In this document: positions 1-64,000 of the stretch, piece after piece
How the letters are laid out: each line of letters starts with the position of its first letter
Numbering within the stretch: position 1 is the stretch's first letter
IMG/VR virus record: IMGVR_UViG_3300018424_005577
Span: 37,912 to 101,911 of that record
Strand: one strand, 5' to 3'
Length of the DNA: 64,000 nt
DNA from: a virus
Notes under the pieces: model-generated
The model's database searches: none
What the model saw: only the letters and a program-made list of their open reading frames with translations
Told to the model about the DNA's origin: nothing
Position numbers and translations under genes: made by a program

Positions 1-1
1 C

Positions 2-3000
2 TATCCAGAATTTGTCACCTTCTCTAATATTTGCAAATGTTAAAGATAACAAACTATTATACTGATTTAGAACAAATTCTACATCTTCTGAATTTACATA
101 ACCAGAATTTTTTGTGTATGTTTTAGTAACATACTTTTCAGGAAATGGTGCATGATTATAATTTTGCGGACGCAAATATGTTTCAAATGGCTGTATTCTG
201 TAAACTAAATCAGTTTCTAATCCAGTGATTCTATCTACTAGTTCAAAACTTTGCGGACTTAGGCGCATTTTACTTTCGTCTAATTTATACTCAACTTCTT
301 CAAATCCGTCGGCTGCGCCATACTGGCCGCATTTGATTGCCCATTCTTCATAAAATTCTAAACTATCTTTGTCTGCACTGCTTAATACATTAAACAATTT
401 ATCTAAGGCATTCTGTGTGCCTTTATCTTGTATCATTCCCTGATAAAACTTATACTGACTTACATCATCATTAATAATATTTGCTAGGTAGTCTCTATTT
501 TGATATCCTATCAAATGCTGTGCAAATTTTTGCTGTTCTATATCAAAATTATCTGTGTCTAAATCATAAAAATCTGCAAATTGATTAACCTTGTATTCAA
601 AGTTTGGAATAAGTTTCATCTCTGGGTCTTCTGACAGACGTACCCATTGATTAGCATCAAATACATTATTACCCGGAACCTTATTTCTTGCAGTGTAGAA
701 AAACTCTTTATACTTAACAAGGTCACCTATAGCATAATCTTTCCATTGTTCCCATTCGGTAACTCTTGCATTATCAAAAATAAAACCTGGAACATTTAAA
801 CTACCGTCCCAGTCTGTAGTTCTATAACCTAGTACTTTAATTCTTTCTTGTCTATAGCCTGGTTCTTGATCATAAATTATATCTCCAAACACTGTTTTGT
901 TGTCTATTAAAACTACATGTTCTTTTTGAACAAGAGATAATCTAATTCCAAATATACCATCAGCAGTAGCCTTAGGCTTAATTACAAATTCGTTTGGATT
1001 CTCTCTCGTTAGTCTAGCATTCTGCGGTTCTAACTTTTTGCCATCAGCTTTAAATAAACTGTATCCATAAAAAGTATCGTAAATATCATCTACTATAGAA
1101 TACTCTGAATTAAATTTAATTTGAAATGCGCCCGGGCTTAGGGTAATAACACTGCCTGCTCCCCAATTTTGTGTTGTCCAGAACATAAATTCTTTGGAGC
1201 TAGTTTGCCAGTCTGCAATAAAACCATTTTCTTCGTCAAAATAATCAAAAACAAAGCCCTGACTTTCTAAATATTTTCCGTATCCTAACAAAAAGTCAAC
1301 AACCTGTTGTATAGTTGTGTAAACTGTTCCGTAAGAAACTTTTTCAGGAATTGTTGAGAATGTTCTCCTAAATACTGCTTGACGACCACCTACAACTGGT
1401 AGTTCTGGAATTTTTGCAAATTTTGTACTATCAAATTCAGTTGTGCTAGTATGTGTTGTTGTTACACGATAATAATTATTTTCAAATTCTACAATAGATC
1501 CTGCACTATATAATTTATTAGAATCCCATAATATAAATGTTTGACTTACGCCGCCCACATTAATAACAGGATCACTTTCTATTTCAAACGGTCTATAATA
1601 TGTAAAATAAGGTTGTTGTACATTGTAGCCTTTTACAACAAAACCGTAACTTTGTTTTTCTATGATTACACCGCTATAGGTTATATTTTTTATAGGACTA
1701 CTTGTGTTTAAAAATATTTTGTAATTTTCTTCAGGTACAAAAACATTTCCTTCGTTTAAAGGAGTTCTACTATCTAGCAATAATTTAAATTTGTCTTTAG
1801 AAGTATATCCTCCTAATTTAAATCCTATAAAGTTTGAAATATTTTTTAAATTATTTTTATACGAATCATATGTTACAGTAACATCAGAAGATAGATAATC
1901 AAAAACATAATTAACAAATCCACTTGTATAAACTCGTTGTGTATCCTTTATAGTATTTGGAAAAACAATATTAGATAGTTTTAATTGAACATTAGGATTA
2001 TCATAGATAATGTCATCTACTAATCCTCTTTTTTGACGAAGTCTGTCCCATGCTACACTCATTGACCTATTAGGCTGGTTAACAAATATAGACGCAACTA
2101 AAGCAAATGGATATTCTGAGCTATTTCTCCATGTAGTCTCTACAGGACTATGGTCGCCATATACAAAGTTAAAATCAAGGTCAGTTGTAATAAACTCTTT
2201 GACATAACCGCTGTATACAGGACTTACCAACTCGCCATTTTCGTCTACAGGCAAATGATCTAATAAATCCGGACGTTTGTATTTTTCATTAACTGTATAC
2301 GAACCTTGTGCGTTTCTAACTATACCGTTTTGAATATCTTCCCATAACAGGAAATTATTACTTGTATAAGGTGCTTCTCCGTACTGTTCGTCCCACCAAG
2401 TAGGTTTGATAGTAAAGCCTTGCATTTCCCAAGGATGAGTATGCGGACGGTCTGTATCATAGGCCCATTTATAAATTCCGCGCCACCAACCGCTAATTGC
2501 ATTACCGCTTGGATCTAACATTCCTTTATGGTTAAATGTAAAAGAGTTTTCCCTAATATAGTTTATATTGTCTGTGTAATCGTTATCTACAAGTTGCAAC
2601 CATTGAACAAAATCACTTAACATTGTGTCATCTAACTGCTTTTTAGTAACACCTGTATTTCTATATTCGCTAGGCACATAGTCGCTAATATCAAACAGAT
2701 CCTTGTCATATTCAACTTTAAGGTTATTGTAAATTCTTCTTTCGAACTCAAGAATTAACTCATCTCTAAAATCGCCATAAGTTTTTATAATACTTCCGTC
2801 ATGGCCTTGAATTACTTCAGTAGGTTCTAAATATCTATCGTCAATAAATTTAGTAGGAATATACTTAGGATATAACCCTAATTTTGTTGGAGTAGCAGGA
2901 CAGAAAGATCCGTTAGTTGATTCATATTCATAAATTTCTATGACATCGCCGATTTGCTTTATAGTTGTAATAATAGCAAAACCTTCGCTGTTAAAAGTAT

Positions 3001-5947
3001 AATCAACGCCGTGTACTAATTGAATGCCGTTTTGATATATCTGCACAGCTTTATCGCTTGCATTTTCTAAACTAAATGGATAAGTCAATGCAAAAAATTG
3101 GAGATCGATGTCATTTATTTCAAATACATTACGAGTCGATGCTCCTGTAGGAATCATGTCTGTAAAATAAAACGGCATTGTATTTGTTTTATCTTTAAGC
3201 ATTTCACGTAAGATTAAATCTACGTGTGTTTTAACTGGTCCGTCAAAACCTAGTTCTTCGGCTTTTTTTATAAATGTTCTTTTATATTTTCCGTATTCTC
3301 TTCGAGCATATTTTATAGCCTTTACTAAATTAGATTCTTTGTCTAGTAAATGATATAATGCTAAGTTCATTGGTGCAGAATGTTTTACAATTCTTTTACC
3401 ATATTTTGTAATATCTGTAATATCACGTAAATTACTTACTCCGGGAAATAAACCATCAAAATTATCTGCTTCTTCTACGATAGACCTTACATGGTCATTA
3501 ACTTCGCCTAGTGTAAATTCAGTTATGTTTTCGTTTAAAGGATTTCTTTCAAAATTATTTGCTATTTCGTAGTAACCGTTTTCATTTTTTACAGCAGAAC
3601 TACGTGTTTTTATTTTAATAACATCGCCATAATTAGGTGCTACTGTAAAATTAATTACAGATTGATTTTCGTTATTTGTTGTAAGAGTATAATCTATATT
3701 AGGTTGTTGAATTTGATTATTAACAAAAACTCTAATCCATAAATCTTCTAATAATGCACTTTCATCATATACATCAATAGGATATGATATTCTTGTATTA
3801 TCTACATCATACTGTCTAATAACATTTTGACTACTTAAAGTGTCTGCTTTTTTCCAACCGTTTACATACTCAAAGTCAGAAAGCCCGTTATACTTTCTTA
3901 AATAACCTATACCGGACAACGTTGTACTATAAGATTCATCGACATATGCAATGCCATCTGAAAGTAAGTCAAAGTTAAAAACTAAATCACCTACGTTCTG
4001 TATGCTTCTATAAGATAAAGGAAATCCTAATTCTGTATCATTTGTGCCGCTGCCAACTTTATATGAAAAAAGTTTTGTTCCGGTAAAGTCTTGCGATTCG
4101 TAATAATTAGTATCTCCTAAACTGTTACCATTTACATCATAAATGTCAAATAAAGGCGACTGGTTAATTGTTGTTTTGTCTTGAGCTAGTTGCCAACGTG
4201 TTCCGTTGTAAAACAACATTTTACCTTTGTAAACTTCTCCATTTTTACAAAGAACAACTTCATTTTCGATTGGAGCAGAATCTTCAACTTCTAAAAGCGC
4301 AATTTGTCTAGAATTTCCAAACAATATAAAACTTACTTCGTAAATTCTACCATTTACCCTTTCATCAGTATCTGCGGTAAACATAACTCGCATACCGTTG
4401 GCTAAATCTACTCCGTCAACATTGTAACCTTCAGATCCTTCTATAGTACTAAAAACATCAATTGTAAAATCATCAACTAAGTCGATGTTACTTTTAACTT
4501 GTGTTCCAAAATTAAATAATTTTAAATTAGATTCAAACTCTATAATTGGTCTTACTGCTCTTTTTGTTTGATCTATATTAGCAGGTATACCATTTATACT
4601 TGCAGATTTTTCAATAATGCTTTTATGGAACCATCTATTATATTTTGACCAAAGGTTACCATCTTTACTACCGCGGTTAATTGTAATATAATCTTTGTTG
4701 ACAGGATAACCAATTGCTTCAGAATATGGCAAGTTGTCAAATCCGTCATTGTCAAAACTTACTTCAAGGTCAGTAGTAAAAGAACTAGGTACATTTAATT
4801 CTACTTCAGAAATAAGAACAATTTTGTCACCTACACCTTCTACATACCAATTTCCTGTATTATATTTTTCAGGTATTACAGTTCCTTGGAAAGAAAGTTT
4901 CATACCATTTGATATTTCTATACCACTATTAGTAGTATATGTCTTCTTTCCTAATATTTCTGTACCTACATCTAATGAAGATGCTTCGTCAATATCGTAA
5001 ATTCTTATTAAATTTCCTGCATTTACATCAGTGTCTGCAACATAGTAAATTTCATTAGGAGTGCCGTTGTCGGGAGTAAACTCGATTACTCCTTTTTCTA
5101 CTCCATTATCACTAACTTCCCTAGTTAAATTAAATGTAGTATCTATTTCCCACTTACTTGCATCATCGGTAAACTCTTTAGATGCTCTAAAGTCTTGTAA
5201 CGATTTATAAATTGTATTTTGATAAAAAACTCTTTCGCCAATAGAATACAAAGTTTCTGGCACCCAAGCTGGAGCATTTTCTCTTTTTGATCTTAGTGAA
5301 AACGGCAATCCTGGTGTGTCTATTTCAAATCTATAAGTAACACCTCTGTACAAAGTTAGTTGAGGATTTTGTGTAATACCGTCAGGAGATAAAATATATG
5401 CAAAATTATCTGTGTTGTCTATAGATCTTACAGTGTATGTGCTTACAACTAGATCGCTTACACCAGATACTGTGATTGCTTGAGGACCGTCTGGCAGCCA
5501 ATAATATTCACGAAAGTTTACAAATTTATCCCAATTGATATGAGGATTCCATGCATAGTATTCTTGTCTATTTAAAATGCTATGGTCATCTACTGTGCCG
5601 TCTAAGTTTTTAATTTGATTAATGTAATCATTATAGTCTCTATAAAAATTAACATTACCTAAATCGTCTTTAATTACTGCCGCTGGCTCAAGTTGATAAT
5701 TTTCTCTTTGTTGATTTACATCGCCGATATAAAAATCATCTATAGCATGACCCGGAGAACTTTTTCTTCCGACATAGCCATTTAGTTTTTCTGCAACACC
5801 GGGTTGTATAAGTTGATCAAGTGTGCTAGATAAAAACTTGTTGTTAACTTCAGACCTAAAGTAACGGGGCAGATGCTGAGAACTTTTTCTGCGTTGTTTT
5901 CCATCGCCTGGCAACGGAAGCTCATTTTGATCTTTATTATAAGCCAT
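2..5947 (-). CDS. Giant baseplate/virion structural protein (gp7-like wedge by position), partial, ~1980 aa in window, runs off left edge
   Basis: Not in ORF track because incomplete. ATG at 5947 overlaps the gp6-like stop (TAATG). Reads MAYNKDQNELPLPGDGKQRRKSSQHLPRYFRSEVNNKFLSSTLDQLIQPG...; same frame still open at window start (...NIREGDKFWI). Has W-x5-Y-x2-G-x2-V-x-[YF] (CBM5/12-like) repeats. Frame spot-checked, not read codon by codon. Confidence 0.8.
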   Translation of the reverse strand, partial: MAYNKDQNELPLPGDGKQRRKSSQHLPRYFRSEVNNKFLSSTLDQLIQPGVAEKLNGYVGRKSSPGHAIDDFYIGDVNQQRENYQLEPAAVIKDDLGNVNFYRDYNDYINQIKNLDGTVDDHSILNRQEYYAWNPHINWDKFVNFREYYWLPDGPQAITVSGVSDLVVSTYTVRSIDNTDNFAYILSPDGITQNPQLTLYRGVTYRFEIDTPGLPFSLRSKRENAPAWVPETLYSIGERVFYQNTIYKSLQDFRASKEFTDDASKWEIDTTFNLTREVSDNGVEKGVIEFTPDNGTPNEIYYVADTDVNAGNLIRIYDIDEASSLDVGTEILGKKTYTTNSGIEISNGMKLSFQGTVIPEKYNTGNWYVEGVGDKIVLISEVELNVPSSFTTDLEVSFDNDGFDNLPYSEAIGYPVNKDYITINRGSKDGNLWSKYNRWFHKSIIEKSASINGIPANIDQTKRAVRPIIEFESNLKLFNFGTQVKSNIDLVDDFTIDVFSTIEGSEGYNVDGVDLANGMRVMFTADTDERVNGRIYEVSFILFGNSRQIALLEVEDSAPIENEVVLCKNGEVYKGKMLFYNGTRWQLAQDKTTINQSPLFDIYDVNGNSLGDTNYYESQDFTGTKLFSYKVGSGTNDTELGFPLSYRSIQNVGDLVFNFDLLSDGIAYVDESYSTTLSGIGYLRKYNGLSDFEYVNGWKKADTLSSQNVIRQYDVDNTRISYPIDVYDESALLEDLWIRVFVNNQIQQPNIDYTLTTNNENQSVINFTVAPNYGDVIKIKTRSSAVKNENGYYEIANNFERNPLNENITEFTLGEVNDHVRSIVEEADNFDGLFPGVSNLRDITDITKYGKRIVKHSAPMNLALYHLLDKESNLVKAIKYARREYGKYKRTFIKKAEELGFDGPVKTHVDLILREMLKDKTNTMPFYFTDMIPTGASTRNVFEINDIDLQFFALTYPFSLENASDKAVQIYQNGIQLVHGVDYTFNSEGFAIITTIKQIGDVIEIYEYESTNGSFCPATPTKLGLYPKYIPTKFIDDRYLEPTEVIQGHDGSIIKTYGDFRDELILEFERRIYNNLKVEYDKDLFDISDYVPSEYRNTGVTKKQLDDTMLSDFVQWLQLVDNDYTDNINYIRENSFTFNHKGMLDPSGNAISGWWRGIYKWAYDTDRPHTHPWEMQGFTIKPTWWDEQYGEAPYTSNNFLLWEDIQNGIVRNAQGSYTVNEKYKRPDLLDHLPVDENGELVSPVYSGYVKEFITTDLDFNFVYGDHSPVETTWRNSSEYPFALVASIFVNQPNRSMSVAWDRLRQKRGLVDDIIYDNPNVQLKLSNIVFPNTIKDTQRVYTSGFVNYVFDYLSSDVTVTYDSYKNNLKNISNFIGFKLGGYTSKDKFKLLLDSRTPLNEGNVFVPEENYKIFLNTSSPIKNITYSGVIIEKQSYGFVVKGYNVQQPYFTYYRPFEIESDPVINVGGVSQTFILWDSNKLYSAGSIVEFENNYYRVTTTHTSTTEFDSTKFAKIPELPVVGGRQAVFRRTFSTIPEKVSYGTVYTTIQQVVDFLLGYGKYLESQGFVFDYFDEENGFIADWQTSSKEFMFWTTQNWGAGSVITLSPGAFQIKFNSEYSIVDDIYDTFYGYSLFKADGKKLEPQNARLTRENPNEFVIKPKATADGIFGIRLSLVQKEHVVLIDNKTVFGDIIYDQEPGYRQERIKVLGYRTTDWDGSLNVPGFIFDNARVTEWEQWKDYAIGDLVKYKEFFYTARNKVPGNNVFDANQWVRLSEDPEMKLIPNFEYKVNQFADFYDLDTDNFDIEQQKFAQHLIGYQNRDYLANIINDDVSQYKFYQGMIQDKGTQNALDKLFNVLSSADKDSLEFYEEWAIKCGQYGAADGFEEVEYKLDESKMRLSPQSFELVDRITGLETDLVYRIQPFETYLRPQNYNHAPFPEKYVTKTYTKNSGYVNSEDVEFVLNQYNSLLSLTFANIREGDKFWI

Positions 5948-8900
5948 TAGTAACTAAGTCCTCCGGTATTTGATGAGCTAAAAGAACCACTTTGTATTCC
6001 TGTATTTGTTGTTGTTACTTCTGTAACAATATTACCGCTTGCTTTTAATCTATTTGCTGTTATAGCATCTATAATATCTATGTCTGCAACTGTTGCCGCG
6101 CTAATAAAAATTTCGTCTGCTTCAGATTTTATTTCATACAATGAACCAAATGATTGATCTTCTTGTACTGGAACAATTACAAATGTAACTAAATCCGGAG
6201 ATAATTCATTCATTACATAACTAGAAAGTTCTGAGAAATAAAACTTATCTCCAAAGTCCCAATTTTCAAGTGCAAAAAATCTGTTTACAGCACGAATTAC
6301 ATTAGACTTTAGTTCATTATCATTTATAACTAAATCAGGATTTTTAACTATTTTGAATCTAGCTTGCAAATCAGCCTCCGCCTTGTCTCCAAAAAGCACT
6401 TTATACTTAACCGGATGATAAATTACTTCATCGCTAAGTGATTTAATTTTGTTAATTTCAGACCCATAACTTATAAACAAATCATCACTACTAGGAGGAA
6501 GAGGTTTATCATTTATACTGTCATCTAGATATTGCCTAAACAAAGAGTCGTATCCTCTTGTTAAGAGATAAGTGTCTATTATATTACTTGCACTAGGATC
6601 AATTCTCGAATTTTGATCAGCGGCATGTAGGTATTGGAATTTAAAACCTGCACGGCCAATTTGCGCTTTATATTCACTAGTAACTGTAAGTTCACTATTA
6701 TTATTCAAAACTTCAAAAATATCTTCTTCTAGATAGTAGAATGTAGTGCCTGCATCATATTGGCTAATGGCGCCAATAGTAGCTTTCGATGTAAAGATTT
6801 TTAAGTTTATAGAATCTTTATCTACATAAACAAAGTCATTTACTCCGTCAGTAGTTGTAATCTTTTTAAGAATAACTAGTTTATCAATAGCATTAGTTTC
6901 TTCATCTACAATTTCTGCAAATAAATCAGGGTTGTCAACTACACCATCATCGTCGGAATCAAAGAAACTAACTTGTATTTTTTTGCTATCTACATATCCT
7001 TCAGCATCTCTATATTCTTCAACTATTTCCCAGTCAAAATCATAATTAAAAGGATACAAGCTATCAGGTTTATTGTTTATGTTTAAGATACTAATTTTAT
7101 CCTTAATAATTTTTCCGGTTTTATTGTTATAAATTTTATCAGTACTATCGTAATAAAATCTAACCTCTTGATCACTTTCAAAAACATACCTCATTGCTCT
7201 ATAGGTAATTGTATATTTTTCACCATCAGTTTGGAATAGTAACAACCAACTACTATCAAGTTGTTGTCCTGTGCTATCGCCTGTTTTACCTGTGCTAAAT
7301 TCACTCGAGATGTCTAAATTATCTTCAGTTACTATTCGCCATTCGCCATTTACTTGATCATATCTTAAACCAAAAGTTTGATATGCAAAAATCTGTGTAA
7401 CTGCCTGGGCTTTTACGTCAGCAGTTAATGCTGTTGGTAATGCTGTACGAATTTCTGTTAATCTTGATCCGGTAGGAATAACATCGTTGAATACAATAGG
7501 ACCTGTGCCGTCTTCTAATAGCTCAGTACCGTCGTCGCTTACGCTAACAACTTTAGTCCATTTGTATGTTGAACCTCCCCTGTAATCTGGTTCACCATCT
7601 ACAAGTTCACCGTTTAAAAAATGTTTGCCGGCAGGCGGTTCAAATTTTAACAAACTGTTTAGTTTTACATATTTCATGTTAGAACCAGTAAATGTTCCAA
7701 CTTTAACTTTTACAGAATTAGGATTTGTAAGATAACCTGTAACAGAATTAGTATCAGAAGTAATCTGATTCCAGACCGAACCTAAATCATCAACAAACAA
7801 ACGAGGATATTTGTCATAATAATAATTTCTAACTTTTATACTTCCTAATATTGGCTGAATAGTGTTAACAATAGCGCCTTCAATATCAGTTAATGTATCA
7901 AAACTAAATGTTTGTTTTAAGCTAAGATAATCTTTGTAAATTGAACCATCTTTACCGTACAAGTTTGTAGTAGAATATTTGCCTGTTGCATCTACTAAAT
8001 CAAAATATCTGCTTATACCACTAGAGGTTCTGTTAACTGCTTTTGCCTTTACAATTTCTTGACTTGTTGTAAGCGGTCCGATTTGATAATCTTCTGCTGT
8101 AATTAATCTATTTTGAGTATAATAAGTTGCAGGAGCATTAGCTTTTATGCTTGCATTTGATTCAGATACTGTTGCGTTATCTACAGTATATTTTAATGAT
8201 AAAGTTAGAGTAATTGTTTCTGCTTTTCCTGCTTTAGATACATATGGTATTCTTATTGAAATTCCTCGCATATCATCAGGGGTTACTAATACTCTTTGAT
8301 TTTTACTAGTTCTATAGTAAACTCTAAAATTACCTTGAGGTAAATTACCAAATACACCGTCTGAGAAGATTAAACTAATTCTATCTTCAATTCTTGTCAA
8401 GACACTGTATATGTTTCTTTGGTTTCTAGAAAGACTATTATAAATTATGTTGTTACCTTCGACCGAATCAACTTTTGTCCATAACTCTTGCTCATTACCT
8501 AAACTATCTAATTTATAAAGCCAAACATCACTTTGATTAATATTCGTTGCATCAACTGCAACTACTTGGCTAGTACTAGGATTGGTGACATTAAATGTGC
8601 CTGTGTCTAATGTACCTTGTCTAAAGTGTACAAAAAATCCTGTGTTTGAACTAGCAGAACCTTGTCCATCATCTCTATATAAAAATGCAAAGTTGTTTCC
8701 TGGAAACGGTGCTTCTTCAACAATTTCTGCATCAGTAATATCAGTAGAAATTATTTCAAAACTAGTGCTTCTACCATCTACTGTTTTTGTAAAACTATAG
8801 GCTGGAACTTCAGTATTTGTACTATTAAATCTATATTGTTGAGTAGGAATATCATTTATTATTCCGCTTTTAACTGGACGGCCGACTGTACCGTTAACTG

Positions 8901-9393
8901 GTAATGCGGCATTTAATACTCTAGTATATTGCTCAAACCAATCTGGGTTACTTGGGTCATTCCATAGAATAGTTTGATTCTCTAAATTAATGTTATTACT
9001 GTCTGTTACTTCTTCAGTTGTAGATACTGAATCTATTTTTAGTAGGCCATTTGCACATCTATTTCTTTTAGGATTATACGATAGTAATCTTGCTAAACGA
9101 AGTACGCTCTCACGACGCTCTGCAAGTTCTAAATAGTTTTCACGAGCATTAAGATCAATACGGAAAGCAATGTTTTGACCGAGGTAGGCAATAAGGTCAA
9201 TAAGTGCAAGATATTCACTTGATTCTGTGTAGTCATTAAAGTCTTCTGGATAGTTTTCACGCAAGTATGCGATCATTGTACGACGAAGATTATCAAAGTC
9301 ATACGACTTAAAATCTGCGTTTCTAAAAGTTTGGTATACTCGCTTCCAATCTTCTGCAAGTAGTAGTCTATTTTGTCTATCTGTTGACGACAT
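5947..9393 (-). CDS. Baseplate wedge subunit, T4 gp6 / baseplate J-like
   Basis: N-terminal YDFDNLRRTMIAYLR..DFNDY.ESSEY..LIDLIAY..AERRESVLRLARLLSY and ES..SIK.NAP..Y.TQNR.IT.EDY motifs typical of gp6; next to gp25-like gene. Confidence 0.85.
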   Translation of the reverse strand: MSSTDRQNRLLLAEDWKRVYQTFRNADFKSYDFDNLRRTMIAYLRENYPEDFNDYTESSEYLALIDLIAYLGQNIAFRIDLNARENYLELAERRESVLRLARLLSYNPKRNRCANGLLKIDSVSTTEEVTDSNNINLENQTILWNDPSNPDWFEQYTRVLNAALPVNGTVGRPVKSGIINDIPTQQYRFNSTNTEVPAYSFTKTVDGRSTSFEIISTDITDAEIVEEAPFPGNNFAFLYRDDGQGSASSNTGFFVHFRQGTLDTGTFNVTNPSTSQVVAVDATNINQSDVWLYKLDSLGNEQELWTKVDSVEGNNIIYNSLSRNQRNIYSVLTRIEDRISLIFSDGVFGNLPQGNFRVYYRTSKNQRVLVTPDDMRGISIRIPYVSKAGKAETITLTLSLKYTVDNATVSESNASIKANAPATYYTQNRLITAEDYQIGPLTTSQEIVKAKAVNRTSSGISRYFDLVDATGKYSTTNLYGKDGSIYKDYLSLKQTFSFDTLTDIEGAIVNTIQPILGSIKVRNYYYDKYPRLFVDDLGSVWNQITSDTNSVTGYLTNPNSVKVKVGTFTGSNMKYVKLNSLLKFEPPAGKHFLNGELVDGEPDYRGGSTYKWTKVVSVSDDGTELLEDGTGPIVFNDVIPTGSRLTEIRTALPTALTADVKAQAVTQIFAYQTFGLRYDQVNGEWRIVTEDNLDISSEFSTGKTGDSTGQQLDSSWLLLFQTDGEKYTITYRAMRYVFESDQEVRFYYDSTDKIYNNKTGKIIKDKISILNINNKPDSLYPFNYDFDWEIVEEYRDAEGYVDSKKIQVSFFDSDDDGVVDNPDLFAEIVDEETNAIDKLVILKKITTTDGVNDFVYVDKDSINLKIFTSKATIGAISQYDAGTTFYYLEEDIFEVLNNNSELTVTSEYKAQIGRAGFKFQYLHAADQNSRIDPSASNIIDTYLLTRGYDSLFRQYLDDSINDKPLPPSSDDLFISYGSEINKIKSLSDEVIYHPVKYKVLFGDKAEADLQARFKIVKNPDLVINDNELKSNVIRAVNRFFALENWDFGDKFYFSELSSYVMNELSPDLVTFVIVPVQEDQSFGSLYEIKSEADEIFISAATVADIDIIDAITANRLKASGNIVTEVTTTNTGIQSGSFSSSNTGGLSY

Positions 9394-9415
9394 CGCCTAT
9401 TCCTCTAATATAAAC

Positions 9416-9421
9416 TATTTA
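9416..9421 (-). promoter_or_regulatory. T4-type late promoter (CTAAATA) for gp6-like gene
   Basis: TAAATA in the short intergenic gap upstream of the gene and its GAGGA Shine-Dalgarno; a gp55 homologue is present. Confidence 0.6.
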
Positions 9422-9449
9422 GCGTATTTGATAAAGTGCGTAGTTTATT

Positions 9450-9896
9450 CTATGCAAGAAAGCCAGCGTTTTCATCAAATTTTAGCCTCATAGATTCTGA
9501 TATGTTATAAGGCAAATATGTTAAACTACACTCAATTTGAATTCCACTTTCATAAGTGTCTACTGTAATATTATCAACTGTTACTCTTGGGTCATAATTT
9601 ATAATTTTTGACACATTTTTTATGATTGCATCTTTAAGAGGTTCGGTTAATGGTTCGTACAGTAAATCCCAAACAATCGTTCCGAATGACGGGTCACTTA
9701 ACTTTTCGCCTTGTCTTATGTGAAAATGATTAATAATATCTTGTTTTATTAAGGCAATATCGTATAAAGTCCACGAAGTAGCATCAGGGTTTACTGTGCT
9801 TGTACCTACATATGCCCTACTTTCAGGAATTACTTTAGCCTTTTTACCTGAAGGGACAATAATTTGTTTGTATATGCTTTTTTCTAATGAACTCAT
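9450..9896 (-). CDS. Baseplate wedge subunit gp25-like (sheath initiator)
   Basis: IKQDIINHF.IRQGEK...P.FGT.VWDLLYEP....YDPRV motif of the gp25/GPW family. Confidence 0.9.
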   Translation of the reverse strand: MSSLEKSIYKQIIVPSGKKAKVIPESRAYVGTSTVNPDATSWTLYDIALIKQDIINHFHIRQGEKLSDPSFGTIVWDLLYEPLTEPLKDAIIKNVSKIINYDPRVTVDNITVDTYESGIQIECSLTYLPYNISESMRLKFDENAGFLA

Positions 9897-9903
9897 AACG
9901 TAT

Positions 9904-11409
9904 TTAACCTCTATTTGGTTCTTGTATTACTTCTGTGTTTTGCGCCGGAGACTCTTGAGCAGGAGCCTCGGCTCTCTGTGTATTCTTTGCAAACGTATCT
10001 GGAGTACCAATGCCAGGCTCGGCTCCATTTAAATGTTCATGACCGTCCCATGGCTCGTGTTCTGGCACACGTTGTGACGGTTCTGCGTCGGCTGCCTCTG
10101 ATGGTTCAGTTGCAGTAGGACCGTTTTGTTCTATTGGTCCTGTGAATGTATGTTTACCTGCGGTCCAATGTGTATTGGCAGCGCCTAATCTAGTGTCGCC
10201 GCCAGATTTTACGTCAACTAATCCGCCTGTTGTAAGTTTTCCGTCTGTACCTACTTTTATTTCCCAATTTGCATCAGCAGATTGAAAAATATTTGCGCCA
10301 GCTTTCATATGTATATCTGCGCCAGCTTCGAAATACATACTTCCATCTGCTTTAAAATTCATATTAGACTCAGTATGTACACTTACATCACTAGCGGCAT
10401 AAATGTCTACTTTACCATTACTGCTTAATTCTATCCATGCAGTGCCTCTGCTATTGCCTATATAGATAAAGTCTTCAGTATTATGCATTAATATCTGATG
10501 GCCAGTTCTAGTTCTTAGTCTAACTAATTCGTTATGAGGTCTAGTTACATCACCATCTGTTTCGCCACCTTCAGCATTTGCGTATTCTGGAGGTGTTGCA
10601 TCTGGGCCGCCTGGAGGACCTTTTCTAAGTAACGATGGATCGCCGTCATCAAATACTAGACTAGTTCCGCCTAGTCTATTATGAGCTGTTGTTGTTTGAG
10701 CAAATTTTTCTCCATACCTAGCTTTAGGTGCACCGTCTCTTCTATCTTGCGGTCCAGGTGTGCTTATACCAAAAACAGTACTAGGTACTTCTCGTCTAGC
10801 ACTAGAAGAAGTTAAACCTCTAAATTCATCTTCGAGTAATCCTTGTTCTTGCAAAAAATCTTGTGCATCTGTGTTGACTGGTTTAATAAATTTCGTTGCG
10901 TCTCTTCCGCTAGCTGTTTCTGTTTTTTTATTAAATTCTCCAACAGGCAATTTTTTAGAACTATCTTGATCATTAAACGTTGTTGCAGGAGCACCTGCCG
11001 GTAACATAAAATTAGTATATTCTTCTTGAATGCAACCTATCCAAAAGTACTGTCCGCCTTCTGCACAAATAACTAAAACCTGAGTTCCTATATCAGGAGG
11101 TACTGCCCAAAATCCGTAACTTTTTTGACTAAACTGATGTCCTCCGTTAGCTGTCAGCCCGTTATAAGGCGTAATACCATAAAACGGACTTAGGTAACTG
11201 CAAGGTACAGACTTACCCGGAGTATCTGGTGAGTTACCAGAACCTGCTTTAGTTTGTATTAATACTTCTAATCTACCTGCATATGTAGTATCTAAATGAT
11301 TAGTAACAACTCCAATAAACGGGCCAGGATTGTTAGCACCTGAGGTGTCAACAGCAGAGGATACTGTACGTGTTTCTTGTCCGGTATTTTGATTAACTGG
11401 GTCTGTCAT
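9904..11409 (-). CDS. Baseplate central spike gp5/VgrG-like (OB-fold plus beta-helix, no lysozyme domain evident)
   Basis: D....GRL.V, SYGFWAVPPDIGTQVLV OB-fold motif; RLRTRTGHQILMH; beta-helix repeats; C-terminal RVPEHEPWDGHE. Confidence 0.8.
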   Translation of the reverse strand: MTDPVNQNTGQETRTVSSAVDTSGANNPGPFIGVVTNHLDTTYAGRLEVLIQTKAGSGNSPDTPGKSVPCSYLSPFYGITPYNGLTANGGHQFSQKSYGFWAVPPDIGTQVLVICAEGGQYFWIGCIQEEYTNFMLPAGAPATTFNDQDSSKKLPVGEFNKKTETASGRDATKFIKPVNTDAQDFLQEQGLLEDEFRGLTSSSARREVPSTVFGISTPGPQDRRDGAPKARYGEKFAQTTTAHNRLGGTSLVFDDGDPSLLRKGPPGGPDATPPEYANAEGGETDGDVTRPHNELVRLRTRTGHQILMHNTEDFIYIGNSRGTAWIELSSNGKVDIYAASDVSVHTESNMNFKADGSMYFEAGADIHMKAGANIFQSADANWEIKVGTDGKLTTGGLVDVKSGGDTRLGAANTHWTAGKHTFTGPIEQNGPTATEPSEAADAEPSQRVPEHEPWDGHEHLNGAEPGIGTPDTFAKNTQRAEAPAQESPAQNTEVIQEPNRG

Positions 11410-11411
11410 TA

Positions 11412-14105
11412 TTAGAATCCTATATTAGCACCGTTTTCTCTTGCTTGTAAAATATTATTAATTCTTTGTTCTTCATTTCTTCTTGCAATTATGCGCTGTG
11501 CCGCGGCTTCGTCGCCTGCGCCAGATTCAACATCAGCGCCGCTGTCGTCTGTGTTAGGATTTGCCGAGCCTGAACCGTTAGCATTTGTACCTCCAGTTCC
11601 TCCTTGACTTCCGCTTTCTGCGTCTGCACCGTTAAAGGTGCCTGCTGGGCTTGAAGGTGTTTCTGCTATAGATGCGCCTCCTGCACCTTCTACTACTACT
11701 TCGTTATTTTGACTTGTTGCATCAGCAGTTACGTCATCTTCTTGGTTTCTGCGTCTAATTGTTTTCATCTCTTGAGTAAATTTTCCGCCGTTAAATTTGT
11801 TTAAAACATAAATTACTTGATATAATCCGCTAAATGCTCCAATTGGTTTTGTACCCAATCCCGGGAAGTCCATAAAGCCATCTGCGCCAATATCTAAGGG
11901 AGTTCTAAAATTAATTAATACATCTACTTCACCGGATTGATAATCCATTGTACCATCAGTTGTAAGATTCATTGCTTCTGCAATTTCTCCTGCACTATAA
12001 TTTCCCATTCCGCTATCTGCAATATAATAAGGGTCTCCCCATATTTCTAAATCTGCACTAATCAAATCAACAGGGGAGTTAACTATTGCATCATTGAATG
12101 CTCTAGCAACTGCGGTCTCAGGATGATTTTGTACTGTTCCGCCTAAGCCTGTGTTAGATCTAGTACTTTGTCCTGTTGACGATGTTCCTGAGCTAGATCT
12201 GTTAGCATTATTTCCTACATTTCTACGATGCAATGGATGATCAGGAGCTTGTGTTAGAGAACTCGATCCAGCAGTTTGCTGGTCTTGTCCTAATTGTCCC
12301 ATATCACTTTGTATTGCTGTAAAGAAGGCGCCATCAACTTGTATGTCAAAGTTTATAATATCGTCGTTGTCTCCAGTATAGATATAATCATACTGTTTTA
12401 ATGCTTGACGTTTTAAATTTGATATACCCGGAGTAGGTGCTGTTGGCGAATTAATTCTTGAAGTATTAATTTTATAAGGAACTACTCTATACACATAAAC
12501 TTTTGGTGTCTTGCCTGTCTGATCAACATTTGCACTATCTGTTACATTGTAAACATCAGTTTCAATTCTAAACCAAGTTTTATTTCCGTTTTCATCAGAT
12601 GCTTCTGTAACAAATTGTCTACCATACTCCGAAAGTAAAACTAATTCTTCAATTATATCTTGTATTCTAGTTCCCTTTTTAAAGTTTATTCTACGGCCTT
12701 CGTCACTAATTTGCATAGGTCCTCTTGTAAATATACCTTCGTTATTTTCATCCCTCACAAATGCAGGCCTGCCAAAATACTGTTGTCCGCTATCGAGATA
12801 ACTTTTTACAATAGAAGAAGTTCCTATAGCATTCATGTTTGACCCTTCTTCTGCAAAATCACGAATACTTTCACCTATAGCACTACGTCTTACCGTAAGT
12901 CCAAGAATACTACTTAATTCTGCATCAAAATCATCAGGTATTTCTCCGCCTTGTATTCCAGATATTGTTTCGAAAATTTCTTGTCTTCTAGCATCGGTAA
13001 ATTGTCTAAATTCAGTTGCAGTAGTTGCACCGCTGTCCTCTACAATTTGTCCTAGTAATCCTTCAGTTTCAGAACTTCTTTGTGTAGGGAAAAGAATAAC
13101 AAACTGGTCAGCAGTAGAAACGCTTCCGGATTCTTCTTGTTCTACTTGTCTACTGTTTAACATTGTTGCTAAACTTTCTGCACCTGTTTGTAAAAACTGA
13201 CCTATTGTTTCACCTTTTATGTCTATATCTTCTTTAATAGTTTGAACAGAATCAGATAGAGCTTGTTCATGCCAGGGTATACCGTCAACTTGATATATAC
13301 TTCCTCCGGCACTTGTATTAAATGTTGCAAGAGCTAATTTCATTGGAAACATTCTTTTTGTTTGCGGAATAGAAATAGGATTGCCATTGTCGTCCCAACC
13401 TACAAATTCAACAGTAAGTAGATAAGGTGCTTCTAAATAATTTTTATGACCAGCTTGTAATGCGCTTATTTGTAATGTTTGTAAAAACATCCCCATCGAA
13501 TAAGGTTCCATTACTTCAAAAGATAAACTAGTTGCATTGGTTTGTTTAGTTTGCGGGGTAGGAGCAATTATTGTGTCAATTTGTACATTGTCAATAAAAT
13601 ATTCTGTAGTAATATTTCTTTCTTTTTCAAAAAGAGTTTTTACTTGATTGTTGCCTGTTCCGCCGCTTTTTAAAATAACAATACTAGGTCCGTTTTTTCT
13701 ATAAGTTGCATCAGGATAATTAATTTCAAAATTAGTTAATGGACCAAATGTGAAAATATAGTTATAACTTGCAAATTGTGCTAATTTGTTTTTTAAAGGT
13801 CCGCCTGTATATCCTATACCTTTAGCACCAGGTTGAACTCCATTGATGCCGCCGCTTCCAACTCTATTTCCGCCTGCACTAGTACTGCCCCTTCCGAAGT
13901 TAAGTAAACCTCCAAACGCATCTGAGATAGCACCTTTGAGCTGATTGGCAGCGCCTTCTACTGCACTGTTTATACCGTCAACAAAAATATTAGGAGAATT
14001 CCTAATACCATTTATATCTGTCTCAATTTGTCTTCCAAAATCTTCTACAGACTGACCTAGCTGTCTAGCTCTTGCTTCTAAGTTTTGGATTCTAAAATCT
14101 GCCAT
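11412..14105 (-). CDS. Baseplate hub protein (gp27/Mu gp44-like)
   Basis: LEIWGDP and FSGLYQV..V...F.GGKFTQ.M...R C-terminal motifs; lies between spike and LysM-like gene. Confidence 0.6.
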   Translation of the reverse strand: MADFRIQNLEARARQLGQSVEDFGRQIETDINGIRNSPNIFVDGINSAVEGAANQLKGAISDAFGGLLNFGRGSTSAGGNRVGSGGINGVQPGAKGIGYTGGPLKNKLAQFASYNYIFTFGPLTNFEINYPDATYRKNGPSIVILKSGGTGNNQVKTLFEKERNITTEYFIDNVQIDTIIAPTPQTKQTNATSLSFEVMEPYSMGMFLQTLQISALQAGHKNYLEAPYLLTVEFVGWDDNGNPISIPQTKRMFPMKLALATFNTSAGGSIYQVDGIPWHEQALSDSVQTIKEDIDIKGETIGQFLQTGAESLATMLNSRQVEQEESGSVSTADQFVILFPTQRSSETEGLLGQIVEDSGATTATEFRQFTDARRQEIFETISGIQGGEIPDDFDAELSSILGLTVRRSAIGESIRDFAEEGSNMNAIGTSSIVKSYLDSGQQYFGRPAFVRDENNEGIFTRGPMQISDEGRRINFKKGTRIQDIIEELVLLSEYGRQFVTEASDENGNKTWFRIETDVYNVTDSANVDQTGKTPKVYVYRVVPYKINTSRINSPTAPTPGISNLKRQALKQYDYIYTGDNDDIINFDIQVDGAFFTAIQSDMGQLGQDQQTAGSSSLTQAPDHPLHRRNVGNNANRSSSGTSSTGQSTRSNTGLGGTVQNHPETAVARAFNDAIVNSPVDLISADLEIWGDPYYIADSGMGNYSAGEIAEAMNLTTDGTMDYQSGEVDVLINFRTPLDIGADGFMDFPGLGTKPIGAFSGLYQVIYVLNKFNGGKFTQEMKTIRRRNQEDDVTADATSQNNEVVVEGAGGASIAETPSSPAGTFNGADAESGSQGGTGGTNANGSGSANPNTDDSGADVESGAGDEAAAQRIIARRNEEQRINNILQARENGANIGF

Positions 14106-14106
14106 G

Positions 14107-14409
14107 TTAGATTCCTAAAGTATTTTTTAAGTTACTTTGTTTTGGCAAATAAATTTCTGTACCTGCAACAAAATCATATACAGGATCTTTTATGATATCC
14201 ATATTTCGCTGTGCAAAGATCCAATATAATTTATGATCACCGTATAGGTCATAGGCAAGTAGATCTGGTCTATAAGTATACTGCGGTTCAATAGTATATA
14301 ATATATCGTCATTCTCAGCCGGTACAGGTCTGATATTCAACGGACCTAAGTATTGTCCGTTGACTACTTTAGTTTTATAATAAGGACTGCTTTCGTTGTA
14401 AATTGCCAT
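14107..14409 (-). CDS. Baseplate wedge protein gp53/LysM-like
   Basis: YRPDLLAYDLYGDHKLYWIFAQRN...G..IYLP motif. Confidence 0.75.
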   Translation of the reverse strand: MAIYNESSPYYKTKVVNGQYLGPLNIRPVPAENDDILYTIEPQYTYRPDLLAYDLYGDHKLYWIFAQRNMDIIKDPVYDFVAGTEIYLPKQSNLKNTLGI

Positions 14410-15218
14410 TATAAATATCCTGTTCCGCTATTTAAAACATATCCGCCTGACACAAATCTATCTAGGCTAAACTTATTAACAGCATCTCTACTGTATGCAG
14501 GTACTAGTGTAACTGCAATAGTTGATCTAGCTGGTGCCCAAGAACCATTTGCACCTATGTCGGCTTTGATATAGTCAACTTCGCCGGTAAGTTCAACGTT
14601 AAAACTTTGTACTATTACTGGAACATTATTAAAAACATAATCACCGTATCCGTTGAGTTTCACAACTGGAGGAGGTGTACCTTTATTAGCACTATCACCG
14701 TAAGCCATTTTAGTAATACTTTTTAAATAATGTGTTGCCGCTATCCAATATAATGCTTCTTTAGAATTTTCAACTGTAAATTCACCTGTAATTGTAAACT
14801 GATCAACTTGGGCCGCCTCGAAAGCATAGAAAGGATAATTACTATGAGTAGGTTGTAAAGCATTATAATTAGCAGAATGAGTTATGTAAACACTAGGTGT
14901 GTATGGAAAAACCATAGCATTGCCAGTTTCAGCTAATGGCGCAAGGAGAACACTATCAGTGAATGGATTAGTAGGAGGCAAACTTAGACGTACACGCCAA
15001 TCGGTACTGTTAGTTGAATTCCAAACAGCATTTGTAAATGAACCATCAGGTTTTTCAGCGCCAGGAAGCAGGTTTACTGCTCTTAGAACTTTTCCTAAAT
15101 TAGTATCGTCGAGATAATCGACAACACCTTGTTTAGCTCTTTCTACTATGCGTGTTCCGAAAGTTTGTTCTTCAGAACCTTGTCTAACATCTCTACCTTG
15201 TGCGGGATTGTTTGCCAT
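14409..15218 (-). CDS. Tail tube initiator / baseplate-tube junction protein (gp48/gp54-like)
   Basis: MVFPYTP, PPPVVKLNGYG..VFNNVPVIV.SF.V motifs; first gene of baseplate operon, with AGGAG RBS. Confidence 0.6.
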   Translation of the reverse strand: MANNPAQGRDVRQGSEEQTFGTRIVERAKQGVVDYLDDTNLGKVLRAVNLLPGAEKPDGSFTNAVWNSTNSTDWRVRLSLPPTNPFTDSVLLAPLAETGNAMVFPYTPSVYITHSANYNALQPTHSNYPFYAFEAAQVDQFTITGEFTVENSKEALYWIAATHYLKSITKMAYGDSANKGTPPPVVKLNGYGDYVFNNVPVIVQSFNVELTGEVDYIKADIGANGSWAPARSTIAVTLVPAYSRDAVNKFSLDRFVSGGYVLNSGTGYL

Positions 15219-15238
15219 AAGTTGTCTCCTATATACAT

Positions 15239-15244
15239 TATTTA
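15239..15244 (-). promoter_or_regulatory. Late promoter (CTAAATA) for the baseplate operon
   Basis: TAAATA upstream of the AGGAG RBS of 14409..15218. Confidence 0.65.
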
Positions 15245-15245
15245 G

Positions 15246-15274
15246 TTGACAAAATTAACTGCATATATTATAAT
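15246..15274 (+). promoter_or_regulatory. Consensus sigma70 promoter for gp55-like gene
   Basis: TTGACA (15246-15251), 17 bp, TATAAT (15269-15274): perfect consensus. Confidence 0.85.
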
Positions 15275-15298
15275 AGTAACATAATTTTAGGAGTTTCG

Positions 15299-16132
15299 AT
15301 GAGAAAAGTTAATTATTTAAACAACAAGGACATTTTAGCGGAGATACACAAATCCAAAAGCTCTTTTTGCAGTTTTGTTGACCCTGAATACCATCAATTT
15401 GACATAATTTTACCAAGTATAGACAAAATCAATATTAGAACCATTGCAGAAGCAAAACGTAACAAAGCAAAAAGGCTTACTGTTGCAGAATTTGATAGAA
15501 GAAAACAAGCAGGAGAAAAAGTCAAGCAATCAGAATGCGAACACGACTATAAAAAAATTACAAAAGAAGAACTAATTTTTCGTATTATGAGTTTTGACCA
15601 TATTCCAGACGAACCTGGTCGCAAGAAAAATCCTAAAACAGTAGCAGACACAAAAGTAAAACTAAACTTTCCTCCATTTCAGCACTACAAATTTAATGAT
15701 GAAGGAGAACTAGTATGTGTTGGTAAAAGTCATTGGGTAGGAGGAATGGAAAATGGAAATTTTGATCTTAGATCAGGAAAAGCAACAGAAAAATTAGCAA
15801 GAATGTGGATGAAGTTGTGTGATAGATATGCGACTAGAGGTAATGTTCGCGGATATACCTACAATGACGAAATGCGAGGACAAGCGATACTACAACTTGC
15901 ACAAATTGGACTACAGTTTGACGAGTCAAAGTCCAACAACCCGTTTGCTTACTACACTGCGGCGGTCACAAACTCATTTGTACGTGTTATCAACATTGAA
16001 AAACGCAATCAAAACATTAGAGACGACATCCTCGAAATGAATGACCTAAATCCTAGTTATACTAGACAACACGCCGGAGAATGGGAAGCCGCAGTTGCAA
16101 GAGAAAAGGCAAAAAGTACTAATAACGGTTGA
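15299..16132 (+). CDS. Late-transcription sigma factor, T4 gp55-like
   Basis: NYLNNKD N-terminus and RGYTYNDEM...FDESKSNNPFAYYT...SF.R.I..EK motif; immediately upstream of gp47/gp46 as in T4-like phages. Confidence 0.85.
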   Translation: MRKVNYLNNKDILAEIHKSKSSFCSFVDPEYHQFDIILPSIDKINIRTIAEAKRNKAKRLTVAEFDRRKQAGEKVKQSECEHDYKKITKEELIFRIMSFDHIPDEPGRKKNPKTVADTKVKLNFPPFQHYKFNDEGELVCVGKSHWVGGMENGNFDLRSGKATEKLARMWMKLCDRYATRGNVRGYTYNDEMRGQAILQLAQIGLQFDESKSNNPFAYYTAAVTNSFVRVINIEKRNQNIRDDILEMNDLNPSYTRQHAGEWEAAVAREKAKSTNNG

Positions 16133-16157
16133 CATTGCTTTAAAAATAGCGTATTAT
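16129..16157 (+). promoter_or_regulatory. sigma70 promoter for gp47-gp46
   Basis: TTGACA (16129-16134, includes the gp55 TGA stop), 17 bp, TATTAT (16152-16157). Confidence 0.7.
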
Positions 16158-16186
16158 ATACTAGATCAATATGGAGAAATTACGTT

Positions 16187-17197
16187 TTGTTTAAAAAAGC
16201 GGCTGTGTTTACCGATATTCACTTCGGTTTAAAAGGAAATAGCAGAGTACACAACGATGATTGTGAAGAATTTGTAGATTGGTTTATAGAACAGGCAAAA
16301 GCTAACGGTTGTGAAACTGCAATCTTCTGTGGAGATTGGCATCATAACAGAAATAGTCTAAATCTAACTACAATGGATGCAACTATTCGAAGTTTAGAAA
16401 AAATAGGTAAATCTTTTGAGAAGTTTTACATGTTTGTAGGCAATCATGACTTGTATTACAAAGACAAGCGTGATGTAAGTTCAACTATATTCGGAAAACA
16501 TATTGATGGTGTTACATTTGTAGATGAAATCTATGAACAAGACGATGTAGCACTTGTTCCGTGGCTTGTCGGCGACGAATGGAAGAAGATTGAAAAAATT
16601 AAAGCCAAATATATGTTTGGACATTTTGAACTGCCGAGTTTCTATATGAATGCTATGGTGCAAATGCCTGATCATGGTGATCTACGTGCTGAGCATTTTA
16701 AAAATCAAGACTATGTTTTTAGCGGGCACTTTCATAAACGTCAAGTACAAGGCAAAATACATTACATTGGTAATGCGTTTCCTCACAACTATGCAGATGC
16801 ATGGGATGACGAACGCGGTATGATGATACTTGATAAAGAAAATGGTAAAGAACCTGAGTACATTAACTGGTGGAACTGTCCTAAGTATCGTACAACTACA
16901 CTAAGCAAACTGTTGGATCCAAATGCAGACATTATAAAACCTAAAATGTATTTGCGTGTTACTATTGATGTTCCTATTAGTTACGAAGAAGCACAGTTTA
17001 TCAAAGAAACATATATTTCTCAATATAATTGTAGAGAAATAACACTAATACCGCAAAAACAAATTGAAGAAATTACAACTGACTTAGATATCTCAGCATT
17101 TGAAAGTGTTGACGAAATTGTATCTAAAGAAATAACTGCAATTGATTCAGAAAACTTTAACAAAAAAATGTTACTAGACATTTACAATGAGTTATAA
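16187..17197 (+). CDS. Recombination endonuclease subunit gp47 (Mre11/SbcD-like metallophosphoesterase)
   Basis: DIH, GD, GNHD, GH and GHFH motifs; TTG start with GGAG RBS. Confidence 0.92.
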   Translation: MFKKAAVFTDIHFGLKGNSRVHNDDCEEFVDWFIEQAKANGCETAIFCGDWHHNRNSLNLTTMDATIRSLEKIGKSFEKFYMFVGNHDLYYKDKRDVSSTIFGKHIDGVTFVDEIYEQDDVALVPWLVGDEWKKIEKIKAKYMFGHFELPSFYMNAMVQMPDHGDLRAEHFKNQDYVFSGHFHKRQVQGKIHYIGNAFPHNYADAWDDERGMMILDKENGKEPEYINWWNCPKYRTTTLSKLLDPNADIIKPKMYLRVTIDVPISYEEAQFIKETYISQYNCREITLIPQKQIEEITTDLDISAFESVDEIVSKEITAIDSENFNKKMLLDIYNEL

Positions 17198-18970
17198 ATG
17201 ATAAAAGTAAAAGATCTTACAGTAAAAAACTTTATGAGTGTGGGTAATCAAACTCAGGCTGTTGATTTCAACAGAGAAAAGTTAACGTTGGTGCTAGGTG
17301 AAAACTTAGATCAGGGAGGTGACGATTCTGGCTCACGAAACGGTACAGGTAAAACTACGATAATCAATGCATTATCCTACGCCTTGTACGGCCAAGCACT
17401 AACAAACATCAAGCGAAACAACCTTATCAATAAAACTAACAGTAAAGGTATGGTTGTTTCGCTTGACTTTGAAAAGGATGGACAAACATATAGAATCGAA
17501 AGAGGCCGTTCACCTACATTCTTAAAGTTTTATGTAAACGATCAAGAGCAAGAAGCTGAAGACGAATCGCAAGGCGACAGTCGTAAAACGCAAGAGTACA
17601 TTAATGACTTGTTAGGTATGAGTCATGACATGTTCAAGCATATTGTTGCACTGAATACATATTCAGAACCATTCCTTGCAATGCGTCAAAATGATCAACG
17701 TGCTATAATTGAACAACTTCTCGGTATTACTATATTATCAGAAAAAGCAGATGCTCTCAAAGAACAAATACGTGTTACTAAAGAAAGTATTACTCAGGAA
17801 ACACTTAAGATAGATGCTATCAATAGTGCAAACGCACACATTGAAGATACTATTAAAAGTCTTAAAACTAAACAAAGTGCATGGAACTCTAAAAAACAAC
17901 AAGATCTTGGAAGATTACAACAAGGATTAGATGAATTAGAGCATCTAGACATTGATGCAGAACTAGATGCACACGAAAAACTGTCTAGTTGGACAGAAAT
18001 GAACAATGCTATTTTGGCTCTTAATAAAGAAAAAAGCACACTAGATGGTGCGTTACTACAAGCTGATAAACGTGTTAAAAAGATTGAAAAAGATGTCTTA
18101 GATCTTGAAGATGCAGTATGTTATACATGCGGACAATCACTTCATGAAGATAAAAAACAAGAAGTCTTATCACAAAAAGCAACCGAATTAGAAGAAGCAA
18201 TAGCTTATCAGACTGATGTTACTAATAAACTAAACGGAGTATTAAAGAATCTCGACGACATTGGTGATATTAACGGTAAACCATCAACGTTTTACGAAAC
18301 TGCTAAAGAAGCATACGATCATCGAAACAATGTGGATAATCTAAAACAAGCAGTTCGGACAAAAGAAGATGAAACAGATCCTTATGACAGTCAAATAAAA
18401 GAATTAACACAAGAAGCAATACAAGAAGTTGACTGGACACCTGTAAATGACCTTACAAATCTTAAAGATCATCAAGAATTCTTATTAAAATTACTTACAA
18501 ACAAAGATAGTTTCATTCGTAAAAAGATTATTGAGCAAAATCTAGCATATCTAAACAACCGACTAACATATTATCTTGATAAACTAGGGTTGCCTCATCA
18601 AGTTCTTTTCCAAAACGATCTAAATGTTGAGATTACCCAACTAGGACAGGACTTAGACTTTGATAATTTGTCAAGAGGTGAGCGTAACAGACTTATTTTA
18701 GGTTTAAGTTTTGCATTCCGTGATGTTTGGGAAAGTTTATATCAAAATATTAATTTGTTATTCATTGACGAGTTGATTGATAGCGGTATGGACACAGCAG
18801 GTGTTGAAGGATCTCTTGCTGTTCTCAAAAAAATTGCACGTGAACGTGATAAAAATATTTTCTTAATCAGTCACAAAGATGAACTAGTCGGTCGTGTAAA
18901 CACGATATTAAAAGTTGTAAAAGAAAATGGATTTACAAGTTATGAAAACGATTTGGACGTAGTAGAATGA
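17198..18970 (+). CDS. Recombination ATPase subunit gp46 (Rad50/SbcC-like)
   Basis: KNFMSVGN, Walker A NGTGKTT, zinc hook CYTC, signature LSRGE, Walker B LLFIDE, ISH. Confidence 0.95.
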   Translation: MIKVKDLTVKNFMSVGNQTQAVDFNREKLTLVLGENLDQGGDDSGSRNGTGKTTIINALSYALYGQALTNIKRNNLINKTNSKGMVVSLDFEKDGQTYRIERGRSPTFLKFYVNDQEQEAEDESQGDSRKTQEYINDLLGMSHDMFKHIVALNTYSEPFLAMRQNDQRAIIEQLLGITILSEKADALKEQIRVTKESITQETLKIDAINSANAHIEDTIKSLKTKQSAWNSKKQQDLGRLQQGLDELEHLDIDAELDAHEKLSSWTEMNNAILALNKEKSTLDGALLQADKRVKKIEKDVLDLEDAVCYTCGQSLHEDKKQEVLSQKATELEEAIAYQTDVTNKLNGVLKNLDDIGDINGKPSTFYETAKEAYDHRNNVDNLKQAVRTKEDETDPYDSQIKELTQEAIQEVDWTPVNDLTNLKDHQEFLLKLLTNKDSFIRKKIIEQNLAYLNNRLTYYLDKLGLPHQVLFQNDLNVEITQLGQDLDFDNLSRGERNRLILGLSFAFRDVWESLYQNINLLFIDELIDSGMDTAGVEGSLAVLKKIARERDKNIFLISHKDELVGRVNTILKVVKENGFTSYENDLDVVE

Positions 18971-18994
18971 GTTAATGTGTTATATTAGGTTACC

Positions 18995-19204
18995 ATGAGT
19001 GAAATAAAAGACGATATACATGACCAACTAACAAAGGCATACATGGAATATTTTAAGGCAAACGAAAAGTTTGAGTCTAGAAATTCTGTGAGAACACATC
19101 GTGAAGCACGGAAATGGTTGCGAATTATTAGAAGTTTAGCAAAACAACGCATGGAAGAAATACATTCAAAACACACAACCAAAAAAGAAGGCAACAAAGA
19201 ATAG
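18995..19204 (+). CDS. Small helical hypothetical protein (69 aa)
   Basis: Fills the gap between gp46 and the GIY-YIG gene; preceded by extended -10 TGtTATATT at 18978-18986. Confidence 0.7.
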   Translation: MSEIKDDIHDQLTKAYMEYFKANEKFESRNSVRTHREARKWLRIIRSLAKQRMEEIHSKHTTKKEGNKE

Positions 19205-19222
19205 GCACAGGTAAGTAAGTTC

Positions 19223-19672
19223 ATGCAGTGGACTTACAAAGGCAAAGTAATAGACAAAATACCAGACGAGTATGAAGGCTTTGTATATCTCATAACCAAT
19301 CTTAAAACTGGGCAAAAGTACGTAGGCAAGAAACTAGCAAAGTTCAAAACAACAAAACCTCCGCTAAAAGGCAAAAAGAACAAACGCAGAGGCTACAAAG
19401 AATCAGACTGGCGTGACTATTGGGGAAGTTCTGATAGATTAAACGCAGATGTAGCAAAGCTAGGCGAAAAAAACTTCACTAGAGAAATACTATACCTATG
19501 TAAAGGCAGGGGCGAAATGTCCTATATTGAGGCAAGAGAGCAATTTGACCGCCGTGTATTAGAGACGGATGAGTATTATAATGGAATTATTAATGTTAGA
19601 GTTGGCGGTTCCGATAAATTGCGCAAGGCTTTGCTAGAACACACCATCAAGGCAAAACAATCCAACACATAA
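19223..19672 (+). CDS. Stand-alone GIY-YIG family nuclease-like protein (149 aa)
   Basis: GFVY..TN...G.KYVGKK, YWGSS, NFTREIL, candidate catalytic E (YIEARE) and YYN; no C-terminal DNA-binding module. Confidence 0.8.
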   Translation: MQWTYKGKVIDKIPDEYEGFVYLITNLKTGQKYVGKKLAKFKTTKPPLKGKKNKRRGYKESDWRDYWGSSDRLNADVAKLGEKNFTREILYLCKGRGEMSYIEAREQFDRRVLETDEYYNGIINVRVGGSDKLRKALLEHTIKAKQSNT

Positions 19673-20010
19673 GGTTAGCGGGCCAGTTTAGAAATACCGC
19701 TGTGGAAAAAGCACTCGTATAGAGGCACACGTAACACGTTGAGCGGCGTTCGGTAGTAGAGCGTTTGATTGACGTAGATGGAATGTTGGCTGTCGAAAAA
19801 CTGCAAAGTACATAAAAACCGTATGCACAGGAACGAAGCAACGGGTAGCGCAAGCGATGTCGACGTAGGTTGGGAAAGGTCAGAGCCCATTGTACAGCAG
19901 AAAATACCTACTTCCAAGTCTCGGCTGTGACGAACTCACATGAAGCGAATTTTGAGACAGGCTGGAACCGTAACAGGTTCCGTCTGACTGAAACAATCTA
20001 CATGAAACTT
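19673..20010 (+). ncRNA. Putative large structured ncRNA (~340 nt), family not recognised
   Basis: GC-enriched gap without a credible ORF; hand-found stems with G.U pairs (19736-19775; 19784-90/19859-65; 19865-70/19906-11; 19918-24/19952-58; 19964-81), long-range 19774-79/19996-20001, possible pseudoknot 19879-84/19983-88. Confidence 0.65.
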
Positions 20011-20012
20011 AG

Positions 20013-20038
20013 ACGCTTTACTTCGTAAAGCGTTTTTT
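20013..20038 (+). terminator. Intrinsic terminator-like hairpin ending the GIY-YIG/ncRNA transcript
   Basis: ACGCTTTAC-TTC-GTAAAGCGT followed by a T run. Confidence 0.7.
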
Positions 20039-20098
20039 CATATATAATCACTTCTATCATACAAAACGAAGTGTATAGTTTGAGCGATAGCGAAAACA

Positions 20099-20119
20099 AA
20101 TATCTACGAAGTAGATATT
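20099..20119. repeat. Perfect inverted repeat with GAA triloop
   Basis: AATATCTAC-GAA-GTAGATATT. Confidence 0.8.
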
Positions 20120-20165
20120 CAAAAAGATAACTAAATACATTATAAGTTAGGAAAAGATTAAGCCG

Positions 20166-21308
20166 ATGAAAGTTTACGATATTGTTTCTCTTAGAGAAGA
20201 TGAATTGCCAAACGCTAGTATGAGCGATTTGCGTTCTATGCAGTTTGTTGCTGACAAGCAAATATTACCTGATGGAAAAGTAAGAGTTTTATTACCAGAT
20301 GGTCAAATCTTAGATTTTGCCGACGAGGCTGAACTAGAAAGAGAAACACGAAAAGCTAAATCTAGACTAGCAACAAAAATAAGAGGGATACCTAGTTTAA
20401 CTAAACTTGCATCAAGTGCCGCAAGAGTAAACTGGTGGATACAAATTTCGGAAGCAATATATTCAGCTTACACAGAATTTAGCACAAATGGAATTAACGG
20501 TAATTACGAAGCAGTAAAAATGGAACTGCTTGAAGTAGGTGTTGCCGCTGGTTTAAGAGTAGTAATAGGAACTGTAAGAACACTGGCTAAAGGAGCAGGA
20601 GCTCTTAAATGGATCAAACGTTTAACTACTGCTAAACGTTCAGCACAAATGGCAACAGCGGCGTTAGGCGCGGCAGGTTTTGCAACAGGAGGTATAACCT
20701 GGGTAGGTGCATTGATTACAGGTGCCGGTTGGATTGCTACGGAAGTTGCGCTATACCTAGCTACAGATTATATAGCCGATATGATCATGGATGAGTTTTT
20801 CAATCCTGAAGAAGTTGAAAAAGAATTAGCAGAACAACTGCAAGATGAATTAAGTTTAATTTTAGGTTTGACTAGAAGTGCTAGACACGTAGACGCTGAC
20901 GGTGATGGCGAGCCAGACAATATCAATCCAGAAACTGGCAATGTAGTAGATCCAGAAACTGGTCAGGATTACAAATATGATTTAGGTGATTTAACTCCTG
21001 ATGATATAGAAAGATTACGCAATGCTACTCCAGGTCAAATTAATCAACTAGCCGATGATCCAAGATTTTCTGATGTATTGTCAGACTATAGAAATAGGAT
21101 GGACAGCATAGGCGGTCCTAATTCACGTCGTAGAAGTATAACTGATTTCGAAAGAGAATCAGTGCGTGAAGAATCTGACGAAGGAAAAGTAGCAGGTACT
21201 GAAGAACTACAAGGATTTGTAAACTTCTTAAAAGACAAAGGCTACGACAGAGATTTACGCACTAAAGTTGTAAAAGTTGCACAGCATACTATGCGTCAAT
21301 CAGATTAA
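20166..21308 (+). CDS. Hypothetical late protein with Ala/Gly-rich hydrophobic helices; candidate internal head/ejection protein
   Basis: 380-aa ORF; CTAAATA at 20131-20137; N-terminal MKVYDIVSLRE; hydrophobic segment ALGAAGFATGGITWVGALITGAGWIA. Confidence 0.7.
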   Translation: MKVYDIVSLREDELPNASMSDLRSMQFVADKQILPDGKVRVLLPDGQILDFADEAELERETRKAKSRLATKIRGIPSLTKLASSAARVNWWIQISEAIYSAYTEFSTNGINGNYEAVKMELLEVGVAAGLRVVIGTVRTLAKGAGALKWIKRLTTAKRSAQMATAALGAAGFATGGITWVGALITGAGWIATEVALYLATDYIADMIMDEFFNPEEVEKELAEQLQDELSLILGLTRSARHVDADGDGEPDNINPETGNVVDPETGQDYKYDLGDLTPDDIERLRNATPGQINQLADDPRFSDVLSDYRNRMDSIGGPNSRRRSITDFERESVREESDEGKVAGTEELQGFVNFLKDKGYDRDLRTKVVKVAQHTMRQSD

Positions 21309-21539
21309 CGGCAATCCTGTTTTATTAGTAGTTTCAATATTATCTTTAATAATCTTAGATAGAACATCTCTATCGTCTACACTTATTTTATAGAACAAGT
21401 CGTCGTAGCTTAGTGCGCCTCTCATATTCCAACCTATTCTATACAATGTATCTTTGAGTTGTTTTATATCGTTTTCGTATTGTACTGAAAGCTCTTGTAT
21501 CGCCGAGACGGATAGATTCAAGAGCGTGTTACGAAAAAA
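21300..21539 (-). CDS. -1 frame extension of the gp26-like chaperone (gp51/GT-like C-terminal domain, 77 aa added)
   Basis: Overlaps the end of 21518..22345 in the -1 frame exactly at T TTT TTC; no convincing start/RBS of its own. Confidence 0.65.
   Translation of the reverse strand, partial: FFRNTLLNLSVSAIQELSVQYENDIKQLKDTLYRIGWNMRGALSYDDLFYKISVDDRDVLSKIIKDNIETTNKTGLPLI
21491..21539 (-). promoter_or_regulatory. Programmed -1 ribosomal frameshift signal
   Basis: Slippery heptamer U UUU UUC (21539-21533), 7-nt spacer, stem GCUCUUG/CAAGAGC (21525-21519/21497-21491). Confidence 0.7.
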
Positions 21540-22345
21540 CTTGAGTAGTCCATGTTTACATTTGTAGTAAACGCATGATCGCATTCTGCACAATTTACAG
21601 TTTCTAAAGGATTGTTAAATGTTTTTTTAATTTCTTCAACATGTTTTTTTATTTCTCTATAAAACAATGAATCGCTTTGTGCAATGAAATCATTTATAGA
21701 TTTTGGATCAGTTTCTTTTTCGTTTGTAGACTCAATGCTAGAAATATACTCTAACATTATTTCTAATTGAAGTGCTGTAAGCTCTTTCATTACTTCAGAA
21801 ATATGAGCATCTTTTTGTTCTTTGGTCCAGTCTTCGGGCAATCCTACAACCTGTCTTTGGAAAGTATAGTTACGTAAATTATACGCAGTCATTTGATCAT
21901 AAGTCATAGGTTCATAATTAAATTTTAGACCCTCTATAACATTAGAATCAGGAAATGTTCTGTTTTGAAATTTTTCGAGATAGGCTTGTAAATTTAAAGC
22001 AAACGAAGATTTAGCCTTACATTCAGGACATGTTACTTCCATATCTAGTGTTTCGCCATATGTAGCTATTCTAATAGCAATTAACGCAAAGTCTATGTCA
22101 ATAGTAGGCATTAGTCCTGGTTTTAATATTGTAGGAATACAACTTTGAATAACTTGCTTTGTAGCATCGCCATTAAAAAGTGCATCTGGTGTTTTAAGTA
22201 ATATTTCGTCTGCCGCAGTCATTCCGAATACTGGCAGACTTACAGCTTGTCCATCAGCTAAAACCCCGTCGGGATAATAATTAGGAGACGGTAGATCAAT
22301 ATATATCTTAGGCTGTCTTTTGTACGATTCAAGAAAACTGCTCAT
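21518..22345 (-). CDS. Baseplate hub / tail assembly chaperone, T4 gp26-like
   Basis: RQPKIYIDLPS, MTAADEILLKTPDAL, D.D..LIAIR.A.YGE, two CxxC pairs, C-terminal SSFF. Confidence 0.75.
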   Translation of the reverse strand: MSSFLESYKRQPKIYIDLPSPNYYPDGVLADGQAVSLPVFGMTAADEILLKTPDALFNGDATKQVIQSCIPTILKPGLMPTIDIDFALIAIRIATYGETLDMEVTCPECKAKSSFALNLQAYLEKFQNRTFPDSNVIEGLKFNYEPMTYDQMTAYNLRNYTFQRQVVGLPEDWTKEQKDAHISEVMKELTALQLEIMLEYISSIESTNEKETDPKSINDFIAQSDSLFYREIKKHVEEIKKTFNNPLETVNCAECDHAFTTNVNMDYSSFFVTRS

Positions 22346-22356
22346 ATTATAATTCC

Positions 22357-22399
22357 TATAAATACATTATGTTATATACTTTATTTAAGTCTATAAATA
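22357..22399. promoter_or_regulatory. Divergent late promoters for gp26-like and tape-measure genes
   Basis: TATAAATA at 22357-22364 and 22392-22399 (+); TTAAATA at 22382-22388 (-). Confidence 0.65.
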
Positions 22400-22415
22400 A
22401 CCAGGAGATTTAGAT

Positions 22416-24743
22416 TTGGCAGTAAGAATACAAGGTGGTGGTGAACTTGACGGTGCAATACTAGCAGGTGTAGCTACCGAAGATGGTCAAAACGCAATCA
22501 GACAGCTTTTAGGCGGTCTACCTGGTGAATTAGGCAGAACTACCGCAGATAATATCAACGCAGCCAACGATTCTGGCGCTAACATGATCAGTCGCATGGC
22601 GCAAGGTACTATGACCGCTGTTACAGAAACGTTAACAGGAACTGCAAGTACGATTGCAGGAATAAGCGGTAACTTAATCCAAGGTAATTTTGCTCTTACT
22701 GATCAAACTAAAGTATTAAAAGATTCTTTTGGAAATTTAAACACAGGCTCTAATTTTCTAAACGGAGCCTTTGCAACTCTAGCAGGCGGTGCCGACAATG
22801 TAGTAAAATACATTCAAGATTCAGCAGATGCATTTAGGGGAATGAGTGATGCTGGCGGAGGTCTTGAAGGAGATTTAATTACTCTTAGAGTAGCCGCGGC
22901 CCAAACTAGAATGCCTCTAGATGAATTTGCAGGAATGGTAACTGAAAATTCTGCAAAACTTTTAGCATTAGGTGGTAGTGTTGATCAAGGTACAAGAGCA
23001 TTTGTAGAACAAAGTAAAGCATTTTATGATAGTAGACTAGGTTTAGGTGTTCAAGCTCTAGGTATAGGATTTGAAGAATCAAATCAATATCTAATGGACT
23101 ATATGGATGCCCAGCGTAGAAATGATACCTATCAAAATATGACTACAAGTCAGAGAAATAAAGCCGCTCAAGATTATATCTACGAATTAGATACACTAGC
23201 AAGACTAACAGGTAAAAGTCGTAAAGAACTTCAAGATGAAGCTAGGCAAAGAATGCGAGCAGGTCAAACTCAAGCCGCTCTAAGGCAGATAGAAAAACGC
23301 ACAGGTCAAGATGTTACTGCGGCTTATCAAACAATGGCTAGAGATATCAACGGAACACTCGGTCCTGGTTTTGCAGATATGTTTGATAGCATGGTTGCAC
23401 TAAATGGCGCAATTGACCCAACTAATGAAGCAATGAAAGGGTTGTATGCCGCGGCACCAGAGGCTGCTGAATCTATGAGTCAGGCAGCAAAATTAATGAA
23501 CCAAGGTGACATTGAAGGTGCTAATCGAATGATGGAGCAAGCACAGGCTCAAGCACTAGCAAGAATGGATTCTGATGAATACCTAAGTGTAGCAAGACTG
23601 GGCGGACTAGCAGGCGCAGTTGGTACAGCAAGTTCGGATTTACTAGAAGTTAATCAAGACTTTTTAGATGCAATTAAAACTCAAATTGATGGTAATAACA
23701 GAGCTGGTGCAAGTGCAGAAGAATTTGCAAATGCGTTAAACAGGGCAAGAGAAAATATTGCTACAGCACAAAATAACACGCAAAGCTCTCCAACTATGGG
23801 AGGTGTTGTTGCAACTGAAACAATGATTAGAGATACTGCTAGTGCTTTAGTAACAGAAATTGGCACTCAGTTTAGAACACAAATCGAAGGTGGAATGTTA
23901 GCTGTAAGAGATACAGTATTAAACAGCGAAATCGATCAAACAGTTCAAGATGTTATAAGAGGCGCAGGATCGATTATAGATCCTTCTGGTGTAGATGGAA
24001 TAATAAACGGATTACAAAATATTATTAATGATCCTGAAGCAAGCGAGCAATCTAAAGCCAATGCTCAACAATTATCAGAAATACTACAAGAACAAAGAGC
24101 AATACTTGTTGATTTAAATTCTTCACAAGCAGAAAAAGAAGCGGCTCTAGCATCTATCCAAGCAATATCACTAGAAGCACAAAATGATGTTACAAGAGTT
24201 CGCGAAGATATGCAACAAAATGATATTAATTTGGTTAACAGTTTAGTTGAAAGTGTAGGCACTGCTATTACTGATGCATTTAATAGTATTTTTGGTAACG
24301 GAACTACAATACCAGACGCAGAATTTCCTAACGCACAATTTCCAGAAGGGTCACCTCCTACTCAGATGAACAACGGTACAGTTGGCGAATTTGGTAGACT
24401 ATTTGCTGATTTTGGCGAAGGTACATCAGCAACATTACATAACAACGAAATGGTAGCAAACGAAGCTCAAATGCGAGAAGGTGTAAGAGAACTTACAAGT
24501 AGAATACAAAGTAGAGCAATTACTGCTCGTGCGAATCAACCTGCTCCTAACCAAGATTTTTCAGAAGTTATAAATCAACTTAGAACAATGCTTCAAGAAT
24601 CAGGCAGTCAGGGACAAGAAATGTTAAATACTACACTACAAGAATTAGCTGGCGTAGCACATAGACAGCTTGATGTTCAGTCTAAGAACTTACGTGCTTC
24701 TAGAAATTTAAGTGGAAATGTGTTTAAAGGCTTAGGATTTTAA
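22416..24743 (+). CDS. Tail tape-measure protein (gp29-like)
   Basis: 775 aa, Ala/Gln/Gly-rich helical; Y..ELD.LARLTG.SRKE motif; adjacent to frameshifting chaperone; TTG start with AGGAG RBS. Confidence 0.65.
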   Translation: MAVRIQGGGELDGAILAGVATEDGQNAIRQLLGGLPGELGRTTADNINAANDSGANMISRMAQGTMTAVTETLTGTASTIAGISGNLIQGNFALTDQTKVLKDSFGNLNTGSNFLNGAFATLAGGADNVVKYIQDSADAFRGMSDAGGGLEGDLITLRVAAAQTRMPLDEFAGMVTENSAKLLALGGSVDQGTRAFVEQSKAFYDSRLGLGVQALGIGFEESNQYLMDYMDAQRRNDTYQNMTTSQRNKAAQDYIYELDTLARLTGKSRKELQDEARQRMRAGQTQAALRQIEKRTGQDVTAAYQTMARDINGTLGPGFADMFDSMVALNGAIDPTNEAMKGLYAAAPEAAESMSQAAKLMNQGDIEGANRMMEQAQAQALARMDSDEYLSVARLGGLAGAVGTASSDLLEVNQDFLDAIKTQIDGNNRAGASAEEFANALNRARENIATAQNNTQSSPTMGGVVATETMIRDTASALVTEIGTQFRTQIEGGMLAVRDTVLNSEIDQTVQDVIRGAGSIIDPSGVDGIINGLQNIINDPEASEQSKANAQQLSEILQEQRAILVDLNSSQAEKEAALASIQAISLEAQNDVTRVREDMQQNDINLVNSLVESVGTAITDAFNSIFGNGTTIPDAEFPNAQFPEGSPPTQMNNGTVGEFGRLFADFGEGTSATLHNNEMVANEAQMREGVRELTSRIQSRAITARANQPAPNQDFSEVINQLRTMLQESGSQGQEMLNTTLQELAGVAHRQLDVQSKNLRASRNLSGNVFKGLGF

Positions 24744-24746
24744 TAG

Positions 24747-26492
24747 ATGAGTTGGAAAAAATATTTTACTCCTGTTCAAACTGGTGATAATACATCAGGA
24801 AGCTTCTCTCCTTTTTCTAATACTAGAGGAGGACAGCCAGGACCTGCACGTACAAATTATAGTTCATATTTGCCAGATGTATACGTAGGATCGCCCAACC
24901 GTGTTGAAAGATACGGACATTATAATACAATGGATTTAGATTCTGAAGTAAATGCGGCATTAGACATTCTTGCAGAATTTTGCACACAAAAGAATGACCA
25001 AAACGGAACAAACTTCAAGTTCGAATTTACCAAAAGTGCAACCAACTCAGAAGTACAAATTTTAAGTCAGTACCTCAAACAATGGTACAAACTCAATAAC
25101 TTTGAAACTAGAATGTTCAGAGTATTGCGTAATGTATTCAAGTATGGTGATCAAATCTTTTTAAGAGATCCAGAAACAAAAAAATTATTTCATATTGATC
25201 CAGCTAAAGTTAAAAGAATTATTGTAAATGAATCAGAAGGTAAAACTCCTGAGCAATATATTGTTAGAGATATAAACTTTAACTTTAGAGATTTAGTAGC
25301 TACAACGCCTCATCAAACAAATGGAAACATTACTGGAGGCGGAGAAGGTTATATCACCGGCGGTGTTAGAGGCATGGTAGGACAACCTAATCAAGCAACC
25401 TCCGGCAGTCGTTTTTCACTAGAAGATGGTGAAATAGCTATTGATGCAAAACATATTATACATCTAAGTTTATCAGAAGGTCTTGATAATAACTATCCAT
25501 TTGGTAATAGCTTGCTTGAAACAGTATTTAAAGTGTACAAGCAAAAAGAATTGCTTGAAGATGCAATTATTATCTACAGAGTGCAACGAGCACCTGAAAG
25601 GAGAGTATTCTACGTTGATGTGGGCAACATGCCATCACACCTTGCTATGCAATTTGTTGAGCGTGTTAAAACGGAAATACACCAAAGACGTATCCCATCC
25701 GCGACTGGGGGCGGTCAGAATGTCATAGACTCTAGTTACAATCCTCTATCAATCAACGAAGATTACTTTTTCCCTCAAACTGCTGAAGGCCGTGGCAGTA
25801 AAGTTGAAACACTACCAGGAGGAACTAATCTCGGAGAAATTGACGACTTAAGATATTTTACAAATAAACTTGTACGCGGTTTGCGTATACCTAGCTCATA
25901 CTTACCAACAGGTGCAGACGATGGCGCAACATCTTATAATGACGGTCGTGTTGGTACTGCATACATTCAAGAACTTCGTTTTAACACATACTGTGAACGC
26001 TTGCAAGGTCTTGTAATAGAAGATTTAAATCAAGAATTTAAACGTTACTTGTTAGAAAAAGGTGTAAACATTGATACTAACATGTTTGATCTTGTGTTTG
26101 AACCTCCGCAAAACTTTGCTAGTTACAGACAGGCAGAACTTGACAACAGTCGTGTTCCAACATTTACACAAATGAGTGCTATACCTTATGTTGCTAATAG
26201 ATTTGCGTTAAAACGTTTCTTAGGTTTAACTGATGAAGAAATTGCAGAAAATGAAGTTCTATGGCGCGAAGAAAATGATGAAAACATTGAACCAAATGCC
26301 GAAGACGCCGCCGCCGAAATGAGAGGCGCAGGAATTAGTTCAGCAGGTATAAGTGCAGATCTAGGTGGACTTGAAGACGAAGCACCTGACACAGGTGGAG
26401 AACTAGACGGCGGTGACACTGCCGGACCAGAATCAGCTACAACCGCTCCTCCAGGAGGCGGAGGTGATACTGGTGGCGATATACAGATTTAA
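24747..26492 (+). CDS. Portal vertex protein gp20
   Basis: LLEDAIIIYRVQRAPERRVFYVDVGNMP, EDYFFPQTAEGRGSKVETLPGG. Confidence 0.97.
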   Translation: MSWKKYFTPVQTGDNTSGSFSPFSNTRGGQPGPARTNYSSYLPDVYVGSPNRVERYGHYNTMDLDSEVNAALDILAEFCTQKNDQNGTNFKFEFTKSATNSEVQILSQYLKQWYKLNNFETRMFRVLRNVFKYGDQIFLRDPETKKLFHIDPAKVKRIIVNESEGKTPEQYIVRDINFNFRDLVATTPHQTNGNITGGGEGYITGGVRGMVGQPNQATSGSRFSLEDGEIAIDAKHIIHLSLSEGLDNNYPFGNSLLETVFKVYKQKELLEDAIIIYRVQRAPERRVFYVDVGNMPSHLAMQFVERVKTEIHQRRIPSATGGGQNVIDSSYNPLSINEDYFFPQTAEGRGSKVETLPGGTNLGEIDDLRYFTNKLVRGLRIPSSYLPTGADDGATSYNDGRVGTAYIQELRFNTYCERLQGLVIEDLNQEFKRYLLEKGVNIDTNMFDLVFEPPQNFASYRQAELDNSRVPTFTQMSAIPYVANRFALKRFLGLTDEEIAENEVLWREENDENIEPNAEDAAAEMRGAGISSAGISADLGGLEDEAPDTGGELDGGDTAGPESATTAPPGGGGDTGGDIQI

Positions 26493-26506
26493 AGATAAAT
26501 ATTATC

Positions 26507-26758
26507 ATGAACTTAAGAGAGATATTTTACATAGATAGAGATAGCCTTGAAAACGTGATAGACGATAGATATGATCCCGTCTATGACGATTCTATTGTCG
26601 ATCTAGATGACACACGTAAAACTCGATTAACACTTCGCCAGATTAACCGTGCTCGCAAGGCCGCTGAAGTACATACAAAAGCAAAAGAAAACGAACTTGA
26701 GTTTGTTAGACAGATGTATGGACTGGCAGCTCAGGCTGCCGCGGGTGGCGGATTGTAA
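26507..26758 (+). CDS. Small prohead-associated hypothetical protein (83 aa)
   Basis: DTRKTRLTLRQIN..RK motif; directly after portal; TAAATA at 26496-26501. Confidence 0.75.
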   Translation: MNLREIFYIDRDSLENVIDDRYDPVYDDSIVDLDDTRKTRLTLRQINRARKAAEVHTKAKENELEFVRQMYGLAAQAAAGGGL

Positions 26759-27492
26759 TGCCGAAGATAGATAAGTCTAAATATACAAAAGAAGAATTCC
26801 AAAAAATAAGAGACGCAAGAAGAGCAGAAAAAGCTAAACAGCGTAGTCTTAAACTTCAAAAAGAAATAACAGAAAGCAAATCAAATCCTTTGCCTAATAC
26901 CTCATCTAATACATGCTTTGTATTAGGAAATGGTGTAAGCAGGAAAGGTATACTACCTCAAGAACTTAATGTATACGGAAAGATATATGGCTGTAATGCA
27001 TTATACAGAGAATACAATCCTGATTACTTGGTTGCAGTAGATGTTAAAATGATTTTAGAAATATCTAAATCAGGATATCAATATAATCATCATGTTTGGA
27101 CCAATCCTAATAGAGCGTTTGCAAAAATACAAGGATTAAACTATTTTAGACCAAGTAAAGGGTGGAGTTCAGGACCAACTGCACTATGGCTTGCTAGTCA
27201 ACATGCTCATAAGAGAGTTTTTATTTTAGGTTTTGATTTCAAAGGGTTAGACGATGGTAAACGTTTAAACAACGTTTATGCGGACACAAATAACTACAAA
27301 AAGTCATCAGATGGTGCAACTTTTTTTGGAAACTGGCTAAGACAAACTACAACTGTAGTTAGAGAAAATCCTTTTATAGATTTTTATAGAGTAATAATGC
27401 CTGATAATTATATTCCAGACGAACTAAATAAATTTAACAATTTGAAGCATATTTTTGTTGAAGATTTCAAAAAAATGTTCAATCTTTCCTAG
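26758..27492 (+). CDS. Putative Maf/DUF115 (MptE-like) or sialyltransferase-fold glycosyltransferase-like protein
   Basis: FVLGNGVS, IYGCNALY, PDYLVAVD, SSG..A..LA, VFILGFD motif series. Confidence 0.55.
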   Translation: MPKIDKSKYTKEEFQKIRDARRAEKAKQRSLKLQKEITESKSNPLPNTSSNTCFVLGNGVSRKGILPQELNVYGKIYGCNALYREYNPDYLVAVDVKMILEISKSGYQYNHHVWTNPNRAFAKIQGLNYFRPSKGWSSGPTALWLASQHAHKRVFILGFDFKGLDDGKRLNNVYADTNNYKKSSDGATFFGNWLRQTTTVVRENPFIDFYRVIMPDNYIPDELNKFNNLKHIFVEDFKKMFNLS

Positions 27493-27602
27493 CATATATA
27501 CAAAATGGCTCGTTTTGAGCCTATATCTACGTACTTTTTCTTATAAATAGTAAATAATATTGACAGCCTTACCATAGGTATAACATTTATAGGAGATACA
27601 AA

Positions 27603-28544
27603 ATGGCAGATCAAAACAAGTTTGAAGAAATGCTTGAGCGCCTCATTGCTGAAGACAAAGCAGGTGCGGAAGAGCTTTTCCATGAAATCGTGGTAGAAAA
27701 ATCACGTGAAATTTATGCTGACCTACTTGAAAGCGATGTAGAAGACGAAGAAGTAGATGAAGCAACAGATGAAGAAGTAGATGAGTCATCAGACGACGAC
27801 AAAGAAGTTGAAGAAGCAAAAGACGAAGACGACGGCAAAGAAGTCGACGAAGGATTTGATCTTGACGAATTTGAAGTTGAAGCCGATGACGACATGGACG
27901 CTACAGACGACATGATGGGCGATATTGAAGTTCCAATGGACGGCGGCGACATGGACGGCATGGATATGGGTGACGAAGCTGAAGGTGACACTGAAGAGCG
28001 CATTGACGATCTTGAGGATGCACTAGAAAAACTACAACAAGATTTTGAAGAGCTACTAAACAAAGAAGGTGGCGATGACATGGACATGGGTGGCGAAGAA
28101 GGCGACGACATGGACATGGATATGGACGGTGGTGACGACGAAGAGGAAGCTGAAGAAGAATCAGTTGAATTAGAGTCAGCAGACGATGAAGAAACTAAAG
28201 AGTCTAGCAAATCACAAACCGAAACAATGAGAGAATATGTCGAAAAAGTAACTGCTAAAATGGGAGATACAGGTACAAACGGTACTAAGTCAGCTGTAGC
28301 AGGTAAAAACGACATGGGTGGTACAGCAAGTAATATTGCACAAAGTGACACAGGTGATGTAGCTGAAGCAGGAGCAGGTGGTTCTGTAAAAGGTTCAGCA
28401 TTAAGTGACACAACTGCTAAAGAAGATTCAGCAGGCAATGTTAATGTACCAGGCGGCAAAGCAAGTAAGAGCTTAAAGTCAGCCAGCAAGCCTAAAATGG
28501 GCGACACTGGTACTAACGGCACACGCAGTGTTGTTGGCCAGTAA
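27603..28544 (+). CDS. Acidic prohead core/scaffold protein
   Basis: Extremely D/E-rich with many V/L-x-E sites; KMGDTGTNGT repeated twice; upstream of protease; TATAAATA at 27542-27549. Confidence 0.7.
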   Translation: MADQNKFEEMLERLIAEDKAGAEELFHEIVVEKSREIYADLLESDVEDEEVDEATDEEVDESSDDDKEVEEAKDEDDGKEVDEGFDLDEFEVEADDDMDATDDMMGDIEVPMDGGDMDGMDMGDEAEGDTEERIDDLEDALEKLQQDFEELLNKEGGDDMDMGGEEGDDMDMDMDGGDDEEEAEEESVELESADDEETKESSKSQTETMREYVEKVTAKMGDTGTNGTKSAVAGKNDMGGTASNIAQSDTGDVAEAGAGGSVKGSALSDTTAKEDSAGNVNVPGGKASKSLKSASKPKMGDTGTNGTRSVVGQ

Positions 28545-28560
28545 AAGTAAGGAAGACTGA

Positions 28561-29193
28561 ATGATAAACTTACGAGAGCATTTGACATTTGACCAAGCAA
28601 GTATGGTCGTTGAGTCATCGGAAAACTCAACTGGAGGCAAAGATCTTTTTATGAAAGGTATTTGTATCCAAGGCGGAGTACGCAACGCAAACCAGCGTGT
28701 GTATCCTGTAAATGAGATTGGAAGGGCTGTCAAAACTCTCAATGATCAAATAAGCGGAGGATACAGTGTTCTCGGAGAGGTTGATCATCCAGAAGGACTT
28801 AACATTAACTTAGACCGTGTAAGCCATATGATCACAGAAATGTGGATGGATGGCCCAAATGGTTACGGAAAATTAAAAGTATTACCAACCCCTATGGGAC
28901 AACTAGTTCAAACTATGCTTGAAGCAGGTGTAAAACTAGGTGTTTCATCAAGGGGATCTGGGAATGTTTCAGAGGACGGCAACAATGAAGTAAGTGATTT
29001 TGAAATCATTACTGTTGATGTCGTTGCTCAACCTAGTGCTCCAGGGGCGTACCCAACGCCAATCTACGAGCATCTAATGAATGCCCGTGGTGGGTATAAG
29101 GCATACGAACTGGCGCAGGCGACTCGAGAAGACGCAAAGGCACAAAAGTACTTAAAAGAATCGTTGATTAATATAATCAACCGACTCCAATAA
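28561..29193 (+). CDS. Prohead protease gp21
   Basis: GEVDHP (His), LGVSSRGSG (Ser), DVVAQPSAPGAY. Confidence 0.95.
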   Translation: MINLREHLTFDQASMVVESSENSTGGKDLFMKGICIQGGVRNANQRVYPVNEIGRAVKTLNDQISGGYSVLGEVDHPEGLNINLDRVSHMITEMWMDGPNGYGKLKVLPTPMGQLVQTMLEAGVKLGVSSRGSGNVSEDGNNEVSDFEIITVDVVAQPSAPGAYPTPIYEHLMNARGGYKAYELAQATREDAKAQKYLKESLINIINRLQ

Positions 29194-29207
29194 AAGGAGA
29201 ACATAAC

Positions 29208-30302
29208 ATGTTGGATGCACTAAAAACACTTTTTGAAAATGACGTAGTTTCAGAAGATGTCCGTGCCGAAATCGAAGAGGCTTGGAATACCAAGATCAAA
29301 GAAAACAAACAGCAGGTAACTGCTGAGCTTCGTGAAGAGTTTGCTAAGAAGTATGAACACGACAAAGCAACTATGGTCGAAGCAATTGATCAAATGGTAT
29401 CAGAGCGTCTTGCAGAAGAAATAGCTGAATTTGCAGACGATCGCAAACAACTAGCAGAAGCTAAAGCAAAATATGCTGTTGCTATGCGTGAAAATGCAAA
29501 TCTTCTTCAAAAGTTTGTTACAAAACAACTTGGAAAAGAAGTAAGCGAACTTCACTCAGATCAGAAAGTTATGGCAGAGAAATTTACCAAACTAGAAGAT
29601 TTTGTAGTAGAGGCACTATCTAAAGAAATTGCTGAGTTTTACGAAGACAAGAAAGACCTTGCAGAAACAAAGGTTAAACTTGTCAAAGAAGCAAAGACAA
29701 AATTTGCTGAGGTCAAAAAAGACTTCATTAAGAAAAGTGCAGACATGGTGGCAGAAACTGTTGGCAAAAAACTCACTAGTGAGATTGGCCAGCTTAAAGA
29801 AGACATCGAATCTGCACGTAGAAATGACTTTGGCCGCAGAGTATTCGAAGCATTTGCAAATGAATATTCTACAAGCTACTTAAATGAAAAGTCAGAAACA
29901 GCAAAACTAATGAAAGTTCTTGATCTTAAGGACAAGAAATTAGCAGAAGCAAAACAGGCAGCAGAAAAAGCAATTAAACTTGCAGAGTCTAAAGAATCTG
30001 AAAAACAGCGTTTAATTGAAACTGCTAACCGCAAAGAAATCTTAAATGATTTAGTTTCACCGCTATCAAAAGATCAGCGCGAAATAATGACAGACTTACT
30101 GGAATCAGTTCAAACTGCTAAACTACGTACACAGTTTGATAAGTACCTACCGGCAGTAATCGACGGTAAAACTCCAGCGAAGCAGAAGGCAGCAATAACA
30201 GAGGCAAAAGAAGTAACAGGCAACCGTGACACTGACGTCACAAAAGTAAAAGCAAACGACGATAACGTTTTTGATATTCGTCGTCTAGCAGGTTTAAACT
30301 AA
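29208..30302 (+). CDS. Prohead core scaffolding protein gp22-like
   Basis: Coiled-coil protein between protease and capsid genes; FGRRVFEAF; C-terminal IRRLAGL. Confidence 0.85.
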   Translation: MLDALKTLFENDVVSEDVRAEIEEAWNTKIKENKQQVTAELREEFAKKYEHDKATMVEAIDQMVSERLAEEIAEFADDRKQLAEAKAKYAVAMRENANLLQKFVTKQLGKEVSELHSDQKVMAEKFTKLEDFVVEALSKEIAEFYEDKKDLAETKVKLVKEAKTKFAEVKKDFIKKSADMVAETVGKKLTSEIGQLKEDIESARRNDFGRRVFEAFANEYSTSYLNEKSETAKLMKVLDLKDKKLAEAKQAAEKAIKLAESKESEKQRLIETANRKEILNDLVSPLSKDQREIMTDLLESVQTAKLRTQFDKYLPAVIDGKTPAKQKAAITEAKEVTGNRDTDVTKVKANDDNVFDIRRLAGLN

Positions 30303-30313
30303 GGAGAACTTAA

Positions 30314-31492
30314 ATGTCAGAACTACTAGAAAGTCGCTGGCAGGATACTAAAACAGCACTTGTTGAAGGCCTACAAGGCAACAAGAAAGCAGTTATGGAA
30401 ACAACTCTTGAAAATACTCGCAAGTATCTTTCAGAATCCGCAACTGCAGGTGCTACTTCTGCCGGTAATGTCGCAACTCTAAATAGAGTTATTCTCCCAG
30501 TTATTAGACGTGTAATGCCAACCGTTATTGCTAACGAGTTAGTTGGTGTTCAGCCTATGACTGGTCCAGTTGGTCAAATTCACACACTACGTGTGCGTTA
30601 TGCTGATGATTTCAACAGCACAAACGGTACTGACACAACAGCTGGTGATGAAGCATTATCACCATTCAAGATCGCTGAAGGATATTCAGGTGATGCCGCT
30701 ACAGATAGAGCCGCATCAACAGCAACACTAGAAGGTGCCGCTGGTAACAGAATGTCAATTCAGATCTTAAAACAAACTGTCGAAGCGAAAACCAGAAAGC
30801 TATCAGCTCGCTGGACTTTCGAAGCCGCGCAAGACGCTCAGTCACAGCATGGCATCGACGTTGAAGCTGAGATCATGGCAGCTCTTGCACAAGAAATTAC
30901 TGCTGAGATTGACCAAGAAGTACTTGCTTCACTTACCTCACTAGCTGGAGCCGCTACTGAAACTTATGATCAGGCAGCAGTTTCAGGTACAGCTACTTTT
31001 GTTGGTGACGAGCATGCCGCATTGGCAGTTCAAATCAACAGAGTATCAAACTTGATTGCACAGCGTACACGCAGAGGCGCAGGTAACTGGGCAGTTGTAA
31101 GTCCATTAGCACTTACAATTCTTCAGTCTGCAACAACTTCAGCGTTTGCACGTACAACAGAAGGTACTTTCGAAGCACCAACTAACACTAAAATGGTTGG
31201 TACATTGAACAACGCAATGAAAGTTTATGTTAACACATATGCTTCAGACAGCGCACCAGTACTTATTGGTTACAAAGGTTCAAGCGAATCAGACGCAGCC
31301 GCGTTCTACTGCCCATACATTCCATTGATGAGCAGTGGTGTTGTACTAGACCCAGGTACATTCGAGCCAGTAGTTAGCTTCATGACCAGATATGGTTATG
31401 TTGAGCTAACAAATACTGCTTCGTCACTTGGTAATGCGGCAGACTACTTAGGTAAAGTTGCTATCACTAACGGTAACGTTAGCTTTAGCTAA
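30314..31492 (+). CDS. Major capsid protein gp23
   Basis: VGVQPMTGPVGQI, VEAKTRKLSARWT.E.AQD, FYCPYIPL, MTRYG. Confidence 0.98.
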   Translation: MSELLESRWQDTKTALVEGLQGNKKAVMETTLENTRKYLSESATAGATSAGNVATLNRVILPVIRRVMPTVIANELVGVQPMTGPVGQIHTLRVRYADDFNSTNGTDTTAGDEALSPFKIAEGYSGDAATDRAASTATLEGAAGNRMSIQILKQTVEAKTRKLSARWTFEAAQDAQSQHGIDVEAEIMAALAQEITAEIDQEVLASLTSLAGAATETYDQAAVSGTATFVGDEHAALAVQINRVSNLIAQRTRRGAGNWAVVSPLALTILQSATTSAFARTTEGTFEAPTNTKMVGTLNNAMKVYVNTYASDSAPVLIGYKGSSESDAAAFYCPYIPLMSSGVVLDPGTFEPVVSFMTRYGYVELTNTASSLGNAADYLGKVAITNGNVSFS

Positions 31493-31517
31493 GATTTACT
31501 TAATTAGTAAAAAAACA

Positions 31518-31547
31518 AAAAGGGCGGAGTTTACTTCGCCCTTTTTT
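31518..31547 (+). terminator. Intrinsic terminator after capsid gene
   Basis: AAAAGGGCGGAG-TTTA-CTTCGCCCTTTTTT. Confidence 0.85.
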
Positions 31548-31646
31548 ATTGACTAAAATTAATGATTTTACGTATGACTTTTGCTTTATAATATGTTTAA
31601 ATAATACTGTAGTACGTATTATTAACCTTTAAGAAGGAGAAAACAT

Positions 31647-31718
31647 ATGTGGTCAAAGCCAACATACACAGAAATGCGTTTTGGTTTCGAAGTAACAATG
31701 TATGTAATGAACAAGTAG
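31647..31718 (+). CDS. pqqA: Pyrroloquinoline quinone precursor peptide PqqA (23 aa)
   Basis: [23 protein letters not shown] with the E-x-x-x-Y core (GFEVTMY); strong AAGGAG RBS; below ORF-track cutoff. Confidence 0.93.
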
Positions 31719-31757
31719 ATTACATGCATAGATTGCTAGAAACGCAAGACTGCGAAT

Positions 31758-31777
31758 AACCCGCTTCGGCGGGTTTT
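31758..31777 (+). terminator. Intrinsic terminator after pqqA
   Basis: AACCCGC-TTCG-GCGGGTTTT (cUUCGg tetraloop). Confidence 0.85.
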
Positions 31778-31795
31778 CAATGATAAATAGTTTTA

Positions 31796-31838
31796 CGTTC
31801 ATCCTACGGGACGGAAGTAGCATATTGCGAAGGAACGC
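31796..31838 (+). ncRNA. Glutamine riboswitch (glnA RNA motif, class I)
   Basis: P1 CGUUC/GAACG, P2 UCC-UACG-GGA, E-loop GGAAGUA...GAAG, P3 GCA-UAU-UGC: the three-way-junction consensus of the glnA motif; ATAAATA at 31783-31789 just upstream. Confidence 0.8.
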
Positions 31839-31867
31839 ACTTTAACCCTTTAACTAGGAGAAGTGTT

Positions 31868-31966
31868 ATGAGCAACTATACCCTTTGGTGCTACAAGCAA
31901 CTAATCAAACAGCACCAAATCAACAAAATTAATAATATACTTGCCAAAAAAATGTATTTTTGGTAA
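31868..31966 (+). CDS. 32-aa basic peptide downstream of the glutamine riboswitch
   Basis: MSNYTLWCYKQLIKQHQINKINNILAKKMYFW; AGGAG RBS at 31856-31860, 7 nt before ATG. Confidence 0.6.
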   Translation: MSNYTLWCYKQLIKQHQINKINNILAKKMYFW

Positions 31967-31974
31967 AAAAGTGG

Positions 31975-32002
31975 TTGACTTTTATTTGTAAGATGTTATA
32001 TT
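31975..32002 (+). promoter_or_regulatory. sigma70 promoter for manA-like RNA
   Basis: TTGACT (31975-31980), 16 bp, extended -10 TGtTATATT (31994-32002). Confidence 0.65.
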
Positions 32003-32008
32003 AATAAC

Positions 32009-32225
32009 ATAAGCTACAAAGACTTAGCTAGTCGATGTATATAGTGCAAGGAAGAGGCGTTTACCAGAGCGTCGAACTTGGCTGTTTAGGGGTGGTACCC
32101 AGGCGTGGTAGTAGAAATACGCTGTGTCACATCGCTCTACCGAGCGGAAACAGGCTCCCTGGTTTCAGAATGGTATCTGCGGCGAGGGGTTGGAGGTATA
32201 ACCGAATCCTCCCTATTTTGCTTAT
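32009..32225 (+). ncRNA. Structured ncRNA, probably manA RNA motif
   Basis: ~215-nt GC-rich multibranch fold closed by ATAAGC/GCTTAT; two UACC loops and two UGGUA loops (two kissing pseudoknots); terminal GGAGG/CCUCC hairpin. Family name is from recall of manA, not a search. Confidence 0.6.
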
Positions 32226-32232
32226 TCCAATT

Positions 32233-32270
32233 AAAGGCTTACAAGGGAGACTTTGTAAGCCTTTCTTCTT
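32233..32270 (+). terminator. Terminator-like hairpin after manA-like RNA
   Basis: AAAGGCTTACAAGG-GAGA-CTTTGTAAGCCTTT then CTTCTT. Confidence 0.7.
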
Positions 32271-32373
32271 ATTTGATAAATACATTTGTCAAGAAGTAGA
32301 GCCTCTTGATGAGGACTTATGCGGTACCCGCCGCGTAGACCTAGAACGTCAAATATTTTATAAGGAGAAAAAA

Positions 32374-32790
32374 ATGGGACGTCCAGTTAATAAAGACAAA
32401 ATCGGATACGGCGCTGGTCGTATCGCAGTAACAAGACACTTTTTTACAGGTGCTTCAGAAGCAACAACAGCCGCACATATTATTAGACAGGTTAGTGATA
32501 ATCGTTTTGTAGTGCGTTTAGACTCTAATGCAGGCGACGATTCTGCAGATGAAATTCTACAATTAACCAATCTTGGTTCTGGAAATTTAACAGAAGGTAC
32601 TTTTGAAATTGATGCATACGGAACTGACTCAACTACATACCAAGTAACAAAGATTCGCAACAGAACTGTTCAACTAGAAGCAGGCGGAACAGAATTTAAT
32701 GCAGTTTATGGCATTGGTAACATTCCAGAAGTATTAGAAACAGGTACAAATCCTGCAAATACTCTAGCAGTAGCGTTACCGGCACAATAA
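32374..32790 (+). CDS. Virion structural protein (138 aa), start corrected to MGRPVNKDK
   Basis: AAGGAG RBS at 32362-32367 and ATAAATA at 32276-32282; the longer ORF-track start runs through the ncRNA. Confidence 0.75.
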   Translation: MGRPVNKDKIGYGAGRIAVTRHFFTGASEATTAAHIIRQVSDNRFVVRLDSNAGDDSADEILQLTNLGSGNLTEGTFEIDAYGTDSTTYQVTKIRNRTVQLEAGGTEFNAVYGIGNIPEVLETGTNPANTLAVALPAQ

Positions 32791-32823
32791 TACAGGGATG
32801 GATCCCTTTATTAAGGATAAAGT

Positions 32824-34089
32824 ATGTCAAGAGTTGTAAACGTATATAACGGTGATTATAAAGTAGCAGTACAAGATGGTGGAAACATCACTCTTGACAC
32901 AGGTAACCTCGAAGGTAACGTCATTGTAACAGGTAATTTAGAAGTTAAAGGTACTACAACTACTGTAGAATCAACTGAAGTTACTATTACAGATAATGTT
33001 ATTGTCTTAAACAATGACGTGCCTGGTGCAGGAATTCCTGCTTCGTTAGGATATGTGTCTGGTATAGAAATTGCAAGAGGATCACTAAGTGATGCACAAT
33101 GGTTTTTTGATGAACAAATATCATGGACATTAGGCGGAACAAGCGGAGACGGAACCTGGTCAGCTAAATGGAAAAACGGTCAACGTCTTCCAATTTCAAC
33201 ACCAGGAATTGTAGCAGGTGGAAATTTTTATGTTAACACAGGCAATGGTGTAATTAGTGTCACTAATACTGTAGACTACGAAGAAGGTATTTGGAATTAT
33301 ACTAACGGAGTAATTACACCTACAGCAGATGGTGTTGCAATAGATGATGACCATATACCTAATGCAAGAGCATTAATTGACTACGTTGACTTTGTTGTTA
33401 ACGCAGAAGTTAGTAGCAGAATTGCTGAAGGCAACACAGAAGTTGAAGCAGTAGACGAAACTCATAGTATTGATCAAATTGTAAGTATTACATCAGACGG
33501 GTTGACAACTGTTATACAAACAAATGGACAACACGGTTATACTGTAGCAGATACTGTAGATATTTTTGGAGTCAACGGTAATGGTGATTTAATAGAAAAT
33601 CTTAACGGTACAAATATTGTAATTACTGAAATTGTTAGTTCTACCATTCTACGAGTACAAGTAGACACAACTGGAGGTGACGCGGCAAATTATGTAGGTG
33701 GCGGCACTATAAGAAAAGTTGGATACGTTCCTAGTGAAGTAAAAATTACAGTAAGCGGTATAAATGTTGCAAGTTTTTATGATGATAGATTAGAAGTAGC
33801 AGACTTTAAGTTACAGGATAATGTTCTATCTGTAGAAGCAAGTAACCAAGACTTGGAAATTGCCGCTCCTGGTACAGGTAGTGTTAAGATTAGAGATGTA
33901 CTTGAACTACCATCAACGCCGCATGACGACGATGGATCAGTTGATCCTATATTGCCCGACAGCGGAGTTAAGTTGTGGGCAAAATCACCATCATCTGGAG
34001 ACGTAGGCTTATACTACAAAAATAGTAACGATACTTCAGGAGAATTAATAAGTAAAAACAGAGCATTGCTTTTTAGCATGTTATTTTAA
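32824..34089 (+). CDS. Tail fibre-associated structural protein
   Basis: VTGNLEVKGTTTTVES...DNVIVLN fibre motif; T..HGY.V.D.V.I.GV domain; C-terminal ELISKNRALLFSMLF. Confidence 0.7.
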   Translation: MSRVVNVYNGDYKVAVQDGGNITLDTGNLEGNVIVTGNLEVKGTTTTVESTEVTITDNVIVLNNDVPGAGIPASLGYVSGIEIARGSLSDAQWFFDEQISWTLGGTSGDGTWSAKWKNGQRLPISTPGIVAGGNFYVNTGNGVISVTNTVDYEEGIWNYTNGVITPTADGVAIDDDHIPNARALIDYVDFVVNAEVSSRIAEGNTEVEAVDETHSIDQIVSITSDGLTTVIQTNGQHGYTVADTVDIFGVNGNGDLIENLNGTNIVITEIVSSTILRVQVDTTGGDAANYVGGGTIRKVGYVPSEVKITVSGINVASFYDDRLEVADFKLQDNVLSVEASNQDLEIAAPGTGSVKIRDVLELPSTPHDDDGSVDPILPDSGVKLWAKSPSSGDVGLYYKNSNDTSGELISKNRALLFSMLF

Positions 34090-34100
34090 GGTAAGAAAAA

Positions 34101-34439
34101 ATGGCAATAGTAAACGCACAATTAACTACAACGCAATTAGACATTTTAACAGTACCAGGCTCTGGAGTTAATGGCTATGCAATTACAAACATACTAGTTT
34201 GTAATACAGGAGCTGCCGATGCAAGTTTTGACATGCATTTTATACCTTCAGGCGATGCGTTAAACAGTAAAGTGACTATGGTTGTAAATGAACTAAATCT
34301 TCCTCCAGGAGAAACTTTTACATTTGATAGTGAAAAGGTTGTGTTAAGTCCAGGAGATAAAGTTGCTTTTGTTGCTGAGCCTGATATAGGTTCATCACTA
34401 ACAGATTTAGCGGCAACAGTAAGTTATTTGGAAGTATAA
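34101..34439 (+). CDS. Small beta-rich structural/adaptor protein (paralogue 1 of 3)
   Basis: VCN, EKVVL..GD, VSYLEV pattern shared with 47897 and 62101. Confidence 0.75.
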   Translation: MAIVNAQLTTTQLDILTVPGSGVNGYAITNILVCNTGAADASFDMHFIPSGDALNSKVTMVVNELNLPPGETFTFDSEKVVLSPGDKVAFVAEPDIGSSLTDLAATVSYLEV

Positions 34440-34440
34440 A

Positions 34441-34962
34441 ATGAGATTATTAAAAGCGCAAAGCACTAATCTAAGATCGATATACGGCAAAGGTGTCAAA
34501 TACGATATAAATGATATTGTTGAACTAGATAGCAACAAGGCAGTAATACTGCCTAAAGGCACAACAGCAGAGCGTAATAGTTATACTCCAGTAGACGGTC
34601 AAATGCGTTACAATACAGATGACGCAAGATTTGAAATGTACGAAGACGGTGCTTGGATAGGTGTAAGAAGTACTGCACCTGCAAGCATCGGCATCACAGC
34701 TCAAAATTTAGGAACAGGTGATGCGTCTGAACAATACTTTGGCCCGCTTGCAAGTGGCGATCCTGACTTTCCTGTACCTATAGCAGAATCACACATAATT
34801 GTTATAGTAGGCAACGTAATCCAAATTCCTGTTACAAACTATGTATTAGTACAAAACCCTGCCGGCAAGCCAGCTGGATGGTATCTAGATTTTGGTTCAT
34901 CACCATTATCAGTTCCAGATGTAGGCGAAACAGTAACAGCCATACATAACTTCGACAAATAA
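34441..34962 (+). CDS. Structural protein with LPxGTTAER...GQMRYNTD (Mtd_N-like) motif
   Basis: Motif read in the translation; lies in the fibre operon. Confidence 0.7.
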   Translation: MRLLKAQSTNLRSIYGKGVKYDINDIVELDSNKAVILPKGTTAERNSYTPVDGQMRYNTDDARFEMYEDGAWIGVRSTAPASIGITAQNLGTGDASEQYFGPLASGDPDFPVPIAESHIIVIVGNVIQIPVTNYVLVQNPAGKPAGWYLDFGSSPLSVPDVGETVTAIHNFDK

Positions 34963-34994
34963 TTCAATAAATACTGTGTCAAGGAGATTATTGA

Positions 34995-37900
34995 GTGGCA
35001 CAAGTCGGTAGAATATCTGGTCCATTACTACAAGAAAATTTAATACGTAACGGTATTGATTTAGCCTTTCGTAATGATTTAAGCACTACAGAACTTTTAT
35101 ATTTAGATGTTAACAATGACAAAATAAGTGTTAACAAAAATTCTCCTACAGCAGAACTAGATGTAGACGGAACACTTGGTGCAACCAACCTATTAACTGA
35201 TGCAACTTCTACTACAATTAATAATCTCACATTTACAAACAATAGAATTGATATTTTCAATACAGCAGTAGATGATAAAATTTATTTAGATGCCCAAGAA
35301 GCAATAGTAGTAAACAATCTACAAACAGAACAATTTTATATTTACGATAATAAAATTACAACAAAAGATAGTAATGCAAATATAGATTTATTTGCAAACG
35401 GAACAGGTACTGTTGAAATACTATCTAACCTTAATGTTGATGGAAATCTACATGCTACAGGAAATCTAACATTTGACGGCAATATAACATTTGGTGATAC
35501 ATTATCACAAGATACTGTAACATTTTCCGCAGATATCGACAGCGATATTATACCTGATCAAACTGGTGTTTTCAATTTAGGACAAAATGGTAAACGCTGG
35601 GGAGAAATGCATGTTAATTTAGTAAATGGAGAATTAATAGATGTTTCCGAATATAATGCAGGCGGTGTATACATATCTTTTAGGCCAGGCAATATTTTTT
35701 ATGTTGCACAAAACGGTGATGACACAAATGTAGGCGACACACAACAAGGACCTTTTAGAACCATTAAACATGCGTTAGATGTAGCAGATGCAAGTGTTAG
35801 TGGTCCTGTAACAATCTACGTTTATCCAGGTGAATATCAAGAACAAACACCTCTAGTAGTTCCAACAAATGTCACTGTTGTAGGCGCTGATATGCGCAAT
35901 ACTGTGATTATGCCAGACAGTGCAAATCAAAGTGAAGATATTTTTCATCTAAACGGCGAAACAACTATACAAAATTTAACATTAAAAGACTTTTTCTACG
36001 ATAGCATAAATGATAAAGGATATGGTTTTAGGTTTGCTCCTAATACAACAGTATCAACTAGAAGTCCTTACATTCAAAACTGTACTGTAATTACCCAGGG
36101 ATCGAGTACACCTACTGAAGATCCTAGAGGTTTTTCACAAGCAGATGCAGGTAAAGGTGCGTTAGTTGACGGCGCAGATGTAACTGGTGCAAGTCAAGAA
36201 GCAAGTATGCTATTCCATAGTTGTACATTTATTACTCCTGGTGTAGATGCTCTTACAATGACAAATGGTGTAAGAGTTGAATGGTTAAATTGTTTTACAT
36301 ACTTTGCCGATAGAGGCCTTTACGCAGTAGACGGTGCTACAGGTCATTTAAGCACAGACGGAAGCACTATATTATACGGTGCAGAATTACGCTCAATTGG
36401 AAGTGCTAACATATACGGAAATTACGGTGCAGTAGCAGATGGTTCTAATACATTAATGTATCTAATACAGCACAATATGGCTTACATCGGAGCAGGAAAA
36501 TTTGTAGACAACGATCCTAGTAGAAGTGTTGAATCGCAACAAACAGTTGAACTTAACAGCGGTAGAATAAGATATCAAGTAACTGATCACAACGGAAAAT
36601 ATTCTGTAGGAGATAATTTTTATATAGACTTTGAAACAGGTGAAACATCAGTAGACATTTCGAGTTTGACTGCTAATGGTATAACAGGAATTATTATTAC
36701 AGATCCTGTAAGTGGTAGGGTTACAAGAGTTACTCCTACCAACATAGAAACAGGCAATCTTCAATTTTTTGCAAATAGATTAGAATCTAAATCTGGTGAT
36801 GTAATTGTAAGATCTTATACTAACACAATTAATCTAAATAAAAATACAAATATTACAGATAATCTTTCTATAAGTGGGAATTTAAGTTTCGACGGTAGTT
36901 TAAATGTACTAGGAAATGAAGCAACAGACACCTTAAGTCTTAATGTAGATATAGATCAAGATTTTAATCCTCACGAAACCTTAATATATTCACTAGGTAC
37001 AGACACAAAAAGATGGAAAAAGATTTTTACATCTCAAGTAAATGCAGACGGTATTACATTTTTTGATAATGTTGTAACTACAAATGATACAAACGCTAGT
37101 TTAGAACTGAGAGCTAGTGGAACAGGCAATGTATATGTACCTGCAAACAACATTTTAGTGACTAATGATTTTGATGTATTACAAACTAGCAACTTAACAA
37201 ATGTTTCTATAATAGGTGATCTAAGTACAAGCGGACATATTAATCTAGCATCCAACTTTACTACAGAAAATGCTATTCTACAACAAGGATTAATTGTAGG
37301 AGCAAGTGCTCAATTTGAAGAAATACTTGTAGACACAAATGTTATTACAACTACAAACACAAATGCAGATCTAGAATTACGTGCTAATGGCACAAGTACA
37401 GTCAATTTACAAGAAAATGTAGATGTTACAAATAATCTCAGTGCAAAAGATATTAGTGTATCAAATACAACTATTACACAGAATGTTACTTCCGATAATG
37501 CTAACATTGGCAATTTAGAAATAAACGACAATTATATTGAAACTAAAAGCATTAATGGAAATTTAACATTAACATCATTAAAAAACATTACTATACCTAG
37601 CAACAACACTGTGCTAGGACAACAACTTACAGTAAACGGTACAAGCATTCTAAATAGTAATTTAAGCATCACAGGCGATATAACACAAATAGGTAATACT
37701 ACACAAACTGGCAATACTACTGTGCTAGGAGAATTTACTGTTGGCGATGTTTATATCGAAGATAATTTTATTACAACTACTAATTCTAATAGTAATTTAG
37801 AACTACGTACAAACAGTACTGGTGAAGTTTTAATACCTAATAACGATGTACAAATTAATAAAGATTTAACAGTAAGCACAGATACGGATTTACAAAGTAC

Positions 37901-40442
37901 TGCAATTACTGGTTCGTTAACACACACTGGCAATAGAAATCAAACTGGCAATACTACTGTGCTAGGAGAATTTACTGTTGGCGATGTTTATATCGAAGAT
38001 AATTTTATTACAACTACTTCAGGTAATCTAACATTAAGTGCAACAGGTGACATTAATGTTGATACTAATGATGTAGAAATTGCTCAAGATTTAACTGTAA
38101 GCGGCGCTACAAGTTTACAAGATACTACTATTACTGGCACAGTTACACAAACGGGTAATAGAACGCAAACTGGTAATTTAGACATTGCTGGAGAAATTAG
38201 TAACGGAAACATATTAATAGAAGATAATTTTATCACTACTACTAATTCTAATAGCGATTTAGAATTACGTGCTAATGGTGCAGGCGTAATTTTAATACCT
38301 AACAATAATATACAAATTAACAATAATCTAACTGTAAGCACAGACACAGATTTACAAGATACTACAATCACTGGCACAGTAACACACGTTGGAGATACTA
38401 CACATACTGGTAATATCACACAAGGTGGTGAATTAACAGTTGATAATGTTTACGTTGAAGATAACTTTATTACAACTACCTCTGGTAATTTAATATTAGA
38501 ATCAGCTGGCACTGGAACAATTAATGTTGACAGCAACGATGTAGAAATTGCTCAAGGCTTAACTGTAAGTGGAGCAACTAGTTTACAAGGTACTACAATT
38601 ACTGGCACTCTAACACACGTTGGTAATAGAACGCAAACTGGTAACTTAGATGTTGCTGGAGAAATTAGCAACGGCAATATTCTAATTGAAGACAACTTTA
38701 TTACTACTACAACTAGTAATTCAGATTTAGAGCTAAGAGCTAATGGCACAGGTAGAGTTATAATAGATCCCGACGATCCTATTACAATAGAAAACAATCT
38801 AAGTGTTACAGGAAATTTATTTTACACAGGCGCATTGACTATAAATGGGGATGTAGTAGTAGGTCCGAGTACACAAGACGGTAGTTTAACCGTTAGTGAA
38901 AATCTTACAATATCTGGCGAATTAGATGTAAGTGGATTTGCACAATTTGAAGAAATACTTATAAACAATAACTTTATAACAACAACAAGCACAAACGCAG
39001 ATCTTGAATTAAGAGCTTCTGCTACAGGAAATGTTGTTTTACAAGAAGAAGTTGAAGTTACAAATAATCTAAATGTAGGCGCAACACTATCTACTCAAAA
39101 TGCAAATATTGTTGATAGTGTTACAAGCAATACTTTTGATAGTTCTGGAATAACATTTACTGCAAATACAATCACTCAAAAAAATACAATATCTAATCTA
39201 GAAGTTAAAGCGAGCGGAACAGGTATAGTTACATCAAAGAATAGTGTTGTTATTGACAATGATCTAACAATAAATGGCAATACAAACATTCAAAATTTAG
39301 AATTAGCTGGCTTAACACAAACAGGTAATACAGTTCAAACTGGAGACTTGACTGTAACAGGAAATGTTACTGTAAATGATTTATTTGTCTCAGATGCAAG
39401 TTTTGATTTCGAAAAGTATGTGATAGGCGGAAATTTAATAACAACTAAAACAAACGAAGATGCAATACTTAAAGCCGCAGGTACAGGAAACATATTATTA
39501 AATGAAGGACTGACAATTGGTGGCAATCTTACTGCAAATGTAATATCTTCGGACAGTGTTTACATTGATGATAGTGTTTCGTTAGAAGTTTTAGAAGGCA
39601 GTACTGACATACAAATGTTTGACAATGTTATTACTACTTCTTTAAGCAATAGTGATTTAGAATTAAGGACAAACGGAACTGGTTCTATAACATTTGATGA
39701 TTTAGAATTCAATCAAACAACTCTTACAACACAAAATAATTTTACTTTTGCTACAGATAATCTTACAGCATCAGCATCTACAACTATACAATTACCAAAA
39801 GGAAGCTCTGCACAAAATCCTAATACCCAAGGTGCTATAAGATTTGATACAGATACAAGTACATTTGAAGGTTATAATACTAGTGTAATAGGATTTGGTG
39901 GAGTATACTCGGATGACAAACAAACTGCAATTACTGTAAACAACAGCGATGATATTAATATTTTTGTTGGTGGCTTTACCGAAGATTCTGCAGGACAAGT
40001 AGCACAAGTTTCGGGACAACAAATTAGACTACATAGTCTACAAGTAGATGATATTAATATTGATCAAAATGTTATCTCAACAAATGTAAGCAATAGTAAT
40101 CTTGAACTTACTCCAAATGGAACTGGAGTTATAACTACAGGAAACTTTAGTATTAGCGCAAATGTAATTACAAACATCGAGCCTAATGCTAACATAGAAA
40201 TAAAAGGTACAGGACAACAATGGGTTGTATTTGAAGGCAATTCAGCAATCAAGTTTCCTTCAGGCGATACAGCATCTAGACCAAGCAATCCAGTTGAAGG
40301 AATGACAAGACACAATACTGATTCTAATGAATTAGAAACCTGGATAGGAAATCAATGGCGAACTTCTGCAGGGGAATTTGCTAGTATTTCAGAAGCACAA
40401 ATGGAAGAAGAAGCGTTCGTTCAGACGCTAATCTACGGCTAA
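34995..40442 (+). CDS. Giant tail fibre/adhesin A (1815 aa): beta-helix domain plus repeated DNFITT..SN.DLELRA.GTG shaft
   Basis: YVA.NGDD.N.G...PF.TIKHAL, RSPYIQN beta-helix; ~80-aa shaft repeats; GTG start, AAGGAG RBS, TAAATA at 34968-34973. Confidence 0.8.
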   Translation: MAQVGRISGPLLQENLIRNGIDLAFRNDLSTTELLYLDVNNDKISVNKNSPTAELDVDGTLGATNLLTDATSTTINNLTFTNNRIDIFNTAVDDKIYLDAQEAIVVNNLQTEQFYIYDNKITTKDSNANIDLFANGTGTVEILSNLNVDGNLHATGNLTFDGNITFGDTLSQDTVTFSADIDSDIIPDQTGVFNLGQNGKRWGEMHVNLVNGELIDVSEYNAGGVYISFRPGNIFYVAQNGDDTNVGDTQQGPFRTIKHALDVADASVSGPVTIYVYPGEYQEQTPLVVPTNVTVVGADMRNTVIMPDSANQSEDIFHLNGETTIQNLTLKDFFYDSINDKGYGFRFAPNTTVSTRSPYIQNCTVITQGSSTPTEDPRGFSQADAGKGALVDGADVTGASQEASMLFHSCTFITPGVDALTMTNGVRVEWLNCFTYFADRGLYAVDGATGHLSTDGSTILYGAELRSIGSANIYGNYGAVADGSNTLMYLIQHNMAYIGAGKFVDNDPSRSVESQQTVELNSGRIRYQVTDHNGKYSVGDNFYIDFETGETSVDISSLTANGITGIIITDPVSGRVTRVTPTNIETGNLQFFANRLESKSGDVIVRSYTNTINLNKNTNITDNLSISGNLSFDGSLNVLGNEATDTLSLNVDIDQDFNPHETLIYSLGTDTKRWKKIFTSQVNADGITFFDNVVTTNDTNASLELRASGTGNVYVPANNILVTNDFDVLQTSNLTNVSIIGDLSTSGHINLASNFTTENAILQQGLIVGASAQFEEILVDTNVITTTNTNADLELRANGTSTVNLQENVDVTNNLSAKDISVSNTTITQNVTSDNANIGNLEINDNYIETKSINGNLTLTSLKNITIPSNNTVLGQQLTVNGTSILNSNLSITGDITQIGNTTQTGNTTVLGEFTVGDVYIEDNFITTTNSNSNLELRTNSTGEVLIPNNDVQINKDLTVSTDTDLQSTAITGSLTHTGNRNQTGNTTVLGEFTVGDVYIEDNFITTTSGNLTLSATGDINVDTNDVEIAQDLTVSGATSLQDTTITGTVTQTGNRTQTGNLDIAGEISNGNILIEDNFITTTNSNSDLELRANGAGVILIPNNNIQINNNLTVSTDTDLQDTTITGTVTHVGDTTHTGNITQGGELTVDNVYVEDNFITTTSGNLILESAGTGTINVDSNDVEIAQGLTVSGATSLQGTTITGTLTHVGNRTQTGNLDVAGEISNGNILIEDNFITTTTSNSDLELRANGTGRVIIDPDDPITIENNLSVTGNLFYTGALTINGDVVVGPSTQDGSLTVSENLTISGELDVSGFAQFEEILINNNFITTTSTNADLELRASATGNVVLQEEVEVTNNLNVGATLSTQNANIVDSVTSNTFDSSGITFTANTITQKNTISNLEVKASGTGIVTSKNSVVIDNDLTINGNTNIQNLELAGLTQTGNTVQTGDLTVTGNVTVNDLFVSDASFDFEKYVIGGNLITTKTNEDAILKAAGTGNILLNEGLTIGGNLTANVISSDSVYIDDSVSLEVLEGSTDIQMFDNVITTSLSNSDLELRTNGTGSITFDDLEFNQTTLTTQNNFTFATDNLTASASTTIQLPKGSSAQNPNTQGAIRFDTDTSTFEGYNTSVIGFGGVYSDDKQTAITVNNSDDINIFVGGFTEDSAGQVAQVSGQQIRLHSLQVDDINIDQNVISTNVSNSNLELTPNGTGVITTGNFSISANVITNIEPNANIEIKGTGQQWVVFEGNSAIKFPSGDTASRPSNPVEGMTRHNTDSNELETWIGNQWRTSAGEFASISEAQMEEEAFVQTLIYG

Positions 40443-40463
40443 TCTGCGTTTATTTTAAAATCA

Positions 40464-40599
40464 TATAAATACTATTAATGCATAGTACGACCATACTTGC
40501 AGGTACAAACTGTGGTTAGCCAGCAAAGAACCGAGAGGGTGAAAATTAGGCTAGAGGGACAGGATCCCCGTATTGAGGAGAAGAGATGGCTGTTGGTCG
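40464..40599 (+). promoter_or_regulatory. Late promoter TATAAATA plus ~110-nt structured 5' leader of fibre B
   Basis: TATAAATA 40464-40471; hairpin 40480-40500; TAGCC/GGCTA and GGG/CCC pairings; loop CGACCA complementary to TGGTCG in codons 3-5. Confidence 0.55.
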
Positions 40600-43500
40600 C
40601 ATAAGTGGTCCGCTCTTAAAGCCTAACTTGATTCGTAACGGAATCGATTTAGCCTTTGAGACAGACTTATTATATCTAAAAGTAAGTGACGGTGACAATC
40701 TCATCGGCATAAAAACAACAACACCTCAATACGAATTAGACGTAAATGGTACTATTCGTACTACAAATCTAGCAGTTACAAATAGAGCAGATATCGGTAA
40801 TGTTAACATACAAGGTAACACTATCTGGTCTGATGATCAATTTTTATATCTAGGTAATGCAGAAGATATAGTCTATAACAATAGTTTACAAGTTGATAGT
40901 GTAAGCATAGAAGGTAACACTATTAGCACTAATCAATCAAACGCAAACTTAGAACTCCAACCTAATGGAACAGGAACTGTAGAAGTTCTAAGTGATATGA
41001 ATGTTACAGGAAACATTCATGCAACAGGCAATATATCAGCAGATGGTAATATAAGTATTGGCGATGCTGACACAGATAATGTAACTTTCAACGCAGAAAT
41101 TGCATCAAACATAATTCCAGATCAAAACGATACCTATAAGCTAGGCGAAAATGGAAAAATTTGGAATGACGTTTGGGTCAATCAACTTTACGCAACATCT
41201 GTAACATCTACAAATTTAGAAGTAGACGGTATAGATCTTACACTTAGACAAGGCAATATAGTATTTGTTGCAGAAAATGGTGACGATACTAATTCAGGCA
41301 CACATCATCAAGATCCTGTAGGTAGTGTTAAGTATGCACTAGACAATCTAGTAAGTGCAGGCGATACAGTATTTGTTTATCCTGGAATTTATGAAGAAGA
41401 ATTTCCTTTAACTATTCCGTCAGGAGTTACACTACTAGGTCAAGATCTAAGAAGTGTAACAATACAACCAACTGATGCAACAAAATTTAACAACGCAGTT
41501 TTACTTAACGGTGAAACAACGATTGAAAATATAACTATCAAAGGATTTTACAGCAGCCAATCGACTCAGACTGTTTTGACTGATACAATTGATAACCCTA
41601 CTGCATTTAGTACAAGTTTAAACGATCAATTTGCTAGAGCTGTAAGTGTTAACGAAAATTATACAATTATAAGTGCGTATGCCGAAGGTGATGCTGGTGG
41701 TACTAATTCAGGTAAAGCATACATTTATGACACAGCAACCGGTGCACTACTACATACGCTAGATAATCCAAACGCTTATAGCACAAGCGCCGGTGATAAT
41801 TTTGGATATGATGTAGATATTTCAGATACAAAGGCTATTGTAGGTGCTTGGCTAGAAGATGATGCTACCAGCGGTGGTAGTTCGGGTAAAGCATACATAT
41901 TTGATCCAGCAACAGGTGCACTACTACTTACGCTAGATAATCCAAATGCCTATCCATCCTCTACAGACCGTTTTGGCGCAAGTGTTGCAACAACAGATAC
42001 ACACGGAATAGTAGGTGCTTATTTAGAAGATGAAGCCGGCGGTACTAGTTCAGGTAAAGCATACATTTATGAATACGGGGATGTCTTTAATTTTAGCGAT
42101 GTTACTAGTATAAACATAACACAAATTGAAGTCAGGGGAGACTTAAATTTTGGTAATCCTGCCGAAGCTATAAATCTAAGACTTGCAGGAGAAACATCTT
42201 ACAATGCTTATGCTGGAACAAATGATGGTAGTGTCTGGGAGCTGGCTAATGGCAACGGAACATGGCTCGGACCTCAGCCTTCAGGAACTGCTTTAAATAT
42301 TGAATTTACTTTAGGTAATGACATTAATTTTGCGCCAGGTGGTATGACCAATTGGTGGGAAGTTAAATTAACTGTGGATTTTACTAGAAACGGTAAACCA
42401 GATGTAACTAAAGAATTAGTGTTTGGAGCACCGAATAAAAATGCAGGAACAGTCAACAGTGACGGAAGTGGTGATATTCTTTATAATATAAACCAATATT
42501 CATTTGTTTTAGATAATCCAAACGCATATAGCACAAGTACAAGTGACTATTTTGGATGGGATGTAGATATTACAGATGATTATGCTATTGTTGGTGCTTA
42601 TTTAGAAGATGATGCTGGCGGTAGTAGTTCAGGTAAGGCATACATATTTGATATAACTACTGGTAATTTAATACATACCCTAGACAATCCAAACGCTTTC
42701 GATACAAGCAACGGTGATAATTTTGGATATGCAGTAGCAATAGACGGTAACCGTGCTATAGTAGGTGCTTATGCAGAAGATGATGCAGGTGGTACTAATT
42801 CAGGTAAAGCATACATATTTGATGCAACTAATGGTAATTTAATACATACCCTAGATAATCCAAACGCTTATAGCACAAGCGCCAGTGACTATTTTGGATG
42901 GAATGTAGATATTTCAGGCAATTACGCCATTGTCGGCGCTCAGGGCGAAGATGATGCTGGCGGTAGTAGTTCAGGTAAAGCATACATATTTGATGTAATA
43001 AGCGGACAGTTACAAAGCACATTAGACAATCCAAACGCTTACGATACAAGTGCATTTGATGCTTTTGGATATAGAGTAAGTATTTCAAATACAAAAGCTC
43101 TCGTAGGTGCTTATGCAGAAGATGATGCAGGTGGTGCTAGTTCAGGTAAAGCATACATGTTTAATATAGCAGAGTCTATAGAAGACGGATATGCGTTCCG
43201 TTATGCAGACGGTGCAACTGTTTCTACTAGAAGTCCATACATAAAAAATGTCACAGTAATAACAGAGGGTACAACGGTAGCACTTGGTACTAATAGTTCA
43301 GATGACCCTAGAGGATTTAACGCAGGAAATGCAGGTAAAGGTGTTTTACTTGATGGTAGTGCTCTAGCAGATGGAAGTAGAGAAGCAAGTATGCTTTTCC
43401 ATGCTGTAACATTTATAACACCTGGCGTAGATACAGTACAAGTAACAAACGGTGGTAGAATAGAATGGCTTAACTCGTTCACTTATTTTGCAAACAGAAG

Positions 43501-46500
43501 TTTTTATGCCTATGACGGTGTACAAGGAAAATACAGTGACGGTAAAACAAGAATTAGGTTAAGCGGTGTAAGCGGTACATTTGCCGCAGGCGAAACTGTA
43601 ACATTCACTTCAACTGATGCAAGCACAGTTTACACTAAAGTAATAGATGGCTATGACAGCAATACTAATGTAATTACTATTCCTGGTAAAGACGTTGATT
43701 TACTTGACTTTGATAAAACGCCGCAAAGCATTTCCTCAACAGGCGGCGCAACTGCAACAGCAATAGAAAACGTTGATGTAAGAGACTTTGGTGCAGAAGT
43801 GCGTATGATCGGTAGTGCTTCTATATATGGTAATTTTGGTTTAGTCGGTGACGGCGAAGGCGTACTAATTTACGCTATAGGACACAATCTTGCTTACATA
43901 GGAAATGGCAAAGAAGTTACTAACGATGACATAACAGTAGTGCAAGCAAATGAAGTTGTTACTGCTAACGGTGCAAAAATTAGATATAACTCTGTTGATC
44001 ACAAAGGTGACTTTAGAGTAGGTGATTTATTTTATGTAAATCAAGAAACTGGCACAGTAAGTTTTGCAGTAACTGATTTTAACATTGACACAACAAATGG
44101 CGTAACAATTACAGACGGATCTAACACAACTTTAATAGAAGGGTCGAAGATAGATGTAGGTGATTGGAGAATTAGTAACAATACAATAGAAACGCTTACG
44201 CTTGATGCTGTAATTGACGCAGTGGGTGATATCGAATTAGATTCTAATGTTAATATCACAGGAAATTTAGATGTTACAGGTAATGTTACTGTAGGCGGTA
44301 ACATTACTATAGGTGACGATGCAAATGACACAATTCAGTTTGTAGCAGGCATAGACTCAGATATTGTTCCAAGTGCAGATAATACTTATGATTTAGGTAC
44401 AGTATCTAAAACATGGAAAAGTCTACAAGTTAATGAGATTGCAGTTGATGCAATCCAAATTAAAGACAATTACATTACAACTACAGAATCAAACTCAGAT
44501 CTAGAACTAAGAGCTAGTGGTACAGGAGAAATACTTGTACCAAATAATAATGTACAAATAGATAATAATCTAACTGTTAACGGTATTACTTCATTAGGTG
44601 ATACAAATGTATCAGGTACCTTTTCTCTAGATGGAGACTTTACTCATACAGGTACTGTAACTGTAGGACAAGACTTTACAGTTAGTCAAAATCTTACTGT
44701 TGGTGCTGATGCTCAGTTTGAAGAAATATTAATAGATGGTAATGTAATTACTACAACAACTTCTAATGCTGATTTAGATTTAAGAGCCGCAGGCACCGGT
44801 AGAATACTTGTACCAAACAACGATGTTAACATAACAAATGACCTAGCAGTAACAGGTGATATAACTGCTGACAACTTAACAGCAACTGCCAACATAACAG
44901 TAAATGATGCTAACATAGGCGATGTACAAATTAGCGGTACAACTGTTGAAGCAACTGCATCAAATGCAGATTTAGAATTACGTGCTAACGGAACAGGCGA
45001 CATACTAGTTCCAAGTAACGATGTTATTCTTTCACAAGACTTAACTGTACAAGGTAATACAACGCTACAAAACACAGCCGTAAACGGTGATATTACTCAT
45101 GTTGGTAATACAACACAGACAGGTAATGTTACTATAGCAGGAGAATGGACTAACGGCAACATTTACATAGAAGATAACTTTGTTACAACAACTCAAAGCA
45201 ATTCGGATTTAGAACTAAGAGCTAGTGGCACAGGAGAAATCCTTGTGCCTAACAACAACGTACAAATAGATAATAATCTTACTGTAAGCGGCACTACAGA
45301 TTTACAAAATACAACTGTAACAGGAACTATCACACATGCTGGCAATGCAACACAAACCGGTAATTATACAATTACTGGTAGTTGGACTAACGGCGATATT
45401 CAAATTGACTCTAATACAATTGAAACAACTCTTTCTAATAGTGACTTAGAACTACGTGCAAGCGGTAGTGGCACAATTAATGTACCGAACAATAATGTTA
45501 CATTTAGCCAGGCACTTACTGTAAGCGGTGCTACCGATTTACAAAACACAACTATAACAGGTACAATAACACATACTGGAAATTTTGTACAAACAGGTAA
45601 TTTTGATATAGCAGGAACCATATCAAATGGCAATATACAGGTAGCAGGTAATGTTGTTGAAACTACTGTTTCAAACAGTGATTTAGAATTACGTGCTAGT
45701 GGCACAGGAGAAGTCCTTGTGCCTAATAATAATGTACAAATTGATAACAACTTGACTGTTAGTGGAGCAACAGACTTACAAGGTACAAATGTAAGCGGAA
45801 CAATAACACACACTGGCGACACAACACAAACTGGAAACTATACAATTTCCGGAACGTTTACAAATGGTGATATTCAAATTGCTGGCAATGTTGTTGAAAC
45901 AACTCTTTCAAATAGTGACTTAGAACTTAGAGCTAGTGGCAGCGGTACAATTAATGTACCTAGCAATGATGTTACATTTAGCCAGACATTAACTGTTAAT
46001 GGCTCAACAACTTTAGCCGATACTAGTATTACAGGTAATATCACACATACAGGAAACATTACTCAAACTGGTAATTTTAACATTGCAGGTGAGATATCTA
46101 ACGGAAACATATTAATAGAAGATAATTTTATCACTACTACTAATTCTAATAGTGATTTAGAATTACGTGCTAATGGCACAGGTAAACTATTAATTCCTAA
46201 CAATGATGTTGAAATAACTAACGATCTTTATGTCACAGGAGATGCATATTTAGGTTACACAGAACTAACTGGTAATGTTACTATTACTGGCGATATTACT
46301 CAATCAGGCAACTATTCTATTACTAATAATGTATCAGTTGGCCAAAATTTAACTGTTACACAAAAAGCACAATTAGAAGAAATACTAATTGATGACAACT
46401 TTATTACTACAACAACTTCTAATACTGATCTCGAACTTAGAGCAAGCGGTACAGGAAAAGTTTTAATACCTAGTAATGATGTAGATATTACAAATAATCT

Positions 46501-47890
46501 AGCAGTAACAGGCGACATTTCAAGTCAAAATGTTACAGTATCTGGAACGACTACAGCAGATAGATTTACAACTGGTGATATCGTAATTGATGACAACTAT
46601 ATTACTACAACTAATAGCAACAGTAATTTAGAGTTGCGTTCAAGTGGTACTGGAAATATCTATATGCCAGACAATGATGTAGTCGTTGAACAGGATTTAA
46701 CAGTATCTGGGACAACTAATCTTGCTCAAACTACTATTACAGGCGATATTACTCATACAGGTAATACCGTGCAAACTGGTAATATAACACTAACAGGTAA
46801 CATGAATGTTACTGGAAGCGTAAACTTTAGTTCTGCCGCACAATTTGAAAATATACAAATTGCAGGAAATGTTATTGAAACTACAGAAAGTAATTCAGAT
46901 CTTGAACTTAGAGCCGCAGGTACTGGCAATGTTATTATTCCTGACAATAATGTTACTATTGCTAATACGCTAACTGTTAATGGTGTTATTAATGTTACTG
47001 ATATCTTCAGTACAGGTTCTATAGAAGCTAACAATTTTACTACTGGTGATATATTAATTGATGACAATTATATTACAACAACCTTAAGTAACAGTAATTT
47101 AGAATTACGTGCTAATGGCACTGGTAGTGTAATTATAGAAGATTTTGAATTTAGCGGTTCAACAATATCGTCTCAATCAGACATTACAATAAGCACAGTT
47201 GCAGGAAATATGATTATTGATGGCACTGGAGCACTAACTTTACCTACAGGTGATATTTCACAACGCCCAACGCCAGTAGCTGGTCAAATTAGATTTAATA
47301 ATGAAAATAGTATTTTTGAAGGCTACAATGGTAGTAATTGGATAAGATTAGACGGTGTACAAGACGCAGACGGGAATACTAAAGTTACAGCAGAATTAAC
47401 ACCTGGGGCTAATGATGATACTATTAGATTTGATGTTGCAGGAAGCACTATAGTAACTATAGACGGACAACAGATGACAGCTCCAAAAGTAATCGTTGAT
47501 GACGTCCAGCTTGACGGTAATATGATAAGTACAGTATCAGCAAACACTGATTTACAGTTTAGTGCAAACGGGACAGGTAGTGTAGTATTTGAAAACTTTG
47601 GATTTAAAGATAATACAATTACTAATACAGTATCTGGTTCTAATACAAGTTTTATTACAACAGGAACTGGTTATGTAGAGTTTGCAGATCCTTATGGTAT
47701 TGTTTTACCGGTAGGGGATAATGCAACAAGACCTGCAGGTGTAACAGGGATGGTTAGATATAATACATCGGATAAAAGGGTTGAGTTGTATGATGGAACA
47801 AGTTGGGTGTCAGTTGCAGGTGCGTCTGGCGGTATTAGTTTTGCAGATGCAGAGGACATTGCAATAGAAAAAGTATTAATATTTGGATAA
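40586..47890 (+). CDS. Giant tail fibre/adhesin B (2434 aa), paralogue of A with inserted 7-repeat FG-GAP propeller
   Basis: Same N-terminus (VGRISGPLL..NLIRNGIDLAF), beta-helix and shaft repeats as 34995; seven LDNPNA...FG..V.I....IVGA..ED..G..SGKAYIF repeats. Confidence 0.85.
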   Translation: MAVGRISGPLLKPNLIRNGIDLAFETDLLYLKVSDGDNLIGIKTTTPQYELDVNGTIRTTNLAVTNRADIGNVNIQGNTIWSDDQFLYLGNAEDIVYNNSLQVDSVSIEGNTISTNQSNANLELQPNGTGTVEVLSDMNVTGNIHATGNISADGNISIGDADTDNVTFNAEIASNIIPDQNDTYKLGENGKIWNDVWVNQLYATSVTSTNLEVDGIDLTLRQGNIVFVAENGDDTNSGTHHQDPVGSVKYALDNLVSAGDTVFVYPGIYEEEFPLTIPSGVTLLGQDLRSVTIQPTDATKFNNAVLLNGETTIENITIKGFYSSQSTQTVLTDTIDNPTAFSTSLNDQFARAVSVNENYTIISAYAEGDAGGTNSGKAYIYDTATGALLHTLDNPNAYSTSAGDNFGYDVDISDTKAIVGAWLEDDATSGGSSGKAYIFDPATGALLLTLDNPNAYPSSTDRFGASVATTDTHGIVGAYLEDEAGGTSSGKAYIYEYGDVFNFSDVTSINITQIEVRGDLNFGNPAEAINLRLAGETSYNAYAGTNDGSVWELANGNGTWLGPQPSGTALNIEFTLGNDINFAPGGMTNWWEVKLTVDFTRNGKPDVTKELVFGAPNKNAGTVNSDGSGDILYNINQYSFVLDNPNAYSTSTSDYFGWDVDITDDYAIVGAYLEDDAGGSSSGKAYIFDITTGNLIHTLDNPNAFDTSNGDNFGYAVAIDGNRAIVGAYAEDDAGGTNSGKAYIFDATNGNLIHTLDNPNAYSTSASDYFGWNVDISGNYAIVGAQGEDDAGGSSSGKAYIFDVISGQLQSTLDNPNAYDTSAFDAFGYRVSISNTKALVGAYAEDDAGGASSGKAYMFNIAESIEDGYAFRYADGATVSTRSPYIKNVTVITEGTTVALGTNSSDDPRGFNAGNAGKGVLLDGSALADGSREASMLFHAVTFITPGVDTVQVTNGGRIEWLNSFTYFANRSFYAYDGVQGKYSDGKTRIRLSGVSGTFAAGETVTFTSTDASTVYTKVIDGYDSNTNVITIPGKDVDLLDFDKTPQSISSTGGATATAIENVDVRDFGAEVRMIGSASIYGNFGLVGDGEGVLIYAIGHNLAYIGNGKEVTNDDITVVQANEVVTANGAKIRYNSVDHKGDFRVGDLFYVNQETGTVSFAVTDFNIDTTNGVTITDGSNTTLIEGSKIDVGDWRISNNTIETLTLDAVIDAVGDIELDSNVNITGNLDVTGNVTVGGNITIGDDANDTIQFVAGIDSDIVPSADNTYDLGTVSKTWKSLQVNEIAVDAIQIKDNYITTTESNSDLELRASGTGEILVPNNNVQIDNNLTVNGITSLGDTNVSGTFSLDGDFTHTGTVTVGQDFTVSQNLTVGADAQFEEILIDGNVITTTTSNADLDLRAAGTGRILVPNNDVNITNDLAVTGDITADNLTATANITVNDANIGDVQISGTTVEATASNADLELRANGTGDILVPSNDVILSQDLTVQGNTTLQNTAVNGDITHVGNTTQTGNVTIAGEWTNGNIYIEDNFVTTTQSNSDLELRASGTGEILVPNNNVQIDNNLTVSGTTDLQNTTVTGTITHAGNATQTGNYTITGSWTNGDIQIDSNTIETTLSNSDLELRASGSGTINVPNNNVTFSQALTVSGATDLQNTTITGTITHTGNFVQTGNFDIAGTISNGNIQVAGNVVETTVSNSDLELRASGTGEVLVPNNNVQIDNNLTVSGATDLQGTNVSGTITHTGDTTQTGNYTISGTFTNGDIQIAGNVVETTLSNSDLELRASGSGTINVPSNDVTFSQTLTVNGSTTLADTSITGNITHTGNITQTGNFNIAGEISNGNILIEDNFITTTNSNSDLELRANGTGKLLIPNNDVEITNDLYVTGDAYLGYTELTGNVTITGDITQSGNYSITNNVSVGQNLTVTQKAQLEEILIDDNFITTTTSNTDLELRASGTGKVLIPSNDVDITNNLAVTGDISSQNVTVSGTTTADRFTTGDIVIDDNYITTTNSNSNLELRSSGTGNIYMPDNDVVVEQDLTVSGTTNLAQTTITGDITHTGNTVQTGNITLTGNMNVTGSVNFSSAAQFENIQIAGNVIETTESNSDLELRAAGTGNVIIPDNNVTIANTLTVNGVINVTDIFSTGSIEANNFTTGDILIDDNYITTTLSNSNLELRANGTGSVIIEDFEFSGSTISSQSDITISTVAGNMIIDGTGALTLPTGDISQRPTPVAGQIRFNNENSIFEGYNGSNWIRLDGVQDADGNTKVTAELTPGANDDTIRFDVAGSTIVTIDGQQMTAPKVIVDDVQLDGNMISTVSANTDLQFSANGTGSVVFENFGFKDNTITNTVSGSNTSFITTGTGYVEFADPYGIVLPVGDNATRPAGVTGMVRYNTSDKRVELYDGTSWVSVAGASGGISFADAEDIAIEKVLIFG

Positions 47891-47896
47891 TGAGAA

Positions 47897-48226
47897 ATGG
47901 CAACACTATTAAAAAATACAGTAATTAAAAGTTGTGGTACACAACCGGTGCTGATCTACGAAACTTTACCTACAACTAGGGTAACAGTGTTAGGTTTAAG
48001 TTTTACAAATCTAACAGATAAATTTTTATATGTAGATGTTATCGTAGAAGACGACACAAGTGTTTCAGGTTATTATTTAAAAGATTCAATTTTACCAGCA
48101 GGATCAAGTTTGAGAGCAGTAAGTACAGGTGAAAAATTAGTATTAGCACCTAGCAATAGATTACTTGTTAGATCTAGTTTAGATGATTCTGTTGATGTTA
48201 TTGTTAGTTACGTGGAGATTACATAA
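47897..48226 (+). CDS. Small beta-rich structural/adaptor protein (paralogue 2 of 3)
   Basis: IYE, GEKLVLAP, VSYVEIT. Confidence 0.75.
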   Translation: MATLLKNTVIKSCGTQPVLIYETLPTTRVTVLGLSFTNLTDKFLYVDVIVEDDTSVSGYYLKDSILPAGSSLRAVSTGEKLVLAPSNRLLVRSSLDDSVDVIVSYVEIT

Positions 48227-48606
48227 TGAGTTATTATATAGGTACAGGTCCAACAGACGTAATTGACGGTTTTGCAAAAAGATATTTTTACGGTTTGCGT
48301 AGAAATAATGACGGCGAGCTATTTTTAGTAAGATCAGATCAATTAAAGTTTGGCGATGATAATGTTATTACAATAAATGATCTAGGTGAGCCAGAAGGAA
48401 ATTATAATGATTTTGAGGAAGGCATTGACTTTTTAGCAGGCATTGATCCTCAGCATCAAATTGAATACGATAATTTAAGATATCCTCAATACAGATGGGA
48501 CGGTAGATATCTTACATATTATATTGATCATGCAACAGGACAGTTTATTCAAAGACTAAGTGAAGACTATGAATATCCTGAAGGACTATCTGGACCAGGA
48601 TATTAA
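48226..48606 (+). CDS. Hypothetical structural protein (126 aa)
   Basis: Translationally coupled (TAATG) in fibre operon; RYFYGLRR..DGEL, YPQYRWD. Confidence 0.75.
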   Translation: MSYYIGTGPTDVIDGFAKRYFYGLRRNNDGELFLVRSDQLKFGDDNVITINDLGEPEGNYNDFEEGIDFLAGIDPQHQIEYDNLRYPQYRWDGRYLTYYIDHATGQFIQRLSEDYEYPEGLSGPGY

Positions 48607-48616
48607 GGAGTTATAG

Positions 48617-51600
48617 ATGCCAGAGTTTAATTTAGAAAGATTTAGATATATTTGGAGAGGTCCTTGGACTACAGGACGCGAATATAACAGAGATGATGTT
48701 GTACAGTACGGTGGTTCTTCTTGGACTTGTACACGAGTACACACTGCAACAACATTTGAAGCAGATCAAGATTATTTAGAAAATGTAGGCGATACACAAC
48801 CAACTCCGTCTTGGACTAAAATGACAGATGGTTATGGCTTTAGAGGCAATTGGGGTCCAGATAATGCATACGGTATTGGCGAACTTGTATTCTACGGGGG
48901 TATACTTTATCTTTGTATAGACAACCATACTTCAGATAGTATTTTTGATACAGATTTAGATGCATCTCGTTGGGAAACATATGTATCAGGAAGTGCATGG
49001 AAAGGTGACTGGGACGAAAGTACAAGATATGGCATAGGCGACCTAATAAAATATAATGGAATCATTTATAGATGTAACACAGGACATACGTCTGCAAGTA
49101 TAGACTTAGGATTAGAAAATGATCAATCTAAGTGGACTATAGTATTTTCTGGCGTTGAGTATGCAGGGACATACACTCCTGGTGTAAGATATCGTGCAAA
49201 TGATTTAGTAGAATATGGTGGTTCAGTTTTACGTTGCATTACTGGATATACTGCTGGTGCAAATTTAGACGCAACAAAATTTCAAACGGAATTCCATGGT
49301 TTAAAATATGCAGGCAATTGGGACACTAACACATATTATGCAGTTGGTGATACAGTAGTCAACGGCGGATATGTGTTTAGAGCATTAACAAATAATGTTA
49401 ATAGATCGCCTAGTGACGATTACACGCTTAGTCCTGGAAGTCCAGACTGGGAAATTTTAATTAAAGGTAACAATGTAAAAGGAGAATGGCAACCCGATAC
49501 ATTATATAAGACAGGCGACATTGTTATAAGAGGCGGACAACTTTACCAAGCACAGGAAGACACGCAACGTGATGGTAGTACTGACGATTACTTAGACAAT
49601 ACTTACTGGAATCTTATACTAGAAGGCCAAGCATGGAAAAGTGGTTGGCTAGAAAACATAGTTTACTTTGTCGGAGATGTTGTAACATTTGAAGGAAGTA
49701 CATGGAAATGTAATACTCAACACATATCAAGTTATGGCGAAGATGACAATCCAGATTTTCCTAGTAATTTTCCTGGAGATAGCGGAAGCGGATTTGAGTA
49801 TTGGGACTTATTAATTTTAGAAGGTCCTAATGTAGGAATGAATCAGCGAGGCGATTTACTTACATATAACTATTCGAGAGGTATACTCAACGACGGCAGT
49901 ACTGTAGGACCTACAGGTGTAAGATTAGATAGTTTTGGTAAAGTTTTGACAGTGGGCAACGATGATACAGTTGCATACAGAAACTTCGGAGATGTTGATA
50001 GGACAATATTCGTAGCATCAGACGGCATAGATGATTTTGATCAAGAAGATGCTGGAAGTTATTACAAGCCATACAGAACTGTAGGATTTGCATGTAGAAG
50101 AGCCGACGATGGCTTTGACGGAACAACCTCAATTTATGTTGCTACAGGAACTTATAAAGAAGCATTGCCGATATCAATACCTAAGCAAACAGCGGTGATT
50201 GGTGATGAACTAAGAGCAACAGTTATAGAAGCATGTCCTGCAGAGACAGTACCTGCTTCAGATAGAGGGATACGTATAGATGCAATTGATAGGATTTCAG
50301 ATATTATAGAAGCATTGGTTGCGCAAACTACAGTTACAACAAGTTCGGGAAATACTACAACACAGACTATTGTAAAAGATACTGTAACCGTAAATGTATC
50401 ATACGATCCTCCGCAATATGATGCAGACGAAAACGAAATATACGAATCGTCTTACACGGAAGATCAACCTATAGCATCTTCAGTTGAAGCGGCACAAGAA
50501 TTCCAAACATTGATTGCTAACACAATCAGTAAAATTAATTTTATTGCAAACAGCGGTCCAACAGATCCAGTAATAAGAGGCTCGTTAGATAAAATTACAG
50601 ATGAAAATTTTATAAATGCTTTAAGGATTTTTAATGCTAATAAAACATTTATATTAGATGAAGTGATGGCATTTTTAGCGGCATCTCCTTGGGCAGGACA
50701 ATACGATGTTCATGAATACAGAACTTTCATTCATGAATACATTTTATTATTAGCTAAAGATTATGAATATAGTAGTAATTACGAAGTAGTCTTAGCAGGT
50801 AGAAGATATGCTAATAGTATAACAGGTTCGTCTTTAGAAGATATGTTCTATTGTAGAGATACTACAGGTTTAAGAAACTGCACTGTAAAAGGGTTAACCG
50901 GCAGTTTAAATCCTCCGGTATCTTTTGAAGTATATCAAAGACCAACTGGTGGCTCATATGTATCACTTGATCCAGGCTGGGGTGTTGACGACAGTAGACA
51001 ATGGATTATGAATAGATCACCTTATATTCAAAACGTAACAACTTTTGGTACAGCATGTGTAGGACAAAAAATAGATGGCGCTCTACATAACGGCGGTAAT
51101 AAATCTATTACAAGTAATGACTTTACGCAGGTATTGAGTGATGGTATTGGTGCATGGGTAACAAATAATGGTAGAGCAGAACTTGTTTCTGTGTTTACAT
51201 ACTATGCCCAAATTGGTTACTTTGCAGAAGCAGGCGGAATTATACGTGCGACAAATGGTAACTGTTCATATGGAGATATCGGTGCATTAGCGCAAGGAAA
51301 TGATCCTAACGAAACTCCTCAATCTGCAACACTAAACAATAGAGACAACCAAGCACAAGTTGCAAACGCTTTTGCAGGTGAAAGAAATGACGAAGTCTTT
51401 ATATTTGAAATGGAAAATGCAGGACAAGAGTATACAGAAGCATCTTATAATATTGTTGCATCAGGTACTGGTGTAGAAGTAGTACAAGAAGATTTTAGAG
51501 ACAAAGCAATTTTTGAATCAAGAATATTAAGAGCTGAAGACAGTAGTTTAGAAGGTGGTTTTGGATTTTTCTTAACAGGTAACAACGCACAAGAAGGTGA

Positions 51601-54223
51601 CACAACTACTATCACAGTTGCCTCTAGTTCAGAGTTTACTAAAGAAGAAGTTTTAGGACTTAGAATTATTATTACTTCAGGTGAAGGTACAGGTCAATAT
51701 GGATATATTCAAGATTACAATCCTTTGCAAAAACTTATTACAGTATATAGAGAAAGTGACAATCAACCAGGTTGGGATCATTTAGTACCAGGTTGGCCTA
51801 TAACAGAAGTTCTTACAACAAGTACTGCTTATAGAATAGAACCTAGACCTGTGTTTAGTGAACCTACATTTTCTGCAGAGGTGCAAAGTGCTCCTATCAG
51901 TGTTACATGGCAAGATATTACATATGGCGAAACCTTCCAAAGTTTCTTAGCAATTCAGGGTACAGGAAATAAAAATGGTACATTAGAAGGTGATGCAGTT
52001 GCAGAAGATGCGGCATTTAACGTAACTAAAGACGGCAGAGAGTACACAGTATCACTAAGTAGTTCAGGACAAGGATACGCAGTAGGCGACATAATTACAA
52101 TTTCAGGTTCACAGGTCGGCGGATTTGATGGACAGAATGATATTAAAATTTATGTAGAAGCAACGACCGATGATAGTACAGACAGCATTACTCAATTTAG
52201 ATATGAAGGATTAGGACAAAGCGGATATTATATTGCTTTACCAAATTCTGGACAAGTTGCTACAATATCTTTAGATGGTAGTGAATGGAATAATATTGTG
52301 CTACCTGAAACAGGAAGTTGGAATAGTATTGCCGCAGGCGGTACAGCATTTGTAGTAGTTAAATCTGGTACTAATGTATTTTATTCAAGAAATGCAGAAG
52401 ATTGGACAACATCGACATTACCTGTAAATCAAAACTGGACAAAAGTAAATTATGGTAATGGAGTTTTTGTTGCAATATCAGAAGAATCCAACGATGCGGC
52501 ATATAGCACAAATAACGGAGCAACTTGGTCATCAGTGACATTACCTACAGTAGGAGATAGTACTCAAAGTGTTTGGGCAGATATTGCCTACGGCGGAAAT
52601 AAATGGGTAGCAGTAGGAAGAAGTAATAGTGCAGTTGCAATCGGAGATTATAATGCTGACACAGATACCTGGACATGGACACAAAGTTCTTTAGATACTG
52701 CTGAAGATAGTACACAAGCAGATTGGATAGCAGTTGAACATGGTAATAACAGATTCCTTGCAATTAGCACTCAAGGCGATGTTAGATATAGTTGGGACGG
52801 AGTTACATGGTACGGAGCAATTATGCCAAGCCAAGACGGTTCTACAGCATTTAATTGGAGAAGTGTAAAATACGGAAATGGTATTTTCTTTGCAGTTTGC
52901 GATGCTGAAGGAGTAAGCATAGGTGACGATGCACCTCCGGTTGGAGGTAGAACTAACTATGCGGCAACGTCAGTTGATGGAATAGTTTGGGAAAGCAGAA
53001 CGTTAGCTTCGTCATTAAAATGGAAGGCTATAACTTATGGTAGACCCGAAAACATCGAAGAATCAATAACAGACATAGATCCTTATTGGATTGCAGTTGC
53101 TAATGAATTAACTGGTGTTACAAATAGAATTAGAGCTGGAGCAAGAGCTCAAGGTAGAGCTATTGTTGAAGGTCAAAGAATTTCAGAGATTAGAATGTGG
53201 GATGTAGGAAGCGGATATATTTCTGCTCCAACTTATGAAATAATTGATGCTAATCAAACAAGTGATGCATTTATAGATTTAAGGGTAGGTAATGGTGTAC
53301 TAGGTCAACCTACATTTACTGGAAGAGGTAAATCATATAAATCTAGTACAACAACTGTAGAAATTATAGGAAACGGATTTGCAGATATATATCCGGAAGG
53401 CCGATTCATTACAATTAGTGGATTAACTAGATTACCAGGACCTGGTGCTCAACTAAGATTTTCACCCGTAACTGCTGAAAGTCAAATTCACAGAGCAGTT
53501 ACGATTGAACTGTTACGCACAGAGGTTGATGGAGGTTTAACTGCAAAAATTAGAATATCACCTACATTTAATAAAGAACTTACATATGATCACGATACAA
53601 CTTTAGAAATTAGAGAAAGATACAGTCAATGTAGAATTACAGGTCACGATTTCTTAGATATAGGAACAGGTAACTTTGAAGAGACTAACTATCCAACTTT
53701 ATATGCAACAGGTGATTATTTTGATGCACCTGAAAATGAAGTTGTAGAACTCGACGGTGGAAGAGTATTTTACACTAGTACAGACCAAGATGGTAACTTT
53801 AGGGTTGGTGAACTGTTTGCAGTTGAGCAGGCAACTGGTATTGTTACTATTAGTGCAGACTTCTTTGACTTAGACGGTTTGACTGAATTAGCACTAGGTG
53901 GTATTAGAGTAGGTGGTTCTGGAACAGTAATTAGAGAATTTAGTAAAGATCCGTTCTTTACTGAGGATTCTAATAACATTGTACCAACACAAAGAGCAAT
54001 CAAAGCGTACTTAACTAACAGACTAAACGTTGGTGGTGCAGATTTATTAACAGCAAGTTTTGTTGCAGGTGTTGTTAGGGTTGGTCCTAGCCAGATTGCA
54101 ACAACTACAGGACAACAATTGGTGTTTCCTGTACAAGTAGACTTTAGCGGAAGCGGTGCAAGTATAAATGGATCGATTCTTGCGCAAACAGTATTTTTCA
54201 ATTCATTTAATGACATAGTTTAA
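48617..54223 (+). CDS. Giant fibre/adhesin C (1868 aa): CBM5/12-like repeats, beta-helix, Asp-box (BNR) propeller
   Basis: W-x5-Y-x2-[GN]D-x-V-x-Y-x-G repeats; GDELR and RSPYIQNVT; SxDGxxW repeats; C-terminal FYTSTDQDGNFRVG. Confidence 0.8.
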   Translation: MPEFNLERFRYIWRGPWTTGREYNRDDVVQYGGSSWTCTRVHTATTFEADQDYLENVGDTQPTPSWTKMTDGYGFRGNWGPDNAYGIGELVFYGGILYLCIDNHTSDSIFDTDLDASRWETYVSGSAWKGDWDESTRYGIGDLIKYNGIIYRCNTGHTSASIDLGLENDQSKWTIVFSGVEYAGTYTPGVRYRANDLVEYGGSVLRCITGYTAGANLDATKFQTEFHGLKYAGNWDTNTYYAVGDTVVNGGYVFRALTNNVNRSPSDDYTLSPGSPDWEILIKGNNVKGEWQPDTLYKTGDIVIRGGQLYQAQEDTQRDGSTDDYLDNTYWNLILEGQAWKSGWLENIVYFVGDVVTFEGSTWKCNTQHISSYGEDDNPDFPSNFPGDSGSGFEYWDLLILEGPNVGMNQRGDLLTYNYSRGILNDGSTVGPTGVRLDSFGKVLTVGNDDTVAYRNFGDVDRTIFVASDGIDDFDQEDAGSYYKPYRTVGFACRRADDGFDGTTSIYVATGTYKEALPISIPKQTAVIGDELRATVIEACPAETVPASDRGIRIDAIDRISDIIEALVAQTTVTTSSGNTTTQTIVKDTVTVNVSYDPPQYDADENEIYESSYTEDQPIASSVEAAQEFQTLIANTISKINFIANSGPTDPVIRGSLDKITDENFINALRIFNANKTFILDEVMAFLAASPWAGQYDVHEYRTFIHEYILLLAKDYEYSSNYEVVLAGRRYANSITGSSLEDMFYCRDTTGLRNCTVKGLTGSLNPPVSFEVYQRPTGGSYVSLDPGWGVDDSRQWIMNRSPYIQNVTTFGTACVGQKIDGALHNGGNKSITSNDFTQVLSDGIGAWVTNNGRAELVSVFTYYAQIGYFAEAGGIIRATNGNCSYGDIGALAQGNDPNETPQSATLNNRDNQAQVANAFAGERNDEVFIFEMENAGQEYTEASYNIVASGTGVEVVQEDFRDKAIFESRILRAEDSSLEGGFGFFLTGNNAQEGDTTTITVASSSEFTKEEVLGLRIIITSGEGTGQYGYIQDYNPLQKLITVYRESDNQPGWDHLVPGWPITEVLTTSTAYRIEPRPVFSEPTFSAEVQSAPISVTWQDITYGETFQSFLAIQGTGNKNGTLEGDAVAEDAAFNVTKDGREYTVSLSSSGQGYAVGDIITISGSQVGGFDGQNDIKIYVEATTDDSTDSITQFRYEGLGQSGYYIALPNSGQVATISLDGSEWNNIVLPETGSWNSIAAGGTAFVVVKSGTNVFYSRNAEDWTTSTLPVNQNWTKVNYGNGVFVAISEESNDAAYSTNNGATWSSVTLPTVGDSTQSVWADIAYGGNKWVAVGRSNSAVAIGDYNADTDTWTWTQSSLDTAEDSTQADWIAVEHGNNRFLAISTQGDVRYSWDGVTWYGAIMPSQDGSTAFNWRSVKYGNGIFFAVCDAEGVSIGDDAPPVGGRTNYAATSVDGIVWESRTLASSLKWKAITYGRPENIEESITDIDPYWIAVANELTGVTNRIRAGARAQGRAIVEGQRISEIRMWDVGSGYISAPTYEIIDANQTSDAFIDLRVGNGVLGQPTFTGRGKSYKSSTTTVEIIGNGFADIYPEGRFITISGLTRLPGPGAQLRFSPVTAESQIHRAVTIELLRTEVDGGLTAKIRISPTFNKELTYDHDTTLEIRERYSQCRITGHDFLDIGTGNFEETNYPTLYATGDYFDAPENEVVELDGGRVFYTSTDQDGNFRVGELFAVEQATGIVTISADFFDLDGLTELALGGIRVGGSGTVIREFSKDPFFTEDSNNIVPTQRAIKAYLTNRLNVGGADLLTASFVAGVVRVGPSQIATTTGQQLVFPVQVDFSGSGASINGSILAQTVFFNSFNDIV

Positions 54224-54267
54224 AAAAATGAATAAATACTACAAATTCGGAGCATACGGAGCATAAA

Positions 54268-57200
54268 ATGGCAGAATTTAGATTAGGTAGAATTAAATTT
54301 GTATGGCAGGGCGACTGGGCAGGTGGCACTACATACTATCAAGATGATGTAATACGATACGGAGGTCGTACATACATTTGTGTTATTGGACATACAGCAG
54401 ACAGTAGTTTTTATACTGACTTAGACTTTGCTCCAACAAGATGGAATCTATTAACAGACGGTCAAACGTGGAAAGACGATTGGACAACTAATACATTTTA
54501 TGCTCTAAATGATATTGTTAAATATGGCGGAAACTTGTACATTGCTACAACTGCTCACACATCTGCCGCAACAAGTGCTCTAGGACTCGAAGCAAACCAA
54601 GCAAATTGGACAAATTTTGCACAAGGCATTGACTGGAAGGGTGCCTGGGCGACAAACACAAGATATAAAATCAATGATGTAGTGTCATATGGAGGAAAAG
54701 CATATATTGCAACAGCCGGACATACATCTCAAGCACTTGCTTCAGATGGTTTAGAAGCCGATATTGCAAATTGGGAGGAGTTTAATGAAGGTATTGCTCC
54801 TAAAGGTGATTGGGCAACTACAACTAGATATAAAGTAAATGATGTAGTAAAGTATGGTGCAGGTTTATGGATTTGTACAGCGGCTCACACCTCTGACGGG
54901 ACAACATTTAATAATGATGTTGCTAACTGGGATCAGTTTGTAGAAGGATTTAAATTTGAAGATACATGGAGTGATGCTACTGAATATAAACAAGGCGATG
55001 TTGTTGTATACGGCGGGAATCAATATGTATCTAAAACAATAAACACTAATGCTAATCCTGTAACACAAACATCAGATTGGGGAGAGCTGTCAAAAGGCTT
55101 TAGTTTCCAAAATGATTGGGCAAGTGGTACAGCATACAAAGTTGGCGAAGTCGTTAGATTAAGAGGTTATACATACCTTGCAACAGCAGATAGTACAGGT
55201 CAAGAACCTCCTAATGCTTCTTATTGGACAAGATTAACAAGTGGCCTATCATGGCAAGGCGAATGGCTAGATGATCAAGCGTATAAACTAGGTGATGTTG
55301 TTCGTTATGATTCTAACGCATATGTCTGTGTATTAGGACACATTTCAGAAGGCGATGACTTTTCAACAGTCAATCCAGCAGATCCAGGCGGCGGAAACGA
55401 AAATAGCCGTCCTGATTTAGATGTAACAGGTACATACTGGAATGTATTAAGTATTGGTAGCGAAACAGCAGTAATGACAGCTCGCGGTGATATGGTTTAT
55501 TACAGCGGTTCTGGTCCTGCAAGATTGCCAATAGGTACAGAAGGACAAATTTTACGTGCAGGCACAGAAGATCCAGAGTGGGTAACACTCGGAGAAACGG
55601 ATCACGTTTATTACGTAGCGCCTCAAGGTGTAGACGGACCTGCTCCAATTAACGGACTTACACTCGATAAACCATTTAAGACAATACGCTATGCGTGTGA
55701 ACAAGTAGAATTAGGACCAAGAAATCCTAATGCAAAAAGATTACTTACATTAAACAAAGCATTTATACAAAGAGAAATTGTAGAATGGACAAACTATCAA
55801 ATCACAAATAATACTGCACCATTTACTACAGCATTCACATACGATACAAAAAAATGTGAAAGAGATATGGGCTATATTATTGAAGCATTAATACATGATA
55901 TCGGACATAGTTCTAACGAAGAATCAAGAAAAGCGGCATTATCATATGTAAATGATGCAGGAAACTTTTACACATTAGGACAAGAAGCAGAAACAGTTGC
56001 ATCAATTGAGTATGGATTAGCTCTTATAGAAAATGTTCTAAATCAAGAAGCACCTGCAACTAATTATCAAGCAGAAAATAGTGATAGTGCGGCATTTGTA
56101 GTTGTTGATCAATACTTTGAAGCAGGAATACAAGCCGAAGCAGGCGCACTTGCAGAACTTACATCCAATGTAACAATTATTACAGATGCAATTACTGCCG
56201 GTGAAGCAGATAATATACCCGCAGAATATGTACCTACTAAAATTATTAATGTTAAAACAGGAAAATATAGAGAAGTACTTCCTATTATTGTTCCTAGAGA
56301 AACTTGTATTTTAGGTGACGAACTACGTTCAGTAAATGCAGGCCCGGCAGGTAGTTTGTTTGACGATATTGATTCGTACTATAGTATGGACACGTTAGAG
56401 CGTTTAAAAACAGTAGTGTCTGAAGTTGTAGTCGGTACAACTGTAAGTGCAAGCACAGGAAATACATTAACACAAAATGCAGATTTTCCGTATGCAGACA
56501 CAGAAGAACAAAATCGTATAGATAAATTAATTGATGTTATGATGCATAACATTGACTATAAAATTGGCGGAAGAAACTTTATTGAATCGTCTAGCAGTAT
56601 ACCTGTAGGTTATAATACCTCATTTTTAGCAGGATATGGTGATGCTAAGAGAAATATTTTAGGAAATAAAAAATTCCTTCAAGAAGAAATAATACAATAT
56701 ATTAATAATAATTATTCTACACTAAAATACAGTAAAACAAGTTGTCGTAGAGATGTAGGTTGGATTTTAGATAGTGTAGCATATGATATTACATACGGTG
56801 GTAATAGTCAGTCAATCAATGCAGGTTTAGCCTACTATGACGGGAGAGACGGTGACTCTGTTATTGATGCAGGGGAAAAGGCAGCAACAACAGCGGCTTG
56901 GACCTACTTGAAAAATTTAATGATTTCAATTGCACAAGCACAAACTGTTACACCATTAAATTCAAAATACGGTCAATTTAAAACAACCGCAGGATCAGCA
57001 GGCGCTGGCACTAGAATCGGTGAACTATTAGATATTATTATAGGAATTGTAAATTTAGGAACAACAAATGCTCCAAATGTAACAGTTACAGACATAGCAA
57101 CAAATGTTGTTACAACAAGTACTTCACATGGTCTAAGTGTAGGTGATAGATTTAGAGCTAGAACAACATCAAATGGATTTGTAAAAAATACAAACTATTG

Positions 57201-60200
57201 GATTATTAGTACACCGGCTGCAAATACATTTACAGTGTCAGATTCGTACGGAGGAAGTGTAACTTCATTGACAAATGGGTCAGGATTAGCTATTGTAGGC
57301 GATGTTGTAGAAAGTGCAACTGTTGATACCTCAATTACTGTTGACGGCGGCGCAAGTATACAAACAGATGGCGAAGAAATAAGTGGCGCAACACAAGATA
57401 CTGTATATGCTGTAATTGACGAATTAAATAAAACAAACTGGCATACAGACTTTATTATACAAACTGCTAATTTGACTGCTACAACATTCCAAGTTTATGT
57501 AGGTAAGAGTAGTATTGTACACACATATGTTAGCGGCGGTACAGTAACTAAAGCAGACGGAACTGTTTTAAACGTTCAAGATTTTGACTATGATAATCTA
57601 ACAGGACAAGCAGAAGTAACTACTACTGCTAATCATGGACTTGTTGCTGGAGATATTGTAGACATAGAAGAAGTTTTAGTCACTTGTACAGATGCAGGCG
57701 GAGTTAGAGAACTTACATTCCCTAGGTCATTAAGTACAGATGGTCAAACAACTAAAACGTTTTATATTCAAAACAAGTGTATCAGAGATACAAGGCTTGT
57801 TATTGATGCTGTAATTTATGATTATATGTTTGGAATTAGAGATCAAGTTGTTAGAGCAGGTAGATCTTATTTAAGAGCCAATGCGGCAGATGTTTATACT
57901 AAAGGACAAAAAGCATCTACACTTACTGCATACGAAACTGCAAAAGATTACATTCTTGCAAATGTTACCCTATCTGCTACGGACAGATTTAGTGATGTAT
58001 GGGATAAACTAGACACAATTATCTATGGCGGAACAACTGAAGGATCAAATCAAGTTTCGGACAGAAACAATGTAGAATATGCGGCTAGACAAATTGAATT
58101 AAATAGAGATTTTATTGTTGCTGAAGCTAGTGCATGGACTCAAATCAGAAATAAAATAACTGTAAGTTCAACAACAGCTTCAGGCGGTATAGTAACACAT
58201 GCTGGAAATCCAAATGTTCAAAAATTTGAAGCAATAGAATTTAGTGCAGACATTGGCGGATTAACTGCTGGTACAACATACTATGTATATGAAGTTTTAA
58301 GTGATACAACATTTACAGTATCGGCAACTAGATACGCTACTTCAAAAATAACGCTGATTGACGAAACTAAAGCTGTTACAGCAGATTTAGTATACGATGA
58401 TGCTAAGTGTAGAAGAGATGTGAATAGATATATAGATGCTATCATTTATGATTTAAAATATCCCGGCAATTACAAGTCTTATATGGCGGCAAGATATTAT
58501 GCGAACGGCGTAATAGGCTCTTTAGAAGAAGACATGTACTATGTAAGAAATGCTACAGGCATTAGAAATCAAACATTAGCGGATCTAAGCGGAGACCTAG
58601 GTCCTGCAAATGCTTACGGAACAAGACGTCCAACAGCAGGCGCTTATGTATCTCTTGATCCGGGCTGGGGGCCAAAAGACGAAAGAGTTTGGATTAATGC
58701 CCGCTCCCCATACGTACAAAACGTAACAACATTCGGTACAGCGGCAGTTGGTCAAAAGATTGACGGTGCTTTACACGATGGCGGCAACGATAGTATTGTT
58801 TCAAACGACTTTACACAAGTTATATCAGACGGTATCGGTGCTTGGATTACTAATAACGGTAGAGCAGAACTTGTTTCAGTGTTTACCTATTATGGACATA
58901 TTGGCTACCTTGCTGAAAACGGAGGTAGAATACGTGGTACTAATGGTAATAACTCATACGGTGACTTTGGTTCAGTAGCAGAAGGGTTTGATAACAGAGA
59001 AACTCCAGGAACTGCTATTGTTGATAACAGATTCCAGTATGTAGCTACTGTAGGAGATACTATAACAGACGGTGCTCAAGAAATTTTACAACTAGCATTT
59101 GATAATGCTGGTAACAATTATAGCGATGTTACTTGGGAGTTAAACGGAGCAGGTACAGGCGTCAGAGTAGAACAAACTGATTTCAGAGATGATGCAGTCT
59201 TTGACATAAGATTACTGGATAATGTAGACGATAGCACTAATGCTCCAGAAGCAGATGGAAACTTTGGTGGAACAGGATATCTTACTAATGCAAACACAGC
59301 TCAGGGAGGTACCTCAACAAGTTTAACTATTGCCGCTACAGATGATGAGCTAAGTTCAGCTTATATTGGAATGAAGTTGTTACTTACCGGCGGTAGTGGT
59401 GCAGGACAGTTTGGGATTATTGAATCTTATAATGCTGGTAATAAAATTGCTAACATTGTAAAAAGAGAAAAAGAAGTTGCATTAACTAGTATATCGGCTT
59501 CTTCTAAGTACGTAATTACAAGTTTAGGAAACACTGATTTTACAGCAATAGGAGCCAGTGCAACACCATTTGTCGGCGAAATATTTACAGCTACAGGTGC
59601 AGGTTCAGGCACAGGGACGGTTGATTCAGTATCAGACGGATGGGACAATATTCGTGCAGGTAATACAATAGTAACACCTGACGCTTCAACAACATATGTA
59701 ATTGAACCTGAGATTAATTTCTCAGAACCTGCATATGAAAATGACGCAGGTACAAGTGCAGGCTCACTGTTGAATGGTGTATACTTTATTGGATTACAAA
59801 AAACATTCACTAATGTTTCAGCAAGCGGCGGCAAAGGTAACAGTGCAACTTTTGATGTAACAGTTAAAAATCAAAATTACACAGTAACACTCAACACCGC
59901 AGGCAACAATTATGAGCGCAATGATACCCTTACAATTTTAGGTAGTTTAGTTGGTGGAGAAAACAATACTAATGATATTACAATTACCCTTACTAGTGTA
60001 AACAGTACAAACGGCGAAGTTCAGGCATTTGATATTACAGGCAATGCAAGAGGCGGCAAGTTTATGGGTGTAGCATCAGGTGTAACTTCTGAATATAGTT
60101 ATGATGGTGTTGACTGGACCGAGTCTGGTACAAATCCATCATTTGCAGGCGGTACCCAGAGAGTTGCATCGGTAGCAAGTGGAGCATTAACAGCACAAGA

Positions 60201-62079
60201 AGTTGCTGGTAGTTTTATTGTGGGACGTTCTTACACAATTCTAACAGTATCAGATACAGCATATACCTCTATTGGTGCGTTATCAAATCAACCAGGAACT
60301 ATATTTGTTGCAACCGGTGTTGGAGCAGGTAGCGGTACAGCAACACCTAATCAAGATGTTGCAGTTGCAATAAATCCTCAAGGATATTCAGCATACAGTT
60401 ATGATGGCGGTTTAACTTGGACACAAGGTGCTCAAGCATTGTCCGGAAGTGGCGGCAATATGCCTATGTCATACGGTAACGGAAAATGGATGGTAATAGA
60501 AGGCGGCACTAGCACAGGAGCAATAACAGCTAACGGCGGAACAAGTTGGACTGCAATTTCACTTCCGGTAGGAAATAATTGGGCCGATTTAGAATATGGT
60601 GCAGGTACTTGGGTAGCAGTAGCTTCAGACAGTAATACTATTGCTTATTCAACCGACGACGGCAATAGCTGGACTACAGCAGTTTTAACAGCCGCAGGTA
60701 ACACCGGATGGAATAGTGTTGCATTTGGTAATAACAAATGGATTGTTGCTAACGATAATGCAAATGCAGATATTGCATATAGCAACGATAACGCAGATAG
60801 TTGGACTATACTAGATGTAGGATTCAATAATGACTATATTGTTTATGGTGGAGGCGTGTTTGCTCTTACTAATAGCACAACAGTTCATACATCCTCAGAT
60901 GGTATTAATTGGACACAAAGAGCCGGAACAGTGCCAGCTAATGCAACCAGCAGTAAAGTAGCATTTGGTAATCCAAATTATGATTCAATGTTTGTATATG
61001 TTGATGATAATTCAACTACTACAAATAGAGTCAGAGCAGGTGCAAGAGCAAAAGCTAGAGCATATGTTTCAGAAACAAAAATATTTGCAATCAGAATAAC
61101 TGATCCAGGATCTAACTATACAAGTACACCTAGTATGAGTATTACTGATCCTAATAACATTTACGAAGCTCCAGTTCAAGTTAGAGTTGGCAACGGTGTT
61201 ATTGGTATCATTGACTTTAAGAACAGAGGCGCAGGCTACGTAAGTGCAAGTGCAAGTATAAGTGACGGTAACGGTTATGCTGACATTTATCAAAGTGGTA
61301 ACTTTATTGCAATAAGAAACAGCACAAATAGACCAGTATCTGGATCAAACGTAGTGTTTAGTCACTTACCAGATCAAACATTTAAACTAGTAAATGTTCT
61401 TACATTTAGAGGCGATTACGAAGGATCATATAATGCATTCTTCCAAATTAGTCCAGAAATGCCGATCTTTAGTTCACCTGAACACGGCGTAGAGGTAACA
61501 ACACGCATACGTTATTCACAAGTAAGATTAACAGGACACGACTTCCTTGATATTGGAACTGGAAACTTTGAAAATACAAACTATCCAGGACTACCATTAG
61601 TTGATCCTAACCAAGACAGAGAAACTGTTGATAGCAACGGTGGTCGTGTATTCTACACAAGTACAGACCAGGATGGTAACTTTAGAGTTGGTGAGCTGTT
61701 TACTATTGAGCAGTCAACTGGTATTGCAACATTGAATGCAGATGCATTTAACATAGCAGGACTACAAGAACTAACACTAGGTGAGGTAACACTAGGTGGT
61801 GGATCAGCAACTATTGAGGAATTTAGTACAGACCCGTTCTTTACACAAGATTCAGATAGTGTTATTCCAACACAAAGAGCAATCAAAGCGTATATTAGCT
61901 CACAAATTGGTGGCGGTGGTGCGTCACTGAACGTAAATAGTGTGACGTCAGGATTTATCTATATTGCAAACGATCAAATCACAACTACAACAGGCGGAGC
62001 AATAAGTGTGCAAGCAAATGTAAACTTCCAGGGAGGCGTAACAGGTCTTCCAATTGCTTGGAACTACTTTTTAACATAA
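54268..62079 (+). CDS. Giant fibre/adhesin D (2603 aa), paralogue of C with four CxRD helical domains
   Basis: Same architecture as 48617 plus KCERDMGY, SCRRDVGW, KCIRDTRL and KCRRDVNR repeats; TAAATA at 54233-54238. Confidence 0.85.
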   Translation: MAEFRLGRIKFVWQGDWAGGTTYYQDDVIRYGGRTYICVIGHTADSSFYTDLDFAPTRWNLLTDGQTWKDDWTTNTFYALNDIVKYGGNLYIATTAHTSAATSALGLEANQANWTNFAQGIDWKGAWATNTRYKINDVVSYGGKAYIATAGHTSQALASDGLEADIANWEEFNEGIAPKGDWATTTRYKVNDVVKYGAGLWICTAAHTSDGTTFNNDVANWDQFVEGFKFEDTWSDATEYKQGDVVVYGGNQYVSKTINTNANPVTQTSDWGELSKGFSFQNDWASGTAYKVGEVVRLRGYTYLATADSTGQEPPNASYWTRLTSGLSWQGEWLDDQAYKLGDVVRYDSNAYVCVLGHISEGDDFSTVNPADPGGGNENSRPDLDVTGTYWNVLSIGSETAVMTARGDMVYYSGSGPARLPIGTEGQILRAGTEDPEWVTLGETDHVYYVAPQGVDGPAPINGLTLDKPFKTIRYACEQVELGPRNPNAKRLLTLNKAFIQREIVEWTNYQITNNTAPFTTAFTYDTKKCERDMGYIIEALIHDIGHSSNEESRKAALSYVNDAGNFYTLGQEAETVASIEYGLALIENVLNQEAPATNYQAENSDSAAFVVVDQYFEAGIQAEAGALAELTSNVTIITDAITAGEADNIPAEYVPTKIINVKTGKYREVLPIIVPRETCILGDELRSVNAGPAGSLFDDIDSYYSMDTLERLKTVVSEVVVGTTVSASTGNTLTQNADFPYADTEEQNRIDKLIDVMMHNIDYKIGGRNFIESSSSIPVGYNTSFLAGYGDAKRNILGNKKFLQEEIIQYINNNYSTLKYSKTSCRRDVGWILDSVAYDITYGGNSQSINAGLAYYDGRDGDSVIDAGEKAATTAAWTYLKNLMISIAQAQTVTPLNSKYGQFKTTAGSAGAGTRIGELLDIIIGIVNLGTTNAPNVTVTDIATNVVTTSTSHGLSVGDRFRARTTSNGFVKNTNYWIISTPAANTFTVSDSYGGSVTSLTNGSGLAIVGDVVESATVDTSITVDGGASIQTDGEEISGATQDTVYAVIDELNKTNWHTDFIIQTANLTATTFQVYVGKSSIVHTYVSGGTVTKADGTVLNVQDFDYDNLTGQAEVTTTANHGLVAGDIVDIEEVLVTCTDAGGVRELTFPRSLSTDGQTTKTFYIQNKCIRDTRLVIDAVIYDYMFGIRDQVVRAGRSYLRANAADVYTKGQKASTLTAYETAKDYILANVTLSATDRFSDVWDKLDTIIYGGTTEGSNQVSDRNNVEYAARQIELNRDFIVAEASAWTQIRNKITVSSTTASGGIVTHAGNPNVQKFEAIEFSADIGGLTAGTTYYVYEVLSDTTFTVSATRYATSKITLIDETKAVTADLVYDDAKCRRDVNRYIDAIIYDLKYPGNYKSYMAARYYANGVIGSLEEDMYYVRNATGIRNQTLADLSGDLGPANAYGTRRPTAGAYVSLDPGWGPKDERVWINARSPYVQNVTTFGTAAVGQKIDGALHDGGNDSIVSNDFTQVISDGIGAWITNNGRAELVSVFTYYGHIGYLAENGGRIRGTNGNNSYGDFGSVAEGFDNRETPGTAIVDNRFQYVATVGDTITDGAQEILQLAFDNAGNNYSDVTWELNGAGTGVRVEQTDFRDDAVFDIRLLDNVDDSTNAPEADGNFGGTGYLTNANTAQGGTSTSLTIAATDDELSSAYIGMKLLLTGGSGAGQFGIIESYNAGNKIANIVKREKEVALTSISASSKYVITSLGNTDFTAIGASATPFVGEIFTATGAGSGTGTVDSVSDGWDNIRAGNTIVTPDASTTYVIEPEINFSEPAYENDAGTSAGSLLNGVYFIGLQKTFTNVSASGGKGNSATFDVTVKNQNYTVTLNTAGNNYERNDTLTILGSLVGGENNTNDITITLTSVNSTNGEVQAFDITGNARGGKFMGVASGVTSEYSYDGVDWTESGTNPSFAGGTQRVASVASGALTAQEVAGSFIVGRSYTILTVSDTAYTSIGALSNQPGTIFVATGVGAGSGTATPNQDVAVAINPQGYSAYSYDGGLTWTQGAQALSGSGGNMPMSYGNGKWMVIEGGTSTGAITANGGTSWTAISLPVGNNWADLEYGAGTWVAVASDSNTIAYSTDDGNSWTTAVLTAAGNTGWNSVAFGNNKWIVANDNANADIAYSNDNADSWTILDVGFNNDYIVYGGGVFALTNSTTVHTSSDGINWTQRAGTVPANATSSKVAFGNPNYDSMFVYVDDNSTTTNRVRAGARAKARAYVSETKIFAIRITDPGSNYTSTPSMSITDPNNIYEAPVQVRVGNGVIGIIDFKNRGAGYVSASASISDGNGYADIYQSGNFIAIRNSTNRPVSGSNVVFSHLPDQTFKLVNVLTFRGDYEGSYNAFFQISPEMPIFSSPEHGVEVTTRIRYSQVRLTGHDFLDIGTGNFENTNYPGLPLVDPNQDRETVDSNGGRVFYTSTDQDGNFRVGELFTIEQSTGIATLNADAFNIAGLQELTLGEVTLGGGSATIEEFSTDPFFTQDSDSVIPTQRAIKAYISSQIGGGGASLNVNSVTSGFIYIANDQITTTTGGAISVQANVNFQGGVTGLPIAWNYFLT

Positions 62080-62100
62080 ATACATTGGAGATTAAATAAA

Positions 62101-62421
62101 ATGGCAACAGGAAGATTAGGATCAGCAAACTTAGTAGCGGCGACTCCAGAAGTAATATATACCGTTGGTAACGATATATTCTCTGTCGTAACTGTGAACG
62201 TTTGTAATAGATCATCAAGTGCTGTAACTATAAATATAGCACTTTCTAGTGCTGATACAGCAACAGATGACGAGTACATAGAATTTGGTGCAGACTTAGT
62301 ACCTAACGGAGTGCTAGAAAGAACTGGATTAGTTATTGAATCCGGAACACGAGTGATTGTTACATCTAGCGGAAACGATGTGTCTGCAATGACTATGGGC
62401 ATTGAGACAGCAACGGTTTAA
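62101..62421 (+). CDS. Small beta-rich structural/adaptor protein (paralogue 3 of 3)
   Basis: IYTV, VCNR, LERTGLVI; TAAATA at 62077-62082. Confidence 0.75.
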   Translation: MATGRLGSANLVAATPEVIYTVGNDIFSVVTVNVCNRSSSAVTINIALSSADTATDDEYIEFGADLVPNGVLERTGLVIESGTRVIVTSSGNDVSAMTMGIETATV

Positions 62422-62431
62422 GGATTAAGAT

Positions 62432-63388
62432 ATGGGACGTAGAATATCAAACGGTGTAGCACTTCCAGGATTAGGTTCGCTATCAGTTGAAACAAATACT
62501 ATTGAAACAGTACAAGCAGGTGAAGATTTAATTTTAAATCCTTTAGGCGATGTAATTGTTACAAAGAATCTTGAAATAAACGGACAAGGTGATATGCGTT
62601 TGATGGATTCTGATAGTAGTAATTGGGTGGCTTTTCAAGCACCTGCAACAGTTAGTAGTAATGTCACATGGACACTACCGGATGCAGACGGAAGTGCAGA
62701 TCAATTTTTACAAACAAATGCAAGCGGTACACTTAATTGGGGAGACCCATACATAAGTAGAACAACTACTACTACAAACGCTACACAGTATATTACTTTT
62801 AGTAATGCAAATAGTAATGCTACAATTACAGATGTTTTAGTTAACGCTAATCTCCAATACAATCCTAGCACAGGACAACTAAAACTTGCTGATAACACTA
62901 CCTCTAGTAGTAAAACTACAGGTACACTTGTTGTAACAGGCGGCGTAGGTATAAGTGGTACAACATTTGCCGCAGACATGCGTGTAGATAGTTTAGGTGT
63001 TAACACTAACGCTTCAGGTACAGCCGGCGAAATTAGAGCAACCAACGCAATTACTGCATTTTATTCTGATAAAAGATTAAAAGATATAAAAGAAAATATT
63101 AGCGATGCACTAGATAAAGTTGCATCACTTAATGGTGTTGTATATACTCAAAACAAAAAAGCAGAAGAATATGGGTATGACGACTACAGTCAACAAGTTG
63201 GACTTATTGCTCAAGAAGTACAGGAAGTACTTCCGGAGATAGTGAAGCCAGCACCATTTGATATTGATGAAAACAATAACAGTATAAGCGGCGAAAATTA
63301 TCTTACTATCCAATATGAAAAAGTTATTCCTTTGCTTGTAGAAGCAATTAAAGAGTTGAAAGCGCAGGTAGAAGAATTAAAAAAGTAG
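62432..63388 (+). CDS. Tail fibre with C-terminal intramolecular chaperone (peptidase S74)
   Basis: YSDKRLK auto-cleavage motif from 63062, GLIAQEVQEVLPE, Y....PLLVEAIKELK. Confidence 0.9.
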   Translation: MGRRISNGVALPGLGSLSVETNTIETVQAGEDLILNPLGDVIVTKNLEINGQGDMRLMDSDSSNWVAFQAPATVSSNVTWTLPDADGSADQFLQTNASGTLNWGDPYISRTTTTTNATQYITFSNANSNATITDVLVNANLQYNPSTGQLKLADNTTSSSKTTGTLVVTGGVGISGTTFAADMRVDSLGVNTNASGTAGEIRATNAITAFYSDKRLKDIKENISDALDKVASLNGVVYTQNKKAEEYGYDDYSQQVGLIAQEVQEVLPEIVKPAPFDIDENNNSISGENYLTIQYEKVIPLLVEAIKELKAQVEELKK

Positions 63389-63398
63389 AGTTTGATAA

Positions 63399-64000
63399 AT
63401 GACAACAAAGTTAAAACAGTATTCAGTTAAAATAGGAGCAGGTACAAAAGCAAATCGTACTGGATCACCAGTCGAAGGTGATATAAGATATAACACTGAA
63501 AACAAATCCTATGAGCTGTATAAAAATAATGCATACGGCACTGATGGTTGGTACGGAGTTGGCGGAAGACATCTACTAGCAAGGCAAGCAGTATCTGGAA
63601 CTTGGTCAAGTTTGGATTTAAATTGGGGCAGTTCGAATTATAGATATGCGTTTTACGAAGTAAGTTGTGTGCTAGCCGATCCCGGTTCTAGCAATGCCTA
63701 TCTACAGTTACGCTGGAGAAATGATAGCGGTGTAGACAGCGGCAGTGATTATGGCACTGCTATTGGATTTCACTGTGCAAATGATGGTTGGGATCTTGCA
63801 CATCAAAACAATAGATTAAATTCAAACCCAACTAGTAGACATTTTATTTCGCCTACTAACGGTTCTTATCAATTGGCATCAACAGCAGAAGATCACTATC
63901 ACATGCAAACATTTGTAGCTAATTTACCTACAAATTCACATGAGCAAAAAATTATAAATGGTTGGTATAGTTATAGAAGTGAAAATAGAACAGGTGGCGG
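63399..64000 (+). CDS. Tail fibre/receptor-binding protein, partial (runs off right edge)
   Basis: Not in ORF track; MTTKLKQYSVKIGAGTKANRTGSPVEGDIRYNTENKSYELY... carries the same G-x-IRYNT adaptor motif. Confidence 0.75.
   Translation, partial: MTTKLKQYSVKIGAGTKANRTGSPVEGDIRYNTENKSYELYKNNAYGTDGWYGVGGRHLLARQAVSGTWSSLDLNWGSSNYRYAFYEVSCVLADPGSSNAYLQLRWRNDSGVDSGSDYGTAIGFHCANDGWDLAHQNNRLNSNPTSRHFISPTNGSYQLASTAEDHYHMQTFVANLPTNSHEQKIINGWYSYRSENRTGG

What the first reader, a model, noticed from the sequence alone, without database searches (positions are those of the whole stretch)
19212..20038. Minimal GIY-YIG protein co-transcribed with a ~340-nt intricately folded RNA: candidate nuclease-RNA system
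Seen: right after the GIY-YIG stop, a GC-enriched non-coding tract runs to a terminator. It has about ten stems (TAGCGG/CCGCTG; ACGTTGA..GGCGTTC/GAGCGTT..TTGACGT; TGTTGGC/GTCGACG; GTAGGT/ACCTAC; TGGG/CCCA; GTCTCGG/TTGAGAC; TGTGA/TCACA; GGAACC/GGTTCC), a long-range GTAGAT/ATCTAC closure, and a loop GTCAGA complementary to TCTGAC 100 nt away. That last pairing competes with a CAGGC/GTCTG stem, so it could switch. Frequent G.U pairs point to function as RNA. The protein has only the catalytic fold, with a very basic insert (KTTKPPLKGKKNKRRGYK) and no NUMOD/HTH specificity domain. Known: homing GIY-YIG enzymes use a separate DNA-binding domain; HEARO/OMEGA systems pair a nuclease with a structured RNA; ColE1 and T4 origins use RNA primers/R-loops. 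Inference: an RNP in which the RNA provides scaffold or specificity, or a replication-primer RNA processed by the nuclease, located next to gp46/47. I do not recognise it as tmRNA, RNase P or a group I/II intron.
Basis: partly seen in the sequence, partly recalled or inferred. Interest (0 to 1): 0.85.

Follow-up and report, generated by a model that had tools for sequence, protein, structure and literature searches.

The report
Twin-box structured RNA behind phage nuclease
The gene-free stretch behind a small DNA-cutting enzyme gene of this uncultured marine T4-like phage is a real gene for a large, knotted RNA from an uncatalogued family; it is not the enzyme's guide, it keeps one 7-letter word identical at two places, and its job is unknown (my best guess is that it starts DNA copying).

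Summary
Window 19650-20041 (+) encodes a conserved RNA of about 390 nt. Alignments of 42 to 104 relatives from uncultured viral contigs show compensatory changes in at least 8 helices, including a long-range pairing and a pseudoknot. Variable hairpins are capped by GNRA loops, and several joiners are invariant. Rfam 15 and ARAGORN find nothing.

The element starts 23 nt inside the GIY-YIG reading frame, not after its stop codon. The order gp47-gp46-orf69-GIY-YIG-RNA is kept in 88 of 91 loci. The nuclease-RNA system reading is not supported:
- The RNA has no variable guide segment.
- It occurs without the nuclease in two small siphophage-like lineages.
- 847 deposited phages have the nuclease family and none has the RNA core.

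The 7-mer ACATGAA occurs twice, at 19938-44 in a loop and at 20000-06 just before the 3' hairpin. The two copies stay identical through seven sequence states in 104 RNAs. No complementary partner exists in cis.

My best mechanistic guess, at about 0.3, follows ColE1 RNA II: the upstream copy pairs with the template DNA at the downstream copy and fixes an R-loop that primes replication. A trans-acting RNA is almost as likely. Earlier agents of this scan found the same family on other genomes.

The parts
16129..16157 (+). sigma-70-like promoter (TTGACA-17-TATTAT, 11 of 12) ahead of gp47; likely start of the operon that ends with the RNA
   Evidence: This is a consensus match only.
16187..18970 (+). 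gp47-like (Mre11/SbcD phosphoesterase) and gp46-like (Rad50/SbcC ATPase) genes
   Evidence: Pfam Metallophos; AAA_23, SMC_N and Rad50 zinc hook. tblastn hits to recombination endonuclease subunits.
18995..19204 (+). orf69, a small basic protein of no known family, conserved between gp46 and the nuclease
   Evidence: Found by tblastn in most related loci.
19223..19672 (+). stand-alone GIY-YIG nuclease, 149 aa, catalytic domain only
   Evidence: PF19835 E 1e-34, residues 3-123. phrog_447 E 3e-38. 595 viral contigs encode a relative (tblastn E<=1e-3); the best 80 are 87-95% identical.
19650..19676 (+). conserved A/C-rich 5' leader of the RNA (AGGCAAAACAATCCAACACATAA|GG); overlaps the last 7 codons and the stop of the nuclease gene
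   Evidence: The leader is kept where the ORF ends elsewhere (L071, L091, L095, L098, L138, L148) and where the stop is replaced by AAA or CAA.
19677..19701 (+). P1 hairpin (AGCGG/CCGCT)
   Evidence: 99.5% paired, nearly invariant (helix 1).
19702..19730 (+). P2 (GTG/CAC) enclosing the P3 hairpin
   Evidence: P2: UA:32 and AU:10. P3: 5 pairs with changes on both sides (helices 2 and 3).
19736..19775 (+). P4 (ACGTTGA/TTGACGT) with the variable extension P4a; many IMG/VR contigs break here
   Evidence: 3 covarying pairs, 99% paired (helix 4). Three length forms. Contig ends.
19777..19794 (+). P5 hairpin (GATGG/CTGTC) with conserved loop ..TGTTGG
   Evidence: 3 covarying pairs, 98.6% paired (helix 6).
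19801..19812 (+). 5' strand of the long-range helix P6 (CTGC..GTACA), followed by the invariant joiner CATAAAAAC
   Evidence: Pairs with 19891-19900. 3 covarying pairs, 100% paired (helix 8).
19819..19844 (+). P7 (CCGT/ACGG) with invariant loop ..AGGAACGAAGC
   Evidence: 3 covarying pairs, 100% paired (helices 9 and 10).
19848..19855 (+). P8, a GNRA-capped (GCAA) hairpin that is expanded by up to about 130 nt in relatives
   Evidence: helix 11: 2 covarying pairs at its base.
19856..19870 (+). invariant joiner GATGTCGACG and 5' strand of P9 (TAGGT)
   Evidence: Pairs with 19906-19910. UA:41 and GC:1 in A1, UA:87 and GC:7 in 94 RNAs. CG in L114. It crosses P6, so it is a pseudoknot.
19872..19888 (+). 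P10 hairpin GGG/CCC with the invariant loop AAAGGTCAGAG, the most conserved word of the family
   Evidence: Invariant in 42 of 42 (helix 13). Used as the search word.
19878..19884 (+). loop strand GGTCAGA of a possible second pseudoknot with TCTGACT at 19983-19989
   Evidence: 99.7% paired, invariant apart from G-U/G-C at one pair (helix 14). Kept in L106 and L114. Not provable by covariation.
19891..19910 (+). 3' strands of P6 (TGTAC.AGCAG) and P9 (ACCTA)
   Evidence: helices 7, 8 and 12.
19918..19958 (+). P11 (GTCTC/GAGAC) and the variable stem P12, which carry box 2
   Evidence: helices 15 and 16. Single-sequence folds.
19938..19944 (+). twin box, copy 1 (ACATGAA), mostly unpaired in the P12 loop
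19964..19989 (+). P13 hairpin (GGAACC/GGTTCC) followed by TCTGACT
   Evidence: helix 17.
20000..20006 (+). twin box, copy 2 (ACATGAA), in the invariant 3' tail ..CAATCTACATGAA; 51-67 nt after copy 1
20011..20041 (+). 3' hairpin with UUCG loop and, in this window, a U-tract (intrinsic terminator-like)
   Evidence: The stem covaries between loci. Only 34 of 83 distinct hairpins have a U-rich tail.
20042..20165 (+). AT-rich spacer holding the conserved word GTTTGAGCG.TAGCGAAAAC, a second covarying hairpin (20099-20119) and a TAAATA late-promoter-like box before the next gene
   Evidence: Whether it belongs to the RNA's function is an inference.

Best explanation
Window 19650-20041 is an autonomous gene for a structured RNA of about 390 nt with one or two pseudoknots. 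It belongs to an uncatalogued family that I call the twin-box RNA. It sits at the 3' end of the early operon gp47-gp46-orf69-GIY-YIG of an uncultured marine T4-like myophage.

Shown: the fold is under selection as RNA on the + strand. It does not depend on the nuclease.

Inferred mechanism: the RNA carries the same 7-mer twice, once displayed in a loop (19938-44) and once 5 nt before the 3' hairpin (20000-06). The two copies co-vary as identical words and no complementary partner exists in cis. The most economical reading is therefore that the loop copy pairs with the template DNA strand at the downstream copy, which is complementary to both by construction. This would anchor the nascent transcript as a persistent RNA-DNA hybrid next to the AT-rich hairpin region. 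It is the logic of the rG/dC contact of ColE1 RNA II and of the T4 oriF/oriG R-loops. The hybrid would prime or open DNA replication.

My odds:
- Real RNA gene: 0.95.
- Independent of the nuclease: 0.8.
- R-loop/origin function: about 0.3. The confidence figure given for this explanation is for the whole statement, mechanism included.
For: Structure:
- 86.4% of cells are paired against 34-38% in slid controls. 241 cells change on both sides against 87+-8 in shuffles.
- G-U pairs that would be C-A on the other strand fix the strand.
- Insertions are hairpins capped by GNRA loops.

Family and independence:
- 88 of 91 loci keep the synteny.
- The RNA stands alone in L106 and in L114/L201-203.
- G001 is 25.6 kb and 85% complete. 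It shows terminase, portal, head and tape-measure genes but no recognisable replication gene.

Twin box:
- In 104 distinct RNAs the two copies agree at every variable position: 100 A/A and 4 G/G; 90 G/G and 13 A/A; 87 A/A, 13 T/T and 1 G/G with 2 mixed.
- The states are ACATGAA, ACATAAT, ACATGAT, ACGTGAA, ACATAAA, ACATGAG and ACAGAAA.
- No complementary word is kept inside the RNA, within +-1.5 kb, or in the 300 nt downstream.

Setting:
- An early sigma-70-like promoter.
- One copy in the 102-kb record.
- An AT-rich spacer (GC 0.295) with conserved hairpins just downstream.
- ColE1 needs an rG stretch of the RNA to pair with a dC stretch of the template, and T4 oriF/oriG prime from R-loops at a DNA unwinding element (PMC4412123).
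Against: - No experiment and no replication mapping exists.
- The fold is far more ornate and more conserved than any known primer RNA, which suggests a protein or ligand partner, or catalysis.
- In this window a good intrinsic terminator follows box 2's twin, which should release the transcript. Only 34 of 83 relatives have the U-tract.
- The promoter is 3.5 kb upstream, unlike T4 origins, where promoter and unwinding element adjoin.
- A 319-nt metatranscriptome contig that spans almost exactly the RNA hints at a free, stable RNA species.
- A trans partner that co-varies with the boxes would explain the twin-box identity equally well and cannot be excluded.
- The small-phage record is 85% complete, so missing replication genes are not proven absent.
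Confidence: 0.32

Rival explanations
1. A trans-acting RNA. The knotted scaffold displays two identical single-stranded 7-mers that capture two copies of a complementary word (NNNAUGU-like) on another nucleic acid, such as a phage or host mRNA start region or a small RNA. Alternatively they bind a dimeric RNA-binding protein. The RNA would then act as a regulator, decoy or sponge.
For: - Ornate, invariant loops and pseudoknots are typical of RNAs with molecular partners.
- The twin-box identity needs a common partner.
- The complement of every myophage state keeps AUG.
- A discrete 319-nt RNA contig was seen in a metatranscriptome.
- The RNA ends in a hairpin, as free small RNAs do.
Against: - No partner was found. 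The complementary word is not enriched in the 102-kb record (4+7 hits against about 11 expected per strand).
- The nuclease start codon region matches in only about 40% of loci and does not follow the box state.
- No gene start in the flanks follows the state.
- The L114 state ACAGAAA has no AUG complement.
- A host partner cannot be searched because the host is unknown.
Confidence: 0.28
2. One reading: the RNA is a scaffold or specificity subunit of the GIY-YIG nuclease (an OMEGA/HEARO-like RNP), or it is processed by that nuclease.
For: - Adjacency and probable co-transcription in 88 of 91 loci.
- The protein lacks a DNA-binding domain.
- The RNA leader overlaps the end of the ORF.
- The nuclease start region GUUCAUG can pair with the box in about 40% of loci.
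Against: - The RNA occurs without the nuclease in two small-phage lineages.
- The nuclease occurs without the RNA in Melnitz and in 847 deposited phage records.
- There is no hypervariable single-stranded guide; the boxes have only about 7 states.
- Insertions of about 230 nt can separate gene and RNA.
- The synteny includes gp46 and orf69 as well, so it looks like plain vertical inheritance.
Confidence: 0.07
3. A ribozyme or a remnant of a self-splicing or mobile ribozyme (group I-like), with the GIY-YIG gene as its former homing endonuclease.
For: - There is a pseudoknotted core. An A-rich joiner (TAAAAA) follows the long-range helix, and the peripheral hairpins are GNRA-capped and variable in length.
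- The word GGTCAGAGCCCA resembles the group I R element. This resemblance is recalled from memory, not tested.
- Phage group I introns often carry GIY-YIG genes. This is also from memory.
Against: - No group I, group II, RNase P or small-ribozyme model matches, even at E 10 on 1.1 kb, nor at E 1 on four other loci.
- There are no flanking exons. The element ends in a hairpin before a promoter.
- No P8-like hairpin lies between the P3'-like and P7'-like strands.
Confidence: 0.08
4. A cis-acting 3' UTR element that protects the operon mRNA from 3' exonucleases or tunes read-through of the terminator into the downstream late gene.
For: It lies at the operon's 3' end and stops at a hairpin. Copy 2 of the box lies 5 nt before that hairpin.
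Against: - About 390 nt with at least 13 helices is far beyond what stabilisers or attenuators need.
- The downstream gene has its own late-promoter-like box.
- The same RNA works in a different gene context in small phages.
- No alternative pairing that involves the hairpin is conserved.
Confidence: 0.06

Closest known systems
ColE1 RNA II and the T4 oriF/oriG origin transcripts (R-loop primers)
   Same: Each is a structured transcript made from an upstream promoter. It must stay hybridised to its template near an easily melted region. In ColE1 an upstream RNA stretch has to pair with the template strand at a downstream place, which implies two like words in the RNA (PMC4412123). T4-type phages use R-loops at origins.
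   Different: There is no sequence or Rfam relation. The words here are heteropolymeric 7-mers 51-67 nt apart, not G runs 245 nt apart (those figures are from memory). The fold is pseudoknotted and much more conserved. A hairpin, often with a U-tract, follows. The promoter is 3.5 kb away. Nothing about replication was tested.
GOLLD (RF01998), ROOL (RF03087) and similar large ornate RNAs of phages and prophages
   Same: These are large, intricately folded RNAs borne by phages. They have variable peripheral hairpins, strongly conserved loops and no known function.
   Different: No model match. This RNA is smaller (about 330-520 nt), shows twin-box identity covariation, and has a fixed place behind gp46 and the GIY-YIG gene.
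OMEGA/HEARO RNAs of IscB and TnpB
   Same: A structured RNA encoded next to a small nuclease gene.
   Different: The nuclease is GIY-YIG, not RuvC/HNH. There is no guide segment. RNA and nuclease occur apart. There is no transposon end and no Rfam match.
T4 Seg-type free-standing GIY-YIG homing endonucleases (for example SegB in the tRNA cluster)
   Same: The protein matches the SegE GIY-YIG domain. Such a nuclease gene can sit next to a stable-RNA gene without working with it. The SegB example is from memory.
   Different: The protein is 149 aa with no C-terminal DNA-binding domain. It is as conserved as gp46 across the clade (62-92% against 52-88%), which suits a resident gene better than a selfish one.
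Polynucleobacter-1 RNA motif (RF01718), named as closest by earlier agents of this scan
   Same: An uncharacterised motif from aquatic metagenomes (PMC2864571).
   Different: No match in this window at E 10 or in four related loci at E 1.

Membership tests
GIY-YIG nucleases, SegE-type domain (PF19835) | Profile match over the whole catalytic domain | tested here: met
   E 1.1e-34, 119.7 bits against a cut-off of 25; residues 3-123 on profile positions 1-123. phrog_447 E 2.8e-38.
Seg-type homing endonucleases | A C-terminal DNA-binding domain behind the catalytic domain | tested here: not met
   Only 26 residues follow the domain, and there is no second Pfam hit at E 0.1.
T4 endonuclease II (DenA) | Sequence relation to the solved EndoII structure | tested here: not met
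   phmmer against PDB chains finds no GIY-YIG chain at E 1. A fold comparison was not run.
RNA-guided nuclease systems (OMEGA/HEARO type) | RNA and nuclease always encoded together | tested here: not met
   RNA alone in L106 and L114/L201-203. Nuclease alone in Melnitz and in deposited phages.
RNA-guided nuclease systems (OMEGA/HEARO type) | A variable, single-stranded guide segment at one end of a constant scaffold | tested here: not met
   Both ends are conserved. The variable parts are paired hairpin extensions.
Any Rfam 15 family (including group I/II introns, RNase P, tmRNA, HEARO, GOLLD, ROOL, Polynucleobacter-1) | Covariance-model match | tested here: not met
   Nothing at gathering score in the region. 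At E 10 on 19100-20200 the only hit is a chance one outside the RNA. Nothing at E 1 on L106, L114, L008 or L058. ARAGORN finds no tRNA or tmRNA.
Group I intron | Flanking exons that join into a gene | tested here: not met
   The element runs from the end of one ORF to a hairpin and a promoter-like box. No ORF continues.
R-loop priming transcripts (ColE1 RNA II / T4 ori type) | An upstream RNA segment able to pair with the template strand at a downstream site | tested here: met
   Two identical 7-mers 51-67 nt apart are kept identical through 7 states. That they pair with DNA is an inference.
R-loop priming transcripts (ColE1 RNA II / T4 ori type) | An easily melted (AT-rich) region at the hybrid site | tested here: inconclusive
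   GC is 0.295 at 20000-20199 against 0.48 in the RNA. However, the whole genome is AT-rich (about 0.33).
R-loop priming transcripts (ColE1 RNA II / T4 ori type) | A persistent RNA-DNA hybrid and a replication start at the site | not testable with these tools
   This needs R-loop mapping and mapping of replication starts.

The most novel reading that the evidence does not exclude
The twin-box RNA is a portable, self-anchoring replication starter. A folded transcript uses a loop copy of a 7-mer to seize its own template at the second copy and so sets up an R-loop origin. The cassette has moved between T4-like myophages and small siphophage-like phages that seem to lack replication genes. This would be the first ornate, pseudoknotted origin RNA, and the first case in which identity covariation (not complementarity) between two RNA sites reveals an RNA-DNA contact.
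Probability: 0.28. Interest if true: 0.88.

Novelty: new member of a known kind. Interest (0 to 1): 0.7.

Why it matters
This is a large structured RNA family that no catalogue holds. It is present in at least about a hundred, probably hundreds, of uncultured marine myophage contigs and in unrelated small phages. Its structure is strongly supported by covariation, and it has an unusual signature: two sites that must stay identical rather than complementary. That signature gives a sharp hypothesis that can be tested by mutation at either copy. If the R-loop reading holds, it would identify replication origins in an abundant group of ocean phages for which none is known, and it would add a new way in which RNA structure programs DNA replication. 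If it fails, the RNA is still a good target for structural and biochemical work of the kind done on GOLLD, ROOL and OLE. The result also removes a tempting but unsupported claim of a GIY-YIG RNA-guided nuclease.

Tried and rejected
- Single-sequence folding: no better than shuffles on either strand.
- Rfam at gathering score and at permissive E-values, on the window and on four loci: nothing.
- ARAGORN: nothing.
- blastn of the locus and of the 70-nt core against 50,697 deposited phage records: no true match.
- Exact 19-mer scan of 185,579 species genomes: five hits, all chance matches inside unrelated coding sequence.
- PDB sequence search with the nuclease: no GIY-YIG chain.
- A cis partner for the twin box: none inside the RNA (6 of 7 pairs required, G-U allowed), none within +-1.5 kb, none in the 300 nt downstream (11 of 98 against 5 of 98 in the control).
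- The nuclease start codon region as partner: it matches in about 40% of main-state loci but does not follow the box state.
- Other gene starts in the flanks: none is consistent.
- A 121-aa ORF at 12835 with a perfect complement: it looks like a spurious frame and is not conserved.
- Enrichment of the word in the 102-kb record: none.
- Pairing of box 1 with box 2 through the CATG palindrome: it fails in the ACATAAT state (reasoned).
- Similarity between the small-phage ORF upstream of the RNA and the nuclease: BLASTP E 0.41.
- Pfam on ten small-phage ORFs near the RNA: only a weak His-Me finger hit.
- RNA-library contigs: they cover the gene and the RNA, but the depth figures cannot rank genes and the runs were chosen by this stretch.
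- A full-length covariance model was not built, because the tool's size and time limits (400 columns; 4-8 minutes already at 190 positions) rule out about 340 positions.
Full report
What is there. The window is part of an IMG/VR virus record of 101,911 bases. Around the finding all genes lie on the + strand:
- a gp47-like phosphoesterase (16187-17197);
- a gp46-like Rad50/SbcC ATPase (17198-18970);
- a 69-aa basic ORF (18995-19204);
- a 149-aa GIY-YIG protein (19223-19672).

After these comes about 490 nt without a credible ORF, up to the next gene at 20166. The GIY-YIG protein matches Pfam PF19835 (SegE GIY-YIG domain) over residues 3-123 at E 1e-34 and nothing else. It falls in phrog_447, a family of stand-alone proteins of about 148 aa that is mislabelled 'NAD synthetase'. 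GC rises to 47-49% in 19600-19999 against about 30-39% on both sides. A near-consensus sigma-70 promoter lies at 16129-16157, and a hairpin with a U-tract at 20011-20035. The closest deposited phage by protein is the Methylophilales myophage Melnitz (Kyanoviridae), which is 66% identical in the nuclease.

Is the RNA real? On its own the sequence folds no better than its shuffles (z -0.78). The evidence comes from relatives.

A scan of viral contigs with the nuclease gave 595 confirmed loci, of which the best 80 are 87-95% identical in protein. The stretch behind the gene is conserved in them at 70-87% nucleotide identity. In an alignment of 42 distinct copies (A1) long stretches are invariant:
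- CATAAAAAC
- AGGAACGAAGC
- GATGTCGACG
- GGGAAAGGTCAGAGCCCATTG
- ACTCACATGAAG
- GGTTCCGTCTGAC
- ATCTACAT

Between these, helices change by compensatory substitutions, and whole hairpins are inserted or removed.

Counting my model on A1 gave these figures:
- 86.4% of cells pair, against 34-38% when partners are slid by 1-3 columns.
- 32 pairs change on both sides, against 25+-2 in shuffles and 10-15 when slid.
- 241 cells change on both sides, against 87+-8 in shuffles.

The best helices are P2, P3, P4, P5, the long-range P6 (19808-12 with 19891-95; GC/AU, UA/CG and AU/UA; 100% paired), P7, and the base of the expandable P8. P9 (19866-70 with 19906-10) crosses P6 and so makes a pseudoknot. It has one covarying pair in the myophages (UA/GC) and a third state, CG, in L114. 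A second possible pseudoknot pairs the loop GGTCAGA with TCTGACT about 100 nt away. It is 99.7% pairable but invariant, so covariation cannot test it. Many G-U pairs that would be C-A on the other strand fix the + strand as the RNA strand.

These are the GTAGAT/ATCTAC closure, TGTGA/TCACA, TGTTGGC/GTCGACG and CAGGC/GTCTG. The last occurs in only about 4 of 42 sequences, so the proposed switch is a peculiarity of this copy.

Boundaries. The 23 nt before my first start point (AGGCAAAACAATCCAACACATAA) are conserved even in loci where the nuclease ORF ends elsewhere, or where about 230 nt are inserted between gene and RNA. They are also conserved where the stop codon is replaced by AAA or CAA. The element therefore starts at about 19650 and overlaps the last seven codons of the nuclease gene. 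At the 3' end the invariant tail is followed by a hairpin whose stem differs between loci but always pairs. Only 34 of 83 distinct hairpins have a U-rich tail.

Is it known? Rfam 15 gives no match in the region, either at gathering scores or at E 10. It gives none at E 1 in four related loci, two of them from the divergent small-phage form. ARAGORN finds no tRNA or tmRNA. No deposited phage record holds the locus or its 70-nt core. The five exact 19-mer hits in 185,579 species genomes are chance matches in coding sequence.

Earlier agents of this scan met the same family on other genomes and called it a twin-box knotted RNA. Their suggested nearest relative, Polynucleobacter-1, does not match here.

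Is it the nuclease's RNA? Of the 91 loci with at least 1.1 kb upstream, 88 have the nuclease and 87 have gp46 in the same order. Of the three exceptions, L110 is a chance match. L106 and L114 are true but divergent copies of the RNA in small phages. L201-203 are the same type as L114.

One such record, G001, is 25.6 kb and estimated 85% complete. It encodes terminase, portal, major head protein, a tape-measure-like protein, large tail proteins and small ORFs. The RNA sits just before two small ORFs and the terminase. I recognised no GIY-YIG gene and no replication gene.

Conversely, the Melnitz nuclease lies behind the ribonucleotide reductase genes with only 148 nt after it. The Melnitz genome lacks the core word even with 3 mismatches allowed. 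847 deposited phage records hold the nuclease family and none holds the RNA core.

Within the myophages the nuclease is as conserved as gp46 (62-92% against 52-88%). The adjacency therefore looks like inherited gene order. The RNA has no hypervariable single-stranded segment. I conclude that a guide or specificity role for the nuclease is unlikely, at about 0.07.

The twin box. The 7-mer ACATGAA occurs at 19938-44, mostly unpaired in the loop closed by the variable stem P12. It occurs again at 20000-06 in the 3' tail, 51-67 nt further on. Across 104 distinct RNAs the two copies carry the same letter at every variable position:
- position 3: 100 A/A and 4 G/G;
- position 4: 100 T/T and 3 G/G;
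- position 5: 90 G/G and 13 A/A;
- position 7: 87 A/A, 13 T/T and 1 G/G, with only 2 mixed.

One further row (ACATGAGG against ACAATCTA) is a mis-extraction by the search pattern. It accounts for the single odd cell at positions 4 to 8 of the table.

Together these give the joint states ACATGAA, ACATAAT, ACATGAT, ACGTGAA, ACATAAA, ACATGAG and, in L114, ACAGAAA. L106 has a different repeated word, ATCATCAAGT, at the two places. This is covariation for identity, not for complementarity, so both copies must fit one partner.

I looked for that partner and found none:
- no kept complement inside the RNA;
- none within 1.5 kb;
- none in the 300 nt downstream;
- no enrichment of the word in the 102-kb record;
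- no gene start that follows the state, including that of the nuclease.

How it most likely works. Only one partner needs no third sequence: the template DNA strand under the downstream copy, which is complementary to both copies by construction. In ColE1, formation of the persistent RNA II-DNA hybrid requires an rG stretch of the RNA to pair with a dC stretch of the template strand. In T4, oriF and oriG prime leading-strand synthesis from an R-loop at an unwinding element (review PMC4412123).

By analogy I propose the following. The folded RNA holds its loop copy where it can seize the template at the second copy as the polymerase passes. This fixes an R-loop next to the AT-rich hairpin region (GC 0.295), and the R-loop starts replication. 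Several points fit this:
- the early promoter;
- the single copy per record;
- the conserved hairpins and words just downstream, which the first stage independently flagged as origin-like (note 2);
- the presence of the RNA in small phages without visible replication genes.

Against it stand the ornate, highly conserved fold, the good terminator in this window, the 3.5 kb to the promoter, and a 319-nt RNA-library contig that spans almost exactly the RNA. I put this reading at about 0.3. A trans-acting scaffold RNA with an unknown partner stands at about 0.28. A ribozyme or intron remnant, and a cis 3' UTR role, stand below 0.1 each.

Verdict. Its main interpretation, a nuclease-RNA system, is not supported, and its side idea of a primer RNA survives. 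The family is new to the catalogues but has been met repeatedly in this scan. Its function is open, and the twin box gives a direct experimental handle.

Noticed in passing
window 31794-31841 and 32300-32376 (+): A glutamine riboswitch aptamer (RF01739, 50.4 bits) and a freshwater-2 RNA (RF02980, 54.8 bits) lie about 460 nt apart. Both are above their gathering scores.
   Followed up: no
window 20042-20165: Behind the RNA's 3' hairpin lie a word conserved in nearly all related loci (GTTTGAGCG.TAGCGAAAAC), a second hairpin (20099-20119) whose stem differs between loci but always pairs (often with a C-GAA-G type loop), and a TAAATA late-promoter-like box before the gene at 20166. These could be regulatory or part of an origin.
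   Followed up: partly
L001-L080 (for example L001, L006, L018, L020, L038, L049, L050, L062, L076): Many IMG/VR contigs end 130-146 nt after the nuclease stop, inside the variable P4a hairpin of the RNA. This is probably an assembly break where strains differ between conserved flanks.
   Followed up: partly
L114:1700-1897 (-) against window 19620-19672: The 65-aa ORF that runs into the small-phage copy of the RNA ends with ..WRKELLEL.., and its DNA resembles the ..LRKALLEH.. tail of the GIY-YIG gene. It could be a relic of the nuclease gene carried along with the RNA, or part of the RNA's leader. BLASTP is not significant (E 0.41).
   Followed up: partly
window 19212-19230 and related loci: The nuclease start region reads GUUCAUG, which can pair with the twin box CAUGAA(C). 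This holds in about 40% of main-state loci but does not follow the box state.
   Followed up: yes
L090, L109, L132, L143, L155, L173, L177 and others: In some relatives 0.7-1.5 kb are inserted between gp46 and orf69, or between orf69 and the nuclease. In L071, L091, L095, L098, L138 and L148 about 230-300 nt are inserted between the nuclease and the RNA. The content of these insertions was not examined.
   Followed up: no
L106:5089-5424 (+): A 111-aa ORF 1.4 kb upstream of the small-phage RNA copy has a weak His-Me finger homing-endonuclease match (PF05551, E 7e-4, below the cut-off).
   Followed up: no
window 19650-19672 against 19990-20009: The RNA's 5' leader (AAACAATCCAACACATAA) and its 3' tail (AAACAATCTACATGAA) are imperfect direct repeats. 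They do not co-vary as the twin box does. ACAT(A/G)AA occurs four times in the element.
   Followed up: partly
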